From: an uncultured delta proteobacterium
GTDB taxonomy: Bacteria; Desulfobacterota; Binatia; Binatales; Binataceae
DNA: 64,000 nucleotides
Direction of reading: 5' to 3'
Assembly (NCBI GenBank): GCA_963765675.1
Contig: CAVXXK010000001.1
Location: 1,376,001-1,440,000, forward strand
The notes under the pieces are model-generated. The model was not told the origin of the DNA, ran no database searches, and saw only the letters and a list, made by a program, of their open reading frames with translations. Numbering within the stretch: the stretch's first letter is position 1; every line of letters starts with the position of its first letter. This document shows positions 1 through 64,000 of this stretch, piece after piece. The position numbers and the translations under genes are program-made.

Positions 1-123
1 ATGGGCAATCTGGGAAGGCCGCGAATGCGCTCGCGCGTGCGACGCCTACCTGATGGGCGAGACGTTCCTGCCGACCAGCCCCGAACTGTAGCGCGGCGCG
101 GGCGCTCCAGGAGCCTACGCGCG

Positions 124-729
124 ATGATCAAACTTTACGACTATCTGCCGTCCGGCAATGCCTACAAGGTCCGCCTTCTGCTGACTCAGCTCGGCGTCCC
201 TTTCGAGCGAATCGAACTCGACATCGTGAAGGGCGAGACTCGAACGCCGGAGTTTCTCGCCAAGTTTCCCAACGGGCGAATTCCCGCGGTCGAGTTTGAA
301 GACGGACGCCGCCTGTTCGAATCCAACGCGATTCTCTGGTACTTGGCCGAGGGCACGCCGATGCTGCCCGCCCATCCCTTCGCACGCGCGCGAGGGCTCC
401 AGTGGCTATTCTTCGAGCAATACAGTCACGAACCGTTCATCGCGGTCGCGCGATTTCTCGCGATGTATCCGCAGGCCCCCGACGAGCGCCGGGCGAGCCT
501 CGCGCGAATCATGAAGCTCGGTTACGACGCACTCGGCGTCATGGAAGCGCATCTGAATTCGCGTGAGTGGTTCACGGACGGAAAATATTCGATCGCCGAT
601 ATCGCTCTCTACGCGTACACGCACGTGGCGGGCGAGGGCGGCTACGACTTGTCCGCGTACCCGGCTATTCGTGCATGGCTCGCGCGGGTGAGCGCTCAGC
701 CCAAGCACATCCCGATCACACGAGCGTGA
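124..729 (+). CDS. Glutathione S-transferase family protein
   Basis: MIKLYDYLPSGNAYKVRL N-terminus, PNGRIP..FESNAIL GST motif, SIADIALY C-terminal motif; start trimmed to ATG 124. Confidence 0.9.
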   Translation: MIKLYDYLPSGNAYKVRLLLTQLGVPFERIELDIVKGETRTPEFLAKFPNGRIPAVEFEDGRRLFESNAILWYLAEGTPMLPAHPFARARGLQWLFFEQYSHEPFIAVARFLAMYPQAPDERRASLARIMKLGYDALGVMEAHLNSREWFTDGKYSIADIALYAYTHVAGEGGYDLSAYPAIRAWLARVSAQPKHIPITRA

Positions 730-1345
730 CGGCAACTAGCGCCGAAGGCCCATTGTTGTCGAGCTTCTTCATCACCCATTCGATTCGATCCTCACCCCAG
801 AACGGCTCGCCCTCGACAATAAATGTAGGCACGCCGAATATGCTATCGCGATCGGCTTCTGCAAAGCACGCATCGAGGTCGCTGCGCGCGCCGCTATCGG
901 CGTAACGCGCGAACTCGCTCGTGTCGAGACCGACCTCGTTAATCACGGCGCCAATCGCGCCCCGATCCTCGACGTCCAGCTCGGCCCGCCAGAAGCGCTC
1001 GAACACGCGGTCGGAGTATTCACGGAAGCGTCCTCCGCGTTCCGCGAACAATCCGCCATAGAAGGCGATGCGGCAACTGAAAATCTTTTTCGGCGGAAAA
1101 ATGACGAGTCCGCGCTCCTTCGCGATCCTCCGCGCGTCGATATACAGATACCGAACCTTGCGCCGATCTGCGTCGGCATTGTCGAGGTTGCCGTAGGTCT
1201 TCCGGATGTTGACGCCATAGGGAATGAAGCGCACGCGCACGCGATGCGACCGCTCGAGCGCATACGCCGGCGCCATCGCGAGGTACGTGAACGGACTCGT
1301 GTACGCGAAGTAAAACTTGATTTCGAGTTCGTCCGCCGCGTCCAC
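716..1345 (-). CDS. DsbA-family 2-hydroxychromene-2-carboxylate isomerase (kappa-GST-like)
   Basis: FYFAYTSPFTY and FGVPTF..GEPFWGEDR motifs. Confidence 0.85.
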   Translation of the reverse strand: MDAADELEIKFYFAYTSPFTYLAMAPAYALERSHRVRVRFIPYGVNIRKTYGNLDNADADRRKVRYLYIDARRIAKERGLVIFPPKKIFSCRIAFYGGLFAERGGRFREYSDRVFERFWRAELDVEDRGAIGAVINEVGLDTSEFARYADSGARSDLDACFAEADRDSIFGVPTFIVEGEPFWGEDRIEWVMKKLDNNGPSALVAVTLV

Positions 1346-1354
1346 AGGATTTCC

Positions 1355-1744
1355 TCAGCGCGCGAGCAATGATTCGTACTCCGCCGCGCGTGCTAGTTTG
1401 CGATCGAAGGTTGCCAAAGGGCATTTCAAGCGACGCGCGAGGAACAGATAGGAAGCATCATAAATCGTCAGTTCCGCTTCGAGGGCAACGTTCAAAATCT
1501 GTTGCGTGGAGACGCGAACGAGCCGGATCGGCAGGCGCAATGCGTCGTGCAGATTGTCGCGAATCGTTTGGTTCGCCGCGCTGCTGAGATTTAGTTTGTG
1601 CAAAGCGACGCTGGCGAGTTCATATCGGAGAATATCTGGCGCGAATAACGTCTGTCCCCTAAGCAGAGTCTCTGCCTCGGCGGCCCGCGGCTCGACGAAA
1701 AAACGCGCGGCGAGGACTGACGCGTCAACGACTCGCGCGCGCAT
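1355..1744 (-). CDS. vapC: PIN-domain toxin, VapC/FitB family
   Basis: VVDASV, YELAS, IYDASY and TFDRKL acidic PIN motifs; start at ATG 1744 overlapping the antitoxin. Confidence 0.85.
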   Translation of the reverse strand: MRARVVDASVLAARFFVEPRAAEAETLLRGQTLFAPDILRYELASVALHKLNLSSAANQTIRDNLHDALRLPIRLVRVSTQQILNVALEAELTIYDASYLFLARRLKCPLATFDRKLARAAEYESLLAR

Positions 1745-1955
1745 CGCGATCGCGACGGATGATGTCAGTCGCTTCGTCGGGAGTGCGCAGGCCCCTACGA
1801 TCCACGCGCTCGAGCGCTTCTTCGAGATCGAGAGTGGCTGCTTCGGTCTCGAGAATCGAGAGCAACTCACCTTGTAGCGATCTATGATTAGCCTTGGCGC
1901 GGGCGCGCAGGCGCCGGACCAACTTGCTGGGAACTTTTTTTATCGACAGATTCAC
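1725..1955 (-). CDS. Ribbon-helix-helix antitoxin, FitA/Arc family
   Basis: NLSIKKVP..LRARAKANHRSLQGELLSIL is a FitA-like RHH signature; overlaps the PIN gene. Confidence 0.85.
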   Translation of the reverse strand: MNLSIKKVPSKLVRRLRARAKANHRSLQGELLSILETEAATLDLEEALERVDRRGLRTPDEATDIIRRDRDARASR

Positions 1956-1999
1956 CAGTCACGAATGCTCCAAAATGGCTCCGTTACAGAACCATCGTA

Positions 2000-3283
2000 T
2001 CATGGCCGTTTTTCAGCCGCCATCACCATCGCGAGGAAGTCCGCCAGATGCATCACGCGCGTGTTCGAGCCGCGGCGGCGGAGTTCGGCGGCGATTTGGA
2101 ACTCGCAGCCCGGGTTCGCGAGGATGACGTAATCGGCGCCGGTCGCGGCGATGTTTTCCGCCTTTCGCTGCGCGAGCGCCCGCGCCATCGCGGGCTCGGT
2201 CAGGTTGTAGCTGCCGGCGCTGCCGCAACACATGTCGGATTCGGGAAGCTCGATTAGGTCGAGACCGGGAATCGAGCGCAACAGTCTACGGGGCGCTTCG
2301 CGCACGCCCATCCCGTGCGCCAGATGACATGCGTCGTGATAGGTGACGGTGCATCGGAACTCAGGCATCACGAATCGCTCACTCGCCAGCAGCAACGCGC
2401 TCAGGTCAGTGATTTTTTCTGCGATCGCGCGCGCCTCGCTGGCCAGTTCCGCATCATCCCTCAGCAGAAGTCCATACTCGGCGAGCGCGGTTGAGCATCC
2501 CGACGCGGCAGACACGATCGAATCCGCGGCGCTGCGGATGATCGCGCGCACGTTGGCGCGCGCGAATTCGAGAGCGCGCTCGCGATTGCCCGAATGAAGG
2601 TCCAGCGCGCCGCAGCATGCAGTATGTTCGAGATGTGCGACGCGATAACCCGCGGCCATCAGCAACCGCTCGGTGTTGATGTTCTCTGAATCAGCAAGTA
2701 CCTGCGTTACGCATCCCCGATGCACGAGCACCGTCGCCGCATCTGGCGGCGGCTCTGTGAGCGGTTGCGCCAGGATGGCGCCGGCCTGAGACTGCGTCGG
2801 GAGCAACTCCAGCCATCCGCGAATCGAGCGCGGCAGGATCGCTTCGAGCGCGGGGCGAAGCCCCAGAAATTCGAGTAGCCGGAGCGGCGCGAGAATCGTC
2901 CGGAGCCGCGTCGGGTAGGGAAAGATCGCGCCGATCATGCGGCGCTTGAATGCGTCGAGCGGGCTGCGGGAATAATTTGCTTCGACAAATGTTCGTGAGT
3001 CTTCGATTAGGCGGCCGTAATGCACTCCTGACGGGCACGCGGTTTCGCACCCGCGGCACCCGAGGCACAAGTCGAGATGCCGTGCCACGTCGGCGTCGAG
3101 TTCGAGGCGTCCTTCGGCCAGCGCCTTCATCAAGTAAATTCGTCCGCGTGGCGAGTCCATTTCCGAGCGCGAGATCGCGTAAGTTGGACACGCTTCCAGG
3201 CAGAGCCCGCAGTGGACGCAATCAAAGAGCAATTCGTAATCCACCACGTTGCGGACCGGTTGCGAGGGCGAATCGGATGCCAT
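2000..3283 (-). CDS. glcF: Glycolate oxidase iron-sulfur subunit
   Basis: CVHCGLCLEACP and CLGCRGCETACP ferredoxin motifs, two CCG domains (CCGA, YHDACH, CCGSAG); downstream of glcDE. Confidence 0.88.
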   Translation of the reverse strand: MASDSPSQPVRNVVDYELLFDCVHCGLCLEACPTYAISRSEMDSPRGRIYLMKALAEGRLELDADVARHLDLCLGCRGCETACPSGVHYGRLIEDSRTFVEANYSRSPLDAFKRRMIGAIFPYPTRLRTILAPLRLLEFLGLRPALEAILPRSIRGWLELLPTQSQAGAILAQPLTEPPPDAATVLVHRGCVTQVLADSENINTERLLMAAGYRVAHLEHTACCGALDLHSGNRERALEFARANVRAIIRSAADSIVSAASGCSTALAEYGLLLRDDAELASEARAIAEKITDLSALLLASERFVMPEFRCTVTYHDACHLAHGMGVREAPRRLLRSIPGLDLIELPESDMCCGSAGSYNLTEPAMARALAQRKAENIAATGADYVILANPGCEFQIAAELRRRGSNTRVMHLADFLAMVMAAEKRP

Positions 3284-4542
3284 CAGATTCCCCCGACGAA
3301 GCATCCCGGGTTGAAAATTCCGGAAGTATCGAACGCAGCCTTCATCGCGCGCATCAGTTTGAGCGCGCCGTTGTTGGGAGAATCGAAATACTGGATTGCG
3401 GTGCGAATCTCCCGTGCCGCATGCAATACGCGGAGATGACCACGCGCGCCGCGTGCAAGCTCGCGCCATCGGAGAATCGTGGCGGATGCCGCATCCGCCG
3501 AGAGCGAGTTGCCCGGCATGATTTGCGCGATTCCCGAACCTGCATGTGCGCGAAACTCCGCGCCACAGTCGTCGAGCACTTGCGCCAATTCGGCCGGTGG
3601 CACCGCGATCTGTGCCGCCAGGTCGGCCGAGCCGAAATCGAAATCACGCAGCGCGCAGTACTTGCTCATAGCCTCGGCTCCGGCGAGAAGTTCGATCGAG
3701 CCGGCAAGGCTGCGCGCAGTAGTATCGCGCAGGTAATCCACTTCGGCGCGCGTTCCGGAAAATCCCACCCAAAGGAAACACCCCGGTGCCAAGCCGAGCG
3801 CCGCGCTGACTTGCGGGCTCGTGATTTCAAGATGTGCGAAGGGTGCCGCGTCGAGGAGTGCGCGTGCGGCGGCAAACGCGTTTGTGGCGTCTGGCAGCGG
3901 CGCGATTGCGAGAGTGTAGTTGCCCGCAATCGGCCGCACCTTGAATGCTACTTCCGTGATTATTCCCAGCGTGCCGAACGAGCCATTCATCAGCTTCATC
4001 AAATCATAGCCGGCGACGTTCTTGACCACCCGCCCGCCGCTGCGAATCGTATGGCCGCCGTGGCCGACGTATTGAATTCCGATCAACAAATCGCGCGCGG
4101 TCCCTTCCGACAGCCGAAGCGGACCGGCGTGATGCGCCGCGATCATCGCGCCGAGCGTCGTCGCCTCCGGATTTCGAGGATCGACGGGCAGGCGCTGTGC
4201 TGAGGGCGCGATCGCCGAGTTCAGAGAGGCGACGGATATTCCCGGCTCCGCTACGATCGTCATGTCGTGAGGCTCGTAGGCGATGATTCGCGCCATCCGT
4301 TCGAGCGAAAGTCCGATCGCGACGGGAGTGCGCCGAATCTCCGACAGCGTGCGCCCTGCGCCGATCGCCGCAACCGAAATCCGGTCGGCTTCGCACTTGC
4401 GGACGATCTCCGCGATCTCGGAGGTGTCGATTGGCTCTGCGATCACCGTCGCGGCGCCGGTCTCGATTCCGCGCGGTGCGCGAATACGATCGCTGCCGAC
4501 AAATGAGGCGAACTGGTTTGCGATCTTGGCGGTGTCCGTCAC
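3283..4542 (-). CDS. glcE: Glycolate oxidase FAD-binding subunit
   Basis: SGGRVVKNVAGYDLMKL..GSFGTLG and C-terminal FD..GIFNPG. Confidence 0.85.
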   Translation of the reverse strand: MTDTAKIANQFASFVGSDRIRAPRGIETGAATVIAEPIDTSEIAEIVRKCEADRISVAAIGAGRTLSEIRRTPVAIGLSLERMARIIAYEPHDMTIVAEPGISVASLNSAIAPSAQRLPVDPRNPEATTLGAMIAAHHAGPLRLSEGTARDLLIGIQYVGHGGHTIRSGGRVVKNVAGYDLMKLMNGSFGTLGIITEVAFKVRPIAGNYTLAIAPLPDATNAFAAARALLDAAPFAHLEITSPQVSAALGLAPGCFLWVGFSGTRAEVDYLRDTTARSLAGSIELLAGAEAMSKYCALRDFDFGSADLAAQIAVPPAELAQVLDDCGAEFRAHAGSGIAQIMPGNSLSADAASATILRWRELARGARGHLRVLHAAREIRTAIQYFDSPNNGALKLMRAMKAAFDTSGIFNPGCFVGGI

Positions 4543-4551
4543 GAGCGAGCG

Positions 4552-6006
4552 TCAGATCGGCACTTGGCGATGCGGCGCCGAGACCTCGACGCATGCGCCT
4601 GGACGCGGAATTACTTTGTTGGGGTTCGAACGCTCCTGCGGATCGAACACGTGACGCAGTTCCGTCATCGCGATCAGATCGTCGGGTGAAAAGAGCAGCG
4701 GCATCTCGCCCTGTTTCTCGACGCCGATTCCATGCTCGCCGGTCAGGCTTCCGCCCATCGCGACGCATGCGGCCAGAATCTCGCGGCCGGCGTCGATCGC
4801 GGCGCGCACCTGCGCGGGCTCGCGCTCGTCATAAAGAACTATCGGATGAATATTGCCGTCGCCGGCGTGGAATACGTTTCCGATCGCCAGGCCGTACTTT
4901 TTGCTCACGCCGCTTATTACTCGCAGGATTTCAGGCAACCGCGTGCGCGGCACGACGCCGTCTTGCGTGGCGTAGTTCGGCGCCAGGCGTCCGACTGCAC
5001 CGAACGCGCGCTTGCGCGCCTTCCACAGAGCTGCGCGCTCAGCGTCATCGCGCGCAAGGCGGACCTCGCTCGCACCCGCGTCACGCGCGATCGACGTTAC
5101 GGCCGCTGCGTGTTCGTCGAGGGCCGCCGCAAGACCGTCAAGCTCGATGATCAGCACGGCGCCCGCGTCGACCGGGAGCCCTATGTTAAACGCTTCCTCG
5201 ACCGCCCGAATGATGAGTTGATCCATCATCTCGATCGCGCCGGGCACGATTCCCGCCGCGATAATCGCGGAGACCGCGCGCGTTGCCGCGTCGGCGTCGG
5301 CGAAGGTTGCGAGGAACGTGCGATGCGCCTGGGGCTCGCGCATGATTCTAAGCGTCGCCCGCGTCACGATTCCTGCGGTGCCCTCGGCGCCCACCACCGC
5401 GCCGACCAAGTCGTAGCCGCATCCTTCTTCGCACGCTCCGCCCAACTCGACGATCTCTCCCGACGCGAGCACCAGCGTCAGGCCCAGCACGTGATTGGTG
5501 GTGACGCCATACTTGAGCGTATGCGGTCCGCCGGAGTTCTCTGCGATATTGCCGCCGATCGTGCACGCCTGCTGCGAGGAAGGGTCCGGCGCGTAGAAAA
5601 ATCCCGCGCTCTTGACCGCGTTAGTAACGTGCAGATTGACGACGCCGCTTTCGACTTCGACGCGGCGGCTCGCGAGATCGATCGCGAGGATCCGATTCAT
5701 CCGCGAGGTGCAGATCATCACCGGCGCTTCGACCGGCAGCGCTCCGCCTGAGAGCCCGGTCCCTGCTCCCCGCGGGACGAAAGCGATCTTGCGCCGCCAC
5801 AGCGAGGCCAGGATCGCGCTGGTTTCCTCGGTCGTGCGCGGCATCACGAGCAAATCCGGCGCGCTCTTTTCGATCGTCCATCCGTCGCACTCGTAAACCT
5901 TGAGCTCCGACGGGTGCGACACGATCGCGCGCTCGCCGACGATTGCGCGCAACTCGTCGATCACGTTCGGGGCCAGCGCCGGCGCGATTTTGCCGTTGTC
6001 GCTCAC
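4552..6006 (-). CDS. glcD: Glycolate oxidase subunit GlcD (FAD-linked oxidase)
   Basis: PRGAGTGLSGG, APDPSSQ, ENSGGPH.LKYG, HAGDGNIH, GEHGIG motifs. Confidence 0.9.
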   Translation of the reverse strand: MSDNGKIAPALAPNVIDELRAIVGERAIVSHPSELKVYECDGWTIEKSAPDLLVMPRTTEETSAILASLWRRKIAFVPRGAGTGLSGGALPVEAPVMICTSRMNRILAIDLASRRVEVESGVVNLHVTNAVKSAGFFYAPDPSSQQACTIGGNIAENSGGPHTLKYGVTTNHVLGLTLVLASGEIVELGGACEEGCGYDLVGAVVGAEGTAGIVTRATLRIMREPQAHRTFLATFADADAATRAVSAIIAAGIVPGAIEMMDQLIIRAVEEAFNIGLPVDAGAVLIIELDGLAAALDEHAAAVTSIARDAGASEVRLARDDAERAALWKARKRAFGAVGRLAPNYATQDGVVPRTRLPEILRVISGVSKKYGLAIGNVFHAGDGNIHPIVLYDEREPAQVRAAIDAGREILAACVAMGGSLTGEHGIGVEKQGEMPLLFSPDDLIAMTELRHVFDPQERSNPNKVIPRPGACVEVSAPHRQVPI

Positions 6007-6139
6007 GAGCGGAACTCTACCATATGATGATGAATCGCGTCGCCGGCGCCATTTTCCCGGCGTGCGCGCCGCGCGATAATGTTACGGCACAATATTGATC
6101 ATCGATGCGCCTCGCGCGCTTCACAACGGGGAAACCAAT

Positions 6140-7321
6140 TTGGCTGATTCATTCTCTGAACTGAAACCGTCTGCGCGGATCCTGCTCGGTCCCGGTCCGT
6201 CCAACGTGCATCCGCGCGTGATGAAGGCGATGATGTCGCCGGTCGTCGGCCATCTCGATCCGGATTTCATCGCGGTGATGGAAGACCTGAAGAAGCTCCT
6301 GCGCGCCGTGTTCCGCACCGCCAACGAGCTGACTTTTCCCGCCTCGGGCACGGGCTCGGCCGGAATGGAAATGATCATGGCCAACCTGATCGAGGACGGC
6401 GACGAGGTGATCGTCGGCGTCAACGGCGCCTTCGGCGGGCGGCTCGCTGATTCGGCCGAGCGCCTGGGCGCGAAGGTTATCAAGGCGGAAGCGGAATGGG
6501 GGCGTATCGTTGAGGCCGACGCGGTCGAGCGCGCACTCAAGAGCGCGAAGAAGCCCAAGCTGGTCGCGATCGTTCACGCGGAAACCTCGACCGGAGTGCA
6601 TCAGCCGCTCGAAGAAATTTCGGCGCTGGCGCATCGCCACGGCGCTCTGATGGTCGCCGACGCGGTGACCTCGCTCGCGTGCGTGCCGGTCGAGATCGAT
6701 AAATGGAAAATTGACGCCTGCTATAGCTGCACGCAAAAAGGGCTGAGCGCGCCGCCGGGCCTCGCGCCGGTTACCTTCAGCGCGACTGCGATGGACGCGA
6801 TCAAGGCGCGCAAGACAAAATGCAGATCGTGGTATCTGGATCTCGGGATGATCGCGAACTACTGGGGCGAAAGCCGCGTCTACCATCACACCGCGCCGAT
6901 CACGATGAACTACGCGCTGTACGAGGCGCTGCGCGTCGTCGTCGAAGAGGGACTCGAGGCGCGATGGCAGCGGCATCGCACGAACGCCGCTGCGCTGCAC
7001 GCCGGATTTGCCGCGATGGGCCTCGCGCTGGTCGCGCAGGAGGGACGCCGCCTGCCGCAACTCTCGACCGTCGCGGTGCCGGAAGGAATCGACGAGGCGA
7101 AAGTGCGCACCACTCTGCTCAAGCATTACAATATCGAGATCGCGGCCGGGCTCGGACCGTTTCGCGGCAAGGTCTGGCGGGTCGGGTTGATGGGCGAAAG
7201 CTGCAGGCGCGAGAATGTGACGCTGCTGCTGGGCGCGCTCGAGCAGGTGCTCACCGGGATGGGTGCCGAAGTTCCGCGCGGCCGCGCGCTCGAGGCGGCG
7301 GACGCGGTGTACGGAAAATAG
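6140..7321 (+). CDS. Alanine/serine-glyoxylate aminotransferase (class V PLP)
   Basis: LLGPGPSNV, HAETSTG, DAVTS, TQKGLSAPPG, YHHTAP; probable TTG start at 6140. Confidence 0.9.
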   Translation: MADSFSELKPSARILLGPGPSNVHPRVMKAMMSPVVGHLDPDFIAVMEDLKKLLRAVFRTANELTFPASGTGSAGMEMIMANLIEDGDEVIVGVNGAFGGRLADSAERLGAKVIKAEAEWGRIVEADAVERALKSAKKPKLVAIVHAETSTGVHQPLEEISALAHRHGALMVADAVTSLACVPVEIDKWKIDACYSCTQKGLSAPPGLAPVTFSATAMDAIKARKTKCRSWYLDLGMIANYWGESRVYHHTAPITMNYALYEALRVVVEEGLEARWQRHRTNAAALHAGFAAMGLALVAQEGRRLPQLSTVAVPEGIDEAKVRTTLLKHYNIEIAAGLGPFRGKVWRVGLMGESCRRENVTLLLGALEQVLTGMGAEVPRGRALEAADAVYGK

Positions 7322-7360
7322 AATTCCAATTCCGATGAAAAACCGCACAGGAGACGTATC

Positions 7361-7969
7361 ATGAAGATCTACGATTTCAAGCTTGCGCCGAATCCGCGCC
7401 GGGTGCGGATTTTTCTCGCCGAAAAAGGCCTCAAGGTTCCGCTCGAGGAAATCGACATCATGAAGGGCGTCAACCGGCAGGCGCAGTTTCTCCGCATCAA
7501 CCCGCTCGGCGGAATTCCGGTCCTTGAACTCGACGACGGCCGCTACCTGGCGGAGAGCGTCGCGATCTGCCGCTACTTCGAGGAGCTGCATCCGGAGCCC
7601 GCGCTGTTCGGCAAGGAGGCGTTCGAGCGCGCGACGATCGAGATGTGGAATCGGCGGATGGAATTCGCGCTGTTCGTCCCGGTCGGGATGGTTTGGATTC
7701 ATCTGCATGAGCTGACCCGCGGACGCGTCAAGCAGATTCCGGAGGTCGGCCAGCAGCAGAAGGAAGTTGTCGAGATGCGCTACCGGTGGCTCGACGAGGA
7801 ATTCGGCCAGCGGCAGTTCATCGCCGGCGACAAGTTTACGATCGCCGACATCACTGCGATGGTCGCGATCGACTTTGCCAAGTTCAACAATATCTCGATC
7901 GCGCCCGAGTATAAGCATTTGCAGCGCTGGCACCAGGCGGTATCGGCGCGCCCGAGCGCGGCCGCATAG
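7361..7969 (+). CDS. Glutathione S-transferase family protein
   Basis: APNPRRVRIFLAEKG, INPLGGIPVLELDDG, ESVAICRY, TIADI; AGGAG SD upstream. Confidence 0.9.
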   Translation: MKIYDFKLAPNPRRVRIFLAEKGLKVPLEEIDIMKGVNRQAQFLRINPLGGIPVLELDDGRYLAESVAICRYFEELHPEPALFGKEAFERATIEMWNRRMEFALFVPVGMVWIHLHELTRGRVKQIPEVGQQQKEVVEMRYRWLDEEFGQRQFIAGDKFTIADITAMVAIDFAKFNNISIAPEYKHLQRWHQAVSARPSAAA

Positions 7970-7971
7970 CG

Positions 7972-8580
7972 ATGAAGCTGTACGATTTCACGCTCGCGCC
8001 GAGTCCGCGGCGGGTGCGGATTTTCCTGGCCGAGAAAGGAATCACGATTGCGCTCGAGCAGGTCGATATCATGCGCAACGCGAACCGCACGCCAAAGTTC
8101 TACCGGATGAACCCGCTCGGCTCGCTGCCGATCCTCGAGCTCGACGACGGATCGTACCTGAGCGAGAGCGTCGCGGTCTGCCGCTACTTCGAGGAACTGC
8201 ATCCAGAGCCCGCTCTGTTCGGCGTCGGCGCAAAGGAACAGGCGATCGTGGAGATGTGGAACCGGCGGGTCGAGCTATCGATCTTCGCGCCGGTCGGCCA
8301 CGTCTGGTCGCATCTGAGTCCCGTGTCGGAAGGACGTTCGAAACGGATAAGAGAGTTCGGATTGATCCAGCGCGATGCCGCGGCTGCTGGATTCGCGATG
8401 CTGGATCGCGCGCTCGGCGATAGTCAGTTTATCGCGGGCGCGCGATTCTCAATCGCGGATATCACCACGCTCTGTATGATCGATTTCGCGCGGACCGTCG
8501 ATATCACTATTCAGCCCGAGCAAAAGAATCTAGCGCGATGGTACACCGCCGTTTCGGCGCGCCCGAGCGCTGCGGCATAG
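7972..8580 (+). CDS. Glutathione S-transferase family protein (tandem paralogue)
   Basis: Same motifs and same length (202 aa) as the preceding gene. Confidence 0.9.
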   Translation: MKLYDFTLAPSPRRVRIFLAEKGITIALEQVDIMRNANRTPKFYRMNPLGSLPILELDDGSYLSESVAVCRYFEELHPEPALFGVGAKEQAIVEMWNRRVELSIFAPVGHVWSHLSPVSEGRSKRIREFGLIQRDAAAAGFAMLDRALGDSQFIAGARFSIADITTLCMIDFARTVDITIQPEQKNLARWYTAVSARPSAAA

Positions 8581-8588
8581 AATACCGT

Positions 8589-9785
8589 TCAGGGTATGAG
8601 CTGGTGGTAGTTGCGCTTGAAAGGCGGAGGGTTTTGGCGGAAAAATTCCTTGGATTCTGGTGAAGGCGGGCCGTTGCGTAGGCAGAGGTCATATGACCTC
8701 CCTTGCCCCAGCGGTCCCGTTGCGATGCCTAGGACAACGGTCGCATTGAATTCTACCTGCGTTGCTTCAACGAGGTACGGAAGATGATGCACCCGTCGCT
8801 CTCGGGGCTCATCGGAGACAAGAAACAAAAATGCCACGCCGAGCGCCCGTCGGAAGTAGGGTATCCAATGAACCTGCTTATCATGAGCTGCGGCTTCGCA
8901 GGTCTCCACTAATAACTTTCCCGCTGCGATCCTTCGGTTCCTGTCGAGCCAAGCCAACGGAGTCGCGATCTGTGCCAACTCAGAGGGAGACACCCGCGAA
9001 TTCCAAGGTAACGAAAAATCGCCATCATGGATGTGGGCGATAATGTCGTCTATAGCCTGACTGTATCGCCAGTCGGGAAGGGTTTTTATAACGCCGAAAG
9101 CAGTCGACCGAAAAAGCCTAACAGTTCGTTCCAACACCTCATCGGTGATCTCCGGCTTGTACAGCTTCATGAGGTCACCAATTCGATCCGCAACCTTTTC
9201 AATAGTGACGTTTTCGGCGTGAACCTTGCGATCCAGGTATGAGCGCATGTCGTAGCGGAACTCTAAGTACGGGATGAAATCGCCAGCCGTATCGAACCGG
9301 TCCATCAACATAAGGAAATCGATCAGCGAAAGCACATGGACTGGGAAATCGAATCTGCTTAGCTCGGGAACTATCTCCTCAGCGGCGAAAGGTTTCGTGT
9401 CAGTAGGTTGGGCTAAAATGATTAGGCCTATTCTGCTTTGATACTGACCAGCGTTGAACGGCACTTTTCCAAAAAGAGGGTTCTCAAGCTCACGTATGCT
9501 TCCGCCGAACATCATGCGATTGGTGTGCTGGAGTTGCTTTGCCGCTTTCTTTAGTTCCTTTCTGGCCCAAAGAAGCGGATCACGAGAAGAAAACTGCGCC
9601 TTGATCTGCACCATCATCGCTACGTCATCAAACAGCACGACGGCGTCCCCTAGCTCGCCCTTACCTCCGCGCTCAGGCGGATTTCGATACACAAAATCAA
9701 GGAAAAAGGTACGCTCCAGAACCCACTGAGCAATTGCTTCTTGATATTTACCCGGATCACCGCCGCCTTCAGGCGGTGGTGTCAT
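8589..9785 (-). CDS. Hypothetical protein with N-terminal PD-(D/E)xK/NERD-like nuclease motif
   Basis: About 400-aa ORF, visibly AT-richer than its neighbours; E...ELGD-x12-QIK pattern; alternative start 9818. Confidence 0.6.
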   Translation of the reverse strand: MTPPPEGGGDPGKYQEAIAQWVLERTFFLDFVYRNPPERGGKGELGDAVVLFDDVAMMVQIKAQFSSRDPLLWARKELKKAAKQLQHTNRMMFGGSIRELENPLFGKVPFNAGQYQSRIGLIILAQPTDTKPFAAEEIVPELSRFDFPVHVLSLIDFLMLMDRFDTAGDFIPYLEFRYDMRSYLDRKVHAENVTIEKVADRIGDLMKLYKPEITDEVLERTVRLFRSTAFGVIKTLPDWRYSQAIDDIIAHIHDGDFSLPWNSRVSPSELAQIATPLAWLDRNRRIAAGKLLVETCEAAAHDKQVHWIPYFRRALGVAFLFLVSDEPRERRVHHLPYLVEATQVEFNATVVLGIATGPLGQGRSYDLCLRNGPPSPESKEFFRQNPPPFKRNYHQLIP

Positions 9786-9898
9786 TGCGAAGCGACCATG
9801 CGGAACGATTATCGCCATTTGCTTAAGGTCGGCGGAGATCGCCGGAAATCTCGATCCGATTTCTTGACCGCACCTTCTACGTGCGGAATGGTCCTCGA

Positions 9899-12433
9899 CT
9901 ACTCATCATCCGAGCTATTTCCGTTAGTGCCGTTGCCGTTCGTGTCGTCGTCTTCGCCTTCAGCCAGGTTCGCGACCGCGCGCACGCGTTCCGTCTCTTC
10001 TTGCCTGACAAGGCGCACGCCCTGCGCGTTGCGGCCGGTGATTCGGACGTCCTTCACCTTCAGCCGGATGATCTTTCCGCCGTCGGTGATGAGCATCAAC
10101 TGGTCGTCGGTGCCGACTTGCCGCACCGCGATTACTTTGCCGGTCTTCTCGGTCACGTTCATCGTGATGACGCCCTTGCCGCCGCGATGCGTCAGCCGAT
10201 ACTCGTCGGCCGGGGTGCGCTTGCCGAAACCCAACTCGCTCACGGTCAGCAGGGTTTCGTCATCACGCACCGTGGACATCGAGACGACTTCGTCCTGTAC
10301 CAGCGTTACGGTTTTGCCTTCCTTGACGGTCTCTGATTCGAGTTCCATGCCGGTGACGCCGCCGGTTGCGCGGCCCATCGGGCGCACTTCTTCTTCCTTG
10401 AAGCGAATCGCCTGGCCGGCGCGGGTCGAGAGCACGATCTGCTGGTTGCCGTCGGTGATGCGCACGTCGACCAGCGAGTCGCCGTCCTCGAGGTTGATCG
10501 CGATGATGCCTGTGGAGCGGATGTTGTCGTATTCTTCGAGCGGAGTTTTCTTGACCCGTCCGCGGCGGGTCGAAAAGAAGACAAACTTGCCCGCCATCTC
10601 GCGCGGCACCGGCATGAACGCTTGCAGCGTTTCGTCAGTGCCGAGGCTCAGCAGGTTTGCGACCGAGCGTCCCTTCGCGGCGCGTCCGCCCTCAGGCATC
10701 TCGTACGCCTTTAGCTGATAAACCTTGCCCATGCTGGTGAAGAACATCAGGCGGTCGTGCGTCGATACGCGTTCGAGATGCTCGACGAAATCCTCGTCGC
10801 TGGTGGTCGCGCCGATCTTGCCGCGGCCTCCGCGCTTCTGCGTGCGATAGAGCGATAGCGGAGTGCGCTTGATATAGCCGCCGTGAGTGACGGTGACGAG
10901 CACGTCTTCCTCGACGATCAGATCCTCGATCGAGAACTCGCCCTCGGCCTCGACGATCTGCGTGCGCCGCGCGTCGCCAAATTCCTCCTTGATCGAACGC
11001 AGGTCGTTCGCGACCAGCTTCATCAGCTCTTTCTCGTCGGCGAGGATCTTCTTGAGCCGTTTGATCGTGTCTTCGACTTCCTTGTGCTCGGTCTCGATCT
11101 TCTCGCGCTCGAGCGAGGTCAGGCGGCGCAGCGTCAAATCCAAAATCGCCTGCGCCTGGATCTGCGTCAGGCTGAACTGGCGCATCAATCCCGAGCGCGC
11201 GGCCTCGGCGTCCTTGGAAGCCCTGATGAGCTTGATCACCGCGTCGAGGTTCTTCAGCGCGATGAGCAGTCCATCGAGGATATGCAGGCGCGCCTCGGCC
11301 TCGCGCAGCTCGAATTGCGTGCGGCGCGTGAGGACGATTTTGCGATGCTCGATGAAGGCGAGCAGGATCTCGCGCAGATTGAGCTCGCGCGGACGTCCCT
11401 CGTGAATGCCGAGCAGTATGATTCCGTAACTCTGCTGCATCTGCGTGAGCTTGTAGAGCTGATTGAGTACGATGCGCGGTTCGGCGTCGCGCTTGAGCTC
11501 GATCACGATCCGCATCCCGTCGCGATCCGACTCGTCGCGCAGATCGCTGATTCCGTCGATCCGCTTGTCGTTGACCAGCTCGGCCATCCGCTCGATCAGG
11601 CGCGCCTTGTTCACTTGGTAGGGAATCTCGCGCACGATAATCGACGCGCGGCCCGAGCGCTTGTCGGTCTCGATCGCGGCCAGAGCACGCATCAGCAGCG
11701 AGCCGCGTCCTGTCAGGTAGGCCTGCCGGATCGCCTGGCGCCCGAGCAACTGTCCGCCGGTCGGAAAGTCGGGGCCGGGAATGATGTCGAGAATCTTCTC
11801 CATTGTCAGCGCCGGATTTTCGATCAGCGCGAGCAACGCGTCGCAGATCTCGGTCAGATTGTGCGGCGGGATATTGGTCGCCATCCCGACCGCGATTCCG
11901 TCCGAGCCGTTCATCAGCAGGTTCGGAATCTCAGCGGGCAGGACTTCGGGTTCTTCCTGCGAGCCGTCGTAGTTGGGAATGAAATCGACCGTGTCCTTGT
12001 CGATATCGAGCAGCAGGCGCTCGGCCAGGCGCGTGAGCTTGCACTCCGTGTAACGCATCGCGGCCGGCGGGTCGCCGTCAACCGAGCCGAAGTTGCCCTG
12101 TCCGTCGATCAACGGGTAGCGCATGCTGAACGGCTGCGCCATCCGGGCCAGCGCGTCGTACACCGACATATCGCCGTGCGGATGATATTTTCCGAGCACA
12201 TCGCCGACCACGGCCGCGCACTTGATATAGCGGCGATTCGAGAGCAGGCCCGCGCGGAACATCGCGTACAGGATCCGGCGATGAACCGGCTTCAGCCCGT
12301 CGCGGATAACCGGCAGCGCGCGCCCGACATTTACCGACATCGCGTAGTCCAAATAGGACTGCTTCATGTCGTCTTCGATATTGAGCAGCGATGGTTCGTT
12401 GCGGATGGGTTCGTTGCCGTTGGTCTCAGCCAT
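9899..12433 (-). CDS. gyrA: DNA gyrase subunit A
   Basis: [31 protein letters not shown] (catalytic Tyr), GyrA-box QKRGGRG, C-terminal repeats. Confidence 0.97.
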
Positions 12434-12477
12434 TTATTCCGGTTCTCCCGCGCGGAACTTGCGAAATTGAAAATCTG

Positions 12478-12717
12478 TCAGCAGCATGATTGGCGCAGCG
12501 ACGCCCACAGCGCGATATTCTGGCGCAGCTTCTCGCGATGACGCTGCCGCTGATGCGGTACCAGGTCGTAATCGAACGCGTCCTCCGGATGCGCGATCGC
12601 TTCGAGGTCGAGTGCGATTCCCAGCTCCTGCTCGGCGTCGCGCGCGTCGCGTTCGCACACCGCGCAATTCGTCACCATCGCGCGTATCTCGTCCTGCAGG
12701 AATTCTCTTGGTCCCAT
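12478..12717 (-). CDS. Small hypothetical protein (CxxC, C-terminal CC) between gyrB and gyrA
   Basis: 79-aa ORF fills the gyrB-gyrA gap on the same strand; protein-like composition. Confidence 0.55.
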   Translation of the reverse strand: MGPREFLQDEIRAMVTNCAVCERDARDAEQELGIALDLEAIAHPEDAFDYDLVPHQRQRHREKLRQNIALWASLRQSCC

Positions 12718-12766
12718 CAGACGGATCCGCCCATAACCGACGCGGCGCCGCACCGCGCCTGCGCGC

Positions 12767-15314
<2,548 letters not shown>

Positions 15315-15444
15315 TCAGAAGTTGGGTTTACTGAGCAATTATGCCGAAAAACTATCCACAGGCCGACTTGGTTTTCGGACCGTGGGTTCGTTTGGGTTCG
15401 TAGCGTAAATAGAATCTCGTTTCCAGTCGGTTATCGCGACCGAT

Positions 15445-16131
15445 TTAGGCGGCAGCGCGCTCGATTCCATCAAAGAATTGCCACCATAGGTCGAGCGAGC
15501 GTTCCGCAGCCGCGCGGATGCGCGCGCGCTCCGCGTCGCCGAGCGTCATCGTGGCGAGAATATTGTCGCCGACATCGCTGTGGTCGCGGTCGGCGATTTC
15601 ATGCACGTCGAAGAATGCGACCTGCTCGGGCGAGAGTGCGTAGTGCTTTTCCAAAGCGCGAGCGAACGGACCGAAGTTGCCGACGACCTGTCCTTCCGCG
15701 GCGACATTGATCGCGGCAATTCCCTCGGCGAAGGAGCGGTCCTTGGTCGACAGCTCGAACCAATCGATCAGCGCCGCCGTCGAGGCGAGCGGGCGCGCTT
15801 CGACCAGATCCGCGCGCGACATCCCGAGCGCGACGCCCAGCCGGATGAAGAGCTCGGGATGCGGCGCGCTGCCAGAGATCAGACCGGTCTCTTCTTCGTA
15901 CAGGCTCTCGGCGAGCTTCACGCGCTCCTGCGGATCGTGGCAGCGCGAGTGCAGCGCGCTGACTGCGCGCGGGAACTCGCGCACCTGCAGAAAGAACTGC
16001 GCCGCGAACACGCGCATCCCTGCCGCGGAGACCTTGCCGTCAGCGATTTTGAGCCACAGCGGATGCCGCCCGAACGAGCGCCGCTCTTTTACGACCGCGA
16101 ACAATTCGCGCACGAATGTTTCACTGGCCAT
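15445..16131 (-). CDS. Heme-oxygenase-like diiron oxidase (TenA/PqqC/CADD superfamily)
   Basis: LYEEETG..HPELF and FFDVHEIADRDH metal-ligand motifs. Confidence 0.75.
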   Translation of the reverse strand: MASETFVRELFAVVKERRSFGRHPLWLKIADGKVSAAGMRVFAAQFFLQVREFPRAVSALHSRCHDPQERVKLAESLYEEETGLISGSAPHPELFIRLGVALGMSRADLVEARPLASTAALIDWFELSTKDRSFAEGIAAINVAAEGQVVGNFGPFARALEKHYALSPEQVAFFDVHEIADRDHSDVGDNILATMTLGDAERARIRAAAERSLDLWWQFFDGIERAAA

Positions 16132-16141
16132 GGCTAACCTC

Positions 16142-17431
16142 TCAGTCGATATGCTTCAGGTCGTCGAGCATTTCGTCCGGCCCGATATAGCCGGACTTGC
16201 GCACTTTTATTGCTCCGGTCGAATCAATAATCAACGTGGTCGGCACGCCTTCGACCCCGTACTTTCCGCGCAACTGGTCGGTCGCATGGTCGCTCTTGGT
16301 CAGGTCCGCGCGCATCACCACGAATCGCTGCGCCTCTTTGACCACTGCGGGATTGACGAAGGTTGAATGCTCCATCTCGCGGCAGGGTATACACCAATCA
16401 GCCGAGAAATCGATCAGCACCGGCCGGCGCTCGGACGCGGCGCTTTGGAGCGCCGTCGCATCGAACGGGGCGAACGCGATTTCTTTGAGCGCAGGCCGCG
16501 GAATCAGCAGATAGATCATCGCGGCCACCGCGATGACGCCGACCGCCATGCGGATTACCAGGAACGCGCGCAGCCTGCGTCCCGCGCCGGTTATGAATCC
16601 GAGCCAGATTCCCGCTGCCGCGGCATAGTAGGGCAGGATGCGCGAGATCAAGTGATGCGGAACCACCGGATCAAGGAAGTAGAGCGCGAGCCCGATCAGA
16701 ACGAAGCCAAATAACTGCTCAACCCACGCCAGCCACTCGCCGGAGCGTGGCAGCTTGCGGATACTACCGGCGGCCAGCGCAAGGAAGATGTACGGAAAGC
16801 CGAGCCCGATCGCGAGTGTGAAGAACAGCGCGAAGCCGAACAGCGGGCTGCCGTTGCGCTCGACCATCAGGAGCAGCCCCAGCACGAACGGCCCGATGCA
16901 CGGCGCGGCAACGACACCCATCCCGAGGCCCATCAGCGCCGCGCCCGCGTAACCCGGCCGCGCGATGCCCGCGCGCTGGAGCATCCACTGCGGAGGCTGC
17001 AGCGAGAACATCCCGAAGCTCGACAGCGCGAGCACGATCAGCATCGCGGCGAGAAGCGAGAGCACGTAAGGATTCTGCATCGCCGCGCCGAAGAGGCCGC
17101 CCGACATCGCCACCGCGACCCCGACCGCCGAGAACATCACCGCGATTCCCAACACGAACAGTATCGCCAGTGTCAGCACTCGGCGCGTTCCGCCGCCCTG
17201 GTTGCCAAAGTACGCGACCGTGACACCGATCAGCGGATAGACGCACGGCGTCAGATTCAGCGCGATTCCGCCGAGGAACACGAAAACGAAGCCAAGGAAC
17301 CATCCGTGATGCGCAAATACGTCGGCGGGCGCGTTTTCCGTGGCCGCGCAGGCAAGCTCCGCGCTGAAGGCCACGATGCACACGGCCAGCGCGGCGATTC
17401 CAGCCACACGTGATGTGGATCTGTGATTCAT
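16142..17431 (-). CDS. dsbD: DsbD/CcdA-type thiol:disulfide interchange protein with C-terminal thioredoxin domain
   Basis: LNLTPCVYP and AAPCIGP transmembrane Cys motifs, DFSADWCIPC thioredoxin motif. Confidence 0.85.
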   Translation of the reverse strand: MNHRSTSRVAGIAALAVCIVAFSAELACAATENAPADVFAHHGWFLGFVFVFLGGIALNLTPCVYPLIGVTVAYFGNQGGGTRRVLTLAILFVLGIAVMFSAVGVAVAMSGGLFGAAMQNPYVLSLLAAMLIVLALSSFGMFSLQPPQWMLQRAGIARPGYAGAALMGLGMGVVAAPCIGPFVLGLLLMVERNGSPLFGFALFFTLAIGLGFPYIFLALAAGSIRKLPRSGEWLAWVEQLFGFVLIGLALYFLDPVVPHHLISRILPYYAAAAGIWLGFITGAGRRLRAFLVIRMAVGVIAVAAMIYLLIPRPALKEIAFAPFDATALQSAASERRPVLIDFSADWCIPCREMEHSTFVNPAVVKEAQRFVVMRADLTKSDHATDQLRGKYGVEGVPTTLIIDSTGAIKVRKSGYIGPDEMLDDLKHID

Positions 17432-17488
17432 CAACTCGATCAACCCGGCGCCGCGCGCGAGTCCACAGGCCCGATGGCACGAGCGGCT

Positions 17489-18679
17489 CTAGCCGTTTGC
17501 GGCCGAGGTTCGTTTGCCATTGGTGCTGGAGAGTGGGACCGAATCGACAATCTCGAGTCCGTAGCCGGGCAGGTTAGCCAGCCGCGGCGTCGCGTCGGAC
17601 ATGATGATCATTTTGCGCACGCCGATATCGCGCAGGATTTGCGCGCCGATACCGTAGTCGCGGAAGTCCGACTCGGTGGTGCCGTAGCGCGTGCTAGGCC
17701 GCTTGGACTTGGACTGCTGGCCGCCAAATCCCTCGAGCTCGGATGCGATCGCGTTGGACTCGCGCTTCAAATAGAGCAGCACGCCTTCGCCCGCCTGCGC
17801 GATTCGCTCCATCGCCGAGCGCAGCAGCTCGCGTGTGTTGCGTCCGGTGAAGCCGAACACGTCGCCGGGCAGGTACTCGCGATGCGCGCGGACCAGGATC
17901 GGACGCTGCGGATCGACGTTGCCCATCACCAGCACCAGGTGCTCGGTGTAGTCGACCAGGTTGCGGTATACGATCGCTTTGAAGTTCCCGTAACGGGTCG
18001 GCAGCCGCGCCTCCGCGATCTTCTGGACCATCGTCTCGGTGCGCAGCCGGTATTCGATAATGTCGGCGACGGTGACAATCTTGAGCCCGTGCACGCGCGC
18101 GAATTCAACCAGGTCGTCGCGCCGCGCCATATTGCCGTCGTCTTTCAAGATCTCGCAAATCACGCCCGCGGGCTTGAGCCCCGCAAGCCGCGCCAAATCC
18201 ACCGCGCCTTCTGTTTGCCCGGTCCGCACCAGCACTCCGCCTTCGCGCGCGCGCAGGGGATAGACGTAGCCTGGCGTAATGAACTCGCTGCCACTCGCGT
18301 CTTCGCGCACGGCCTGCAACACGGTGGTCGCGCGATCCTGCGCCGAGATTCCCTTGCCCGCACAGCGCCGCGCCGTGATCGCGGTGGTGAACGCGGTGCC
18401 CAGCGGAGCCTGGTTGTCGCCGACCATCATGCTGAGCCCGAGCCGATCGATCCGGTCCGCCGCCATCGGCAGGCAGATCAGTCCGCGCGCGAACTTGGCC
18501 ATGAAGTTTATCGCCTCGGGCGTGACCTTCTCCGCCGCCATCGAGAGGTCGCCTTCGTTTTCGCGCTGCTCGTCGTCCATCAGGATAATCATGTGGCCGC
18601 GGCGGGTTTCTTCCAGCGCCTCTTCGATCGTGATGAAAGGTGCGCGGGCTTTGGTGCGGGGATTGATTTCGCCAAACAT
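17489..18679 (-). CDS. ribB: 3,4-dihydroxy-2-butanone-4-phosphate synthase fused to a degenerate GTP cyclohydrolase II domain (RibBX type)
   Basis: DDEQRENEGD, GLICLP, RTGQTEG, GVICEI; C-terminal RDYGIGAQIL but no Zn-binding Cys. Confidence 0.88.
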   Translation of the reverse strand: MFGEINPRTKARAPFITIEEALEETRRGHMIILMDDEQRENEGDLSMAAEKVTPEAINFMAKFARGLICLPMAADRIDRLGLSMMVGDNQAPLGTAFTTAITARRCAGKGISAQDRATTVLQAVREDASGSEFITPGYVYPLRAREGGVLVRTGQTEGAVDLARLAGLKPAGVICEILKDDGNMARRDDLVEFARVHGLKIVTVADIIEYRLRTETMVQKIAEARLPTRYGNFKAIVYRNLVDYTEHLVLVMGNVDPQRPILVRAHREYLPGDVFGFTGRNTRELLRSAMERIAQAGEGVLLYLKRESNAIASELEGFGGQQSKSKRPSTRYGTTESDFRDYGIGAQILRDIGVRKMIIMSDATPRLANLPGYGLEIVDSVPLSSTNGKRTSAANG

Positions 18680-18814
18680 CGAATCTCTCAGGCGGACGGA
18701 CTAGGCTGCGCTCCGTATCCTAGGAAAATTCTACACTGGCGGCAAAGCGCATTCGATGGGCCGTCGGCTCGTTCGCGGGAGCATTGTCGGGCGCAGCGAT
18801 GCTATCGTGAGGCG

Positions 18815-19588
18815 ATGGATCGTTCGGCCTATACTGCGGTGCTGCTGGCCGCAGGACGCGGCACCCGCCTTGGCGCGCTTACCGCGGATACTCCCAAGCC
18901 TCTGCTCGAGGTCGTTGGCGCTCCGCTTATCGAGCATATCGTCCGCGCATTCGTCGACGCGGGAGTGTGGCGATTCATTGTCGTGACCGGATACTTGGGC
19001 GAGCAGGTTACCGCATGGTGCGCCAAATTTGCTGAGGACAATCCGGGGATCGAGATCGATCCCGTCGCACAAGCCGAGCTGAACGGTACCGCCGGCGCGA
19101 TTCTCGCCGCGCACGAGAAGGTTGCCGACCAGCCGAGTTTCATCTTCGGATGGGGCGACGTGCTGATGGATCGCGCGAACTATCGCCGCTTCGTCGCGCG
19201 CGCCGCGGAAAATGACTTCGACCTGTTGCTCGCCGCCAACCGGATGAAGGATCCATGGCGCGGCGCAGCGGTCTATCTGAGCGCCGACATGCACGTGGAA
19301 CGCCTGGTCGAGAAGCCTGCTCAGGGCGAATCCGATACCGAATGGAACAACGCCGGGCTGTTCGCCGCCAGGCAGATACTCTTCGATTATGTCACGCAGC
19401 TTACCCCGTCGCCGCGCGGAGAGCTCGAGTTGCCGCTGGCGATTGCCGCGATGATCAACGACGGTCGCGACGTTCGCGCGATCGATATGCGCGGCTTCTG
19501 GAGCGACGTCGGCACTCCGGCCGATCTGGAGGTCGCGCGCAAGCGCTTTCATCCGAAACCCGGAACGCGAAAGCCGAAAGCCAAGTGA
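18815..19588 (+). CDS. Sugar-phosphate nucleotidyltransferase (NTP_transferase family)
   Basis: LLAAGRGTRL..PKPLL, VEKP, SPRGELEL, WSDVGTP. Confidence 0.88.
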   Translation: MDRSAYTAVLLAAGRGTRLGALTADTPKPLLEVVGAPLIEHIVRAFVDAGVWRFIVVTGYLGEQVTAWCAKFAEDNPGIEIDPVAQAELNGTAGAILAAHEKVADQPSFIFGWGDVLMDRANYRRFVARAAENDFDLLLAANRMKDPWRGAAVYLSADMHVERLVEKPAQGESDTEWNNAGLFAARQILFDYVTQLTPSPRGELELPLAIAAMINDGRDVRAIDMRGFWSDVGTPADLEVARKRFHPKPGTRKPKAK

Positions 19589-20982
19589 ACCTCAGGCCGG
19601 AAGACGGATGGAATTCCGCCGAACTCGAACGCGCTGGTGCCCAGGTCCGCGAGCTGCGCGCGCTGGGTGGTGCGGACTCGCGTATCGTCGCGGTGCGCGC
19701 GCCCGGCCGCGTCAATCTTATCGGTGAGCACACAGACTATAGCGGCTTGCCGGTCCTGCCGGCCGCGATCGATCGCTCGACGATAATCGTTGCGATCGCG
19801 TCGCTCGAACATGAGATGGTCCTGCGCAACACCGACCGAGCATTCGGATCGCGCAGGTTTCAGATCGAAAAAGCAATTCCCGCCTATCCAGTCGGCGACT
19901 GGGCCAACTACGTCAAGGCCGGTATCCAGGGCGTGATCGATCACTTCGGCGCGCGCGGCTTATCGGACGCGAAGCTGCGCGGCGCGACGATGATCGTCGA
20001 TGGCCGCGTGCCCGTTGCGGCTGGCTTGTCATCGTCGTCGGCGCTGACCGTCGCCGCGGCGCTCGCGTTCATGGCTCTCAACGGACTCGAGCTTGCGCCG
20101 CTCGAGTGCGCCGCGATGCTCGCGCGAAGCGAATGGTATGTCGGCACGCGCGGCGGCGGAATGGATCAGGCCGCGTCGCTGTTGGGCCAGCGCGATCATG
20201 CTCTCTTCATCGAATTTAATCCGCTGCGTGTGCGCGCGATCAAAATGCCCTCCGGCGCGGCGCTGGTCGTGGCCGACAGTTGCGAGGTCGCAGACAAATC
20301 CGGCAGCGTGCGTAACGAGTACAATCGCCGCGTCGTCGAATGCTCGCTGGCGGCGCGAATTATCGCGCGCCAGATGAAGCTCGACGGAGTCCGGACACTC
20401 GGCGACGTCGCGAAGGCAATCGCGAACTGGAGTGCGGCGGATTTGATCTCGATTCTGGAAGCGGCTGCGCCCCTGCGGCTCGCTCCCGACCTTGCCGACG
20501 CCGCGCATATCCTCGGAGCCTCGCGCGACGCACTTGCCGATGATCTTCTCGGCGGCGGCGCTCTTGGCGTCAAGCTAGATCCGTCAGCGCCGCTCGAGAT
20601 TCTCCGGCGCGCGAGGCACGTGCTGACCGAGACTGAGCGCGTGATCCGCGCGGCCGCGATTCTCGAAGAGGGGGATTTGGACGCGATGGGTGCGCTGATG
20701 AACGCCTCGCACGCGAGCCTGGCCGAAGACTTTGATTGCTCGACGCCGCGCCTGGACCTTCTCGTCGGCGCCGCGCGCAAGGGCGGGGCGCTCGGCGCAC
20801 GTCTGACCGGCGCGGGATTTGGCGGTTCGATCATCGCGCTCAGCCGCGCCGCCGACGTCGAGCGAATATTCGATTCGATCGATCGCGAGTACTACACGCC
20901 CCTCGGAATCGAACCTTACGGCAAACGCGCAGTCCTGCACGCCGGCGCAGGCGCGAGCACAATCGACATAGCGGCGGCGTGA
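19585..20982 (+). CDS. galK: Galactokinase / N-acetylgalactosamine kinase-like GHMP kinase
   Basis: APGRVNLIGEHTDY, GLSSSSA, GGGMDQ, GARLTGAGFGG; GTG start overlaps the upstream stop (GTGA). Confidence 0.85.
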   Translation: MNLRPEDGWNSAELERAGAQVRELRALGGADSRIVAVRAPGRVNLIGEHTDYSGLPVLPAAIDRSTIIVAIASLEHEMVLRNTDRAFGSRRFQIEKAIPAYPVGDWANYVKAGIQGVIDHFGARGLSDAKLRGATMIVDGRVPVAAGLSSSSALTVAAALAFMALNGLELAPLECAAMLARSEWYVGTRGGGMDQAASLLGQRDHALFIEFNPLRVRAIKMPSGAALVVADSCEVADKSGSVRNEYNRRVVECSLAARIIARQMKLDGVRTLGDVAKAIANWSAADLISILEAAAPLRLAPDLADAAHILGASRDALADDLLGGGALGVKLDPSAPLEILRRARHVLTETERVIRAAAILEEGDLDAMGALMNASHASLAEDFDCSTPRLDLLVGAARKGGALGARLTGAGFGGSIIALSRAADVERIFDSIDREYYTPLGIEPYGKRAVLHAGAGASTIDIAAA

Positions 20983-20989
20983 GGCGCGC

Positions 20990-22876
20990 TCAGCGGACAA
21001 AGCGCACGATCCGCGCGGAGTGCGGCGCGAGATCGATATGATCCGGAGCGGGCTCTTCGGCGCCCGTGATACCACGGATCGTGGCCGCGGCTCCCGCAAT
21101 TCCGAGCGTCGCGAGAATTACGCTCGCCGCTTCGTCCCCGCGATTTACGATGATCGCGATTGCGCCCGTCGCCATCTCCTTGACCATGGCCCTGATCGGT
21201 GCGGTGGTCATCAGATCGGCGGCCAGAACCGGCGCATCGGCGCTTCCCGAATCGATCTCCGCGCCCAGTGCCGCGGCCGCGCGATAGATCTGCCGCTCGC
21301 CGTCGCCCACCAGCGCCATGTCGTCCGAGACCAGCAGCATCCCGCCCGAGCCCGCAATAGTCGCGGCCAGCGCGCCGCGCTCGTCCGCGGTGAGCTTGGT
21401 CTCTCTGGCGCGGAGCATCAGGCAATCGGGGTCGTTGAGCCACAACCGCCGATGCATAAAGCTGCGCGCGACGATCGCGTCGAGCGCGTACACCGTGGAC
21501 GGATCACCTGAACCCTCGCTGCCCCAATACGGCGCGACGTCGGGTCCGATCCGCATCCCGTCCACGATTCCAACCGCCGCACCGAGCGGGCAGCCGCATC
21601 CGAGAATGAACGCGCTCTCGCCCGCACCGCGGCGGATCGCTTCGAGGCCGCGCCTAAGCGTCTCGGCCCGGGTGAGGTTCTGATCGTGGCGCGCGCCCTG
21701 CGCGGCGCCCGCGTAAAGAAAATCGAGTTTCAGATATGAGTATCCGAATTCGACGGTGAGCTTGCGGAATAGCCGCTCAAGATGACCAGTGAATGCGGGA
21801 TTGCTTGGGTCCAGGGCGTAGGCAAACTTGTCGTCGTTGACGGTCCAGTTCGGATTGTAGCCCGCGCGCAGCGGCCCGCCGCTTTCGTGGCGGATAAACC
21901 AATCCGGATGCTCACGCATGATACGCGCGTCGCGCGCGGCCAGAAACGGCGCGGTCCAGATTCCCGGCTCGAATCCGGCCGAACGAATCTCGCCGGCCAG
22001 GCGCGCAAGCCCGCCTGGAAATTTCGCGTTAGTCGTGTCCCAATCGCCTAACGCGCTCTGGAAGCCGTCGTCGAGCTGCACGACCTCGATCGGAAACTCG
22101 GCGCGCATCGCGGCCAGCGCGCGCAGATTCGCGCGCATATTTTCTTCGCTGATAGCATGAAAATAGTGGTACCAGGAGCACCATCCGCGCTGGTAGGCTG
22201 CGCCGATACGCGCGTTCATCGCGGCGCCTAGCCTCGCGGCCCATCGCGCGGCCATCCGCGCCGCGCTGTCCTGCGAGCGCGTGACATAGAGCGGCTCGAT
22301 CTCGCACGTTTCGCCCGGGCCTAGCTCCACGCCATCGAAAATCGCTCGCGCCACAATCCGGTCCGGCGCCGGAACGGTCAAAGTTGTGAGCTGATGCGCG
22401 GCGCCGACAAATCCCGCCAGCACGCGTTCCGGATGCCCGTCGCATTCGACGATCGTGAACAACTCAGAGGTTGACGCCTCGGGCGAATCGGCGGGACGCG
22501 TGGTTTCGCTTTGATGATTTATCCGGACGATCGAGTTGGCGCTGTCGTGGCGATGTGCCTTTGTGCCGCCGACGACCTGTGCGCCTGAACTGCTCCATGA
22601 CTGGTAGCCATGCTTGAAGAAGCGCGCAGGTGCCGAGGAATCAAAGCCGGTCGCGAGGGTGAAGCAGACCTCGTCGAGTCGAACCGGCCGTTCGCCGCGG
22701 TTGGTGATCCGCGCGTGGGCGATGCTCGTGGGGTCGGAATAGTCAAAGGAAGCGGCGATCTCCACTCCCGCGACGGTCGCCGCGCATTGTAAGGCTCGCG
22801 CAGGATGCGCCGCCGTGATCGATTGCGCGATACCGCCAGCGTCGTGCAGGCGAGCTTCGATGCTCGTAATTTCCAC
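20990..22876 (-). CDS. Alpha-galactosidase family glycoside hydrolase (GH36)
   Basis: GWCSWY, QLDDGFQ, KFPGG, GIWTAPF, YLKLDFL, MRIGPD, NDPDCL. Confidence 0.88.
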   Translation of the reverse strand: MEITSIEARLHDAGGIAQSITAAHPARALQCAATVAGVEIAASFDYSDPTSIAHARITNRGERPVRLDEVCFTLATGFDSSAPARFFKHGYQSWSSSGAQVVGGTKAHRHDSANSIVRINHQSETTRPADSPEASTSELFTIVECDGHPERVLAGFVGAAHQLTTLTVPAPDRIVARAIFDGVELGPGETCEIEPLYVTRSQDSAARMAARWAARLGAAMNARIGAAYQRGWCSWYHYFHAISEENMRANLRALAAMRAEFPIEVVQLDDGFQSALGDWDTTNAKFPGGLARLAGEIRSAGFEPGIWTAPFLAARDARIMREHPDWFIRHESGGPLRAGYNPNWTVNDDKFAYALDPSNPAFTGHLERLFRKLTVEFGYSYLKLDFLYAGAAQGARHDQNLTRAETLRRGLEAIRRGAGESAFILGCGCPLGAAVGIVDGMRIGPDVAPYWGSEGSGDPSTVYALDAIVARSFMHRRLWLNDPDCLMLRARETKLTADERGALAATIAGSGGMLLVSDDMALVGDGERQIYRAAAALGAEIDSGSADAPVLAADLMTTAPIRAMVKEMATGAIAIIVNRGDEAASVILATLGIAGAAATIRGITGAEEPAPDHIDLAPHSARIVRFVR

Positions 22877-22997
22877 GCGGCCAGCGTCGCAAACGACGCG
22901 CTGCGCGGCAACCCCGGGACAATCGCGAAAAGCGCTCGATTGCGCTGCATTAGTTTGGCAGACTGACGCTTGCTTTCACCTCCGGGGAGAGACGCTT

Positions 22998-24323
22998 ATC
23001 GATACCGTACCAGAGATAGAAGCCGTCGAAGCCGGAGAACCCGGCGACGCGGCCGCGCTTCACGACAACCTGTGGGAAACGCGGCTGGCCGCGTTCCGCG
23101 CACTACGGCATCGCAACTTTCGCCTGTTTTTCGTCGGACAACTCACCTCGCTTATCGGCACCTGGATGCAGTCGGTCGCGCAGGCGTGGCTGGTGCTGCG
23201 GCTGAGCAACTCCTCGATGATGCTGGGGTTGGTCGCATTCGCCGGCTACATGCCGATCGTGCTGGTGGGTTTGTTTGCCGGCGTGGTGGTCGATCACGTC
23301 GATCGGCGCCGCCTGATTATCGCGACGCAGATACTGCTGATGCTGAGCGCGTTCGTGCTCGCCGCTCTCACCTGGGCCGGAGTGGTGCGAGTCGAGCACG
23401 TGATGATCCTGGCAGCGCTCAACGGGCTGGTGAGTTCGTTCGACATGCCCGGGCGGCAGGCGTTCGTGGTCGAGATGGTGGGCAAAGAAGATTTGCCCAA
23501 CGCGATCTCGATGAACTCGATGATCTTCAACGGCGCGCGGATGGTCGGCCCGGCTATCGCGGGAATCCTGATCGCGATCACCGGCGTGGCCGGATGTTTC
23601 TTCTTAAACGGCGTCAGCTACCTTGCCGTTATCTGGAGCCTGCTCGAGATGGACACGCCCCGGCGCGAGCGCCGCCAGTTCGGCGCCGTGATGCTGCGCC
23701 AGGTGCTCGCGGGCTTGACCTATGTCTGGGAGCATCGTCCGAGCTTCTACCTGATGCTGTTGGTCGCGATTAACAGCGGCTTCGCGCTGCAGTACACGGT
23801 GCTGATTCCGATGTTCGCGCGCGACCTGCTGCACAGCGGCGCCAAAGGCTATGGCTTTTTGATGGCGGCGCAGGGCGTCGGCGCAGTGGCCGCCGCGATC
23901 GTGATGAACGTCCGTTCCGACGCGCCGAGGGCCTTGCGCCAGAACCTGGTATTCGGATTGTTTTGCACCGCCGCCGCGATCCTCGTGTTCGGAATTTCCA
24001 AGTGGATGTGGCTCTCGATAGTCGCGCAGATGTTTATCGGCGCGGGCTTGATGAACCACATGGTAACGACCAACACGATGCTGCAACTGTTCGTTGCCGA
24101 CGAGCTGCGCGGCCGCGTCATGAGCATCTACACGCTGTCGTTCATCGGCACCGCGCCGATTGGAAGCCTCGCCGTCGGTTACGTCGGCGAGCGTCTGACC
24201 CCGCAGACCGCGGTGATGATCTGTTCGGGCTTTGCACTGGCTTGTGCGCTCTTGCTGTTGACGCGGCTCAGGATGTTCGCGCAAGCGCAGGAAGCGATCC
24301 TCGAGATGGCGCCGCAGCCGTGA
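22998..24323 (+). CDS. MFS transporter (MFS_3/EntS-like)
   Basis: FRALRHRNFRLFF..SLIGTWMQ, DHVDRRRL, FDMPGRQAF, ELRGRVMS; start uncertain (ATC after GGAG). Confidence 0.85.
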   Translation: MDTVPEIEAVEAGEPGDAAALHDNLWETRLAAFRALRHRNFRLFFVGQLTSLIGTWMQSVAQAWLVLRLSNSSMMLGLVAFAGYMPIVLVGLFAGVVVDHVDRRRLIIATQILLMLSAFVLAALTWAGVVRVEHVMILAALNGLVSSFDMPGRQAFVVEMVGKEDLPNAISMNSMIFNGARMVGPAIAGILIAITGVAGCFFLNGVSYLAVIWSLLEMDTPRRERRQFGAVMLRQVLAGLTYVWEHRPSFYLMLLVAINSGFALQYTVLIPMFARDLLHSGAKGYGFLMAAQGVGAVAAAIVMNVRSDAPRALRQNLVFGLFCTAAAILVFGISKWMWLSIVAQMFIGAGLMNHMVTTNTMLQLFVADELRGRVMSIYTLSFIGTAPIGSLAVGYVGERLTPQTAVMICSGFALACALLLLTRLRMFAQAQEAILEMAPQP

Positions 24324-24351
24324 ATCGTTTGCAGGAGATTTTACGAATTCG

Positions 24352-25626
24352 CTACCACTCGATCAGGACGCGCTGCGGTCCTCGAAACGAGATGTTCGGC
24401 GAATAGGTGAAAGCCTGGTTCGGCGCTAACCGGATCTGGGGAATCCGCCGCGTCAACTCTTCGAGAATAACTTTCAGCTCCAGGCGCGCCAGCGGAGCAC
24501 CGAAGCAGTAGTGAATTCCAAAGCCGAACGCGAGATGCTCCTTCGCGTTGACTCGATGGATATCGAACTCGCCGGAACGTGGAAATTCGGTTTCGTCGCG
24601 ATTGGCGGAACCGATCGCGAGCAGCAGATTGGCGTTCTCGGGAATCCTGACCCCGCCGATTTCAACCGCCCGCGCCGCCCGCCGTCGCCAGGTGATGACC
24701 GAGGTGTCATAGCGCAGAATTTCCTCGATCGCGTTCGGAATCAGAGCAGGATTGGCGCACAGATCGTCCCACGCCGCGCGATGCTCGAGCAGGTTCACAA
24801 CGGCGCTCGCCGTCAGGCTGGTGGTGGTTTCGTGTCCCGCGATGAGGAGTCCGTAAACAACCGTCGCAATCTCCGCGATCGATAAAATCCGGTCGTCGCC
24901 GTTGCGCGCGCGAATCAGATCGCCGACAAAATTATCCGGCGGATTTTCGATCAGGCGCTCGACGTGGCGCAGGCTGTAGCGCCAATACTCGAGCAGGCCC
25001 TTCGCCTCCGTGATTTGCTGAGCCTCGGACAAATGCCCCCACGTGAGCATCAGCCGGTTCTTAGCCCAGCTCTTCACGCGCGGCACGTCGGCCGCAGGCA
25101 TCCCCAAAAAGATGAACAGCACCAGCACCGGCAGCTCATAAACCATGTCGCGTACCAGGTCGGCGCTGCGGCGCGGTTCGATCTCGTCGAGAAATCTGGT
25201 GACGATCGCGCGAATATCGGTCTCGAGCTTCGCGACGCGGCGCGGCGTGAACGCCTGGCCGGTGAACTTGCGGATGCGCGTGTGCGCGGGAGGATCGGCG
25301 TTCGACATCGCCGGCACCGCGCCGAAGCCGCCCTCGCGAAGTATCGCGACGACTTTCGGCGAGAGCGGGGCGATCGGGTTCTGGACGTTCGACGCGGAGA
25401 ACGTTTTTGGATCGGCAAAGATTGCCTTCACGTCCGCGTAACGGGTGACGACCCAGTAATCGATCTCCGGACTGTAAAAGACCGGTTCTTCGGTGCGCGC
25501 GCGCAGCCAGAACGGATAAGGACTCGCGAGATATGGATCAACGAATGGATTGAATTCCGCGCCCAATCCTGTGACCGGGCATTTGCTCGCCGCGCGATCG
25601 GGTGAATCCTCGGAAGGTAGTCGCAT
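24352..25626 (-). CDS. Cytochrome P450
   Basis: I-helix AGHETT, EEILR (ExxR), heme motif [13 protein letters not shown]. Confidence 0.93.
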
Positions 25627-25743
25627 CGCGATACACCCCTTGGCGCTCATGCCGCGCCGAGACTCGACCATAGCCGAACCCACGCGGCATCGAAAACCCC
25701 GCGGGCTTGCGTCCGCGGCGCACGCTCTCCGATAATCGCGCTT

Positions 25744-27160
25744 GTGGCATCGGGACCGGCAAAACACGTAAGCGCGGCGAGCAAGTCGCGCACGCAGGCG
25801 CTCAGCGCGATGCCTCCGATCGACGAATGCCTGCGCGCCGCCGAAAACGAACCCAAGTTGGCCGCGCTTGGCGGTGCGTATTTGAAGATGCTCCTGCGCC
25901 GCGCGCAAGCTGACCTGCGCGAGGAACTTCGAGCCGGACGCGGCGGCGACCGCGCCGCGCTGCTTGCCGAGATTATCCGCCGCGCCGCGAACGCCGCTGC
26001 CGCCGATGAACCTCATCTGCGGCCTGTCGTGAACGCGACCGGAGTGGTGCTCCACACCAACTTGGGCCGCGCGATCCTGGCCGAGTCAGCGATCGAGGCG
26101 ATCGAGATGGCGGCGCGATCGGCGGTGAACCTCGAGTACGATCTCGAATCGGGCGAGCGCGGCGATCGTGACGCGATCGTCGAGGAAGTACTCTGCGCGC
26201 TGACCGGCGCCGAGGCCGCCACCGTCGTCAACAACAACGCCGCGGCGGTGCTGCTGGTGCTGGGTACGCTCGCGCTCGGACGCGAGGTGGTCGTGTCGCG
26301 CGGCGAGCTGATCGAGATCGGCGGCGCGTTCCGGATTCCGGACGTGATGACTCGCGCCGGCGCGCGTCTGCGAGAGGTCGGCACGACGAACCGGACGCAT
26401 CCGCGCGACTTCGCCGACGCGATCGGTCCGGATACCGCGCTCCTGATGAAGGTGCATCCGTCGAACTACCGGATCGTCGGTTTTACGAGCGACGTCCCTC
26501 TCGAAGAGCTGGTGCGGATCGGGCGCGAGCAGGGCATCGACGTGGTCGAGGACCTCGGCGCGGGCGCGTTGGTCGATCTCTCGCGCTACGGATTGCCGCC
26601 GCGAGCCGATTATCGCCGATCGGATTGCGGCGGGTGCCGCGATTGTGACTTTTTCAGGCGACAAGCTGCTCGGTGGTCCGCAATCCGGACTCGTCGTCGG
26701 GCGGCGGAGTCTGATCGCGAAGCTCAAAGCGAATCCCCTTCGCCGCGCGCTCCGATGCGACAAGCTCACGCTCGCGGCGCTCGAAGCGACGCTCAGAATC
26801 TATCTGCGCTCGGCGGACGTTGCCGATGAAATTCCGACGCTGCGCCTGATGCGGCGAAAGCCGGCGGAGTTGCGCACGATTGCGGAGCGCGCTCGCGCGA
26901 TAATCTCCGAACGGATCGGCGCGGAATTCACGGTCGAAGTAACGGACGCCGCGTCGCGCGCCGGCTCGGGCTCGCTGCCCGACGCGGCGCTCGAGTCGGC
27001 GGGCGTCAGGATCACGCACGCACGAATCTCTCCCAGCGCGATTGCCGCGCGCTTCCGCCGCGCGAGAATTATCGGGCGCGTCGCCGATGATTCGTTTATT
27101 CTCGATATGCGGACGATCGAAGATCCTGCGGTGTTCGCAGTCGATCTAAAACACGAATGA
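25744..27160 (+). CDS. selA: L-seryl-tRNA(Sec) selenium transferase (split by an apparent 1-nt insertion near 26599)
   Basis: [46 protein letters not shown], then [11 protein letters not shown] in the next frame; removing one C gives GLP-REPII. Confidence 0.9.
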
Positions 27161-27198
27161 CCGGGCGTGTCCGCCGTCCGCGCCAGGGAGAAATCATC

Positions 27199-27420
27199 AT
27201 GCCGGACAACAGTTACAAGATTATTGATATCGTGGGCGTATCCGACGACAGTATCCAGCAGGCTGTGCGCAACGCGATCTCCAAGGCGCAGAAGACGATC
27301 AGAAGTATTCAGTGGTTCGAGGTTGAAAATGTCCGCGGCTCGATCCAGAAAGACGGCAAACCCGAATTCCAGGTGCAGGTCCGAATCGGTTTCCGTCTCG
27401 AAGGCGCAGCCGCCGACTGA
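27199..27420 (+). CDS. Dodecin family flavin-binding protein
   Basis: YKIIDIVGVS..AVRNAI..WFEV..FQVQVRIGFRL; GGAG SD. Confidence 0.9.
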   Translation: MPDNSYKIIDIVGVSDDSIQQAVRNAISKAQKTIRSIQWFEVENVRGSIQKDGKPEFQVQVRIGFRLEGAAAD

Positions 27421-27435
27421 ACGCTGGAGGCAGCG

Positions 27436-28290
27436 ATGAAATTCGGCACCTTCCTGATGCAGACGAATCCCTCGAGTCTCGGCGCGGTCGCGCGCAAGGC
27501 CGAGGAGCTCGGCTACGAGTCGCTCTGGATTCCCGAACACATCATCCTGCCGCTCCAGTACAAATCGCCCTATCCATATTCGTCGAGCGGGCGGATGCCG
27601 GCGCCGCCGGAAACGCCGCTGCACGATCCGATGCTCGCGCTCGCGTTTATCGCGGGAATCACCACGCGGATTCGGCTCGCGACGGGAATCTACGTGCTGC
27701 CGATCAGAAATCCCTTTACCACCGCGAAAGCCGTCGCCAGCCTGGACGTGCTCTCGGGCGGGCGCTTCATCTTTGGCGTCGGAATCGGATGGCTCGAAGA
27801 AGAGTTCACCGCCGTCGGAATGGATTTCAAGAATCGCGCGCTGCGCTCCCGCGAATACGTCGAGCTGCTGAAGGAGCTATGGGCGAGCAACGATCCGGTC
27901 TACGAGGGCAAGACCGTCAAGATCAAAGGCTTCCGCATGATGCCCAAGCCGGTACAGAAACCGCATCCGCCGTTCGTGTTCGGAGGGCATACGGAACCCT
28001 CGCTGAAACGGGCCGCGCGCCTTGGTGACGGATGGTACGGAATCGCCGAGAGCCTGCCCGATATTCGCGGCGTGATCACGCGTCTGCGCGGGCACGAGGC
28101 GGCGCTCGGCCGCACCACGCCGCTCGAACTGACGGTCAGCCCCCGCCTGGGGGGCCCGGTGACGATCGAGCAGGTTCACCAGCTCGCCGAGATGGGCGTC
28201 TCGCGAATAATCCTCGGGACCACGCCCACGACCCGCGAGCAGCTAGCCGAGATGGAGCGGCTGCGCGACGAGGTGATGGCCAAGGTCTGA
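27436..28290 (+). CDS. LLM class F420-dependent oxidoreductase
   Basis: AEELGYESLWIPEH, SLDVLSGGRF.FGVGIGW, PKPVQKPHPP, RAARLGDGW. Confidence 0.88.
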   Translation: MKFGTFLMQTNPSSLGAVARKAEELGYESLWIPEHIILPLQYKSPYPYSSSGRMPAPPETPLHDPMLALAFIAGITTRIRLATGIYVLPIRNPFTTAKAVASLDVLSGGRFIFGVGIGWLEEEFTAVGMDFKNRALRSREYVELLKELWASNDPVYEGKTVKIKGFRMMPKPVQKPHPPFVFGGHTEPSLKRAARLGDGWYGIAESLPDIRGVITRLRGHEAALGRTTPLELTVSPRLGGPVTIEQVHQLAEMGVSRIILGTTPTTREQLAEMERLRDEVMAKV

Positions 28291-28343
28291 GTCGCCAACG
28301 AAGCGCTTTGCGTAGCTCATTCCAATCGACTGCTTTCGCGACT

Positions 28344-28521
28344 GGCGAGATTCCTCGCGATGAGTGCAACGGGAGACGATCTGCATAATGCTGGATTGGC
28401 AGTTGATCCGCGCTCGGAATGACAATTTTTGCTGCCTTGGTGTCATTCCGAGCGCGCTCAGGCAGCCAGCATCATATCGTACGCATTACTGTGAGTGGCA
28501 GGCGTCGCGAGGAATCTCGCC
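28344..28521. repeat. Nested palindromic REP-like doublet (GTCATTCCGAGC...GCGAGGAATCTC family)
   Basis: Perfect 17-bp inverted pair 28344-28360/28505-28521 and perfect 16-bp inverted pair 28409-28424/28441-28456. Confidence 0.8.
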
Positions 28522-28668
28522 CTCGGCATTTGCGCAATCTATAAAGAGGTTTATGCAAAGGGCGCCGGAATTTTTCCGCGCCGGGCAGTCGATAATGCTT
28601 GGCGTGACGCGGTCGGCGCAGATATCATCACTGCGGCTTCACGCCCCCGATGGAGGCGCGCGCACTCG

Positions 28669-30171
28669 ATGAAAAGATGCCCGTCCTGCGACAAAACCTA
28701 TCCTGACAGTGAAACCTTTTGCGAGACCGACGGCACCGCGCTCGTGGGTGCCGATCCTGCCTTCGTGCAGGGCGCGGCCGGCGGAGTCGAGTGTCCGGTC
28801 TGCGGCGGCAAAGCCGAGCCGGGCGAAGTAATCTGCAATTTTTGTGGCGCGCGGCTTTCCGGCGAAGGCGCGCCATCCGCGCCGCCGAGCGCGCCTGCGC
28901 CTCCTGTCACGCCAGCGCGTCCCGGTAGCAGCAAGACCGAAATTTCTTCGCAGCCGCTGTCGGGACAATTCACCGGCAGGACGAGCGAGCCGCCGCCGCC
29001 CGAGTATGAAGACGAGACCGGGGGAGCGAGCGGATTCCTGCGCCTGATTGCCTATATCGTCGCGGCGCTGATCGCTCTTATCGGCGGCGCATGGCTCGCG
29101 ATTCATCTGACGGCGCATCATCCGAGTGTTGGCGTGCAAGCTTCGCCCTCGCCGATCGCGTCGCCTTCTCCGATCGTTGCGGCCGCGCCGATGGTCGCGC
29201 TCGCGAGCAGTATTCCAATCCAGGTGACGGGCGAGTCGGCGAGCGCGCCGGAACGCAGCGCGTCGGTTACCCGCAACGCCTTCGAAAACGGCAAGCCCGC
29301 CTTGCTCGACGCCTATCGGCACGCGCTCGGCGCCGACCCGAATTGCAAGGACGGGATGATGGTGCGGATCCGGGTTTTGCCCGACGGCACGATCTCGCAG
29401 GCCTCTGTCCTGACTTCGACAGCGCCAAACCCGGGCCTCGACGCCGAGGTTGCTGGAGACGTGACGGCTTGGAGCTTCGCGCCGTTCAGTGGCGGGCAGG
29501 TGGAAGTCAGCTATCCGATAATTTTCGCGCAGACCGCTGCCGATCAGGCTGCCGTCGAGTCCGCGCTCAGCGCAAAGCTCGCCAGCCTGAGTCCGACGGA
29601 GACACCCGAATACACGTCCGCGACGCCTTCGCCGGTCGCATCTGCAGCCGCGTCTCCGGCTGCCGCGCCCGCCGCGGCGCCCTCAGTGGTAGCTGCGCCG
29701 CCGCCGGTGGTTCGCAAGCGTCGTCCGGCGACGCCGCGTCCGCGCCCGACTCCTTCGCTCTACGATCGAGTCAACAGCGCTCTCAGGTCCAGCCGCAAAC
29801 TCGGCAGGGTCCAGGCCTACACCACAGCCGGCGGCACGGTGACGCTTACCGGCAGAGTATTCGACGACAAGGACAAGGCGTTCGCTGAAAGCACGATCCG
29901 CTCAGTGCCGGGAGTCGTCCAAGTCATCAACACGGTGACGACCGACACAGGAGTATGGGCGCAAGAACAGGCGACGATTCAGCAGCAGCTCGCCAACGCG
30001 GGACTGCCGAATGTGACGGTCAAAGTGATCGGCAAGGATGCCTACTTGAACGGCACGGTGAAAACCGATCTCGAGAAGCAGCGCGCGGTGACGATCACCG
30101 AAGGCGCGGCGCCGGTCACGGTGCGCGGCAACGTGATCACCGTCGTGCCGGGCAGTATGTTCGGGTTCTGA
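28669..30171 (+). CDS. Membrane-anchored protein: double zinc ribbon, TM helix, TonB-C/AgmX-like domain, two BON domains
   Basis: CPSC..FCETDG and CPVC..CNFC, one TM helix, VRIRVLPDGTI..VSYPIIF, VTLTGRV..VPGVVQVIN and AYLNGTV BON motifs. Confidence 0.75.
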   Translation: MKRCPSCDKTYPDSETFCETDGTALVGADPAFVQGAAGGVECPVCGGKAEPGEVICNFCGARLSGEGAPSAPPSAPAPPVTPARPGSSKTEISSQPLSGQFTGRTSEPPPPEYEDETGGASGFLRLIAYIVAALIALIGGAWLAIHLTAHHPSVGVQASPSPIASPSPIVAAAPMVALASSIPIQVTGESASAPERSASVTRNAFENGKPALLDAYRHALGADPNCKDGMMVRIRVLPDGTISQASVLTSTAPNPGLDAEVAGDVTAWSFAPFSGGQVEVSYPIIFAQTAADQAAVESALSAKLASLSPTETPEYTSATPSPVASAAASPAAAPAAAPSVVAAPPPVVRKRRPATPRPRPTPSLYDRVNSALRSSRKLGRVQAYTTAGGTVTLTGRVFDDKDKAFAESTIRSVPGVVQVINTVTTDTGVWAQEQATIQQQLANAGLPNVTVKVIGKDAYLNGTVKTDLEKQRAVTITEGAAPVTVRGNVITVVPGSMFGF

Positions 30172-30325
30172 TTTCGCAAGAGCGAACGCATGCGCGGCCG
30201 AACTGACGCAAACCAAACTTGCACTATGAGGCCTCGCTTGCGCTATTGACAACGAATCGACCCGGCGATTAGATGATTTCCAGAAAGCGGCGCCTGCCGC
30301 TCCCCCCAGGAGGTTCTGGTTTCCA

Positions 30326-30658
30326 ATGCCCGACGCAGCACCAACGTCAGCAAAGCAAGTTTTTGCCGAAATGCCGAATCGCTTCAACAAGGAAGCCGCA
30401 AAAGGTCTGAACGCGGTTTACCAGTTCGACCTCTCGGGCGACGGCGGCGGCAAATGGCATGTAATTATCAAAGACGAAAACTGTGAGGTCAAAGAAGGAC
30501 CTGCGGCGTCCCCGAGCATCACCATCTCGATGACCGCGCAGGACTACCTCGACATGATCAGCGGCAAGCTGAACGGCCAGATGGCCTTCATGACCGGCAA
30601 ACTCCGGATCGCGGGCGATATGGGACTCGCGCTCCGCATGCAGAGCCTGTTCCAATAG
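30326..30658 (+). CDS. SCP2 sterol/lipid-binding domain protein
   Basis: YQFDLSGDGGG.W..GQMAFMTGKLRIAGDM; AGGAGG SD. Confidence 0.9.
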   Translation: MPDAAPTSAKQVFAEMPNRFNKEAAKGLNAVYQFDLSGDGGGKWHVIIKDENCEVKEGPAASPSITISMTAQDYLDMISGKLNGQMAFMTGKLRIAGDMGLALRMQSLFQ

Positions 30659-30975
30659 GCGCAGCGGGATAAACCGCCTGATTCAGCTATCGATAGCGCC
30701 GGGTCCGAACCCCGGGCCCGGCGCGACTCTACTGCAAGCCATTCTTCCAGCAATTCAATTTCAGATCGATTTTACCGGTGCGAGCTTAAGATTCGGCCGT
30801 AATCGCGAATACTCTCTGACCTATCGCACAGATCGCTGAGGCTCACTTCCACGCGGACATCCGCGCCACTTCACCGAGCATTCCCGTATCCACTTCAACT
30901 CAACTCAAGTCAAATTGTTTGCAAACGTCACTATCGACAGGAGGACGGATCCACGTCACAGGAGATTGAAACCGT

Positions 30976-31224
30976 ATGAGTGAACCCGAAATGAACGACG
31001 AACCCGAGAAGACGAACCGCGGCGACGGTGCCGATAACGACTCGGTTGCCTCGAAGCTCTCGCAGGAGCTGAGCAACTGGCGTCGCAAGCGAACCTCGTC
31101 ACGGCCCGCGCGCCCCGAAATGATGGGGTCGAACCATTCCGAGCCCGCCCGCACTATCAAGGTGCGCGGCCATGAAACGCTGGTCGTACGCAAGGCCAAG
31201 CTCAAGCCGCCGTCGAATCCCTGA
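30976..31224 (+). CDS. Small hypothetical protein (82 aa)
   Basis: AGGAG SD upstream; occupies an otherwise empty intergenic region. Confidence 0.55.
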   Translation: MSEPEMNDEPEKTNRGDGADNDSVASKLSQELSNWRRKRTSSRPARPEMMGSNHSEPARTIKVRGHETLVVRKAKLKPPSNP

Positions 31225-31317
31225 ACAGAAATTCCGGCTGCGGTTCAAGGTGAACCATGATGAGGTGTGCGGCGGTGTGAGGTGAGGTGCGGAAGCAGGG
31301 TGCGGAGCGGGTGAGGG

Positions 31318-32571
31318 TTAGGAGCGAAAGACCTCGACCGGCATTTCACGTGACGCCTGGCGCGCCGGATAGAGCGTCGCGATGAAGCACAGAAACATCG
31401 AGGCGACCGCGACCCACACGAAATTTATCGGACTGACGGAAATCGGCACGGTCGCGATTCCGTAAATTTCCTTCGAGATATGAATGAAATGGTAACGCGC
31501 GAGCGCGAAGCATCCGATTGCGCCCAGTAACTCGCCCGCGCTGGTCCCCGCGGCACCGACGATCAATCCTTTCAGCACAAAGATTCGGCGCACGTCGCTC
31601 CGCGTCGCTCCCATCGAGATCAGCACCGCGATATCCTTGCGCTTCTCCATCACCACCATGATCAGCGTCGCCACCAGGTTGAACGCCGCCACCCCGATCA
31701 GCAGCACCAGCACGATCGAGTAGATCTCTTTCAGCATCTGGAATCCCGCCGCCGCTGATTCGTTGTAGTCGATCCAATTGCGAATCACATAGGGCCGCCC
31801 ATAAATCTCGCGCAGCGCCGCCGTCACCGCGATCGTCTGGTCGAGGTTCGACAGGTGGATGTCGATACCGTCGGCCTTGCTCGGCCGTCCGAAGAAATTC
31901 TGCGCGTGCGTCAGATCCATGAAGACCATCTGTGTGTCGAGGAAACTCAGCCCGGAGTCGAAAATCGCGGTCACGGTAAAATCGCCGGTCCGGGTCGAAA
32001 GAGTTCCATCGGCGGACGATATGATCGGCGCGACCATCCGCAGCCGATCGCCGAGTTTCGCCTTGAGCGTATGCGCGAGTCCCGCTCCAATCGCGACTCC
32101 GCCGCCCGCCGATACTGCCGCGCCGCTCTGCGCCGTCGCGGGGTAGTCCTTCGCGAGCGCGGCCAGGGTTCCTTCGGTAACAAAGCGGCCCCATTCTTTT
32201 GCGACCGCGGGATTGCCGGGCTCGACGCCTCGTGCGACTACGCTGCCGATTCCGCGTCCGGAGCTGAGCATCCCCTGTCCGACGACGTACGCGTCGGCGC
32301 CATCGACACCGGGCACCGCGAGCACGCGCTTCTCGATCTCGCCGTACTTCGAGATCGAGCCTTCGGAGCTTTCGATTTTCACCTGCGGCGTCAGGCTCAG
32401 CACGCGCTCCTTGAGGCTCTGCTCGAACCCGCCCATCACCGCGAGCGTGATAATCAGCGCGGCGACGCCGATCATCACGCCGACGGCGGTGAAGATCGTC
32501 GTAACCGAGACAAATGCGTCCTTGCGCCGGGCGCGAAGGTAGCGGAGCGCGATCTTTAATTCGTAGCGCAT
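31318..32571 (-). CDS. LolC/E-family (FtsX-like) ABC transporter permease
   Basis: IALRYLRARR..GVMIGVAALIITLAVMGGF, AAFNLVATLIMVVMEKRKDIAVLISMGA, LYPARQAS. Confidence 0.88.
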   Translation of the reverse strand: MRYELKIALRYLRARRKDAFVSVTTIFTAVGVMIGVAALIITLAVMGGFEQSLKERVLSLTPQVKIESSEGSISKYGEIEKRVLAVPGVDGADAYVVGQGMLSSGRGIGSVVARGVEPGNPAVAKEWGRFVTEGTLAALAKDYPATAQSGAAVSAGGGVAIGAGLAHTLKAKLGDRLRMVAPIISSADGTLSTRTGDFTVTAIFDSGLSFLDTQMVFMDLTHAQNFFGRPSKADGIDIHLSNLDQTIAVTAALREIYGRPYVIRNWIDYNESAAAGFQMLKEIYSIVLVLLIGVAAFNLVATLIMVVMEKRKDIAVLISMGATRSDVRRIFVLKGLIVGAAGTSAGELLGAIGCFALARYHFIHISKEIYGIATVPISVSPINFVWVAVASMFLCFIATLYPARQASREMPVEVFRS

Positions 32572-32608
32572 CAGGAAGGAGCGGAGCAGCGTGACCGCGC
32601 CGGATGCG

Positions 32609-33823
32609 TCACATTATCACGTTTTCTTTTTTGAGCGTTTCGATTTCCGCGGCGTTCAGTCCGAGCATTCCGGAGAAAACTTCCTCGTTATCCTGCCCCA
32701 TGATCGGCGCGGCGAAACGCAGCGCGCCGGGCGTGCGGCTCATGCGATGCTCCAGTCCCTCGTACACCGACGGGCCCATTTCTTTGTGTTCGAGCCAATG
32801 CCAGAAATCAAACGCGTCAAGATTTTCATCCTGATGAAGATCGACGCAGTTCTGCACCGGATACGCCGCGATCCCGGCCGTCTGCAGCTTGCCCGTCAAC
32901 TCGTAAGCGTTGTGCGTGCGCGTCAGCGGGTTCACAAATTCGTCGAGCGCCGATGCGTTCTTGAGCCGTGCCGCGTGCGACGCGAAACGCGCATCGCCAG
33001 TCACGCCGAGCACTTGCAGCATCGCGGTCCACTGTGCGTCGTCGGCGACCGCGATCGCGATCCAGCGCTCGTGCCCGTCCTCGTCGGCGCACGGATACGC
33101 ACCGTGCGGAGCGTAGCGATCTGAGCGATTCGCGCGCGGCCCGAGCACGCGCCCAGTCGCGAAATAATCGATCAGCGCAGGCGCCATGTTGTGCAGCGCC
33201 GCTTCGTATTGCGACATGTCGATGTATTGGCCGATACCGGTGCGGCGGCGGTAGTCGAGCGCGGCCAGCAGCACCGACGCGGAAAATCGCGGCGCGACGA
33301 AATCGCTATACGCGCCGTAGGGCGGGCACGGCGAGTTCTCGTCGTAACCCGAGATGTAATAGAAGCCCGACAGCGCCGCCATCAACTGCCCGAACCCGGG
33401 ATAGAGCGCGTTGGGTCCCGTCTGGCCCTGCATGCAAGTCGAGAGCATGATCAGCTCTGGGCGCAGCTCGCACAGCTTCGGATAGTCGAGCCCCCAGTTG
33501 CGCATCGCTTTGGGCGTGAAGCTCTCGACCACGATATCGGCCCACGGCACCAGCTTCTTCACCAGCTCACGCGCCTTGGGTTTTCCGAGATCGAGCGTGA
33601 TGCCTTTCTTCGAGGTATTGTAGCTCGCGAAAAACTGGCTCGAATTGATTCCGGGCCGCGCGTCTTTCCATGGCGGCGCCAGGCGCAGCACATCGGGCCG
33701 CGCCAGCGACTCGATACGGATCACCTCGGCGCCATTGTCGGCGAGATACTTGGTCGTGATCGGTCCGACGCCGACCCACGCGAAGTCCAGGATCTTTACT
33801 CCCTCGAGCGCGAATTCACTCAT
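32609..33823 (-). CDS. Family III CoA-transferase (CaiB/BbsF-like subunit)
   Basis: LEGVKILDFAWVGVGP..LADNGAEVIRIES, NTSKKGITLDL, APHGAYPC. Confidence 0.88.
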   Translation of the reverse strand: MSEFALEGVKILDFAWVGVGPITTKYLADNGAEVIRIESLARPDVLRLAPPWKDARPGINSSQFFASYNTSKKGITLDLGKPKARELVKKLVPWADIVVESFTPKAMRNWGLDYPKLCELRPELIMLSTCMQGQTGPNALYPGFGQLMAALSGFYYISGYDENSPCPPYGAYSDFVAPRFSASVLLAALDYRRRTGIGQYIDMSQYEAALHNMAPALIDYFATGRVLGPRANRSDRYAPHGAYPCADEDGHERWIAIAVADDAQWTAMLQVLGVTGDARFASHAARLKNASALDEFVNPLTRTHNAYELTGKLQTAGIAAYPVQNCVDLHQDENLDAFDFWHWLEHKEMGPSVYEGLEHRMSRTPGALRFAAPIMGQDNEEVFSGMLGLNAAEIETLKKENVIM

Positions 33824-33835
33824 CGCGGTTTCCCC

Positions 33836-35095
33836 TCAGATCGCGCCGGCGGCGCGCAGTTCGCCAAGGCGCTTGTCGCTGAGCCCGAGCAATCCGCCGT
33901 AAATCTCGTGGTTGTGCTCGCCGATCTTCGGCGCGCGCGTTGGTGCGCCAAGCGGCGTGCGGCTGAGCTTGGCGAACGCGCCCGGCAGAGTCATCTTGCG
34001 CCCGAGCGTGTCGTGTTCGACCTGGACAAAATACTCGCGCGCCGTGAGCTGCGGGTCGCCCGCGATATCAGCGGCAGTTGCGATCGGCGCGAGCAGGATG
34101 CGCCGCTTGAGCGTGCCGTCGTAGATTTCCTTCTTGGTCATCGTCATGAAAAATTTCTGGATTCGATCCTCAAGGTCGCTGATCTCGAAGCGGTCGCGCT
34201 CAGTCAGCGCCATGAACATCCCGGGCACCCACGCCGCCCATTCTTTTTCGATCATCCACTGCGCGGCGAAGCCGGTCTCGTTCATCCACGCCACCAGCGC
34301 CTTGGTCGATGCTCCACCGAGCGTGCCGCCCGCGATGATCGTGGAGATGTGTCCGTCCTTGCAGCGGTAAATCATCTTGCGCCGGGCATCTTTCGAGCCG
34401 GTGAAGATTCCCGTGCGTTGAATATGATCGCCATGAAGGATCGGCATCGCCTGCTCGTTCATCAACGACCACGCGACGCAGGCCTGCATGTTTACGACGA
34501 TTTGCTGGCCGCGGCCGTCGCGCTCGCGCGCCTGATGCGCCAGCATCGAGGCGACCGCGGCCTCGCCGCCCGCATGCAGGCCGGCTTGCGGCAGGCTCAT
34601 CTGGAGCGGAGGCTTTCCTTCCTCGCCCATCATGTACATCGCGCCGCCCGCGGCCCAACTGATGATATCCGCCCACTTGTAGTTGCGCGCGGGACCGGTG
34701 TCGCCGAACGGCGTGACGGAAGTGTAGATGAGGCGCGGATTTTTTTCTGCGAGCGCCGCGCATCCGAGTCCGATCGAATCCAGATAGCCGCATTCGAACG
34801 ACTCGACCAGGAAGTCCGACTTCGCCGCGAGCGCCGCCGTGATTTCGCGCCCATCCGGTGAGTCGAGATTTGCGGTCACGGATTTTTTGCCGGCGTGATA
34901 GGCGATCGCGTAGAGGCTCCGATCGGAACCGGGCAGATCCTCGAGGAACGGCGGAATCGTTCGCGTCGAGCATCCGCGCGGAGGCTCGAGCTTGATCACC
35001 TCGGCGCCCATGTCGGCGAAAATCTTTCCGGCCAGCGCGCCTTTCTCGTCGGCCAGATCGAGCATCCGGAAACCCTTGAGCAACTCTGAAGCCAT
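33836..35095 (-). CDS. Family III CoA-transferase (CaiB/BbsE-like subunit)
   Basis: LDLADEKG..FADMGAEVIKLEPP, GKKSVTANL, SVTPFGDTGP, APKIGEHN. Confidence 0.88.
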   Translation of the reverse strand: MASELLKGFRMLDLADEKGALAGKIFADMGAEVIKLEPPRGCSTRTIPPFLEDLPGSDRSLYAIAYHAGKKSVTANLDSPDGREITAALAAKSDFLVESFECGYLDSIGLGCAALAEKNPRLIYTSVTPFGDTGPARNYKWADIISWAAGGAMYMMGEEGKPPLQMSLPQAGLHAGGEAAVASMLAHQARERDGRGQQIVVNMQACVAWSLMNEQAMPILHGDHIQRTGIFTGSKDARRKMIYRCKDGHISTIIAGGTLGGASTKALVAWMNETGFAAQWMIEKEWAAWVPGMFMALTERDRFEISDLEDRIQKFFMTMTKKEIYDGTLKRRILLAPIATAADIAGDPQLTAREYFVQVEHDTLGRKMTLPGAFAKLSRTPLGAPTRAPKIGEHNHEIYGGLLGLSDKRLGELRAAGAI

Positions 35096-35220
35096 GCGAT
35101 GTATCCTGCGCGAAAGTTCTTCGGGCACGCATCGCCCGCTAGCGCCCGCATTCTAGCGTCATCCGTGAGCAACATGGAACGGAATCGCGCGGCCCATGAG
35201 GGCATCGTTAGGTCATCTGC

Positions 35221-35538
35221 TGTCATTCCCACGACTGCCGCGCGAGGAATCCCATTGGCCCTGGCCTTTACGTACATCGCCGATGAGTGCATGGCCGCCT
35301 CGGGATTTCTCCCTTCGGTCGAAATGACGGACGTGGGCTTGGTGGTATGAATACTGGATCGTCTGCCAACATTGGTCGTCGTTCCAGAAACGTCCAATCG
35401 TCATTCCGAGCCATAGGCGAGGAATCCCGAGGCGTCCATGCTCTGCGTCGCCGGCTCATGCAGCGATCCTTCGATCGAGATTTCCTTCGGCCTTGCTCAG
35501 GACAGGCTCTCGCGCTGCAGCCGCGCGCGGGAATGACA
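35221..35538. repeat. Cluster of GTCAT(T)CC...GGAATC REP-like units including composite element 35289-35441
   Basis: Units at 35221-35253, 35302-35328, 35400-35441 and 35476-35538; homologous to 38935-39067 and 46613-46806. Confidence 0.8.
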
Positions 35539-35604
35539 CGAACCCTCGCAGGCTCTTGGCTGCGGCGATGCTTAGGCGATAAATCTCAGTCTGTAGGAAA
35601 CGAT

Positions 35605-36348
35605 ATGCAAGGGCGAGCTGACAGCATGACCCCCGACGTTGCGAAGTTTCGTGCCGACGGCTTTCTCGCGTTCGAGCAGCTCGCGGACCGCGCGACCGTC
35701 GCGGAGCTCGGCGGGCTCTACGATCAGTTCCTGTCCGGTGCAATCGATTGCTCGCCGACCGACCGGCGGCTCGGACGGGTCACGCGCCAGATCATGGTGC
35801 CGTCGCGCTATCATCCGTCGTTCGTGCGCAACCAGGCGCTGGAAAACGCCCGCGAGATCTCTCGCGCGCTGCTCGAGATCGACAAGCCCGAGTTCGTATT
35901 CGACATGCTGATCTACAAGCCGCCAGGCCATCGCGCGCCGACCCTGTGGCATCAGGATATGTCGTACGCGTACGCGCCGTTCGCGCGCGCGGGAATCCGC
36001 GTTCCGGAAAACGCGATCGTGCAGTTCTGGGTCGCGCTCGACGACGTGGATATCGAAAACGGATGCATGCATTTCATCCCGGGGCAGCATCGCGAACCGC
36101 TTTTGCAGCATTACGTCGCCGGCGGTGAACCAACTGACGACGACCGGATGCTCGCGATCGCTGATCCGGAAAAAGTGCTCGACCTCGAAAACGCCGTCGC
36201 GTGTCCGCTGCGCGCGGGAGGCGCGACCGTTCACAACTACGGCACGCCGCATTTCACGCCGCCCAATCGCAGCGCGAGCCGTCCGCGCCGCGCGTACATT
36301 TTCAACTTCGCCAACCCGGCGTGGATAAAAGTGAAGCCGAGGTTTTAA
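35605..36348 (+). CDS. Phytanoyl-CoA dioxygenase (PhyH) family Fe(II)/2OG enzyme
   Basis: KPPG..WHQD, WVALDDVDIENGCMHFIPG, TPHFTPPNRS..RRAY; start 35605 or 35626. Confidence 0.88.
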   Translation: MQGRADSMTPDVAKFRADGFLAFEQLADRATVAELGGLYDQFLSGAIDCSPTDRRLGRVTRQIMVPSRYHPSFVRNQALENAREISRALLEIDKPEFVFDMLIYKPPGHRAPTLWHQDMSYAYAPFARAGIRVPENAIVQFWVALDDVDIENGCMHFIPGQHREPLLQHYVAGGEPTDDDRMLAIADPEKVLDLENAVACPLRAGGATVHNYGTPHFTPPNRSASRPRRAYIFNFANPAWIKVKPRF

Positions 36349-36351
36349 GTT

Positions 36352-37164
36352 CTATTCCTTGAGCGCGGTGCGCGCCGCGCCGATCGCGGTTGCGTAGTCG
36401 GCGTGCTCGGGAATCACGAAGCGGCGGCCGAACGGGAAGTCGAGCCGCTTGGCTTCCTGCATGAAACGGAACAGCCGCGAGAGCTTGCCGGTCAGGACGA
36501 TATTCTCCTGTCCGCATGCGCGCGCGCTCGCGAGACTCAGCACGCCGATCGATTCGACGATCATGTTCATGATCGCAAGTGCCTTGTCTTCGGTGGTAGC
36601 GTCGGCGCCGATTTTGCCGAAATTCGCGGCCGTGGTTCCGGGCGGCAGATCGCCGATCGGACCGCCCGCGATATCGCGCACGGTCAAATCGATCCGGCGC
36701 AGATCGCCATTGCGCGCCAGCTCCTCGAGCCGTTCGATCGTCACCACGCCGAGCATGTGCCGCGCGAGGCCCAGCAAAGTTCCTCCGCCGACTCCGGTGC
36801 CGCTGAAGTGCTGAATCTTGCCGGGCGTGACCGAAACGATCGCCGTGCCGGTGCCGAGTGAAACCACGAGCGCCTGTTCCATTCCGGCCAGCGAAGTTCC
36901 GCCGACGCCGATCGCGGTGAACTCGTTGACTTTCAGGATCGGGCGCCCGAGCAGGGAATCGCCGAGCACGCGCGCGCCGGCTCCCGTCGCGGCGATCCGC
37001 TCGATATCCTCGAGCCGGATGCCGAACTCGGACGCGAGCTTTCCAAGTGCGCCCGCCGCGGCCGCGACCGGATCATTCGCTTCGATAGTGACGACGTGCA
37101 GTCCGCCATTTTCGATCACCACGGCATCCGTGGTTGAACCGCCGATATCGATTCCGACGATCAT
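36352..37164 (-). CDS. coaW: Type II pantothenate kinase (Fumble/CoaW family)
   Basis: GIDIGGS, ATGAGA, VNEF, SLGTGTAI, GTGVGGGTLLGL, GD..IDLTVRDI, TAANFGK, YATAIGA. Confidence 0.75.
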   Translation of the reverse strand: MIVGIDIGGSTTDAVVIENGGLHVVTIEANDPVAAAAGALGKLASEFGIRLEDIERIAATGAGARVLGDSLLGRPILKVNEFTAIGVGGTSLAGMEQALVVSLGTGTAIVSVTPGKIQHFSGTGVGGGTLLGLARHMLGVVTIERLEELARNGDLRRIDLTVRDIAGGPIGDLPPGTTAANFGKIGADATTEDKALAIMNMIVESIGVLSLASARACGQENIVLTGKLSRLFRFMQEAKRLDFPFGRRFVIPEHADYATAIGAARTALKE

Positions 37165-37288
37165 ATGGGGGTGCCGGCTCCTGTCCAGCCCGGCATCGAG
37201 GCTAGATCAGGCACCGCCGCCGACGCAATCGGCCGCTTAAGACACTCCCAGCCCCTGTCGGGGTGTCGACAAACGGGAGGTCTTTTCC

Positions 37289-37407
37289 GTCATCCTGAAC
37301 GGAGGGTGCCGCAGGCGAAGGATCTCCGCGAAGCGATTAGTGCGGAGAATCGGCGCTGGTTGCACTAATCGCTTCGCGGAGATCCTTCGCCTGCGGCTCA
37401 GGATGAC
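37289..37407. repeat. 119-bp palindromic MITE/REPIN-like element
   Basis: GTCATCCTGA...TCAGGATGAC termini and a long internal inverted repeat; near-identical inverted copy at 60508-60624 and half copy at 46354-46399. Confidence 0.88.
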
Positions 37408-37486
37408 ACCGACTCAGCATCAGCGAGAAACCCGACAACCGCCGTGCGAGCGGAGTTTCGGCGGGGGCTGTGCTAGCGTCGATCGC

Positions 37487-38827
37487 GTGGCGCGCAGGAA
37501 ACCATCGGGAACCGCGGAGCTGTTCAGGCCGCGGACGCCACTCGCGCAACCGCTTGCCGACCGGATGCGGCCGGCGCGGCTCGAAGAAGTAATCGGGCAG
37601 GAGCATCTGCTTGGTCCCGGCAAGCTGCTGACGCGGACGGTCGCGGCGGGGAAGCTGCACTCGATGATCCTGTGGGGACCGCCGGGTGCGGGCAAGACCA
37701 CGCTCGCGATCCTGCTCGCGCAGCAATCGGGCGCGGAGTTTCATCGCCTGTCAGCGGTCAGCGCGGGAATCGCCGATCTGCGCGATGCGGTCGAGGACGC
37801 GCGCCGCGCGCTGGAGAGCGGCAAGCGCACGGTGTTGTTTATCGACGAGATTCATCGATGGAACCGCGCGCAGCAGGACGCTTTTTTGCCGCACGTCGAG
37901 AGCGGACTCATCACACTGATCGGCGCCACGACCGAGAATCCGTCGTTCGAGGTAATCTCGCCGTTGTTGTCGCGCGCTCGCGTGATCGTTCTGAACCCGC
38001 TCAGCGAAGAAGCGCTGCGCACGATCATCACGCACGCGCTCGAGGACCGCGAGCGCGGTCTTGGCGCGAAGGAATTTTCGCTCGGCGCGAACGCGATGGA
38101 CGAGTTGCTGCGCTTTTCGGGCGGCGACGCGCGCCGCGCGCTCAACACGCTCGAAATCGCGGGCGAGCTCGCGGGGCAGGCGGACTCGAAGGAGATTTCC
38201 GCCGACGCAGTGCGCGAAGCCGCGCAGCACAAGGCGCTGCTTTACGATCGCGCGGGCGAGGAGCATTACAACGTCATCTCGGCGTTTATCAAAAGCATGC
38301 GCGGAAGCGACCCCGACGCCGCGCTCTACTGGATGATGCGGATGGTCGAGGCGGGCGAAGAGCCGCTGTTCATCGCGCGGCGGATGGTGATCTTCGCGTC
38401 AGAGGACGTCGGCAACGCCGACCCGCGCGCGCTGCAGATCGCGCTTGCGGTCAAGGACGCAGTCGATTTCGTCGGCCTGCCCGAGGGCGTGATTCCGCTG
38501 GCGCAGGGCGTGACCTATCTTGCGTGCGCGCCGAAATCCAACGCGTCTTACCTGGCGATGAACCGCGCGCGCGAGGATGCGCAGCGCGGCGCGCTGGCAG
38601 TGCCGATGCATCTGCGCAATGCGCCGACCGCGATGATGAAGGGCCTCGGCTACGGCAAGGATTATCGCTATCCGCACGACTACGAGGGCGCCGTCACGAG
38701 CCAGAGTTACTTACCCGATGAGCTTGCCGAGCGTATCTACTACGAGCCCAACGAGCGCGGCTACGAGGTCCGCATTCGCGAATGGCTCGAGCGGGCGCGC
38801 GCCGCGCGCAAGAATCCAAAGTCATAG
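37487..38827 (+). CDS. rarA: Replication-associated recombination protein A (MgsA/RarA)
   Basis: PLADRMRP, WGPPGAGKTT, FIDEIHR, GATTENPSF, ISAFIKSMRGSDPD, ASEDVGNADP. Confidence 0.95.
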   Translation: MARRKPSGTAELFRPRTPLAQPLADRMRPARLEEVIGQEHLLGPGKLLTRTVAAGKLHSMILWGPPGAGKTTLAILLAQQSGAEFHRLSAVSAGIADLRDAVEDARRALESGKRTVLFIDEIHRWNRAQQDAFLPHVESGLITLIGATTENPSFEVISPLLSRARVIVLNPLSEEALRTIITHALEDRERGLGAKEFSLGANAMDELLRFSGGDARRALNTLEIAGELAGQADSKEISADAVREAAQHKALLYDRAGEEHYNVISAFIKSMRGSDPDAALYWMMRMVEAGEEPLFIARRMVIFASEDVGNADPRALQIALAVKDAVDFVGLPEGVIPLAQGVTYLACAPKSNASYLAMNRAREDAQRGALAVPMHLRNAPTAMMKGLGYGKDYRYPHDYEGAVTSQSYLPDELAERIYYEPNERGYEVRIREWLERARAARKNPKS

Positions 38828-38934
38828 GGTAGTAGTTGAACAAGAAAAATATAGCAGTTTCGGACGACGAGACATTTCCCCGTGGAGGAGTCTCCGTGCA
38901 TGTCCCTCGGCCATTGCGCAACATGCGGGTGAGT

Positions 38935-39067
38935 GCACGGACGCCTCGGGATTCCTCGCCCACGGCTCGGAATGACGGTCGGGAGACTCGGCTGAGACTG
39001 CGATACTTACGCACCAAGCTCACATCCGTCATTTCGACCGAAGGGAGAAATCCCGGAGCGTCCGTGC
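38935..39067. repeat. Composite REP doublet, inverted homologue of 35289-35441
   Basis: GACGCCTCGGGATTCCTCGCC...GGCTCGGAATGAC and GTCATTTCGACCGAAGGGAGAAATCCCG arms shared. Confidence 0.82.
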
Positions 39068-39179
39068 TCCGAGCTGACGGTTACGTGCAGTGGCACTCTC
39101 GCTGGGGATTCTTGCGTGTGATGCGCACGACAACGGTGAGCGCAATGGCACGCACAACAGAGCGAGCGCGAGAAGATTG

Positions 39180-39218
39180 AAAACCACAAACCGCAAGGCG
39201 GGTTCGCCTTGCGGTTTG
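39180..39218 (-). terminator. Intrinsic terminator downstream of HU gene
   Basis: 14-bp perfect stem CAAACCGCAAGGCG/CGCCTTGCGGTTTG followed by a T-rich tail on the minus strand. Confidence 0.7.
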
Positions 39219-39278
39219 CTGAAAGACTATCGGTACTCTGCTCCGGAACGCGGGCGCAGCCGATTCTTAATCCTTCGG

Positions 39279-39569
39279 TTACTTGCGTTTGGCTCCGAGG
39301 ACCGCGTCCTTCAGCGCCTTGGCCGGCGTGAAGCGCAGCCGGGTACGCGCCGGAATCTTGATCGCTTCGCCCGTGGCGGGGTTGCGGCCCATCCGCGCCT
39401 TGGATTGGCGTTTGCGGAAAATTCCGAGCCCGGCCAGGCGCAGAGAACCTTCCTTCTTGAGTTCGCGAACGACCAGAGCGGTCAACTCCTCGAGCGCCGC
39501 CTTTCCCTGCTTCTTGGAAACTCCGAGCTTGTCAGCCATGTGGGCTGCTACCTGCGACTGCGTCATCAT
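39279..39569 (-). CDS. hup: HU family DNA-binding protein
   Basis: GLGIF..ARMGRNPATGEAIKIPA..FTPAKALKD; AGGAGG SD. Confidence 0.92.
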   Translation of the reverse strand: MMTQSQVAAHMADKLGVSKKQGKAALEELTALVVRELKKEGSLRLAGLGIFRKRQSKARMGRNPATGEAIKIPARTRLRFTPAKALKDAVLGAKRK

Positions 39570-39783
39570 CCGCCTCCTTGCGGCCCGATATTCGGGCTTT
39601 GGCAAAGGGTGACTAAGTGGCAGTCATTTTTCAAGGGGCGACTGCTGTGATCTATGCACATTTCCTAGAAATCGAGCGAGTTTTTGAACAGGAGGCCGCG
39701 GTTTCCACACGCAGAGCGGGGTTTGCGCGTCCGAGGCTCCGCGCGCCGCGCTATGACAGGCGTTTCCGCGCGCGCACCGGCGC

Positions 39784-40515
39784 TCAATAGCGCACTTCAG
39801 TGAGATAGAGACCGGCCGAGGGCGCAGCGGCGGGAGCGCGTGCGCGATCGCCCGAGGCGAGGATCGCCGCGATTTCGGCGGCGTCGATTCGGCCGCGCCC
39901 CGCCTCGATCATCGCCGCCACCATCGTGCGCACCATGTGGCGTAGGAAGCTGGTCGCCTCGACATTGTAGATGAGCAGCTCGCCCTCGCGCCGCCAGTCG
40001 CTCGCTATCACGCGGCGCATCGTGGTTCTTTCCTCGGAGCCAAGCGTGCGCATCGCGGCGAAGTCATGCTCGCCGACAAACACCGCCGCCGCCGCCCGCA
40101 TCGCGGCGAGATCAAGCGTCGCGCGCACCAGGTGGGCGTAGCGATACTCGAACGCCGACGCGACCGCGCGGTTCAGCACTCGATACTCGTAGATCCGCGA
40201 GCGCGCGTCGCGTCGCGGATCGAAATTGTCAGGGGCCGAAGCTGCTTCGAGGATCACGATATCGTGCGGCAGGATGCCGTTGAGTGCGCGCTGCAGTTCG
40301 TCGAGGGGGAATTCGCGCGGCAGCCGGATCGCGGCGACCTGCCCGCGCGCGTGGACGCCGGCGTCGGTGCGGCCCGCGCCGTACACGCGAACCGCCACGC
40401 CGAAAATCTGCGCGAGCGCCGCCTCGATCCGTCCCTGGATCGAATCCTGGGCCGCCTGCAGTTGCCATCCGCAGTACGCCGTGCCGTCGTATTCGAGCGT
40501 CAGCTTTACGAGCAT
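39784..40515 (-). CDS. truA: tRNA pseudouridine(38-40) synthase
   Basis: EYDGTAYCGWQ, AGRTDAGVHA.GQ, GEHDF, SFLRHMVR, GLYL. Confidence 0.95.
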   Translation of the reverse strand: MLVKLTLEYDGTAYCGWQLQAAQDSIQGRIEAALAQIFGVAVRVYGAGRTDAGVHARGQVAAIRLPREFPLDELQRALNGILPHDIVILEAASAPDNFDPRRDARSRIYEYRVLNRAVASAFEYRYAHLVRATLDLAAMRAAAAVFVGEHDFAAMRTLGSEERTTMRRVIASDWRREGELLIYNVEATSFLRHMVRTMVAAMIEAGRGRIDAAEIAAILASGDRARAPAAAPSAGLYLTEVRY

Positions 40516-40548
40516 TGCGCGCCCGTCCGAAGGTACGTCAGCCGGAAG

Positions 40549-41514
40549 TCAGTGGCCGGAAGGGGTGTCGAGCGCGAAGGTCTCTGCGATCCAGAGCGCG
40601 CCCAGTGCGGCTATCCGCGTGTTGTCGAATGCGCAGAAGATTTCCGCGCGCGACGGATGTTCCTCGGCGCGAAGGAGAATCGCTTCCTGTCCGATCGCAT
40701 CCACGAGCGACAGCGGTTCCGATTCCTCGACCATCAGGATTCCAGGCGCCGCCCGCAGCGCGTCGATCCATCCGTCGGCGGGTCCGCTCGCGTGCAGCGT
40801 GAGCATCGTGCCGTGCAGCACCGGAATCGCGGCGAGCTGCATGCTGAGCGACGCGGCGGGCCGCGAGAGCATCGCGAGCACCTGCTCCGCGATTCGTCCG
40901 GCTACGGCGCGTTCGCCCTCGCGCACGAATGCATTGAACGCGCGCTGGGTTTCGTCTTCCTCGAGGTCGAGGCGCGCGGCGAGCAGGTCGGTGGTTTGAT
41001 CGACGGTGCGCGCGATCATATGGCGGCCACGCGCCGACGCTCCCTGCATCGCGACGGCAGAGGCGGCGGCGACCGGTCCGATCGCGCCCAGGCACAGCGC
41101 CAGCGCGTGCGCGATCGGATTCGGAGTCGCGTAGAGCTTGCGGCCGCGAAGCGCGGCAACTCGCTCGCGCGAGGTCACGCCGGGCGACACGATCGCGTCA
41201 GTCGGCGCGCGCGAGCATCCGCTCAGATCGATCAACATCGGACCGGGGCGCGCGTTGATAATTTCGAGTGCCGGATCTTCCGGCACCGCGAGGAACGCGA
41301 CGTCGTAGCGCGCGAGATCGCCGGCATCCTCGAATTGCTCGATCAGATATTCGTCGTCGCCGGACTCGAGGGTGCCGGAGGATCCGGCGCTGGTGGCGAA
41401 CAGCTTGAGATCGGAATGGGGAAACGCGCGCGCCGCGATCAATTCGACGATTTGGTTGCCGACCGCACCGGTGGCGCCGACCACGGCCACTTTCGGTTCG
41501 ACGTCGTTACTCAT
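40549..41514 (-). CDS. Aspartate-semialdehyde dehydrogenase-like protein (Usg-like, degenerate)
   Basis: VAVVGATGAVG Rossmann motif, AFN, IPVLHG, FDN; located between leuB and truA; catalytic NC motif reads TPNP. Confidence 0.75.
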   Translation of the reverse strand: MSNDVEPKVAVVGATGAVGNQIVELIAARAFPHSDLKLFATSAGSSGTLESGDDEYLIEQFEDAGDLARYDVAFLAVPEDPALEIINARPGPMLIDLSGCSRAPTDAIVSPGVTSRERVAALRGRKLYATPNPIAHALALCLGAIGPVAAASAVAMQGASARGRHMIARTVDQTTDLLAARLDLEEDETQRAFNAFVREGERAVAGRIAEQVLAMLSRPAASLSMQLAAIPVLHGTMLTLHASGPADGWIDALRAAPGILMVEESEPLSLVDAIGQEAILLRAEEHPSRAEIFCAFDNTRIAALGALWIAETFALDTPSGH

Positions 41515-42620
41515 CAGGCGTCGAGGCTCTCGATCTTCTCCCGCACCAGCCGGCCCATCGCCTTGCATCCAACCGTTTTGGTTCCGCTGCCGCCGGCCAG
41601 GTCGCGGGTGCGATGCCCGTCCTTCACGACCGAATCCACCGCCTGCTCGATCACCTCGGCCTCGGAGCGCATCCCGAGCGAATGCTCCAGCAGCATCGCG
41701 GCTGAGAGGATCGCGGCCAACGGATTGGCTTCGTCGCGTCCGGCGATATCGGGCGCGCTGCCGTGAATCGGCTCGTAAAGTCCGACGCGGTAGCCGGCGC
41801 TATTCATTTCCTCGCCGAGCGACGCGGACGGCAGAAGACCCATCGAGCCCGCGAGGACCGAGGCTTCGTCGGTGAGGATATCGCCGAACATATTTTCGGT
41901 GACGATCACGTCGAAGTCTTTCGGCCGCCGCAGCAGATGCATCGCCATCGAATCGACGAGCTGATGCTCGCAGGCTACGTCGCTGAATTCTTTTGCGATC
42001 GCAGTCGCGATCTCGCGCCACAGCCGCGAGGTCGAGAGCACGTTGGCCTTGTCGACCGAGGTCAGCTTCTTCTTCCGATTGCGTGCGAGCTCGAAGCCGA
42101 AGCGCAGCACACGCGCGATTTCCGGCTCGGTGTAGAAGCAGGTGTCAACCGCCTCGCGTCCGTCCTTGCCGTCGCGCCTTTCGCTCGGCTTGCCGTAGTA
42201 GATGCCGCCGGTCAGCTCGCGGATTACGACCAGATCCACGGCGCTGATAATCTCGGGCTTGAGCGGCGAAGCGGAGAGCAGTTCCTTGACCGCGCGTACC
42301 GGCCGCATGTTGGCAAAGAGTCCGAGAGCCTTGCGCAGTCCGAGCAGAGCCTGCTCGGGGCGCACGGTGGCGTTGGGATTATCCCACTTGGGACCGCCGA
42401 CGGCGCCGAGCAGGATCGCGTCGCTGTCCTGCGCGTGCTTGAGCGTGTCCTCGGGCATCGGCGTGCCGAATTGATCGATCGCGTGGCCGCCGATATGCCC
42501 TTCCTTGAACTCCATATCGATCGCGGAGCGGCGCGCGATCACCTTGAGGACTTGCAGGGCTTCGCCCACGACCTCGGGGCCGATACCGTCACCCTTGAGC
42601 ACTAGAATTTTGTAGGCCAT
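41514..42620 (-). CDS. leuB: 3-isopropylmalate dehydrogenase
   Basis: GDGIGPEV, GAVGGPKWD, RELTGGIY, DKANVL, NMFGDILTDE, EPIHGSAPDIAG. Confidence 0.96.
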   Translation of the reverse strand: MAYKILVLKGDGIGPEVVGEALQVLKVIARRSAIDMEFKEGHIGGHAIDQFGTPMPEDTLKHAQDSDAILLGAVGGPKWDNPNATVRPEQALLGLRKALGLFANMRPVRAVKELLSASPLKPEIISAVDLVVIRELTGGIYYGKPSERRDGKDGREAVDTCFYTEPEIARVLRFGFELARNRKKKLTSVDKANVLSTSRLWREIATAIAKEFSDVACEHQLVDSMAMHLLRRPKDFDVIVTENMFGDILTDEASVLAGSMGLLPSASLGEEMNSAGYRVGLYEPIHGSAPDIAGRDEANPLAAILSAAMLLEHSLGMRSEAEVIEQAVDSVVKDGHRTRDLAGGSGTKTVGCKAMGRLVREKIESLDA

Positions 42621-42792
42621 TTACCGAAGCGGAGATCCTGATCGCTTGCGATTTCGCGAGGCTTGGGTTTGGTTGCCGCTTCCGGCGCGCGTCATGAGAA
42701 GCGCCGGCGCCGTGCGTCCGGAGCGGATGATCATAAAAATCAAGTTCCATAGCACTTAGCCGAACTCGACAATTGCAGCAAGCCCCGCGCTG

Positions 42793-44364
42793 CTACGCCA
42801 CGTCGGAAGTCGGCTTGAGCGGCTGATGCTTTCGTCCCCTGAGACGGTTCAGCGCGTTTACGAGCGCCAGCGCGGACGCGGTCACGATATCGCTATGCGC
42901 GCCGGCGCCGGCCACCGTCATCCCGTTGTCGCGCACCAGGCAGCTCACTTCGCCGAGCGCGTCGGTGCCGCCGGTTATCGCCTTGACCGCGTAGCGCTCG
43001 AGCGTGGGCTGGATGCCGGCGATTTTGTAAATCGCCTTGTAGGCGGCATCGACCATCCCGTCGCCTTCCGACTCGGCGGTCTTCTCGACGCCGGCCACGC
43101 GCAGTGTGACTTCGGCATGCGGCATCGCCTTCGACGAGGTTGAGGAGACGCGCATATCGACCAGCTCGAAGTGATCGACGGTGCGGCGCGTCTCTTCGGT
43201 GACCAGCGCGAGAATATCGTCGTCGTACACGATCTTCTTTTTGTCGCACAGCGCCTTGAACTCGGCGAACGCCTTGTTGATATCGACCGACTCGGTGTCG
43301 ACGCCGAGCGTCTTCAGCCGCTCGACGAACGCGTGGCGCCCCGAATGCTTTCCCAGCACCAGCTTATTCGAGGGGATCCCGATATCCTCGGGTTTCATGA
43401 TCTCGTAGGTGAGCTTGTACTTGAGCACGCCATCCTGATGGATTCCCGCCTCGTGAGCGAAGGCGTTGTCGCCGACGATCGGCTTGTTGGCGGGGACCGG
43501 CTGTCCGATTACCTGCGAGAGCAGGCGCGAGGCCGGATAGATCTGCTTCGTATTGACGCGCGACTGCACGCCCATCAGGTCGTGCCGGGTCTTGAGCGCC
43601 ATCACCACTTCTTCCATCGAGCAGTTGCCCGCGCGCTCGCCGATTCCGTTGATCGTGCATTCGACCTGACGCGCTCCATTGCGCACCGCGGCCAGCGAGT
43701 TGGCGACCGCGAGCCCCAAATCGTTATGGCAGTGCGCGCTCCAGATAACTTTGTCGGCGCCGGGAACCCGCTCGCGCAGGTAGGCGAACATCCGTCCGAA
43801 CTCTTCCGGGATCGCGTGGCCGGTGGTGTCGGGAAGATTGATCGTGGTGGCGCCCGCCGCGATCACGCTGGTGCATACGGTGACCATGTAGTCCCAGTCC
43901 GAGCGCGAGGCGTCTTCGCACGAGAACTCGATATAGTCGAGATGCTTCTTCGCGCGCGTCACCGACCAGGTCGCGGCGTCGAGCACGTCCTCGCGGGTCA
44001 TGTTGAGCTTGTACTTCAGGTGGATATCGGAAGTCGCGATGAAGATATGAATCCCGGGACGATCGGATTTATCGACCGCGCTCAGTGCGGAATCGACGTC
44101 TTCCTCGCGCGTGCGCGAGAGCGAGAGCACGATCGGGCCGCGCGCGGCCTCGGCGACGCGGCGCACGGATTCGAAATCGCCGGGCGACGACGCGGCGAAT
44201 CCGGCCTCGATCACGTCGACGTTGAGGCGCTCGAGCTGGCGCGCGAGCGCGACTTTCTCCTCGACGTTCATCGTGCATCCGGGCGACTGCTCGCCGTCGC
44301 GCAGGGTGGTGTCGAAGATCCGCACCCAATCGGAGTTGGTGTGTTCGGCGGTTTCGGTAGCCAT
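42793..44364 (-). CDS. leuA: 2-isopropylmalate synthase
   Basis: FDTTLRDGEQSPG, HCHNDLG, INGIGERAGN, HEAGIHQDG, LGKHSGRH, C-terminal regulatory domain. Confidence 0.96.
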   Translation of the reverse strand: MATETAEHTNSDWVRIFDTTLRDGEQSPGCTMNVEEKVALARQLERLNVDVIEAGFAASSPGDFESVRRVAEAARGPIVLSLSRTREEDVDSALSAVDKSDRPGIHIFIATSDIHLKYKLNMTREDVLDAATWSVTRAKKHLDYIEFSCEDASRSDWDYMVTVCTSVIAAGATTINLPDTTGHAIPEEFGRMFAYLRERVPGADKVIWSAHCHNDLGLAVANSLAAVRNGARQVECTINGIGERAGNCSMEEVVMALKTRHDLMGVQSRVNTKQIYPASRLLSQVIGQPVPANKPIVGDNAFAHEAGIHQDGVLKYKLTYEIMKPEDIGIPSNKLVLGKHSGRHAFVERLKTLGVDTESVDINKAFAEFKALCDKKKIVYDDDILALVTEETRRTVDHFELVDMRVSSTSSKAMPHAEVTLRVAGVEKTAESEGDGMVDAAYKAIYKIAGIQPTLERYAVKAITGGTDALGEVSCLVRDNGMTVAGAGAHSDIVTASALALVNALNRLRGRKHQPLKPTSDVA

Positions 44365-44413
44365 TGGTTCAGTTCCTCCTCATCCCCGCGTGGACCGAAG
44401 ACGCCGATGGCGC

Positions 44414-44463
44414 AAAAAAGAAAACGCCCGGGGCGGCTTTATCGGCCCACCGCCCAGGGCGTT
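44414..44463 (-). terminator. Attenuator terminator in the leuA leader
   Basis: Minus strand AACGCCCTGGGCGG...CCGCCCCGGGCGTT followed by TTCTTTTTT, between the leader stop and the leuA SD (GAGGAGG). Confidence 0.8.
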
Positions 44464-44486
44464 CGTCTCGGATTTGGTTTAGGCGC

Positions 44487-44570
44487 TTAAGCCTGCTCCG
44501 CGACGCACCCGGCGAGGGCCCTCGTAAGGGCCAGAATAAGCAGCAGTCCGGGCAGCGCGATGCGGAACAT
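44487..44570 (-). CDS. leuL: Leucine-rich leader peptide MFRIALPGLLLILALTRALAGCVAEQA
   Basis: 27 codons with 7 Leu including LLLIL, immediately followed by an intrinsic terminator and then leuA; below the ORF-track length cutoff. Confidence 0.7.
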   Translation of the reverse strand: MFRIALPGLLLILALTRALAGCVAEQA

Positions 44571-45018
44571 GGTGAGGAGATACTAAGCGCCACGAAATAC
44601 CTCAGTCAAGGCGAAGTAGCGGATCGAGGTTGGCGTCGCGGCCGACCGCATTGGCGAGCTACGCAGTCGAACATCGCTAGAACGCAGTTATAACGATGGG
44701 TTCGTTCAGGGAAAATCTGGTTCGTGTCAACAAAAATACTGAACAGTTTCAAGGATATTCTTGCAAATTTTTGGGTCCGTTCTTGGTTTTCGCTATTCTT
44801 TCGTCTCAAGGTCTTTGCGCTCGAATCACGGCGTCAAAGATCGAATCATGCTGATGGATTCTCCGGGTTTGGTTCATCGCGGTAATTATCGCATAGAATG
44901 CGGAGCTCGATAAGGCTGAGCAGTTCAGCCTTGTAGGACGTCCACAGATAGTTTACACGGCGTCGGGGATAATTGGGAGTCTTTGAGATAGCTTGACTAT
45001 CGGCGAGGTCTCGATGTC

Positions 45019-45339
45019 ATGGACGATATGGACGCAATCGTGCCGCCGGAAGATGCCGCGCGGATTGTGCGAGCGGGCAGGGCGCTGATGGTCGTTGGGT
45101 GGGCTACGATCCTGCTCATCGCCTATTTCGTCCGATCGGAAATGATTCAGCCGGGGCGGCAGTTCTTGATCTTCGTGCCGCTAGGGATCCTGTTGGCTGC
45201 CTCGTACTTTCTTCTTTCCTCTCGATGTCCGCGGTGTCATCGCGAATTCTTCGCGGAGAAGAGCGGGCTTGGCGCGATGTTCGGACGGTTCAGGTGCGTC
45301 GCGTGCGGTTACGATCCGGCCGCGCGAGAATCCCGGTGA
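45019..45339 (+). CDS. Small two-TM protein with C-terminal zinc ribbon
   Basis: Two hydrophobic segments then CPRC..CVACG; GAGG SD. Confidence 0.7.
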   Translation: MDDMDAIVPPEDAARIVRAGRALMVVGWATILLIAYFVRSEMIQPGRQFLIFVPLGILLAASYFLLSSRCPRCHREFFAEKSGLGAMFGRFRCVACGYDPAARESR

Positions 45340-45402
45340 ATTTCAGTAAGCGGCAGATCAACGCGGTGCGCGATGCGTCGCGATCCAGATGTTGCGCTTT
45401 TC

Positions 45403-45431
45403 TTGACATCTGTTGCGTCATTCGTTACATT
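45403..45431 (+). promoter_or_regulatory. Sigma70 promoter of higBA
   Basis: TTGACA-N17-TACATT ending 7 nt before the higB ATG; AGATGT/ACATCT inverted repeat overlaps the -35. Confidence 0.7.
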
Positions 45432-45438
45432 CAGAATC

Positions 45439-45729
45439 ATGATTAGGAGCTTCATCCACAAGGGGCTCCGTGACCTGTTCGAGACTGGTGCAAGCGCCGC
45501 GGTTCCGCCATCACTGGCGCGGCGTTTAAGGCGCATACTCGATACATTAGATGCCGCGACCGATCTGCTTGACCTGAATACAAAACCGGGATCGGGCTAC
45601 CACAGGCTCAGAGGAAAGGATTCCGAAGGGAACGAACGGCACGCGATCTCGGTCAACGGGCCGTGGCGAATCACCTTTCAATGGGAGAAACCCGATGTTT
45701 ATCGAGTGGATTTAGAACAGTATCATTGA
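45439..45729 (+). CDS. higB: HigB toxin (RelE/ParE superfamily)
   Basis: MIRSFIHKGLRDLFETG..HRLRG..ISVNGPWRITF..VDLEQYH. Confidence 0.92.
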   Translation: MIRSFIHKGLRDLFETGASAAVPPSLARRLRRILDTLDAATDLLDLNTKPGSGYHRLRGKDSEGNERHAISVNGPWRITFQWEKPDVYRVDLEQYH

Positions 45730-45792
45730 CGTTCTCGAACACCCTGACACCGCTCTATATCGATTACGAATATCATAGGAGAAGCAGAGTAT

Positions 45793-46119
45793 ATGAAGCG
45801 CGAATATCCGGCGCCGGCCGAAATCAAGCGCGAACCGACGCATCCGGGCGAGATCATCGGAGAAGATACCCTACCGGCTCTGAAGCTGAGCGTTGCCGAG
45901 GCGGCGCTGAAACTTGGAGTGTCGCGCCAGACCCTGTATCGGATCGTGAAGTGCCAGGCCGCGGTGACTCCCGACATGGCTATCCGGATCGGGAAGCTGT
46001 GTGGCAACGGGCCTGACATCTGGCTGAATCTCCAGCGTAAGTACGATCTGTGGCACGCGAAGCGGAAGCTTGGCAGCCGGATCGATCGGATTCCGACCAT
46101 GAAGGAAGCCGCCGTCTGA
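45793..46119 (+). CDS. higA: HigA antitoxin (XRE HTH)
   Basis: PTHPGEII..AALKLGVSRQTL..VTPDMAIRIG..WLNLQ..YDLW. Confidence 0.92.
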   Translation: MKREYPAPAEIKREPTHPGEIIGEDTLPALKLSVAEAALKLGVSRQTLYRIVKCQAAVTPDMAIRIGKLCGNGPDIWLNLQRKYDLWHAKRKLGSRIDRIPTMKEAAV

Positions 46120-46175
46120 GACCGAGTTTAGCTTCTCGATAAATGAGCCAGGCGAGCGCGATCTGGCTTGTCCAC

Positions 46176-46276
46176 TTACTGCGGCGCGTTCGGCGGTTCG
46201 TTGAGGGAACCGGTCTTGCGGGCGGGTGGCGTAGTTGGGGCGGATGATTTTGCGGCGGCGTTGCGGGAGGATAGCG
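46176..46276 (-). repeat. Degenerate direct duplicate of the pssA 3' end
   Basis: GCGTTCGGCGGTTCGTTGAGGGAACCGGTCTTGCG, GGGTGGCGTAGTTGGGGCGGA and GCGTTGCGGGAGGATAGCG blocks also occur at 46874-46978. Confidence 0.85.
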
Positions 46277-46353
46277 TCGGCCGACGGGCCGTCGGCGGCC
46301 ACTGGCAGGCTGTCGATCTTTTCGCACACTCTTCCTCGCACCCATGGCTATTC

Positions 46354-46806
46354 GCACTAATCGCTTCGCGGAGATCATTCGCCTACGGCTCAGGATGACA
46401 TATAAACTCGGCGCGAGGGAGCAGGTGCGCGAAAGACGGGCGGCTCGCGAGCCGCCCCTACGAAGAAACGTGGTTGAGTCTTGGGTGGCACAGGCTTTAG
46501 CCTGTGGCCCGCACCGGCTAAAGCCGGTGCCACTTGAGACCCACCGCGAGTGCGAGGTTCACCGGCCGTGTTGCAGCACAGCCGCGTGCCACCGCTACGA
46601 AACCGGCGCGGTTGTGATTCCCGCGCCCTTCGACAGGCTCAGGGCAGGTTCCGGCTGCCGCACGAGAGCCTTTCCTGAGCAAGGTCGAAGGAAATCCCGA
46701 ACCGAGAAAGTACTGCATGTGATGTTGGCTTCGAGCATGGACGCCTCGGGATTCCTCGCCCAGGGCTCGGAATGACGATCGACGGCTCGGCTGAGAATAC
46801 GATACT
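46354..46806. repeat. Mixed REP hot spot (GTCAT-family, GTAG-family and GTGGCAC-family palindromes)
   Basis: 46354-46399 half MITE; 46438-46461 reverse complement GTAGGGGCGGCTCGCGAGCCGCCC; 46485-46533 GTGGCACAGGCTTTAGCCTGTG doublet; 46613-46700 and 46735-46806 GTCAT-family units. Confidence 0.8.
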
Positions 46807-46868
46807 CATCGCCCCCGCACACTTTCATGGCAGGATCACTCAACGGAGCGCGAGAGAAAATATAGTCT

Positions 46869-47825
46869 CTATCGCGGGGCGTTCGGCGGTTCGTTGAGGG
46901 AACCGGTCTTGCGCGCGGCGGGGGGTGGCGTAGTTGGGGCGGAGGATTTTGCGGCGGCGGCGTTGCGGGAGGATAGCGGACCCATCACGGGGACCTTTTC
47001 GTGCATCTCTTCGCCGCGAATCATCAGGTAGGGACCCGAAAGGACGAAGGCGCTGGCGAGAACAAAAGCGGTCAGTTGCGGCAGCGCGAACAGGAGCGCG
47101 ATCACGACCAGCACAACGATCAGCAGCTCGACCTGCGCGCGGCGCTTGAAGTCGATTCCCTTGAAGCTCGGATAGGGAACGCGCGAGATCATCAGCCAGC
47201 CGAGGGCGAGCGTTAGCGGAACCATCGCGAGACACAACACTCTCGGCGAAGTGAAGTCGAAGTAGCTATAGGCAAGCGCGGTTCCCGCGATCATGATCGC
47301 CGCGCCCGGCACGGGCAGGCCGACGAAGCGGCGCTTGTCCACCGTTTCGACCTGGACGTTGAAACGCGCAAGACGCAGCGCGGCGCATACGACGAACAGT
47401 CCGCTGACGGCGATTCCGAGCGTGCCGATCGGCATCAGCGCCCAGGTGTAGGCGAGGATCGCCGGCGCCATCCCGAAGGCGACAACGTCGGAGAGGCTGT
47501 CGTACTCAACCCCGAACTGGCTAGAAGTGCGCGACAGGCGCGCGACGCGGCCGTCAAGGCCGTCGCAGACGAACGCGACCAGGATCATCACGGCGGCGAG
47601 CTCGAAATGGCCGCCGATCGCGGAGATCGCGGAATAGAAGCCGGAGAGCAGGCCGAGCGAGGTAATGGTTGCCGGGACCAGGAAGACGCCCCGGCGAAGC
47701 GGGCCTGCGACTTTTCCGCGCTGCTCGAGAAAACGGCCGCGGATGATACGTACGTGCTCGCGATCTTCGTCGTTCAGAATTTCGCGGGTGCCGGTTGGCC
47801 GCGTGCGGCGCGAGTCGGTGCTCAT
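46869..47825 (-). CDS. pssA: CDP-diacylglycerol--serine O-phosphatidyltransferase
   Basis: DGLDGRVAR..FGVEYDSLSDVVAFG.AP, LRLARFN, FVGLPVP; follows psd. Confidence 0.93.
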   Translation of the reverse strand: MSTDSRRTRPTGTREILNDEDREHVRIIRGRFLEQRGKVAGPLRRGVFLVPATITSLGLLSGFYSAISAIGGHFELAAVMILVAFVCDGLDGRVARLSRTSSQFGVEYDSLSDVVAFGMAPAILAYTWALMPIGTLGIAVSGLFVVCAALRLARFNVQVETVDKRRFVGLPVPGAAIMIAGTALAYSYFDFTSPRVLCLAMVPLTLALGWLMISRVPYPSFKGIDFKRRAQVELLIVVLVVIALLFALPQLTAFVLASAFVLSGPYLMIRGEEMHEKVPVMGPLSSRNAAAAKSSAPTTPPPAARKTGSLNEPPNAPR

Positions 47826-48535
47826 TAAGCTTTTTTCTCCGGCTCCAGTTCGGCCAGAATCGATTCGCCCGCGCGGACCCGGTCGCCGATCGCGACCAAC
47901 ACTCTGAACTCAGGGCTGAAGAAATGATCGACGCGGCTGCCGAACATGATGAGGCCGATCCTCTGGCCTGGCTCAATTCTATCATGGATTCGGAGCCTGC
48001 ATATGATGCGTCTAGCGAGGTACCCTGCTACCTGCATCATGCCGTAGCGGCGCCCGGCGGCGTCGGCAAAGACCATCAGATTGCGCTCGTTGCGCTCGCT
48101 CGCATCGTCGCGGAAGGCGGCGCGGAATTCGCCGGCGGTATGCTCGACGCGCAGCACCTCGCCGCCGACCGGAGCGCGGTTGACGTGGACATTGAGCGGC
48201 GACATGAAGACCGCGACGCGGCGAAAGCGGACGCCGGGAGCGCTGGGTATCTCGGCCTCGGAGATATCGGTGACCTTGCCGTCGGCGCCGCTGATCACGA
48301 CGCCGTCGGTGCGTGCGGGGAAGCGCTCGGGGTCGCGGAAGAACATTGCAATCGCTACGGCCGCGAGGATCACGAGAATGCCGACGATATGCAATCCAAA
48401 GAGCGCGAGGATGATCCCGGCGATCGCGACGGCGAGCGCCATCGCGACGCCCTCGCCCGCGATTCCAATCGCCGCGCCGAGGCGCGCGGCGATCGCGCCG
48501 GGATGCGTGCGCGAGCTATCGAATTTGCTGCTCAT
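47825..48535 (-). CDS. psd: Phosphatidylserine decarboxylase proenzyme
   Basis: FFRDPER, FMSPLNVHVNRAP, ERNERN, ARRI, FGSRVD self-cleavage motif. Confidence 0.93.
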   Translation of the reverse strand: MSSKFDSSRTHPGAIAARLGAAIGIAGEGVAMALAVAIAGIILALFGLHIVGILVILAAVAIAMFFRDPERFPARTDGVVISGADGKVTDISEAEIPSAPGVRFRRVAVFMSPLNVHVNRAPVGGEVLRVEHTAGEFRAAFRDDASERNERNLMVFADAAGRRYGMMQVAGYLARRIICRLRIHDRIEPGQRIGLIMFGSRVDHFFSPEFRVLVAIGDRVRAGESILAELEPEKKA

Positions 48536-48547
48536 GATTTCCCTGAT

Positions 48548-48839
48548 CCCTCGCCCACCGGGAGAGGGTGCCGCGAAGCGGCGGGTGAGGGTGCTGCTCT
48601 GCTTTCTTCTCTACGCAACGATATCTCCGCCTGCCCGAGATCAGAGCAGCACCCTCACCCACGCGTCACGGCGATTGCTGAAAAGAGCAATCGCCGCGCC
48701 GCGTCGCTCGCGTGCCAGTGGCACCTCCCGGAGGGAGAGGGTATGAGCCGCGGCGTCCGCGTGCCAGTGGCACCTCCCGGAGGGAGAGGGTATGGACAGA
48801 GGACTGCGGCGTCCGCGACCTCTCCTGGGACAAGGAGAG
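48548..48839. repeat. CCCTCACCC...GGGAGAGGG-type REP cluster with a 37-bp direct tandem duplication
   Basis: 19-bp inverted pair 48583-48601/48642-48660; identical CGCGTGCCAGTGGCACCTCCCGGAGGGAGAGGGTATG at 48709-48745 and 48758-48794. Confidence 0.8.
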
Positions 48840-48850
48840 ATCATCTTGTT

Positions 48851-49867
48851 CTAATTCTTCGACTTGTCTACCAGGCGGTCGCTTGCTAGCCAGGGCATGA
48901 AGGCGCGGAGCTTGCGGCCGACGTCCTCGACCGGATGGATCTCGCCCTCTTTGCGCATCTGTTTGAAATGCGGCAGGCCGGCGCGATACTCGGCGATCCA
49001 TTCGTTGGCGAATTTGCCCGACTGGATATCGGCGAGCAGCTTTTTCATCGCGGCTCGCGCTTCTTGTCCGATCACGCGCTTGCCGCGCGACATGTCGCCG
49101 TACTCGGCGGTGTTGCTGATCGAGTAGCGCATGTTTGAGATTCCGCCCTCGTATATCAGATCAACGATCAGCTTAACCTCGTGCAGACATTCGAAGTACG
49201 CCATCTCGGGCGCGTAGCCGGCTTCGACCAGCGTTTCCCATCCCGCGCGGATAAGCTCGGTCAGGCCGCCGCACAGGACCGCCTGCTCTCCGAACAGATC
49301 GGTTTCGGTTTCCTCTTTGAATGTAGTTTCGATTATCGCCGCGCGTCCGCCGCCGATTCCGCTGCCCCATGCGAGGCCGACCTTGCGCGTGTCGCCGGAA
49401 GGATCCTGCTGGACGGCGAGCAGGCACGGCACGCCGCGTCCCTTGACGTACTCGGAGCGGACCAGATGGCCGGGGCCTTTGGGCGCGATCATGAAGACGT
49501 TCACGTCGGGCGGCGGCTGGATGAATTTGAAATGGATATTGAAGCCGTGGCCGAAGGCGAGGTACTTGCCTTTGCTGAGTCCGGGCGCGATCTCTTTTGC
49601 ATAGATATCGCCGCCCATCTCGTCGGGCACCAGCATCATGATCACGTCGGCCTGGCGCGTCGCCTCGGCGGCATCGAAGACCGGCAGGCCCTGCTTGATC
49701 GCCTTGTCGCGCGAGGCGCTCGTGGCGCTCAGCCCCACGCGCACGTCCATCCCGCTGTCGCGCAGGTTGAGCGCGTGGGCATGGCCCTGGCTGCCGAAAC
49801 CGATCACGGCGATTTTCTTGCCGCGCAGCGCGTTGAGATCCGCGTCGCGGTCGTAAAAGACTTTCAT
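48851..49867 (-). CDS. ilvC: Ketol-acid reductoisomerase
   Basis: [52 protein letters not shown]. Confidence 0.97.
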
Positions 49868-49908
49868 CAGAATTTTCTCCCGAGAAGTTTCAGTGCTATC
49901 GGCGAATT

Positions 49909-50427
49909 CTATGCACGATGATGCTTGTGATTGTCGGCGCTTAACTGCGCCGCGCGCGCCATCGCGACTTTGCCCGAGCGCACGATCTCCTTGATCCCGA
50001 GTGGCCGCACCAGCGCGATAAACGCGGTGACCTTTTCGGTGTTACCGGTCAACTCGACGGCCACCGAGTGCGGCCCGATATCGATCACGTGCGCGCGAAA
50101 CGCCTGCACGATCGAATCCAGCTCGGAGCGCGTGCGTTCGTCGACGGCGACCTTGACAATCACCATCTCGCGGTCAACGGTATCGACGCCCTTGAAATCC
50201 GTGACCTTGATCACGGAGACCAGCTTGTTGAGCTGCTTGTTGATCTGCTCGAGGACCTGGTCATCGCCCTCGGCGACCAGGACGATCCGCGAGACGCTGG
50301 TGTCCAGCGGATCGGCGGCGACGGTCAGTGATTCGATGTTGAAGCCGCGGCCGGAAAACAGGCCCGCCACGCGGGCGAGCACGCCGAACTCGTTTTCAAC
50401 CAGGACGGATATAGTGTGACTGGGCAT
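49909..50427 (-). CDS. ilvH: Acetolactate synthase small (regulatory) subunit
   Basis: [47 protein letters not shown]. Confidence 0.95.
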
Positions 50428-50494
50428 GCTATGGGCGTGCTCGCGCGCATCGTGGCACAGAGCGGCTTCGGCAGATCCGGGCTGAGCGAAGAGC

Positions 50495-50725
50495 TCAGCG
50501 GGCGTCGGACTGATAGCGTCCGAGGATCGCCATCATCCGGTCTTTGGAAGCCAGTTTGAGCTTCTGAATGCGCTTTTCCTCGATTTCCTCTGCGTTGGTT
50601 AGATAGTGTTTGCTGCGATATTCCTGGAGTTGGTGTTTGAGCGATTCGTGTTCTTCGAACAGCGCCTTCAGCTCATCGTCGTGGGTCAGATGCTGCCGAA
50701 TGAGTTCTTCCTCTCTGCGCTCCAT
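50495..50725 (-). CDS. DUF465/YdcH-like small coiled-coil protein
   Basis: LFEEHESL..YLTNAEEIEEKRIQKLKLASKDRM; GGAGG SD; expected syntenic position after tsaB. Confidence 0.8.
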   Translation of the reverse strand: MERREEELIRQHLTHDDELKALFEEHESLKHQLQEYRSKHYLTNAEEIEEKRIQKLKLASKDRMMAILGRYQSDAR

Positions 50726-51498
50726 ACGCCCTCCGTTATGGCCTCCGAGGCACCGGCTTTAAGTGCGGCCTCGGCCTGCGGCGGCCGGACATATAGCGGC
50801 TCGAAGGTGTCGAGGCAGTCGGATTCTCCGCGCGCGACGCGCGCCGCACCGAACGCGGCGATATAACGCCCGCGCGTTTCGAGAATCCGAGTGTCTGGTA
50901 CAATCGCTTCGACGCCCTTCTTTTGCAGAAGAGCAGCCGCGTCGTTTGCCTTGGTGTCGCCCGTTAAAATCGCGCCTGGTCCAGGTTCAGCAAGTCTGGT
51001 TATCAAGTGAGCGAGCGGCATCACCAAATCCTGAGATAACTTCTCTAACCCATCAGCCACGATTCGGTAAAGGGCAGTGTAAACCTCGCCCTTGCGAGCG
51101 TCCAGAATCGGGCAGACCATCATTCCGGTCCGCGCGCCCGGATCTTCGAGGGCCGCGAGCGCGATCGCGTCGAGGCTCGGGACCCCGACGATAGCGCATC
51201 CCGCGGCAAACGCGATTCCTTTTGCGTAACTGACGCCGATCCTGAGGCCGGTAAAGGAGCCCGGGCCGATACCGACCGCGACCGCGCCCAGATCGGAAGG
51301 CTTGATACCCGCCGCCGTCAGCAGGTCATCAACCGCACCGGCGAGCGCGGCGCCATGCGCGGTGGACGCGCGCGCGACTTCGCCCGCGATACGCCCGCTC
51401 ACGACGAGCGCGAGGCTGGCAGGTGATGCACCGGTATCGAGGCCGATCACCGCGCGGCCGGCGGCTGCCTGTTGAAGGAGATTTTCAGCCCTGCACAA
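50686..51498 (-). CDS. tsaB: tRNA threonylcarbamoyladenosine biosynthesis protein TsaB
   Basis: IGLDT, GIGPGSFTGLRIG, VPSLDA, LDARKGEVY, EPLYVR; start uncertain (TTG 51498 or GTG 51450). Confidence 0.9.
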   Translation of the reverse strand: MCRAENLLQQAAAGRAVIGLDTGASPASLALVVSGRIAGEVARASTAHGAALAGAVDDLLTAAGIKPSDLGAVAVGIGPGSFTGLRIGVSYAKGIAFAAGCAIVGVPSLDAIALAALEDPGARTGMMVCPILDARKGEVYTALYRIVADGLEKLSQDLVMPLAHLITRLAEPGPGAILTGDTKANDAAALLQKKGVEAIVPDTRILETRGRYIAAFGAARVARGESDCLDTFEPLYVRPPQAEAALKAGASEAITEGVWSAERKNSFGSI

Positions 51499-52879
51499 TA
51501 CGCGCGATGTCATTGAAGATCACAAATGCCATCAACACCACCAGCAGAAACAATCCGACTTGCAGAGCCATCTCGCGATGGCGCAGTGCCAGCGGTTTGC
51601 CGCGAATACCCTCGCACGCGAAAAACAGCAGATGGCCACCGTCGAGCAGCGGCACCGGCAGCAGGTTGATGATTCCGAGCTCGAGACTCAGCATCACGGT
51701 GAACATCGCGACGCTGGCGAAGCCCTGGTGCGCCTCACGTCCGGCGAGCTGGGCGATCATGATCGGTCCGCCCAGCGCCTCGCGCACGGGAGTCGCGCCC
51801 GAGATGATGCTGGCGACTCCTGTGACCAACTGCACCGTCATCGAGGCGGAGGTCGTGACCGCATCGATCGCGGCGTGGTAGGGATTTTCGCGCCTGACAA
51901 TTTCGTCGCCGCGCGACATCACGCCAATAATCCAGCGCTTGGCGGGCGCGCCGAAGATATTCTTTTCGGTCTCGAGCTTGGGGCTGAGCGAAATGAAGGT
52001 GCGCGACGAGGCGGTTGCGTCGTGACGTTCGACTTCGAGCTTGAGCGTAGTTCCCTTGCTGGCTTCGACCCGGTTGGCGAAATCCATCCAGGTCGCGGTC
52101 GGTTGCCCGTCGACCGCGACGATCCGATCGCCGGTGCGAAGGCCGGCCGACGCCGCGGGCAGGCCCGCCTTGATCTCGCCGACGACGGGTTGCACAACCG
52201 GCACGCCGTACATGAAGACGATCCAGAGCAGGATCGGCGCGAAGATTATGTTCGAGGCAGGTCCCGCCAGCACGATCGCAAAGCGCTTCCAGAGCCGCTG
52301 GGAGGGAAAAGCGCGGGCGCGGAACGCGGCGATCAGGGAATCGGGAGGATTATCGCGCAGCGCGGCGCGCGCAGCTTCCAGAGTGGGGTCCATCCGCAGC
52401 CGATTTACCAGCGCGGCTTCTTCGGGCTTGATTTCGCGGCCCAGAATCGCGACCGCGTTCGATTCGCTGACAGGCGCGGCGGCGGTGTTGCCGAACGCTA
52501 CGGACGAGGGTTCGCCGACGAGCTGGCGGGCGATGTTTTGTACCTGAGCGTCGAAGCTGCCGCGGGCGATCGCGGTGCCGTGGAGACGCGCGGCGTCAAC
52601 CAGGTCGTGGCCGAGTTCGGTGATGAAGGTTTCGAGCTCTTCGGACTTGGGCTCCTCGCCAACTTCGTCGCCGAGCATGCGCACGTAACCGCCCAGAGGA
52701 GTTGCGCCGATTTGATATTCGGTCTCGCCGCGCCTGATCGCAAACAATTTCGGCGGGTACCCGATCGAGAAACGCAGCACCCGCACGCCGAGCTGTTTCG
52801 CCATCGCGAAGTGGCCGGCCTCGTGGACGATAACCAGAAGGCCGAGAATAACCACGGCCGCAACGATAGAAGTCAGCAT
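51485..52879 (-). CDS. rseP: RIP metalloprotease RseP
   Basis: HEAGH, FSIG, PLGGYVRM, AGPASN, one PDZ domain, NLLPVPLLDGGH. Confidence 0.93.
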   Translation of the reverse strand: MLTSIVAAVVILGLLVIVHEAGHFAMAKQLGVRVLRFSIGYPPKLFAIRRGETEYQIGATPLGGYVRMLGDEVGEEPKSEELETFITELGHDLVDAARLHGTAIARGSFDAQVQNIARQLVGEPSSVAFGNTAAAPVSESNAVAILGREIKPEEAALVNRLRMDPTLEAARAALRDNPPDSLIAAFRARAFPSQRLWKRFAIVLAGPASNIIFAPILLWIVFMYGVPVVQPVVGEIKAGLPAASAGLRTGDRIVAVDGQPTATWMDFANRVEASKGTTLKLEVERHDATASSRTFISLSPKLETEKNIFGAPAKRWIIGVMSRGDEIVRRENPYHAAIDAVTTSASMTVQLVTGVASIISGATPVREALGGPIMIAQLAGREAHQGFASVAMFTVMLSLELGIINLLPVPLLDGGHLLFFACEGIRGKPLALRHREMALQVGLFLLVVLMAFVIFNDIARIVQG

Positions 52880-52934
52880 AGAACTCCAGTACAGGGTTGA
52901 TCAGGCAGAAGCTGCCTGCGGTCCCAGCACAGCA

Positions 52935-53723
52935 TCACCTAAGACAATAGTAGGTGAAGACTGCCGCGAAGACTAGGCTGCAGGTACGGTCTATGAGTCC
53001 GCCATGGCCCGGAAAGATCCAGCCGGAGTCCTTGACTCCGGCGGTCCGCTTGAAGGCCGATCCCGCCAGATCGCCGGCCTGGGCGAGAATCGCGATCGCG
53101 GCCGAAATTGCGGCGATTGCGGCGATGCTCCAGCCGGGCGCGAGCCATCGACGCAGGATTATGCCCGCTATCACGGCTGCGACCAGGCCGCCGATCGCGC
53201 CCTCGAACGATTTTTTCGGACTCACTCGTGGCGCGAGCTTGGTGCGTCCGATCGCGGAGCCAACGAAATATGCGCCGCTGTCGCTTGCGACCACGAGCAG
53301 CAGCATCAGGATGATCGTCGGGATACCGCCGCGCAGATTCCGGAGCATCGCGAAGTACGGATACAGCACGCCGACATAGAGTGCGCCGAGCGCGGCGAGA
53401 ATCGGGCCGCCGGGGCCTCCCGCAGGGCCGCGCATCGCGACCGCGACCACCAGCCAGAGCATCGCAACGATTACGGCGACCGGGATGATCCACAAACCGC
53501 CGTCGCCGAGAGCGAGAAGGATGAATAGTGGCGCGGCGCCGGCGACCGCGAGGATCGCGATCGAGCGAGGATCACGCGAATGGGTCATCGCGGCGATTTC
53601 GTAAAGTCCCCAGAGTCCGAGAATGGCGATAAACGCGGCGAAGGCTCCGTCGGGCGCGAAGATTACGATCGCCAGAACGACAGGCAGCGCCACCGCAGCG
53701 GTCAGGAGCCTGGTGGTCAGCAC
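52935..53723 (-). CDS. cdsA: Phosphatidate cytidylyltransferase
   Basis: DSGAYFVG, VSPKKSFEG, GDL..FKRTAGVKDSG..PGHGGLIDR. Confidence 0.93.
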   Translation of the reverse strand: MLTTRLLTAAVALPVVLAIVIFAPDGAFAAFIAILGLWGLYEIAAMTHSRDPRSIAILAVAGAAPLFILLALGDGGLWIIPVAVIVAMLWLVVAVAMRGPAGGPGGPILAALGALYVGVLYPYFAMLRNLRGGIPTIILMLLLVVASDSGAYFVGSAIGRTKLAPRVSPKKSFEGAIGGLVAAVIAGIILRRWLAPGWSIAAIAAISAAIAILAQAGDLAGSAFKRTAGVKDSGWIFPGHGGLIDRTCSLVFAAVFTYYCLR

Positions 53724-53756
53724 GCGAGGAGATTTCCTAAAAAGGCATTCGCGCCG

Positions 53757-54515
53757 CTAGCCCGGAGTGACGTTGCCGAAACGGCGCTCGCGCGCCTGGT
53801 AGGCGGCCAGCGCGCTCAGGAACTCGCGCTCGCGGAAGTCGGGCCACAGAGTGTCGGTGAAATAGAGTTCCGTGTAGGCGAGCTGAAACAGAAAAAAATT
53901 CGAGATGCGCAACTCGCCCGAGGTGCGGATGAGCAGGTCGGGATCGGGCATCGAGGCGGTGGTGAGCGCGCTATCGACCGCGGCCGAATCGATCTGGTCG
54001 GCAGTTATCTCGCCCGCCGCGACCTTGGCCGCAAGCTTTCTGACCGCGGCGACGACATCCTGGCGACCGCCGTAGGAGAGCGCGAGCGCGACTGTCATGT
54101 CGCGGTTATCGCGGGTGGTCTCAACCGCTTCAGCCAGCACCTGGCGCAGGCGCGGGGGCAATCGGTCGGTGTCGCCGAGCGCGAGGATGCGGATTCCGCG
54201 TTTCATCATCCGCTTGGTTTCGGTGAGCAGATAGCGATGCAGCAGGCGCATCAGGAAATCGACTTCCGTCGTCGGGCGCGCCCAGTTCTCGGCCGAGAAC
54301 GCGAACAGCGTCAGGTAGGGGATGCCGAGCTCGCGCGCGGCTTCGACCACGGCGCGCACGGAATCTTTGGCGCGGCGATGGCCCTCGTTGCGGGCGAGTC
54401 CGCGGCGGCGCGCCCAGCGGCCGTTGCCGTCCATCACGATCGCGACGTGGCGCGGCAGGCGCGCGGGATCGCGCGAGAGCTGGGGGAAATCGTTTAGTGG
54501 GAGTGAGATTGCCAC
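53757..54515 (-). CDS. uppS: Undecaprenyl diphosphate synthase
   Basis: HVAIVMDGNGRWA, FSAENW.RP, SYGGR, DLLIRTSGE.RISNF. Confidence 0.96.
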   Translation of the reverse strand: MAISLPLNDFPQLSRDPARLPRHVAIVMDGNGRWARRRGLARNEGHRRAKDSVRAVVEAARELGIPYLTLFAFSAENWARPTTEVDFLMRLLHRYLLTETKRMMKRGIRILALGDTDRLPPRLRQVLAEAVETTRDNRDMTVALALSYGGRQDVVAAVRKLAAKVAAGEITADQIDSAAVDSALTTASMPDPDLLIRTSGELRISNFFLFQLAYTELYFTDTLWPDFREREFLSALAAYQARERRFGNVTPG

Positions 54516-54572
54516 GGAATATGCGAGCGCAAGGTGCGGGCGGATAACCCGCGCTTCCAGGTCCGGCTCGGT

Positions 54573-55130
54573 TCAGACCTCCATGATCTCGGCTTCCTTG
54601 GCTTGCAGGACTTTATCGATCTTCTCGATGAACTCGGTGGTGAACCCCTGGACCTTGGTCTCGGCGGCGCGCAGATCGTCGTCCGCGATCTGCTTGTCCT
54701 TGTGCAGTTCCTTCAGCATGTCGTTGGCGTCACGGCGATGGTTGCGCACGCCGACGCGGAATTCCTCGGCGATCTTGCGTACGTGCTTGACGAGGTCCTT
54801 GCGCCGATCCTCGGTCAGCTCGGGCAGCGGGATTCGGATCACCTTGCCGTCATTCATCGGATTGAGGCCCAAGTCGGAAGTCTGGATCGCCTTTTCGATA
54901 TCGTGCATCGCGCCCTTGTCGTAGGGCGTGATCACGATCAAGCGCGGCTCGGGCGCGGCGAGTCCGGCCAACTGGCGCATCGGGGTTTTAGCGCCGTAGT
55001 AATTCACTTGCAGATTTTCGACCAGCGCGGTCGACGCGCGCCCCGTGCGCACGCGCGAGAGTTCATGGCGGAAGGCCTCGACGGACTTCTCCATCTCCTT
55101 ATGCGCAAGATCGATGACTTCGCCGGTCAC
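54573..55130 (-). CDS. frr: Ribosome recycling factor
   Basis: [37 protein letters not shown]. Confidence 0.97.
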
Positions 55131-55879
55131 GCGCTTTCCACCCAGGTGCCGATCGGTTCACCCATCACGGCCCTTCTTATATTACCCGGTTTGCGCAAAT
55201 TGAAAACGACTATGGGTAGATGGTTATCCATGCACATCGAGATGGCGGTCGAGTCCATCACCTTGAGATTCTTCTGCAGGACGTCGAGATAGGTCAGGCG
55301 GTCGAAGCGTTTGGCGCCCGGCTCGCGCACCGGATCGCGGTCATAGACGCCGTCAACGGTGTGGCTGGCCTTCAGAATCACCTGGGCGCCGATTTCGAGC
55401 GCGCGCAGGCTGGCGGCGGTATCGGTAGTGAAATACGGATTTCCGGTGCCGGCGGCGAAAATTACGACGCGTCCCTTCTCCAGGTGACGCACCGCGCGGC
55501 GCAGGATATACGGCTCGGCGACGGCCTGCATCGCGACCGCGGAGAGCACGCGAGTGCTGACGCCGACGTGCTCGAGCGCGTTCTGCAGGGCCAGGGCGTT
55601 GATCACGGTGCCGAGCATGCCCATCTGGTCGGCGGTCGAGCGATCCATGCCGCGCGCCTCGTAGTCGGAGCCGCGGATAAAGTTGCCGGCGCCGATCACG
55701 ATCGCGAGCTCGATCTGGAGGACGGCGATTTCCTTGACCTCGAGCGCGAACTTCGCCAGCACGTCGAGGTCGATGCCGCCCTGATTGTCCTGGGCGAGCG
55801 CCTGCCCGGAGAGCTTGAGCAGAACGCGATTGAAGTGGGGCTTGGCGCCCGCGGATCTGTCAACCTCGTCCATCGCCAT
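55127..55879 (-). CDS. pyrH: UMP kinase
   Basis: [36 protein letters not shown]. Confidence 0.96.
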
Positions 55880-55932
55880 CGTTACTCCTGGGCTCTGGCT
55901 GTCGGCGTTTCTCCAAGGAAGCCGGATCGCGA

Positions 55933-56559
55933 TCAGTTGATTTCGGCCTCTTTGTTTTCGCCGAGCTGAAAGCGCACGAAGCGGCGCACGTCAATCTTTT
56001 CTTTGAGCTTGGCGCCGAACTCGAGCACCAGGTCGTTGATGGTGCGGTTCGGGTCGCGCACGTAGCTCTGCTCGAGCAGGCAGATGTCCTTGAGGAATTT
56101 CTCCATCTTGCCTTCGACGATCTTGGTGATCACGGCCTCGGGCTTGCCTGAGGCTTGCGCCTGCTGCGCGTAGATCTGGCGCTCCTGCTCGGCGATTTCG
56201 GGGGGAAGGTCCTCGCGGCGCACGACGCGCGGATTAGCCGCCGCCACCTGCATCGCGATTTCCTTGACCAGGGTCTGGAAGTCGTCGGTCTTGGCGACGA
56301 AATCGCTCTCGCAATTCACCTCGACCAGCACGCCCAGCTTGCCGCCCGCGTGAATATAGCTGCCGACGGAGCCCTCGGAAGCTTTGCGGTCCGCGCGTTT
56401 GGCGGCCTGCATGATTCCGTTCTCATGCAGCCAAGCGGTGGCCTTTTCGAGGTCGCCATTGGCCTCGGCCAGGGCCTTTTTGCAATCCATCACACCCGCG
56501 CCGGTCTTGTCGCGGAGTTCTTTTACGGTTGAGGGTTTGACTTCCATTTGAGCTGGCAC
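55933..56559 (-). CDS. tsf: Elongation factor Ts (short form)
   Basis: [39 protein letters not shown]. Confidence 0.96.
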
Positions 56560-56646
56560 CGCGGATTTAAGTTGCGGGTTCGCGCCCGGGACCGATTGGT
56601 TCGAATCGGGCGCGAGCGGTTATCCCGCTTAAGTTTTCTTCGTGCG

Positions 56647-57414
56647 TTAAACTGCGCTGGGCGATTCCGGCGCGGGTCCGCTGTCGCGATCCGCGGAGTC
56701 GTCCTGCTGGCCCTTCTGGCGCTCCTCGGCGAGCTGCTTGCCTTCGAGGATCGCGTCGGCGACGGCGGCGGTGAACAGCTTGATCGCGCGGATCGCGTCG
56801 TCGTTGCCGGGAATCCGGTACGAGATCAGGTCGGGGTCGCAATTGGTATCGACCACCGCCGCGACCGGAATTCCGAGCCGCTTGGCCTCGGCGACCGCGA
56901 TATCTTCCTTCTTGGTATCGATGACCCAGAGCGCGTCCGGCAACTTGCGCATGTTCTTGATTCCGCCGAGCACGGACATCAGCTTCGCGTGCTCGCGGCC
57001 GTTGTCGCTCATTTCCTTTTTGGTCAGAGCGCGCGCCATCTCGGGGTCGGAGAGAATTTCTTCGAGCTTCTTGAGCCGGTCGATCGAGGCGCGAATCGTC
57101 TGGAAGTTGGTCAGCATCCCGCCGAGCCAGCGGTTGTTGACATAGAACATTCCGCAGCGTTCGGCTTCTTCCTTAACGATATCCTGCGCCTGCTTCTTGG
57201 TGCCGACAAACAGCATCGTGCCGCCCTGGGCGGCGAGGTCGCGCGCGAAATCGAAGGTCGCGCGGAACATGCGGACGGTCTGCTGCAGATCGATAATGTA
57301 AATCCCGTTGCGGGCGCCGAAGATGTAGGGTTTCATCTTCGGATTCCAGCGGCTGGTCTGATGGCCGAAATGGACCCCGGCCTCCAGGAGCTGCTTCATG
57401 CTGATCTCGGTCAT
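56647..57414 (-). CDS. rpsB: 30S ribosomal protein S2
   Basis: [53 protein letters not shown]. Confidence 0.97.
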
Positions 57415-57677
57415 AGCGTTATTGTTAAACCTCGCAAAAGTTACGCGCCGCGCCCCTATGTTGGAGCAATCGTCCAGTATTATAGATTGCCGCCCGTGGG
57501 TCAAAGGATGGGGAGACGCGGCGGTTGCGGGTGCTCGCGGGCGGACGAGCCGTCCGCCTCCACTGACAGAAAGAAGATGTCAGAGGGCCTCGGTCTCGGC
57601 GGCCCTTTGGCGCGAGAGGCGCGCGACCGGCGGGACACCGGTCCTACTGGCGGAGAAAAGCGAACGACACCCGCGCG

Positions 57678-59048
<1,371 letters not shown>

Positions 59049-59325
59049 GTGCCTTCCCCGCAAAACTGCCTCACTATTTATGCTGGATTTCCGCGCGCCC
59101 GCCGATTGCGGCGACGCGGGTTTGGATACTTCATTCGGAAAGGTTTTCCGCCCAGCGGAATACCTTAAGTAGTTCACTTGCTCCAAGCGGCCGGGAATCA
59201 GAACAGAGACTCAGAAAGTTCGGGAACTCGGGCCGCTCAAGCGAGAGGTATCTTCTCCTCCACCCCGCCACAGCGTCCTTGGTGCGGAAGCTCACCATAG
59301 ACGCTAACTGGCCGATGCGCTCGTG

Positions 59326-60345
59326 TCAACGGTGATCATTCGATTTCAATCCATCGACGCAGTGTCGGCGAGACCGCGACGAAATTCCGCGCGCGGTGAG
59401 ATATTGCGCGAAATCCCCGGGCGGCGGCGCGATAAATTCGAGCTCGGCGCGCGAGCGCGGATGCGCGATCTTGAGCGCCAATGCGTGCAGCGCGTGGCGC
59501 TCGAATGAAGCTGCGGCGCCGCGCTTCGATGCGCCGCCATAAAGATTGTCGCCGAGACACGGATGCCCGATCGACGCGAGATGAACGCGAATCTGATGCG
59601 TGCGGCCGGTCTCCGGACGGATCCGGACGAGCGTCGCGCCGAGCTCGTCGCGTGACTGTGGTTTGAAGCGTGCGAGCACGGAGACATGGCTGGTAGCCTC
59701 GCGCGGGTTGTGCGACGCGATCGACATCCGTTTGCGCTCGACAGGATGGCGCCCGATCGCGCGCGCGATCGTTTGCCGATCCTTGGCGACGATGCCGCGC
59801 ACGATCGCGAGATAGATCTTGCGCACCGTGCGATCCTTGAACTCCCGCGACAGCGCCGTGCGCGCAAACGGAGTGCGCGCGACGATCATCACGCCCGAAG
59901 TTTCTTTGTCCAGGCGATGCACGATTCCGGGGCGCAGCACGCCGTCAGGCTCCGCCATCGCGGCCAGCTCCGGAAAGCGCGCCAGGAGTGCGTCGACGAG
60001 CGTCGCATCAGGATGCCCCGGCGCGGGATGCACGGTCATCCCGGCGGCTTTGTTGACGACGATTATTTCCGCGTCGGCGAAAAGCACGTCGATAGCGGGA
60101 GCATCGCCGGTCGACTGATGAGGCTCGGGTGCGAGCGGCGGTGCAATCGCGATCGCGTCTCCGGCGCGTACCGCGGATGCGGCCCGTGCTGCGGCGCCAT
60201 TGACGGTGACGAGGCCGGCCTTGATCATCCGCGCAACCTGCGAGCGCGAGTACTCCGGCGCAAGGTGCGCGGAGATGAAAACATCGAGCCGCATCCCGGC
60301 ATGCAGGGGTTCCACGGTGAAGGTGTGTTTTGGGTTAGGTAGCAC
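59326..60345 (-). CDS. rluD: RluA/RluD family pseudouridine synthase with S4 domain
   Basis: RLD..SRS S4 domain, VNKAAGM.VHP, RPGIVHRLDKETSG, TGRTHQIRVH, ALHA. Confidence 0.92.
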   Translation of the reverse strand: MLPNPKHTFTVEPLHAGMRLDVFISAHLAPEYSRSQVARMIKAGLVTVNGAAARAASAVRAGDAIAIAPPLAPEPHQSTGDAPAIDVLFADAEIIVVNKAAGMTVHPAPGHPDATLVDALLARFPELAAMAEPDGVLRPGIVHRLDKETSGVMIVARTPFARTALSREFKDRTVRKIYLAIVRGIVAKDRQTIARAIGRHPVERKRMSIASHNPREATSHVSVLARFKPQSRDELGATLVRIRPETGRTHQIRVHLASIGHPCLGDNLYGGASKRGAAASFERHALHALALKIAHPRSRAELEFIAPPPGDFAQYLTARGISSRSRRHCVDGLKSNDHR

Positions 60346-60413
60346 TGATCGATTTGGTTACTTGCAGTTCTGCGAAACCAATCACTTGAAGGAGGCTGTC
60401 GAGGTTCTCAGAA

Positions 60414-60435
60414 CACAGGCTGAAGCCTGTGCCAC
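60414..60435. repeat. GTGGCACAGGCTTCAGCCTGTG-type REP palindrome
   Basis: Reverse complement matches 46485-46506 with one mismatch. Confidence 0.7.
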
Positions 60436-60507
60436 TTAACAACCTTTCCAGAATTGAATTCCTTGGAAGCGGTGACGATTCGATTTGTTCGCAAATTTCC
60501 AACTCTT

Positions 60508-60624
60508 GTCATCCTGAGCCAGAGGCGAAGGATCTCCGCGAAGCGATTAGTACAACCAGCGTGGATTTCCGCACTAATCGCTGCGCGGAGATCCTTCACT
60601 GCGGCAACCTCCGTTCAGGATGAC
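60508..60624. repeat. Palindromic MITE/REPIN-like element, inverted copy of 37289-37407
   Basis: Same GTCATCCTGA/TCAGGATGAC ends and GAAGGATCTCCGCGAAGCGATTAGT arms. Confidence 0.88.
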
Positions 60625-60645
60625 GGACGCGTGCTATGGATGCGA

Positions 60646-60867
60646 TCACTGTGGCGCGGGTGTTGCTGCGGGCGGCGGCGGGGTCGAGGGCGTGCAGTTC
60701 TCGTTCGAGGTGTCGATCATCGCAAGCCCGTAGCTGGTCTTCTGACAGTTCTCGCCGGAAACGCCATTGGTTGGACGTGAGTAGTACCAGCACGACGACA
60801 GCGCGGTTGCAGCGGCGGCGATGATCAACAATTTCGAGGTCCGGAAAATCGGTGCGCGGGTTCTCAT
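60646..60867 (-). CDS. Small putative lipoprotein
   Basis: Basic N-terminus, hydrophobic stretch, lipobox LSSC, two more Cys and a Pro/Ala tail. Confidence 0.6.
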   Translation of the reverse strand: MRTRAPIFRTSKLLIIAAAATALSSCWYYSRPTNGVSGENCQKTSYGLAMIDTSNENCTPSTPPPPAATPAPQ

Positions 60868-60919
60868 GGCAGGCTTACCCCTTTGCGTTCATCGCGCTTG
60901 CGGCAGTCTGCGCGGACGG

Positions 60920-61525
60920 TTACGGCTGCCGATAGGGGACGGGATGCGCGGCTTCATATGCGGTGATCGCTTTTTCGTGCGCGAACGTGAGCGCGATATC
61001 ATCCAACCCCTCGAGCAGGCATTTCTTGACGAACGGGTCGATCTCGAAATGCGCGGTCCATCCGAAATCGTCGCTGACCGTCTGCGCCTCGAGATCGATA
61101 CTCAGATGATACCCCTCATACTTCGCGATTGCGCGAAAAATCTGGTCGATCTCCTCGGGCTTGAGCGTGACCGGAAGGAGCCCGTTCTTGAACGAGTTAT
61201 TGTGAAAAATGTCGGCGTACGATGATCCGATCACGGCGCGGAAACCCGCGTCGGCCAGCGCCCACACCGCATGCTCGCGCGACGAGCCATTGCCGAAGTT
61301 GGCGCGCGCCACCAGAATCGAGGCGCCTTCATAGCGCGGCTTGTTGAGCACGAAATCCGGATCGGGCGAGCCGTCGGGACGCCGGCGCCAGTCGAAAAAC
61401 AGCCCCTTCTTGAGCCCGCTTCTGACGACCGCTTTCAGGAACTGCTTGGGGATGATTTGGTCGGTATCGACGTTCGAGCGATCAAGCGGCGCGACCAATC
61501 CGGTGAAGTTTTTGAATTTCTGCAT
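60920..61525 (-). CDS. leuD: 3-isopropylmalate dehydratase small subunit
   Basis: [46 protein letters not shown]. Confidence 0.96.
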
Positions 61526-61541
61526 GTTTCCTGCGCTCCGG

Positions 61542-62951
61542 TCAGGAGTTGTCCCAATCGCGGATATCGACGAAGTGGCCCGCGATCGCCGCCGCCGCCG
61601 CCATCTGCGGACTTACCAGATGCGTGCGTCCGCCCTTGCCTTGCCGTCCCTCGAAGTTGCGGTTGCTGGTGCTGGCGCATCGCTCGCCGGGCTTCAGGAT
61701 GTCGGGGTTCATGCCCAGGCACATCGAGCATCCCGCCTCGCGCCAATCGAAACCGGCCTCGCGGAAGATACGATCGAGTCCTTCCTTCTCCGCTTCAATT
61801 TTGATGTTCGCAGATCCGGGGACGACCATTGCCTGGACGGCCTTGCTGACGTGTTTGCCTTTTACGATTGCGGCGGCGGCGCGCAGATCGCTCAGGCGCG
61901 AGTTGGTGCACGAGCCGATAAACACGCGGTCGATCGCGATCTCCTCGATCGGCGTATTCGGGCGCAGTCCCATGTAATCGAGCGCGCGTTCGAGCGTGTC
62001 GCGATCGCCGGGGTTGGCGGCCTTGCGCGGATCGGGAACCTTGCCGGTGACGTCGGCGACCATCCCGGGATTAGTGCCCCAGGTGACTTGCGGCGCGAAC
62101 TCGGCGGCATTGAACACGATTGAGCGATCGAATTTTGCACCGTCGTCGGTGTGGAGCGTAAGCCACTTTTTCGCCATCGCGTCGAACTCGGCGCCGGTCG
62201 GCAGATACTTCCGGCCGCGCATGTAATCGACGGTCTTGTGGTCGGCCGCGATCATCCCGGCGCGCGCGCCCGCCTCGATCGACATGTTGCACACCGTCAT
62301 CCGCTCGTCCATCGAGAGCGCCTCGATCGCCGTGCCACGATACTCGACCGCGCAACCGGTCGCGCCGTCGGTGCCGATACGTCCGATGACGCCGAGAATC
62401 AGATCTTTCGCGGTCACGCCCGGACCGGCGGTTCCGTCGAGCCTGATTTCGAGCGTTTGGGGTTTTACCTGCCAGATGCACTGGGTTGCGAGCACGTGCT
62501 CGACTTCGCTGGTGCCGATTCCAAATGCGAGCGCGCCGAACGCGCCGTGAGTCGAGGTATGGCTGTCGCCGCAGACGATCGTCATGCCGGGCTGGGTGAG
62601 TCCCAGGTCGGGACCGATCACGTGGACGATGCCCTGATCGTTCGAGCCGAGATCGAAGAGCGTGACGTCGAAGTCGCGCGCATTCTTGCGCATCATCTCG
62701 ACTTGCGCGCGCGAATCGGGATCGGCGATCGGCTTGAGCTGGTCAATGGTTGGCACGTTGTGGTCGAGCGTCGCAAACGTGCGCCGCTTGTCGCGCACGG
62801 TGCGTCCCGCCACTCGGAGCGCCTCGAAGGCCTGCGGGGAGGTGACTTCATGGATGAGGTGCAAGTCGATAAACAGCAGCGCGGGCTTTCCCGGTTCATC
62901 GACTACCACGTGAGCGTTCCAGATCTTTTCAAAAAGCGTCTGCGGCGCCAT
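61542..62951 (-). CDS. leuC: 3-isopropylmalate dehydratase large subunit
   Basis: [52 protein letters not shown]. Confidence 0.97.
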
Positions 62952-63050
62952 CGAAGCGACCCTCCAAGCCATCGCGAACTTACTATTATCCTCGATCCGC
63001 CCACTCGGGCAAAGCCGCCAGCGACGTCATTAGTTGTGCGCGAATGAATT

Positions 63051-63138
63051 GCAGAGCGGCATCCTCACCCGCGCGTCACGATGCTTGCGAAAAAGAATCG
63101 CAAGCATCGCGCCGCGCCGCCCGAGGGTGCTGCTCTGC
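63051..63138 (+). repeat. Structured hairpin element homologous to 48583-48710
   Basis: Shared CAGAGC(A/G)GCA(C/T)CCTCACCC, CGCGTCACG, CGCGCCGCG and GAGGGTGCTGCTCTGC blocks around a different internal stem. Confidence 0.65.
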
Positions 63139-63271
63139 GACTTTCGATCTGGTTGGTGCGCCAGCTTCTCCGGCGTAGAACGCGCTCGACCGCTCCTGAG
63201 CACTGTTCCGTGATTCGCATCCGCAAGCATGCTAGCAATCGGGATTCGCGCCGGCGATGCGGCGGATATTC

Positions 63272-64000
63272 ATGGTTAACACCGAGCTCAAGGCGCAACT
63301 CCGGCTCTCGATATCCGCGGGTCTTTCCTCTTGTTTTGTGTTTCTGCTCTACGAAGCAATCCAGGAATTCGCCACGCTTGATCCGCAGCATCAGCTTCGG
63401 CAGATCGCGGTGATCGCGCTTACCTCGATCGGGATGCTGGCGGTGATCGAACCGCTGCTCGAGCGCATGCAAATCACCGATGCCGGCGATTCGCACCGGA
63501 AGGGAAGAGGCCTTCTGATTCGAGTCTCCGCATTCGCCATTATCGCGGTCACGAGTCTGTTCCACGGCTTGCTGCATCACCTTCTCGGCGAAAGCCTGAG
63601 TGTAAAGGGATGGGCCGTTATCTGGGAGCTTGCCAGTATGGTCATCGGTCCGGGCGTGATCACTTTCGCCTGGATGCGCGGGTTGCGAACGAGTCCACCC
63701 AGGGCGAAAAGATTCGGGCTATCAGCCGGCATCATCGTCGGCGTCTTCTTGATCTCGGCGTCGATTCTTCAGGTCTATCTGCTGATCCCGTCGGCGGCAG
63801 GCTCGCCAACCGAGTGGGTCAGAATCTCGGCGGTATTGTCGCTGGCCGCGCTTTTTCTATGGCCGATTCTGACCACCTTCGCGATCAGCGGATACCTTGG
63901 CGGTCTATCCGCGGAGCGGCAATGGTTCGGGAAGCCGTGGGAAGAGATCGCGGTTGGTCTTGGAATTGCGGGCGCGGTCGGCGCCACATCTGAATTCCTG
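63272..64000 (+). CDS. Multi-pass membrane protein, partial (runs off the window end)
   Basis: My translation MVNTELKAQLRLSISAGLSSCFVFLLYE... stays open to 64000 with several hydrophobic helices; absent from the ORF track because there is no stop; alternative ATG 63257. Confidence 0.7.
   Translation, partial: MVNTELKAQLRLSISAGLSSCFVFLLYEAIQEFATLDPQHQLRQIAVIALTSIGMLAVIEPLLERMQITDAGDSHRKGRGLLIRVSAFAIIAVTSLFHGLLHHLLGESLSVKGWAVIWELASMVIGPGVITFAWMRGLRTSPPRAKRFGLSAGIIVGVFLISASILQVYLLIPSAAGSPTEWVRISAVLSLAALFLWPILTTFAISGYLGGLSAERQWFGKPWEEIAVGLGIAGAVGATSEFL

Follow-up and report, generated by a model that had tools for sequence, protein, structure and literature searches.

A putative GalT-independent galactose activation module, built on a kinase-nucleotidyltransferase gene pair, in an uncultured Binataceae bacterium

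Free galactose can be activated in more than one way. In plants and trypanosomatids, GalK acts together with a UDP-sugar pyrophosphorylase (USP) to take Gal-1-P directly to NDP-sugar where GALT is absent or limiting, known as the Isselbacher route (PMC6329318; PMC4722067). Other free sugars are activated by single polypeptides: the Bacteroides L-fucokinase/GDP-fucose pyrophosphorylase FKP, which carries the nucleotidyltransferase first and a GHMP sugar-1-kinase second (PMC11982464), and the zebrafish glucuronokinase/pyrophosphorylase DrGKUP, which converts free glucuronate to NDP-sugar (PMC3938481). In the galETKM system of E. coli K-12, a galactokinase-family kinase takes the first step and GalT the second, by uridylyl exchange. 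To our knowledge, a galactose bypass of the GalT-independent kind has so far not been described in bacteria.

Here we describe a locus in the genome of an uncultured soil bacterium, a Binataceae MAG of 95.6% completeness, that resembles the Isselbacher route in pairing an anomeric long-form GHMP galactokinase with what would be direct NDP-sugar formation from Gal-1-P. The two differ in their transferases, since USP belongs to the UDPGP family whereas the enzyme here is a 257-aa PF00483 protein of the RmlA/GlmU-N type, and in setting, as here the two genes overlap in a bacterial operon that adjoins a predicted alpha-galactosidase gene. FKP and DrGKUP share with the locus the order of nucleotidyltransferase then GHMP sugar-1-kinase and the logic of free-sugar salvage, but they are single polypeptides acting on fucose and glucuronate, whereas here two ORFs overlap by 4 nt and the kinase is of the galactokinase family; an FKP-like fusion is absent at this locus, and fused relatives are found in other lineages. 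As in galETKM, the first step would fall to a galactokinase-family kinase and a GalE-like SDR may finish the pathway, but there is no GalT and the second step would be of the pyrophosphorylase type.

The locus comprises four genes within a window of 64 kb, the whole stretch of DNA analysed. On the plus strand, the NTP_transferase gene (P0001, 18815..19588, ATG at 18815, 257 aa) encodes a predicted sugar-1-phosphate nucleotidylyltransferase of the short RmlA/GlmU-N type and is followed by the long-form galactokinase-family GHMP kinase (P0002, 19585..20982, GTG at 19585, 465 aa). Because the kinase begins with GTG at 19585 and the transferase gene ends at 19588, the GTGA at 19585..19588 (plus strand) is common to both genes, joining the start codon of one to the stop codon of the other, as read directly off the sequence. 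The GH36 gene (P0003, 20990..22876, minus strand, 628 aa), a predicted alpha-galactosidase of the TmGalA type, converges on the kinase and leaves 7 nt between the kinase stop and its own 3' end at 20990. Divergent from it lies an MFS_3 transporter of the EntS/DHA3-like kind (22860..24323, plus strand), whose start is uncertain between ATG 22860 and GTG 22815. Pfam confirmed the four assignments (NTP_transferase; GalKase_gal_bdg, GHMP_N and GHMP_C; Melibiase; MFS_3). A first-pass annotation had reported the same coupling, convergence and divergence, all of which we read in the sequence, and the peptides that it quoted from the kinase (ARSEWYVGTRGGGMDQAAS, IEFNPLR, KMPSGA, DSC and YNRRVVEC) are all found there.

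The kinase passes the galactokinase equivalog TIGR00131 gal_kin (281.4 bits, cut-off 226.65), to which it is the single match in its genome, and scores 62.6, 59.8 and 57 bits against PF10509, PF00288 and PF08544; a record of an identical 465-aa protein exists (P0004). On the plus strand it carries the galactose-binding signature GRVNLIGEHTDY of the GRVNLIGEHxDY type (19705-19740), GLSSSSAL (20023-20046), corresponding to the GHMP motif GLSSSxA, GGGMDQ (20152-20169), which holds the GGMDQ Asp, and NEYNRRVVEC (20314-20343), which holds the EYN Tyr. In an alignment GRVNLIGEHTDY, GGGMDQ and the EYN Tyr are common to E. coli GalK, which reads CGIMDQ at the GGMDQ position, and to fungal and algal galactokinases. 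GGGMDQ had been listed at first pass as part of a eukaryotic pattern, but GGMDQ is not confined to kinases of that type: within the classical clade, GalK-GalT fusions from actinobacteria have it too. The closest solved relatives are human GALK2 (2a2c/2a2d) and yeast Gal1 (2aj4): the best PDB match is GALK2 (2a2c; 240.8 bits, in one stretch over residues 36-438), and the scores for Gal1, GALK1, Pyrococcus and Lactococcus are 177.3, 140, 135.5 and 124.8 bits, with E. coli-like GalKs at 125-140. A segment at about residues 264-340 of the query splits the alignments of short GalKs into two stretches, whereas GALK2 aligns full-length across it. At the EYN position the query and Gal1 have Tyr and human GALK2 has Phe, a weak substrate marker since a moth homologue also has Tyr.

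The relationship to GALK2 and Gal1 does not place the kinase among the eukaryotes. In a tree built without named human GALK1/GALK2 and plant sequences, a branch with support of 100 sets it apart from classical bacterial GalK, including that of E. coli, and the Binataceae clade (support 100) lies outside the eukaryote clade (support 98; seven named eukaryotes and two others), in a large radiation of bacterial long-form kinases. Thus the proposed nearness to GALK2/Gal1 stands, in the PDB scores and in the separation from ordinary bacterial GalK, and the label "eukaryote-type" is not supported, the Binataceae clade being neither in nor beside the eukaryote clade. Fusions of transferase and kinase occupy three separate positions in the tree; in one related fused clade the sugar pocket is clearly changed, whereas the query keeps every canonical galactokinase motif.

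The transferase matches Pfam NTP_transferase at 106 bits and carries the loop LLAAGRGTRL (18842-18871, plus strand) and the motif AQAELNGTAGA (19067-19099, plus strand). Its Pfam matches are confined to PF00483, PF12804 and PF01128, with none to the UDPGP (USP/UGP/UAP) family. The best NCBIfam models, all below their cut-offs, are Arch_glmU (156.8 bits), AglF (142.4) and rmlA_long (129.4), which are U/T-using families, and one Gln aligns with a Gln of E. coli RffH, RfbA, GlmU and GalU. This aligned Gln suggests UTP or dTTP as the most likely nucleotide; GTP is a possible alternative, since the top PDB matches are the GDP-sugar enzymes GMPPB (69.8 bits) and HddC (68.1). The Sulfolobus dual sugar-1-P nucleotidylyltransferase (2ggo/5z09) is also among the PDB matches.

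The link between kinase and transferase is well supported. Across 25 genomes of the family, our own included, an orthologue of P0001 (E<=1e-30) occurs in exactly the same 15 as the long kinase and is absent from the 10 that lack that kinase; among the 74 Binataceae loci with enough flank, 72 have it immediately upstream of the kinase. Beyond the family, 102 of 120 longer kinase homologues, among the matches listed, have an N-terminal NTP_transferase domain, the order being transferase-kinase in all five fused homologues scanned, and the unrelated bacterium L113 has an operon of NTP_transferase, kinase and SSF symporter. P0137 fuses a 51%-identical homologue of P0001 to a 47%-identical kinase, but it is a single sequence, its contigs are short, and a frameshift introduced during assembly at a 4-nt overlap could also account for it. 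No transferase lies next to the long-form kinases at loci L119-L121, which represent three further families of the class. The coupling proposed at first pass is thus borne out by the overlap, the matching presence and absence, and the recurrent fusions.

GH36 aligns with the Thermotoga maritima alpha-galactosidase TmGalA (1zy9) at 274 bits over residues 190-534, the catalytic barrel, leaving its N-terminal ~190 residues unaligned. Asp385 in YLKLDF (KxD; 21736-21707, minus strand) and Asp446 in MRIGPDVAP (GPD; 21556-21530, minus strand) align with Asp residues of 1zy9 that we take to be nucleophile and acid/base, and are predicted to have these roles. Inspection by eye found no evident signal peptide at the N-terminus. 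The connection of GH36 to the kinase is weaker than that between kinase and transferase. It rests on co-occurrence: of 41 related genomes, 19 encode a GH36, and all of these but one (G020, with no kinase match) have a galactokinase match as well, making 18, a count that is not independent because the genomes are kin. Being convergent, GH36 is not co-transcribed with the kinase. Within Binataceae, GH36 keeps its adjacency in 67 of 75 loci and the MFS its place beside GH36 in 54 of 72, no better than the housekeeping neighbours ribBA (68/70), dsbD (64/68) and selA (50/67), and may reflect inherited synteny; neighbourhood conservation, named at first pass as a check, is not supported as evidence inside the family.

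The MFS protein matches Pfam MFS_3 at 238 bits, with the domain beginning near 23090. Its NCBIfam scores are 199 bits for TIGR00900 (DHA3), under the cut-off, and 128 bits for EntS, and Tet(V) and Mef are further best matches. A role as sugar importer is not supported, as its best matches fall in neither the sugar porter nor the glycoside-pentoside-hexuronide family and are instead of the efflux-type EntS/DHA3 kind; a role in a galactose pathway is doubtful. This counts against the module proposed below, for which no alpha-galactoside importer was identified.

The window contains neither galT nor galE, as had been observed at first pass, and for galT this extends to the whole 95.6%-complete genome: PF01087, TIGR00209 and TIGR01239 gave no match in six-frame searches, which tolerate frameshifts. 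PF01087 is matched in one of 10 genomes of the same genus and the long kinase in all 10. At the family level, a GalT-like gene occurs in four of the 15 kinase-positive genomes (G008, G013, G014, G018) and also in the kinase-negative G011, G012, G016 and G021, of which G012, G016 and G021 have no galactokinase of any kind, so kinase and GalT are not simple alternatives. A genome search for GalE returned 13 SDR matches, all outside the window and none above the cut-off; the best scored 163 against 262.3 and had GalE as its top-scoring model, and a second GalE-like copy is split by a frameshift.

With a kinase-transferase pair beside a predicted alpha-galactosidase and no GalT, galactose is therefore probably activated by a known bypass route, and we lean towards reading the locus as a GalT-independent module for Gal -> Gal-1-P -> UDP-Gal. 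A cytoplasmic TmGalA-like GH36 would free alpha-D-galactose from imported alpha-galactosides; the kinase, whose family assignment is firm and whose substrate we infer, would phosphorylate O1 to give alpha-Gal-1-P; the coupled transferase would join this to an NTP (UTP and dTTP being the likeliest) and so yield NDP-Gal; and UDP-Gal would then serve glycosyltransferases or be epimerised to UDP-Glc by a GalE-like SDR encoded elsewhere.

The substrate is the first point on which other readings diverge. The locus could serve GalNAc or GalN salvage, with an N-acetylgalactosamine kinase, a transferase making UDP-GalNAc and an alpha-N-acetylgalactosaminidase GH36, in the manner of GALK2 and AGX1 and as the first-pass annotation had allowed. 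The best solved relative of the kinase is indeed the human GalNAc kinase, many homologues bear the JGI name "N-acetylgalactosamine kinase", and the best NCBIfam match of the transferase is an archaeal GlmU-type sugar-1-P nucleotidylyltransferase subfamily, with 2ggo/5z09 among its structural matches. We nevertheless judge this improbable: GH36 scores only 33 bits against a GH36 galactosaminidase (9awt) compared with 274 for TmGalA, the long-form family counts among its members yeast Gal1, whose PDB entry names it a galactokinase, and named fungal and algal galactokinases, the Binataceae clade stands apart from the eukaryotes, and the EYN Tyr, weak marker as it is given the moth sequence, is that of Gal1. 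Galactose is more likely than GalNAc because the galactose motifs of the kinase are intact and GH36 is TmGalA-like with both catalytic Asp. Another galacto-configured substrate, L-arabinose or a uronic acid for instance, with GH36 working perhaps as a beta-L-arabinopyranosidase, we consider quite improbable. Plant arabinokinase and GalA kinase are related to galactokinase, the sugar pocket has changed in a related fused clade, and the sole NCBIfam match of GH36 is a beta-L-arabinopyranosidase model, with 21.5 bits where the cut-off is 1100; yet the query, unlike that clade, retains all canonical motifs and passes the galactokinase equivalog, and similarity to TmGalA dominates in GH36.

Other readings keep galactose and redraw the pathway. 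The kinase and transferase could be a salvage pair making NDP-Gal from any free galactose for envelope or exopolysaccharide, without catabolism, with GH36 and MFS as mere syntenic neighbours. The housekeeping-like synteny, the convergent orientation of GH36, the lack of a GalE above cut-off, and G014 and G018, which retain the pair with GH36 4 kb off or on another contig, are consistent with this; we think it unlikely in view of the galactokinase in 18 of the 19 GH36-positive genomes of the 41 searched, kin though they are. Finally, an ordinary Leloir pathway could be present whose GalT the assembly lacks or whose GalT has diverged beyond detection, as the 95.6% completeness, frameshifted genes (selA, GalE-like) and GalT-like genes in some family members might suggest. 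This is very improbable: all three GalT models gave nothing even in frameshift-tolerant six-frame searches, nine of 10 congeners likewise lack a GalT match, and some genomes of the family have a GalT-like gene but no galactokinase at all (G012, G016, G021).

Beyond this locus, we advance a tentative proposal, in which we have less confidence than doubt: long-form kinase and short nucleotidyltransferase may together form a widespread, unrecognised bacterial route from free sugar to NDP-sugar, substituting for GalT on alpha-galactosidase-released galactose in Binataceae, fused at least three times in other phyla and, in one large fused clade, retuned to a different sugar. Fused homologues come, for example, from Armatimonadota-like, Planctomycetota, Hydrogenedentota and Anaerolineae lineages. 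The principle of an anomeric kinase with a pyrophosphorylase is already known, so the step forward is an incremental one and not a conceptual one. Coupled or fused pairs of this kind are candidates for one-pot enzymatic NDP-sugar synthesis. If the module is real, it would correct the automatic names "galactokinase", which implies the Leloir pathway, and "N-acetylgalactosamine kinase". It would be a bacterial counterpart, built on another nucleotidyltransferase family, of the GalT-independent galactose route of plants and protists, and would explain how Binataceae, common soil bacteria, handle galactose without GalT.

The NTP_transferase gene (18815-19588, + strand; P0001, 257 aa, Pfam NTP_transferase) and the kinase gene (19585-20982, + strand; P0002, 465 aa, Pfam GalKase_gal_bdg, GHMP_kinases_N and GHMP_kinases_C) overlap by 4 nt, the transferase stop and the GTG start of the kinase sharing GTGA. 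We favor this start because an identical 465-aa kinase is already on record (P0004). The GH36 gene (20990-22876, - strand; P0003, 628 aa, Pfam Melibiase) has its stop codon 7 nt past that of the kinase, and an MFS gene (window 22860-24323, + strand; Pfam MFS_3), whose own start is uncertain (22815 or 22860), diverges from the GH36 start. The sequence bears out exactly the four-gene arrangement claimed in the first-pass annotation, and every peptide motif quoted there is found in the window. The cluster is flanked on one side by gyrA, gyrB, a DsbD-like protein and RibBA, and beyond its other end come a P450, selA and a luciferase-like oxidoreductase, all of them housekeeping genes or genes unrelated to sugars; a scan for promoters and terminators returned nothing exceeding shuffled sequences. 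selA (25744-27160, + strand) is broken across two frames, ORF 25744-26829 covering SelA profile positions 1-193 and ORF 26645-27160 positions 207-366; the break, near 26.6 kb, reflects a frameshift or else a fault in the assembly.

With the galactokinase equivalog TIGR00131 the kinase scores 281.4, above the cut-off of 226.65. Against solved structures it scores 240.8 bits with human GALK2, a GalNAc kinase (2a2c), 177.3 with yeast Gal1, about 150 with Gal3, 140 with human GALK1, 135.5 with Pyrococcus GalK and 124.8 with Lactococcus GalK. The GALK2 alignment runs as a single stretch (residues 36-438); the short GalKs have no counterpart to residues ~264-340, which breaks their alignments in two. 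The family is a large one, with 2,271 representatives at E ≤ 1e-30 and 16,866 at E ≤ 1e-3; in another search, 7,995 of the 8,000 candidates scored reached the latter threshold. Among the 120 matches listed, identity to the kinase is at least 62% and every named one belongs to Binataceae, the close homologues with names coming from 'Candidatus Binataceae' MAGs. Few further representatives carry a name, and those that do, at 36-44% identity, are bacterial ('bacterium', Fibrobacterota, Elusimicrobia); the three homologue clusters inspected hold few taxon names (bacterium, Fibrobacterota, Elusimicrobia and one yeast). Many homologues already carry the JGI label 'N-acetylgalactosamine kinase'. A protein atlas returns an Acidobacteriota cluster first for this kinase, followed by Chlorophyta and Streptophyta galactokinases.

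On the final kinase tree (IQ-TREE, 64 kinase domains, quick search, SH-aLRT support only), a branch with support of 100 divides seven classical GalKs (E. coli GalK, four classical GalKs of class-level relatives and two actinobacterial GalK-GalT fusions) from the remaining 57 rows, so that the kinase does not fall inside ordinary bacterial GalK, the placement that the first-pass annotation would have taken as refuting it. The eukaryotes on this tree are yeast P0171, two chytrids, a lichen fungus, a basidiomycete, a green alga and a moth; it covers 7 of 13 fused rows and 2 of 3 GalK-GalT rows, and these eukaryotic proteins, together with the PDB scores, stand in for named human and plant sequences (GALK1, GALK2, AtGALK, GalAK and arabinokinase). 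Seven named eukaryotic sequences form a clade with two unnamed rows (support 98), and the Binataceae kinases form a clade of their own (support 100), placed apart from it in a grouping of low support (82-83) that brings together bacterial long forms, a derived short-form clade and class-level long forms. Calling the kinase 'eukaryote-type' was therefore inaccurate. Judged from these relationships, it represents a bacterial branch of the second galactokinase family, the long-form one, in which eukaryotic Gal1/GALK2 proteins make up another branch. A FastTree placement of E. coli GalK beside the query was rejected as long-branch attraction of a lone classical sequence, and was gone after six further classical GalKs had been added.

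The source assembly (G000; 4.5 Mb, 16 contigs, 95.6% complete), in which the window is C1:1376001-1440000, holds one galactokinase-family match. The missing galT of the first-pass annotation held up across this genome, where searches with PF01087, TIGR00209 and TIGR01239 found no GalT. Among 10 congeners PF01087 occurs in one (G008); G010, a genome flagged as unpublished, is included in the same-genus counts for the kinase, GalT, GH36 and the transferase, and its removal takes 10 genomes to 9 and leaves the conclusions unchanged. Because PF01087 is absent from the source genome and present in 1 of 10 congeners, we conclude from gene content that in the source genus the kinase functions without GalT. 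Elsewhere in the family, GalT-like genes (PF01087, 58-69 bits, ~345-360 aa) are found with the kinase in G013, G014 and G018 and without any galactokinase match in G012, G016 and G021 (loci L116 and L117); these genes are not tied to a galactokinase and may have a role other than Leloir uridylyl transfer. The GalE model gives 13 SDR matches in the source genome, none reaching the cut-off of 262.3, and the best candidate, a 304-aa protein at 163 bits, has GalE as its top NCBIfam model. A second GalE-like SDR on contig 6 (G000:C6:375671-376595; locus L003) is split over frames 1 and 2 by tblastn against E. coli GalE. Together with the split selA, it suggests assembly indel errors or real pseudogenes.

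Several independent lines, the 4-nt overlap among them, argue that the linkage between kinase and transferase is functional. Across 41 related genomes, a P0001 orthologue (E ≤ 1e-30) is present in exactly the 15 family genomes with the long-form kinase (G000-G010, G013, G014, G018 and G023) and in 0 of the 10 family genomes without it; two genomes of another family (G025 and G033) have a homologue of 47-48% identity. Of 79 contig loci, 74 have 800 nt or more of flanking sequence, and in 72 of these the transferase sits upstream of the kinase. Apart from a single unclassified bacterium, the loci are 78 records from Binataceae or Binataceae-like genomes, a sample that carries no information on synteny in other phyla. 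In the unclassified bacterium (L113) the operon reads NTP_transferase-kinase-SSF symporter-CN_hydrolase, with a non-orthologous transferase. The two domains are also found fused, at three separate positions on the tree. Kinase homologues of 815-2325 aa number 273 at E ≤ 1e-20; PF00483, PF12804 or both are present in 102 of the 120 matches listed in this size range, and GalK-GalT fusions account for 7 of the 120. The transferase is N-terminal and the kinase C-terminal in five of five fused proteins scanned. Shorter fusions include P0168 (739 aa, 7 members, contigs up to 989 kb), P0220 (798 aa) and P0137 (658 aa; N-terminal part 51% identical to P0001, kinase part 47% to P0002), the last resting on one sequence in which an assembly frameshift is possible.

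Outside the window, a large bacterial clade of ~820-1090 aa proteins (P0302-P0419, e.g. P0327, P0345 and P0373) joins a GlmU-like nucleotidyltransferase at the N-terminus to a long-form galactokinase-like domain at the C-terminus; in P0327 GlmU matches the transferase part at 84.5 bits, and GALK2 matches the kinase part at 113.7 bits. No solved structure was found for a fusion of this type. The sugar pocket is altered in 10 of 10 members examined (GEHTDY to GRHVDH, GGMDQ to GS(A/G)DH, the Tyr of EYN to Phe), which points to a sugar other than galactose for this clade. The GalK-GalT fusions of ~830-930 aa (P0308, P0353, P0360, P0364, P0377, P0394 and P0413), hosted by actinobacteria (e.g. Cellulosimicrobium) and one basidiomycete yeast, correspond, on the Leloir side, to the kinase-nucleotidyltransferase fusions. 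Beside the long-form kinase of a class-level relative (G029) lies an 846-aa protein (L119:4295-6835, - strand) with a C-terminal APH-type phosphotransferase domain (134.5 bits); a Pfam search of its N-terminal ~540 residues gave no match at E ≤ 1e-4.

The linkage of GH36 and the MFS gene to the kinase is weaker. Among Binataceae loci with enough flank (tblastn, E ≤ 1e-15), GH36 is near the kinase in 67 of 75 and the MFS gene in 54 of 72; the corresponding counts are 68/70 for ribBA, 64/68 for dsbD, 46/63 for gyrB, 50/67 for selA and 5/68 for the P450. The proposed three-gene neighborhood is thus conserved, but ribBA and dsbD are equally syntenic, and because the entire neighborhood is so, adjacency kept within Binataceae carries little functional meaning. 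The phyletic pattern of GH36 helps somewhat: 18 of the 19 genomes that have it, among 41, also have a galactokinase match of some type (the exception is G020), counts that are not independent because the genomes are kin. Four kinase-positive genomes lack GH36 (G025, G030, G032 and G040), and G014 and G018 keep it away from the kinase. The MFS protein is of the MFS_3/DHA3/EntS efflux type, not of a sugar-porter family, and we do not count it as a pathway member with any confidence. Across Binataceae loci, identity is about 75-97% for MFS_3 (22860-24323, + strand, and homologous loci) and markedly lower, about 58-90%, for kinase, transferase and GH36.

Catalytic motifs are intact. The kinase retains GRVNLIGEHTDY, GGGMDQ and the Tyr of EYNRRVVEC, as do E. 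coli GalK and fungal and algal galactokinases in our alignment; we take these residues to contact the sugar. The EYN position is Phe in human GALK2, a weak marker because a moth homologue also has Tyr. GH36 reaches 274 bits with the Thermotoga alpha-galactosidase (1zy9) and 33 bits with a galactosaminidase of family GH36, and its Asp385 and Asp446 align with Asp at 1zy9 chain positions 339 and 399, presumably the nucleophile and acid/base of TmGalA once a 12-residue tag is allowed for. Since the kinase motifs are kept and GH36 favors the galactosidase, we rate galactose well above GalNAc as the probable sugar. GH36 probably acts on imported substrates, as inspection of its N-terminus by eye revealed no apparent signal peptide. 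P0001 is a single-domain PF00483 protein whose top NCBIfam scores are all under cut-off (archaeal GlmU-type subfamily 156.8, AglF UTP-glucose-1-P uridylyltransferase 142.4, long RmlA 129.4) and whose top PDB scores are to GMPPB (69.8), HddC (68.1), a mycobacterial-type nucleotidyltransferase (67) and a Sulfolobus dual sugar-1-P enzyme (60). The Gln of its AQAELNGTAGA motif corresponds to a Gln in E. coli RffH, RfbA, GlmU and GalU (4/4 aligned), presumably the residue that touches the base, whether uracil or thymine. The likeliest nucleotide would be UTP or dTTP, with GTP a possible alternative.

The GalT-independent salvage reading of the first-pass annotation keeps its layout, its kinase-transferase coupling and its missing GalT, but loses the eukaryote-type kinase and the MFS. 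In the route whose substrates, nucleotide, GH36 role and NDP-Gal fate we infer, GH36 would release galactose from alpha-galactosides, the kinase would convert it with ATP to Gal-1-P, and the transferase would use UTP or dTTP to form NDP-Gal and PPi; NDP-Gal would then supply glycosyltransferases, or yield UDP-Glc via a GalE-like epimerase. This logic is shared with the plant and trypanosomatid GalK plus USP route, which operates when GALT is lacking or limiting (PMC6329318), with the fused kinase/pyrophosphorylase FKP (PMC11982464) and with the zebrafish kinase/pyrophosphorylase DrGKUP, whose pyrophosphorylase domain is akin to short bacterial nucleotidyltransferases (PMC3938481). The full texts searched describe no bacterial pair of GALK2-like kinase and nucleotidyltransferase, and accounts beyond them are possible. 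The difference from these systems lies in the combination: a bacterium of a genus without GalT pairs a long-form galactokinase with a short PF00483 transferase, their genes overlapping in an operon next to a TmGalA-type alpha-galactosidase.
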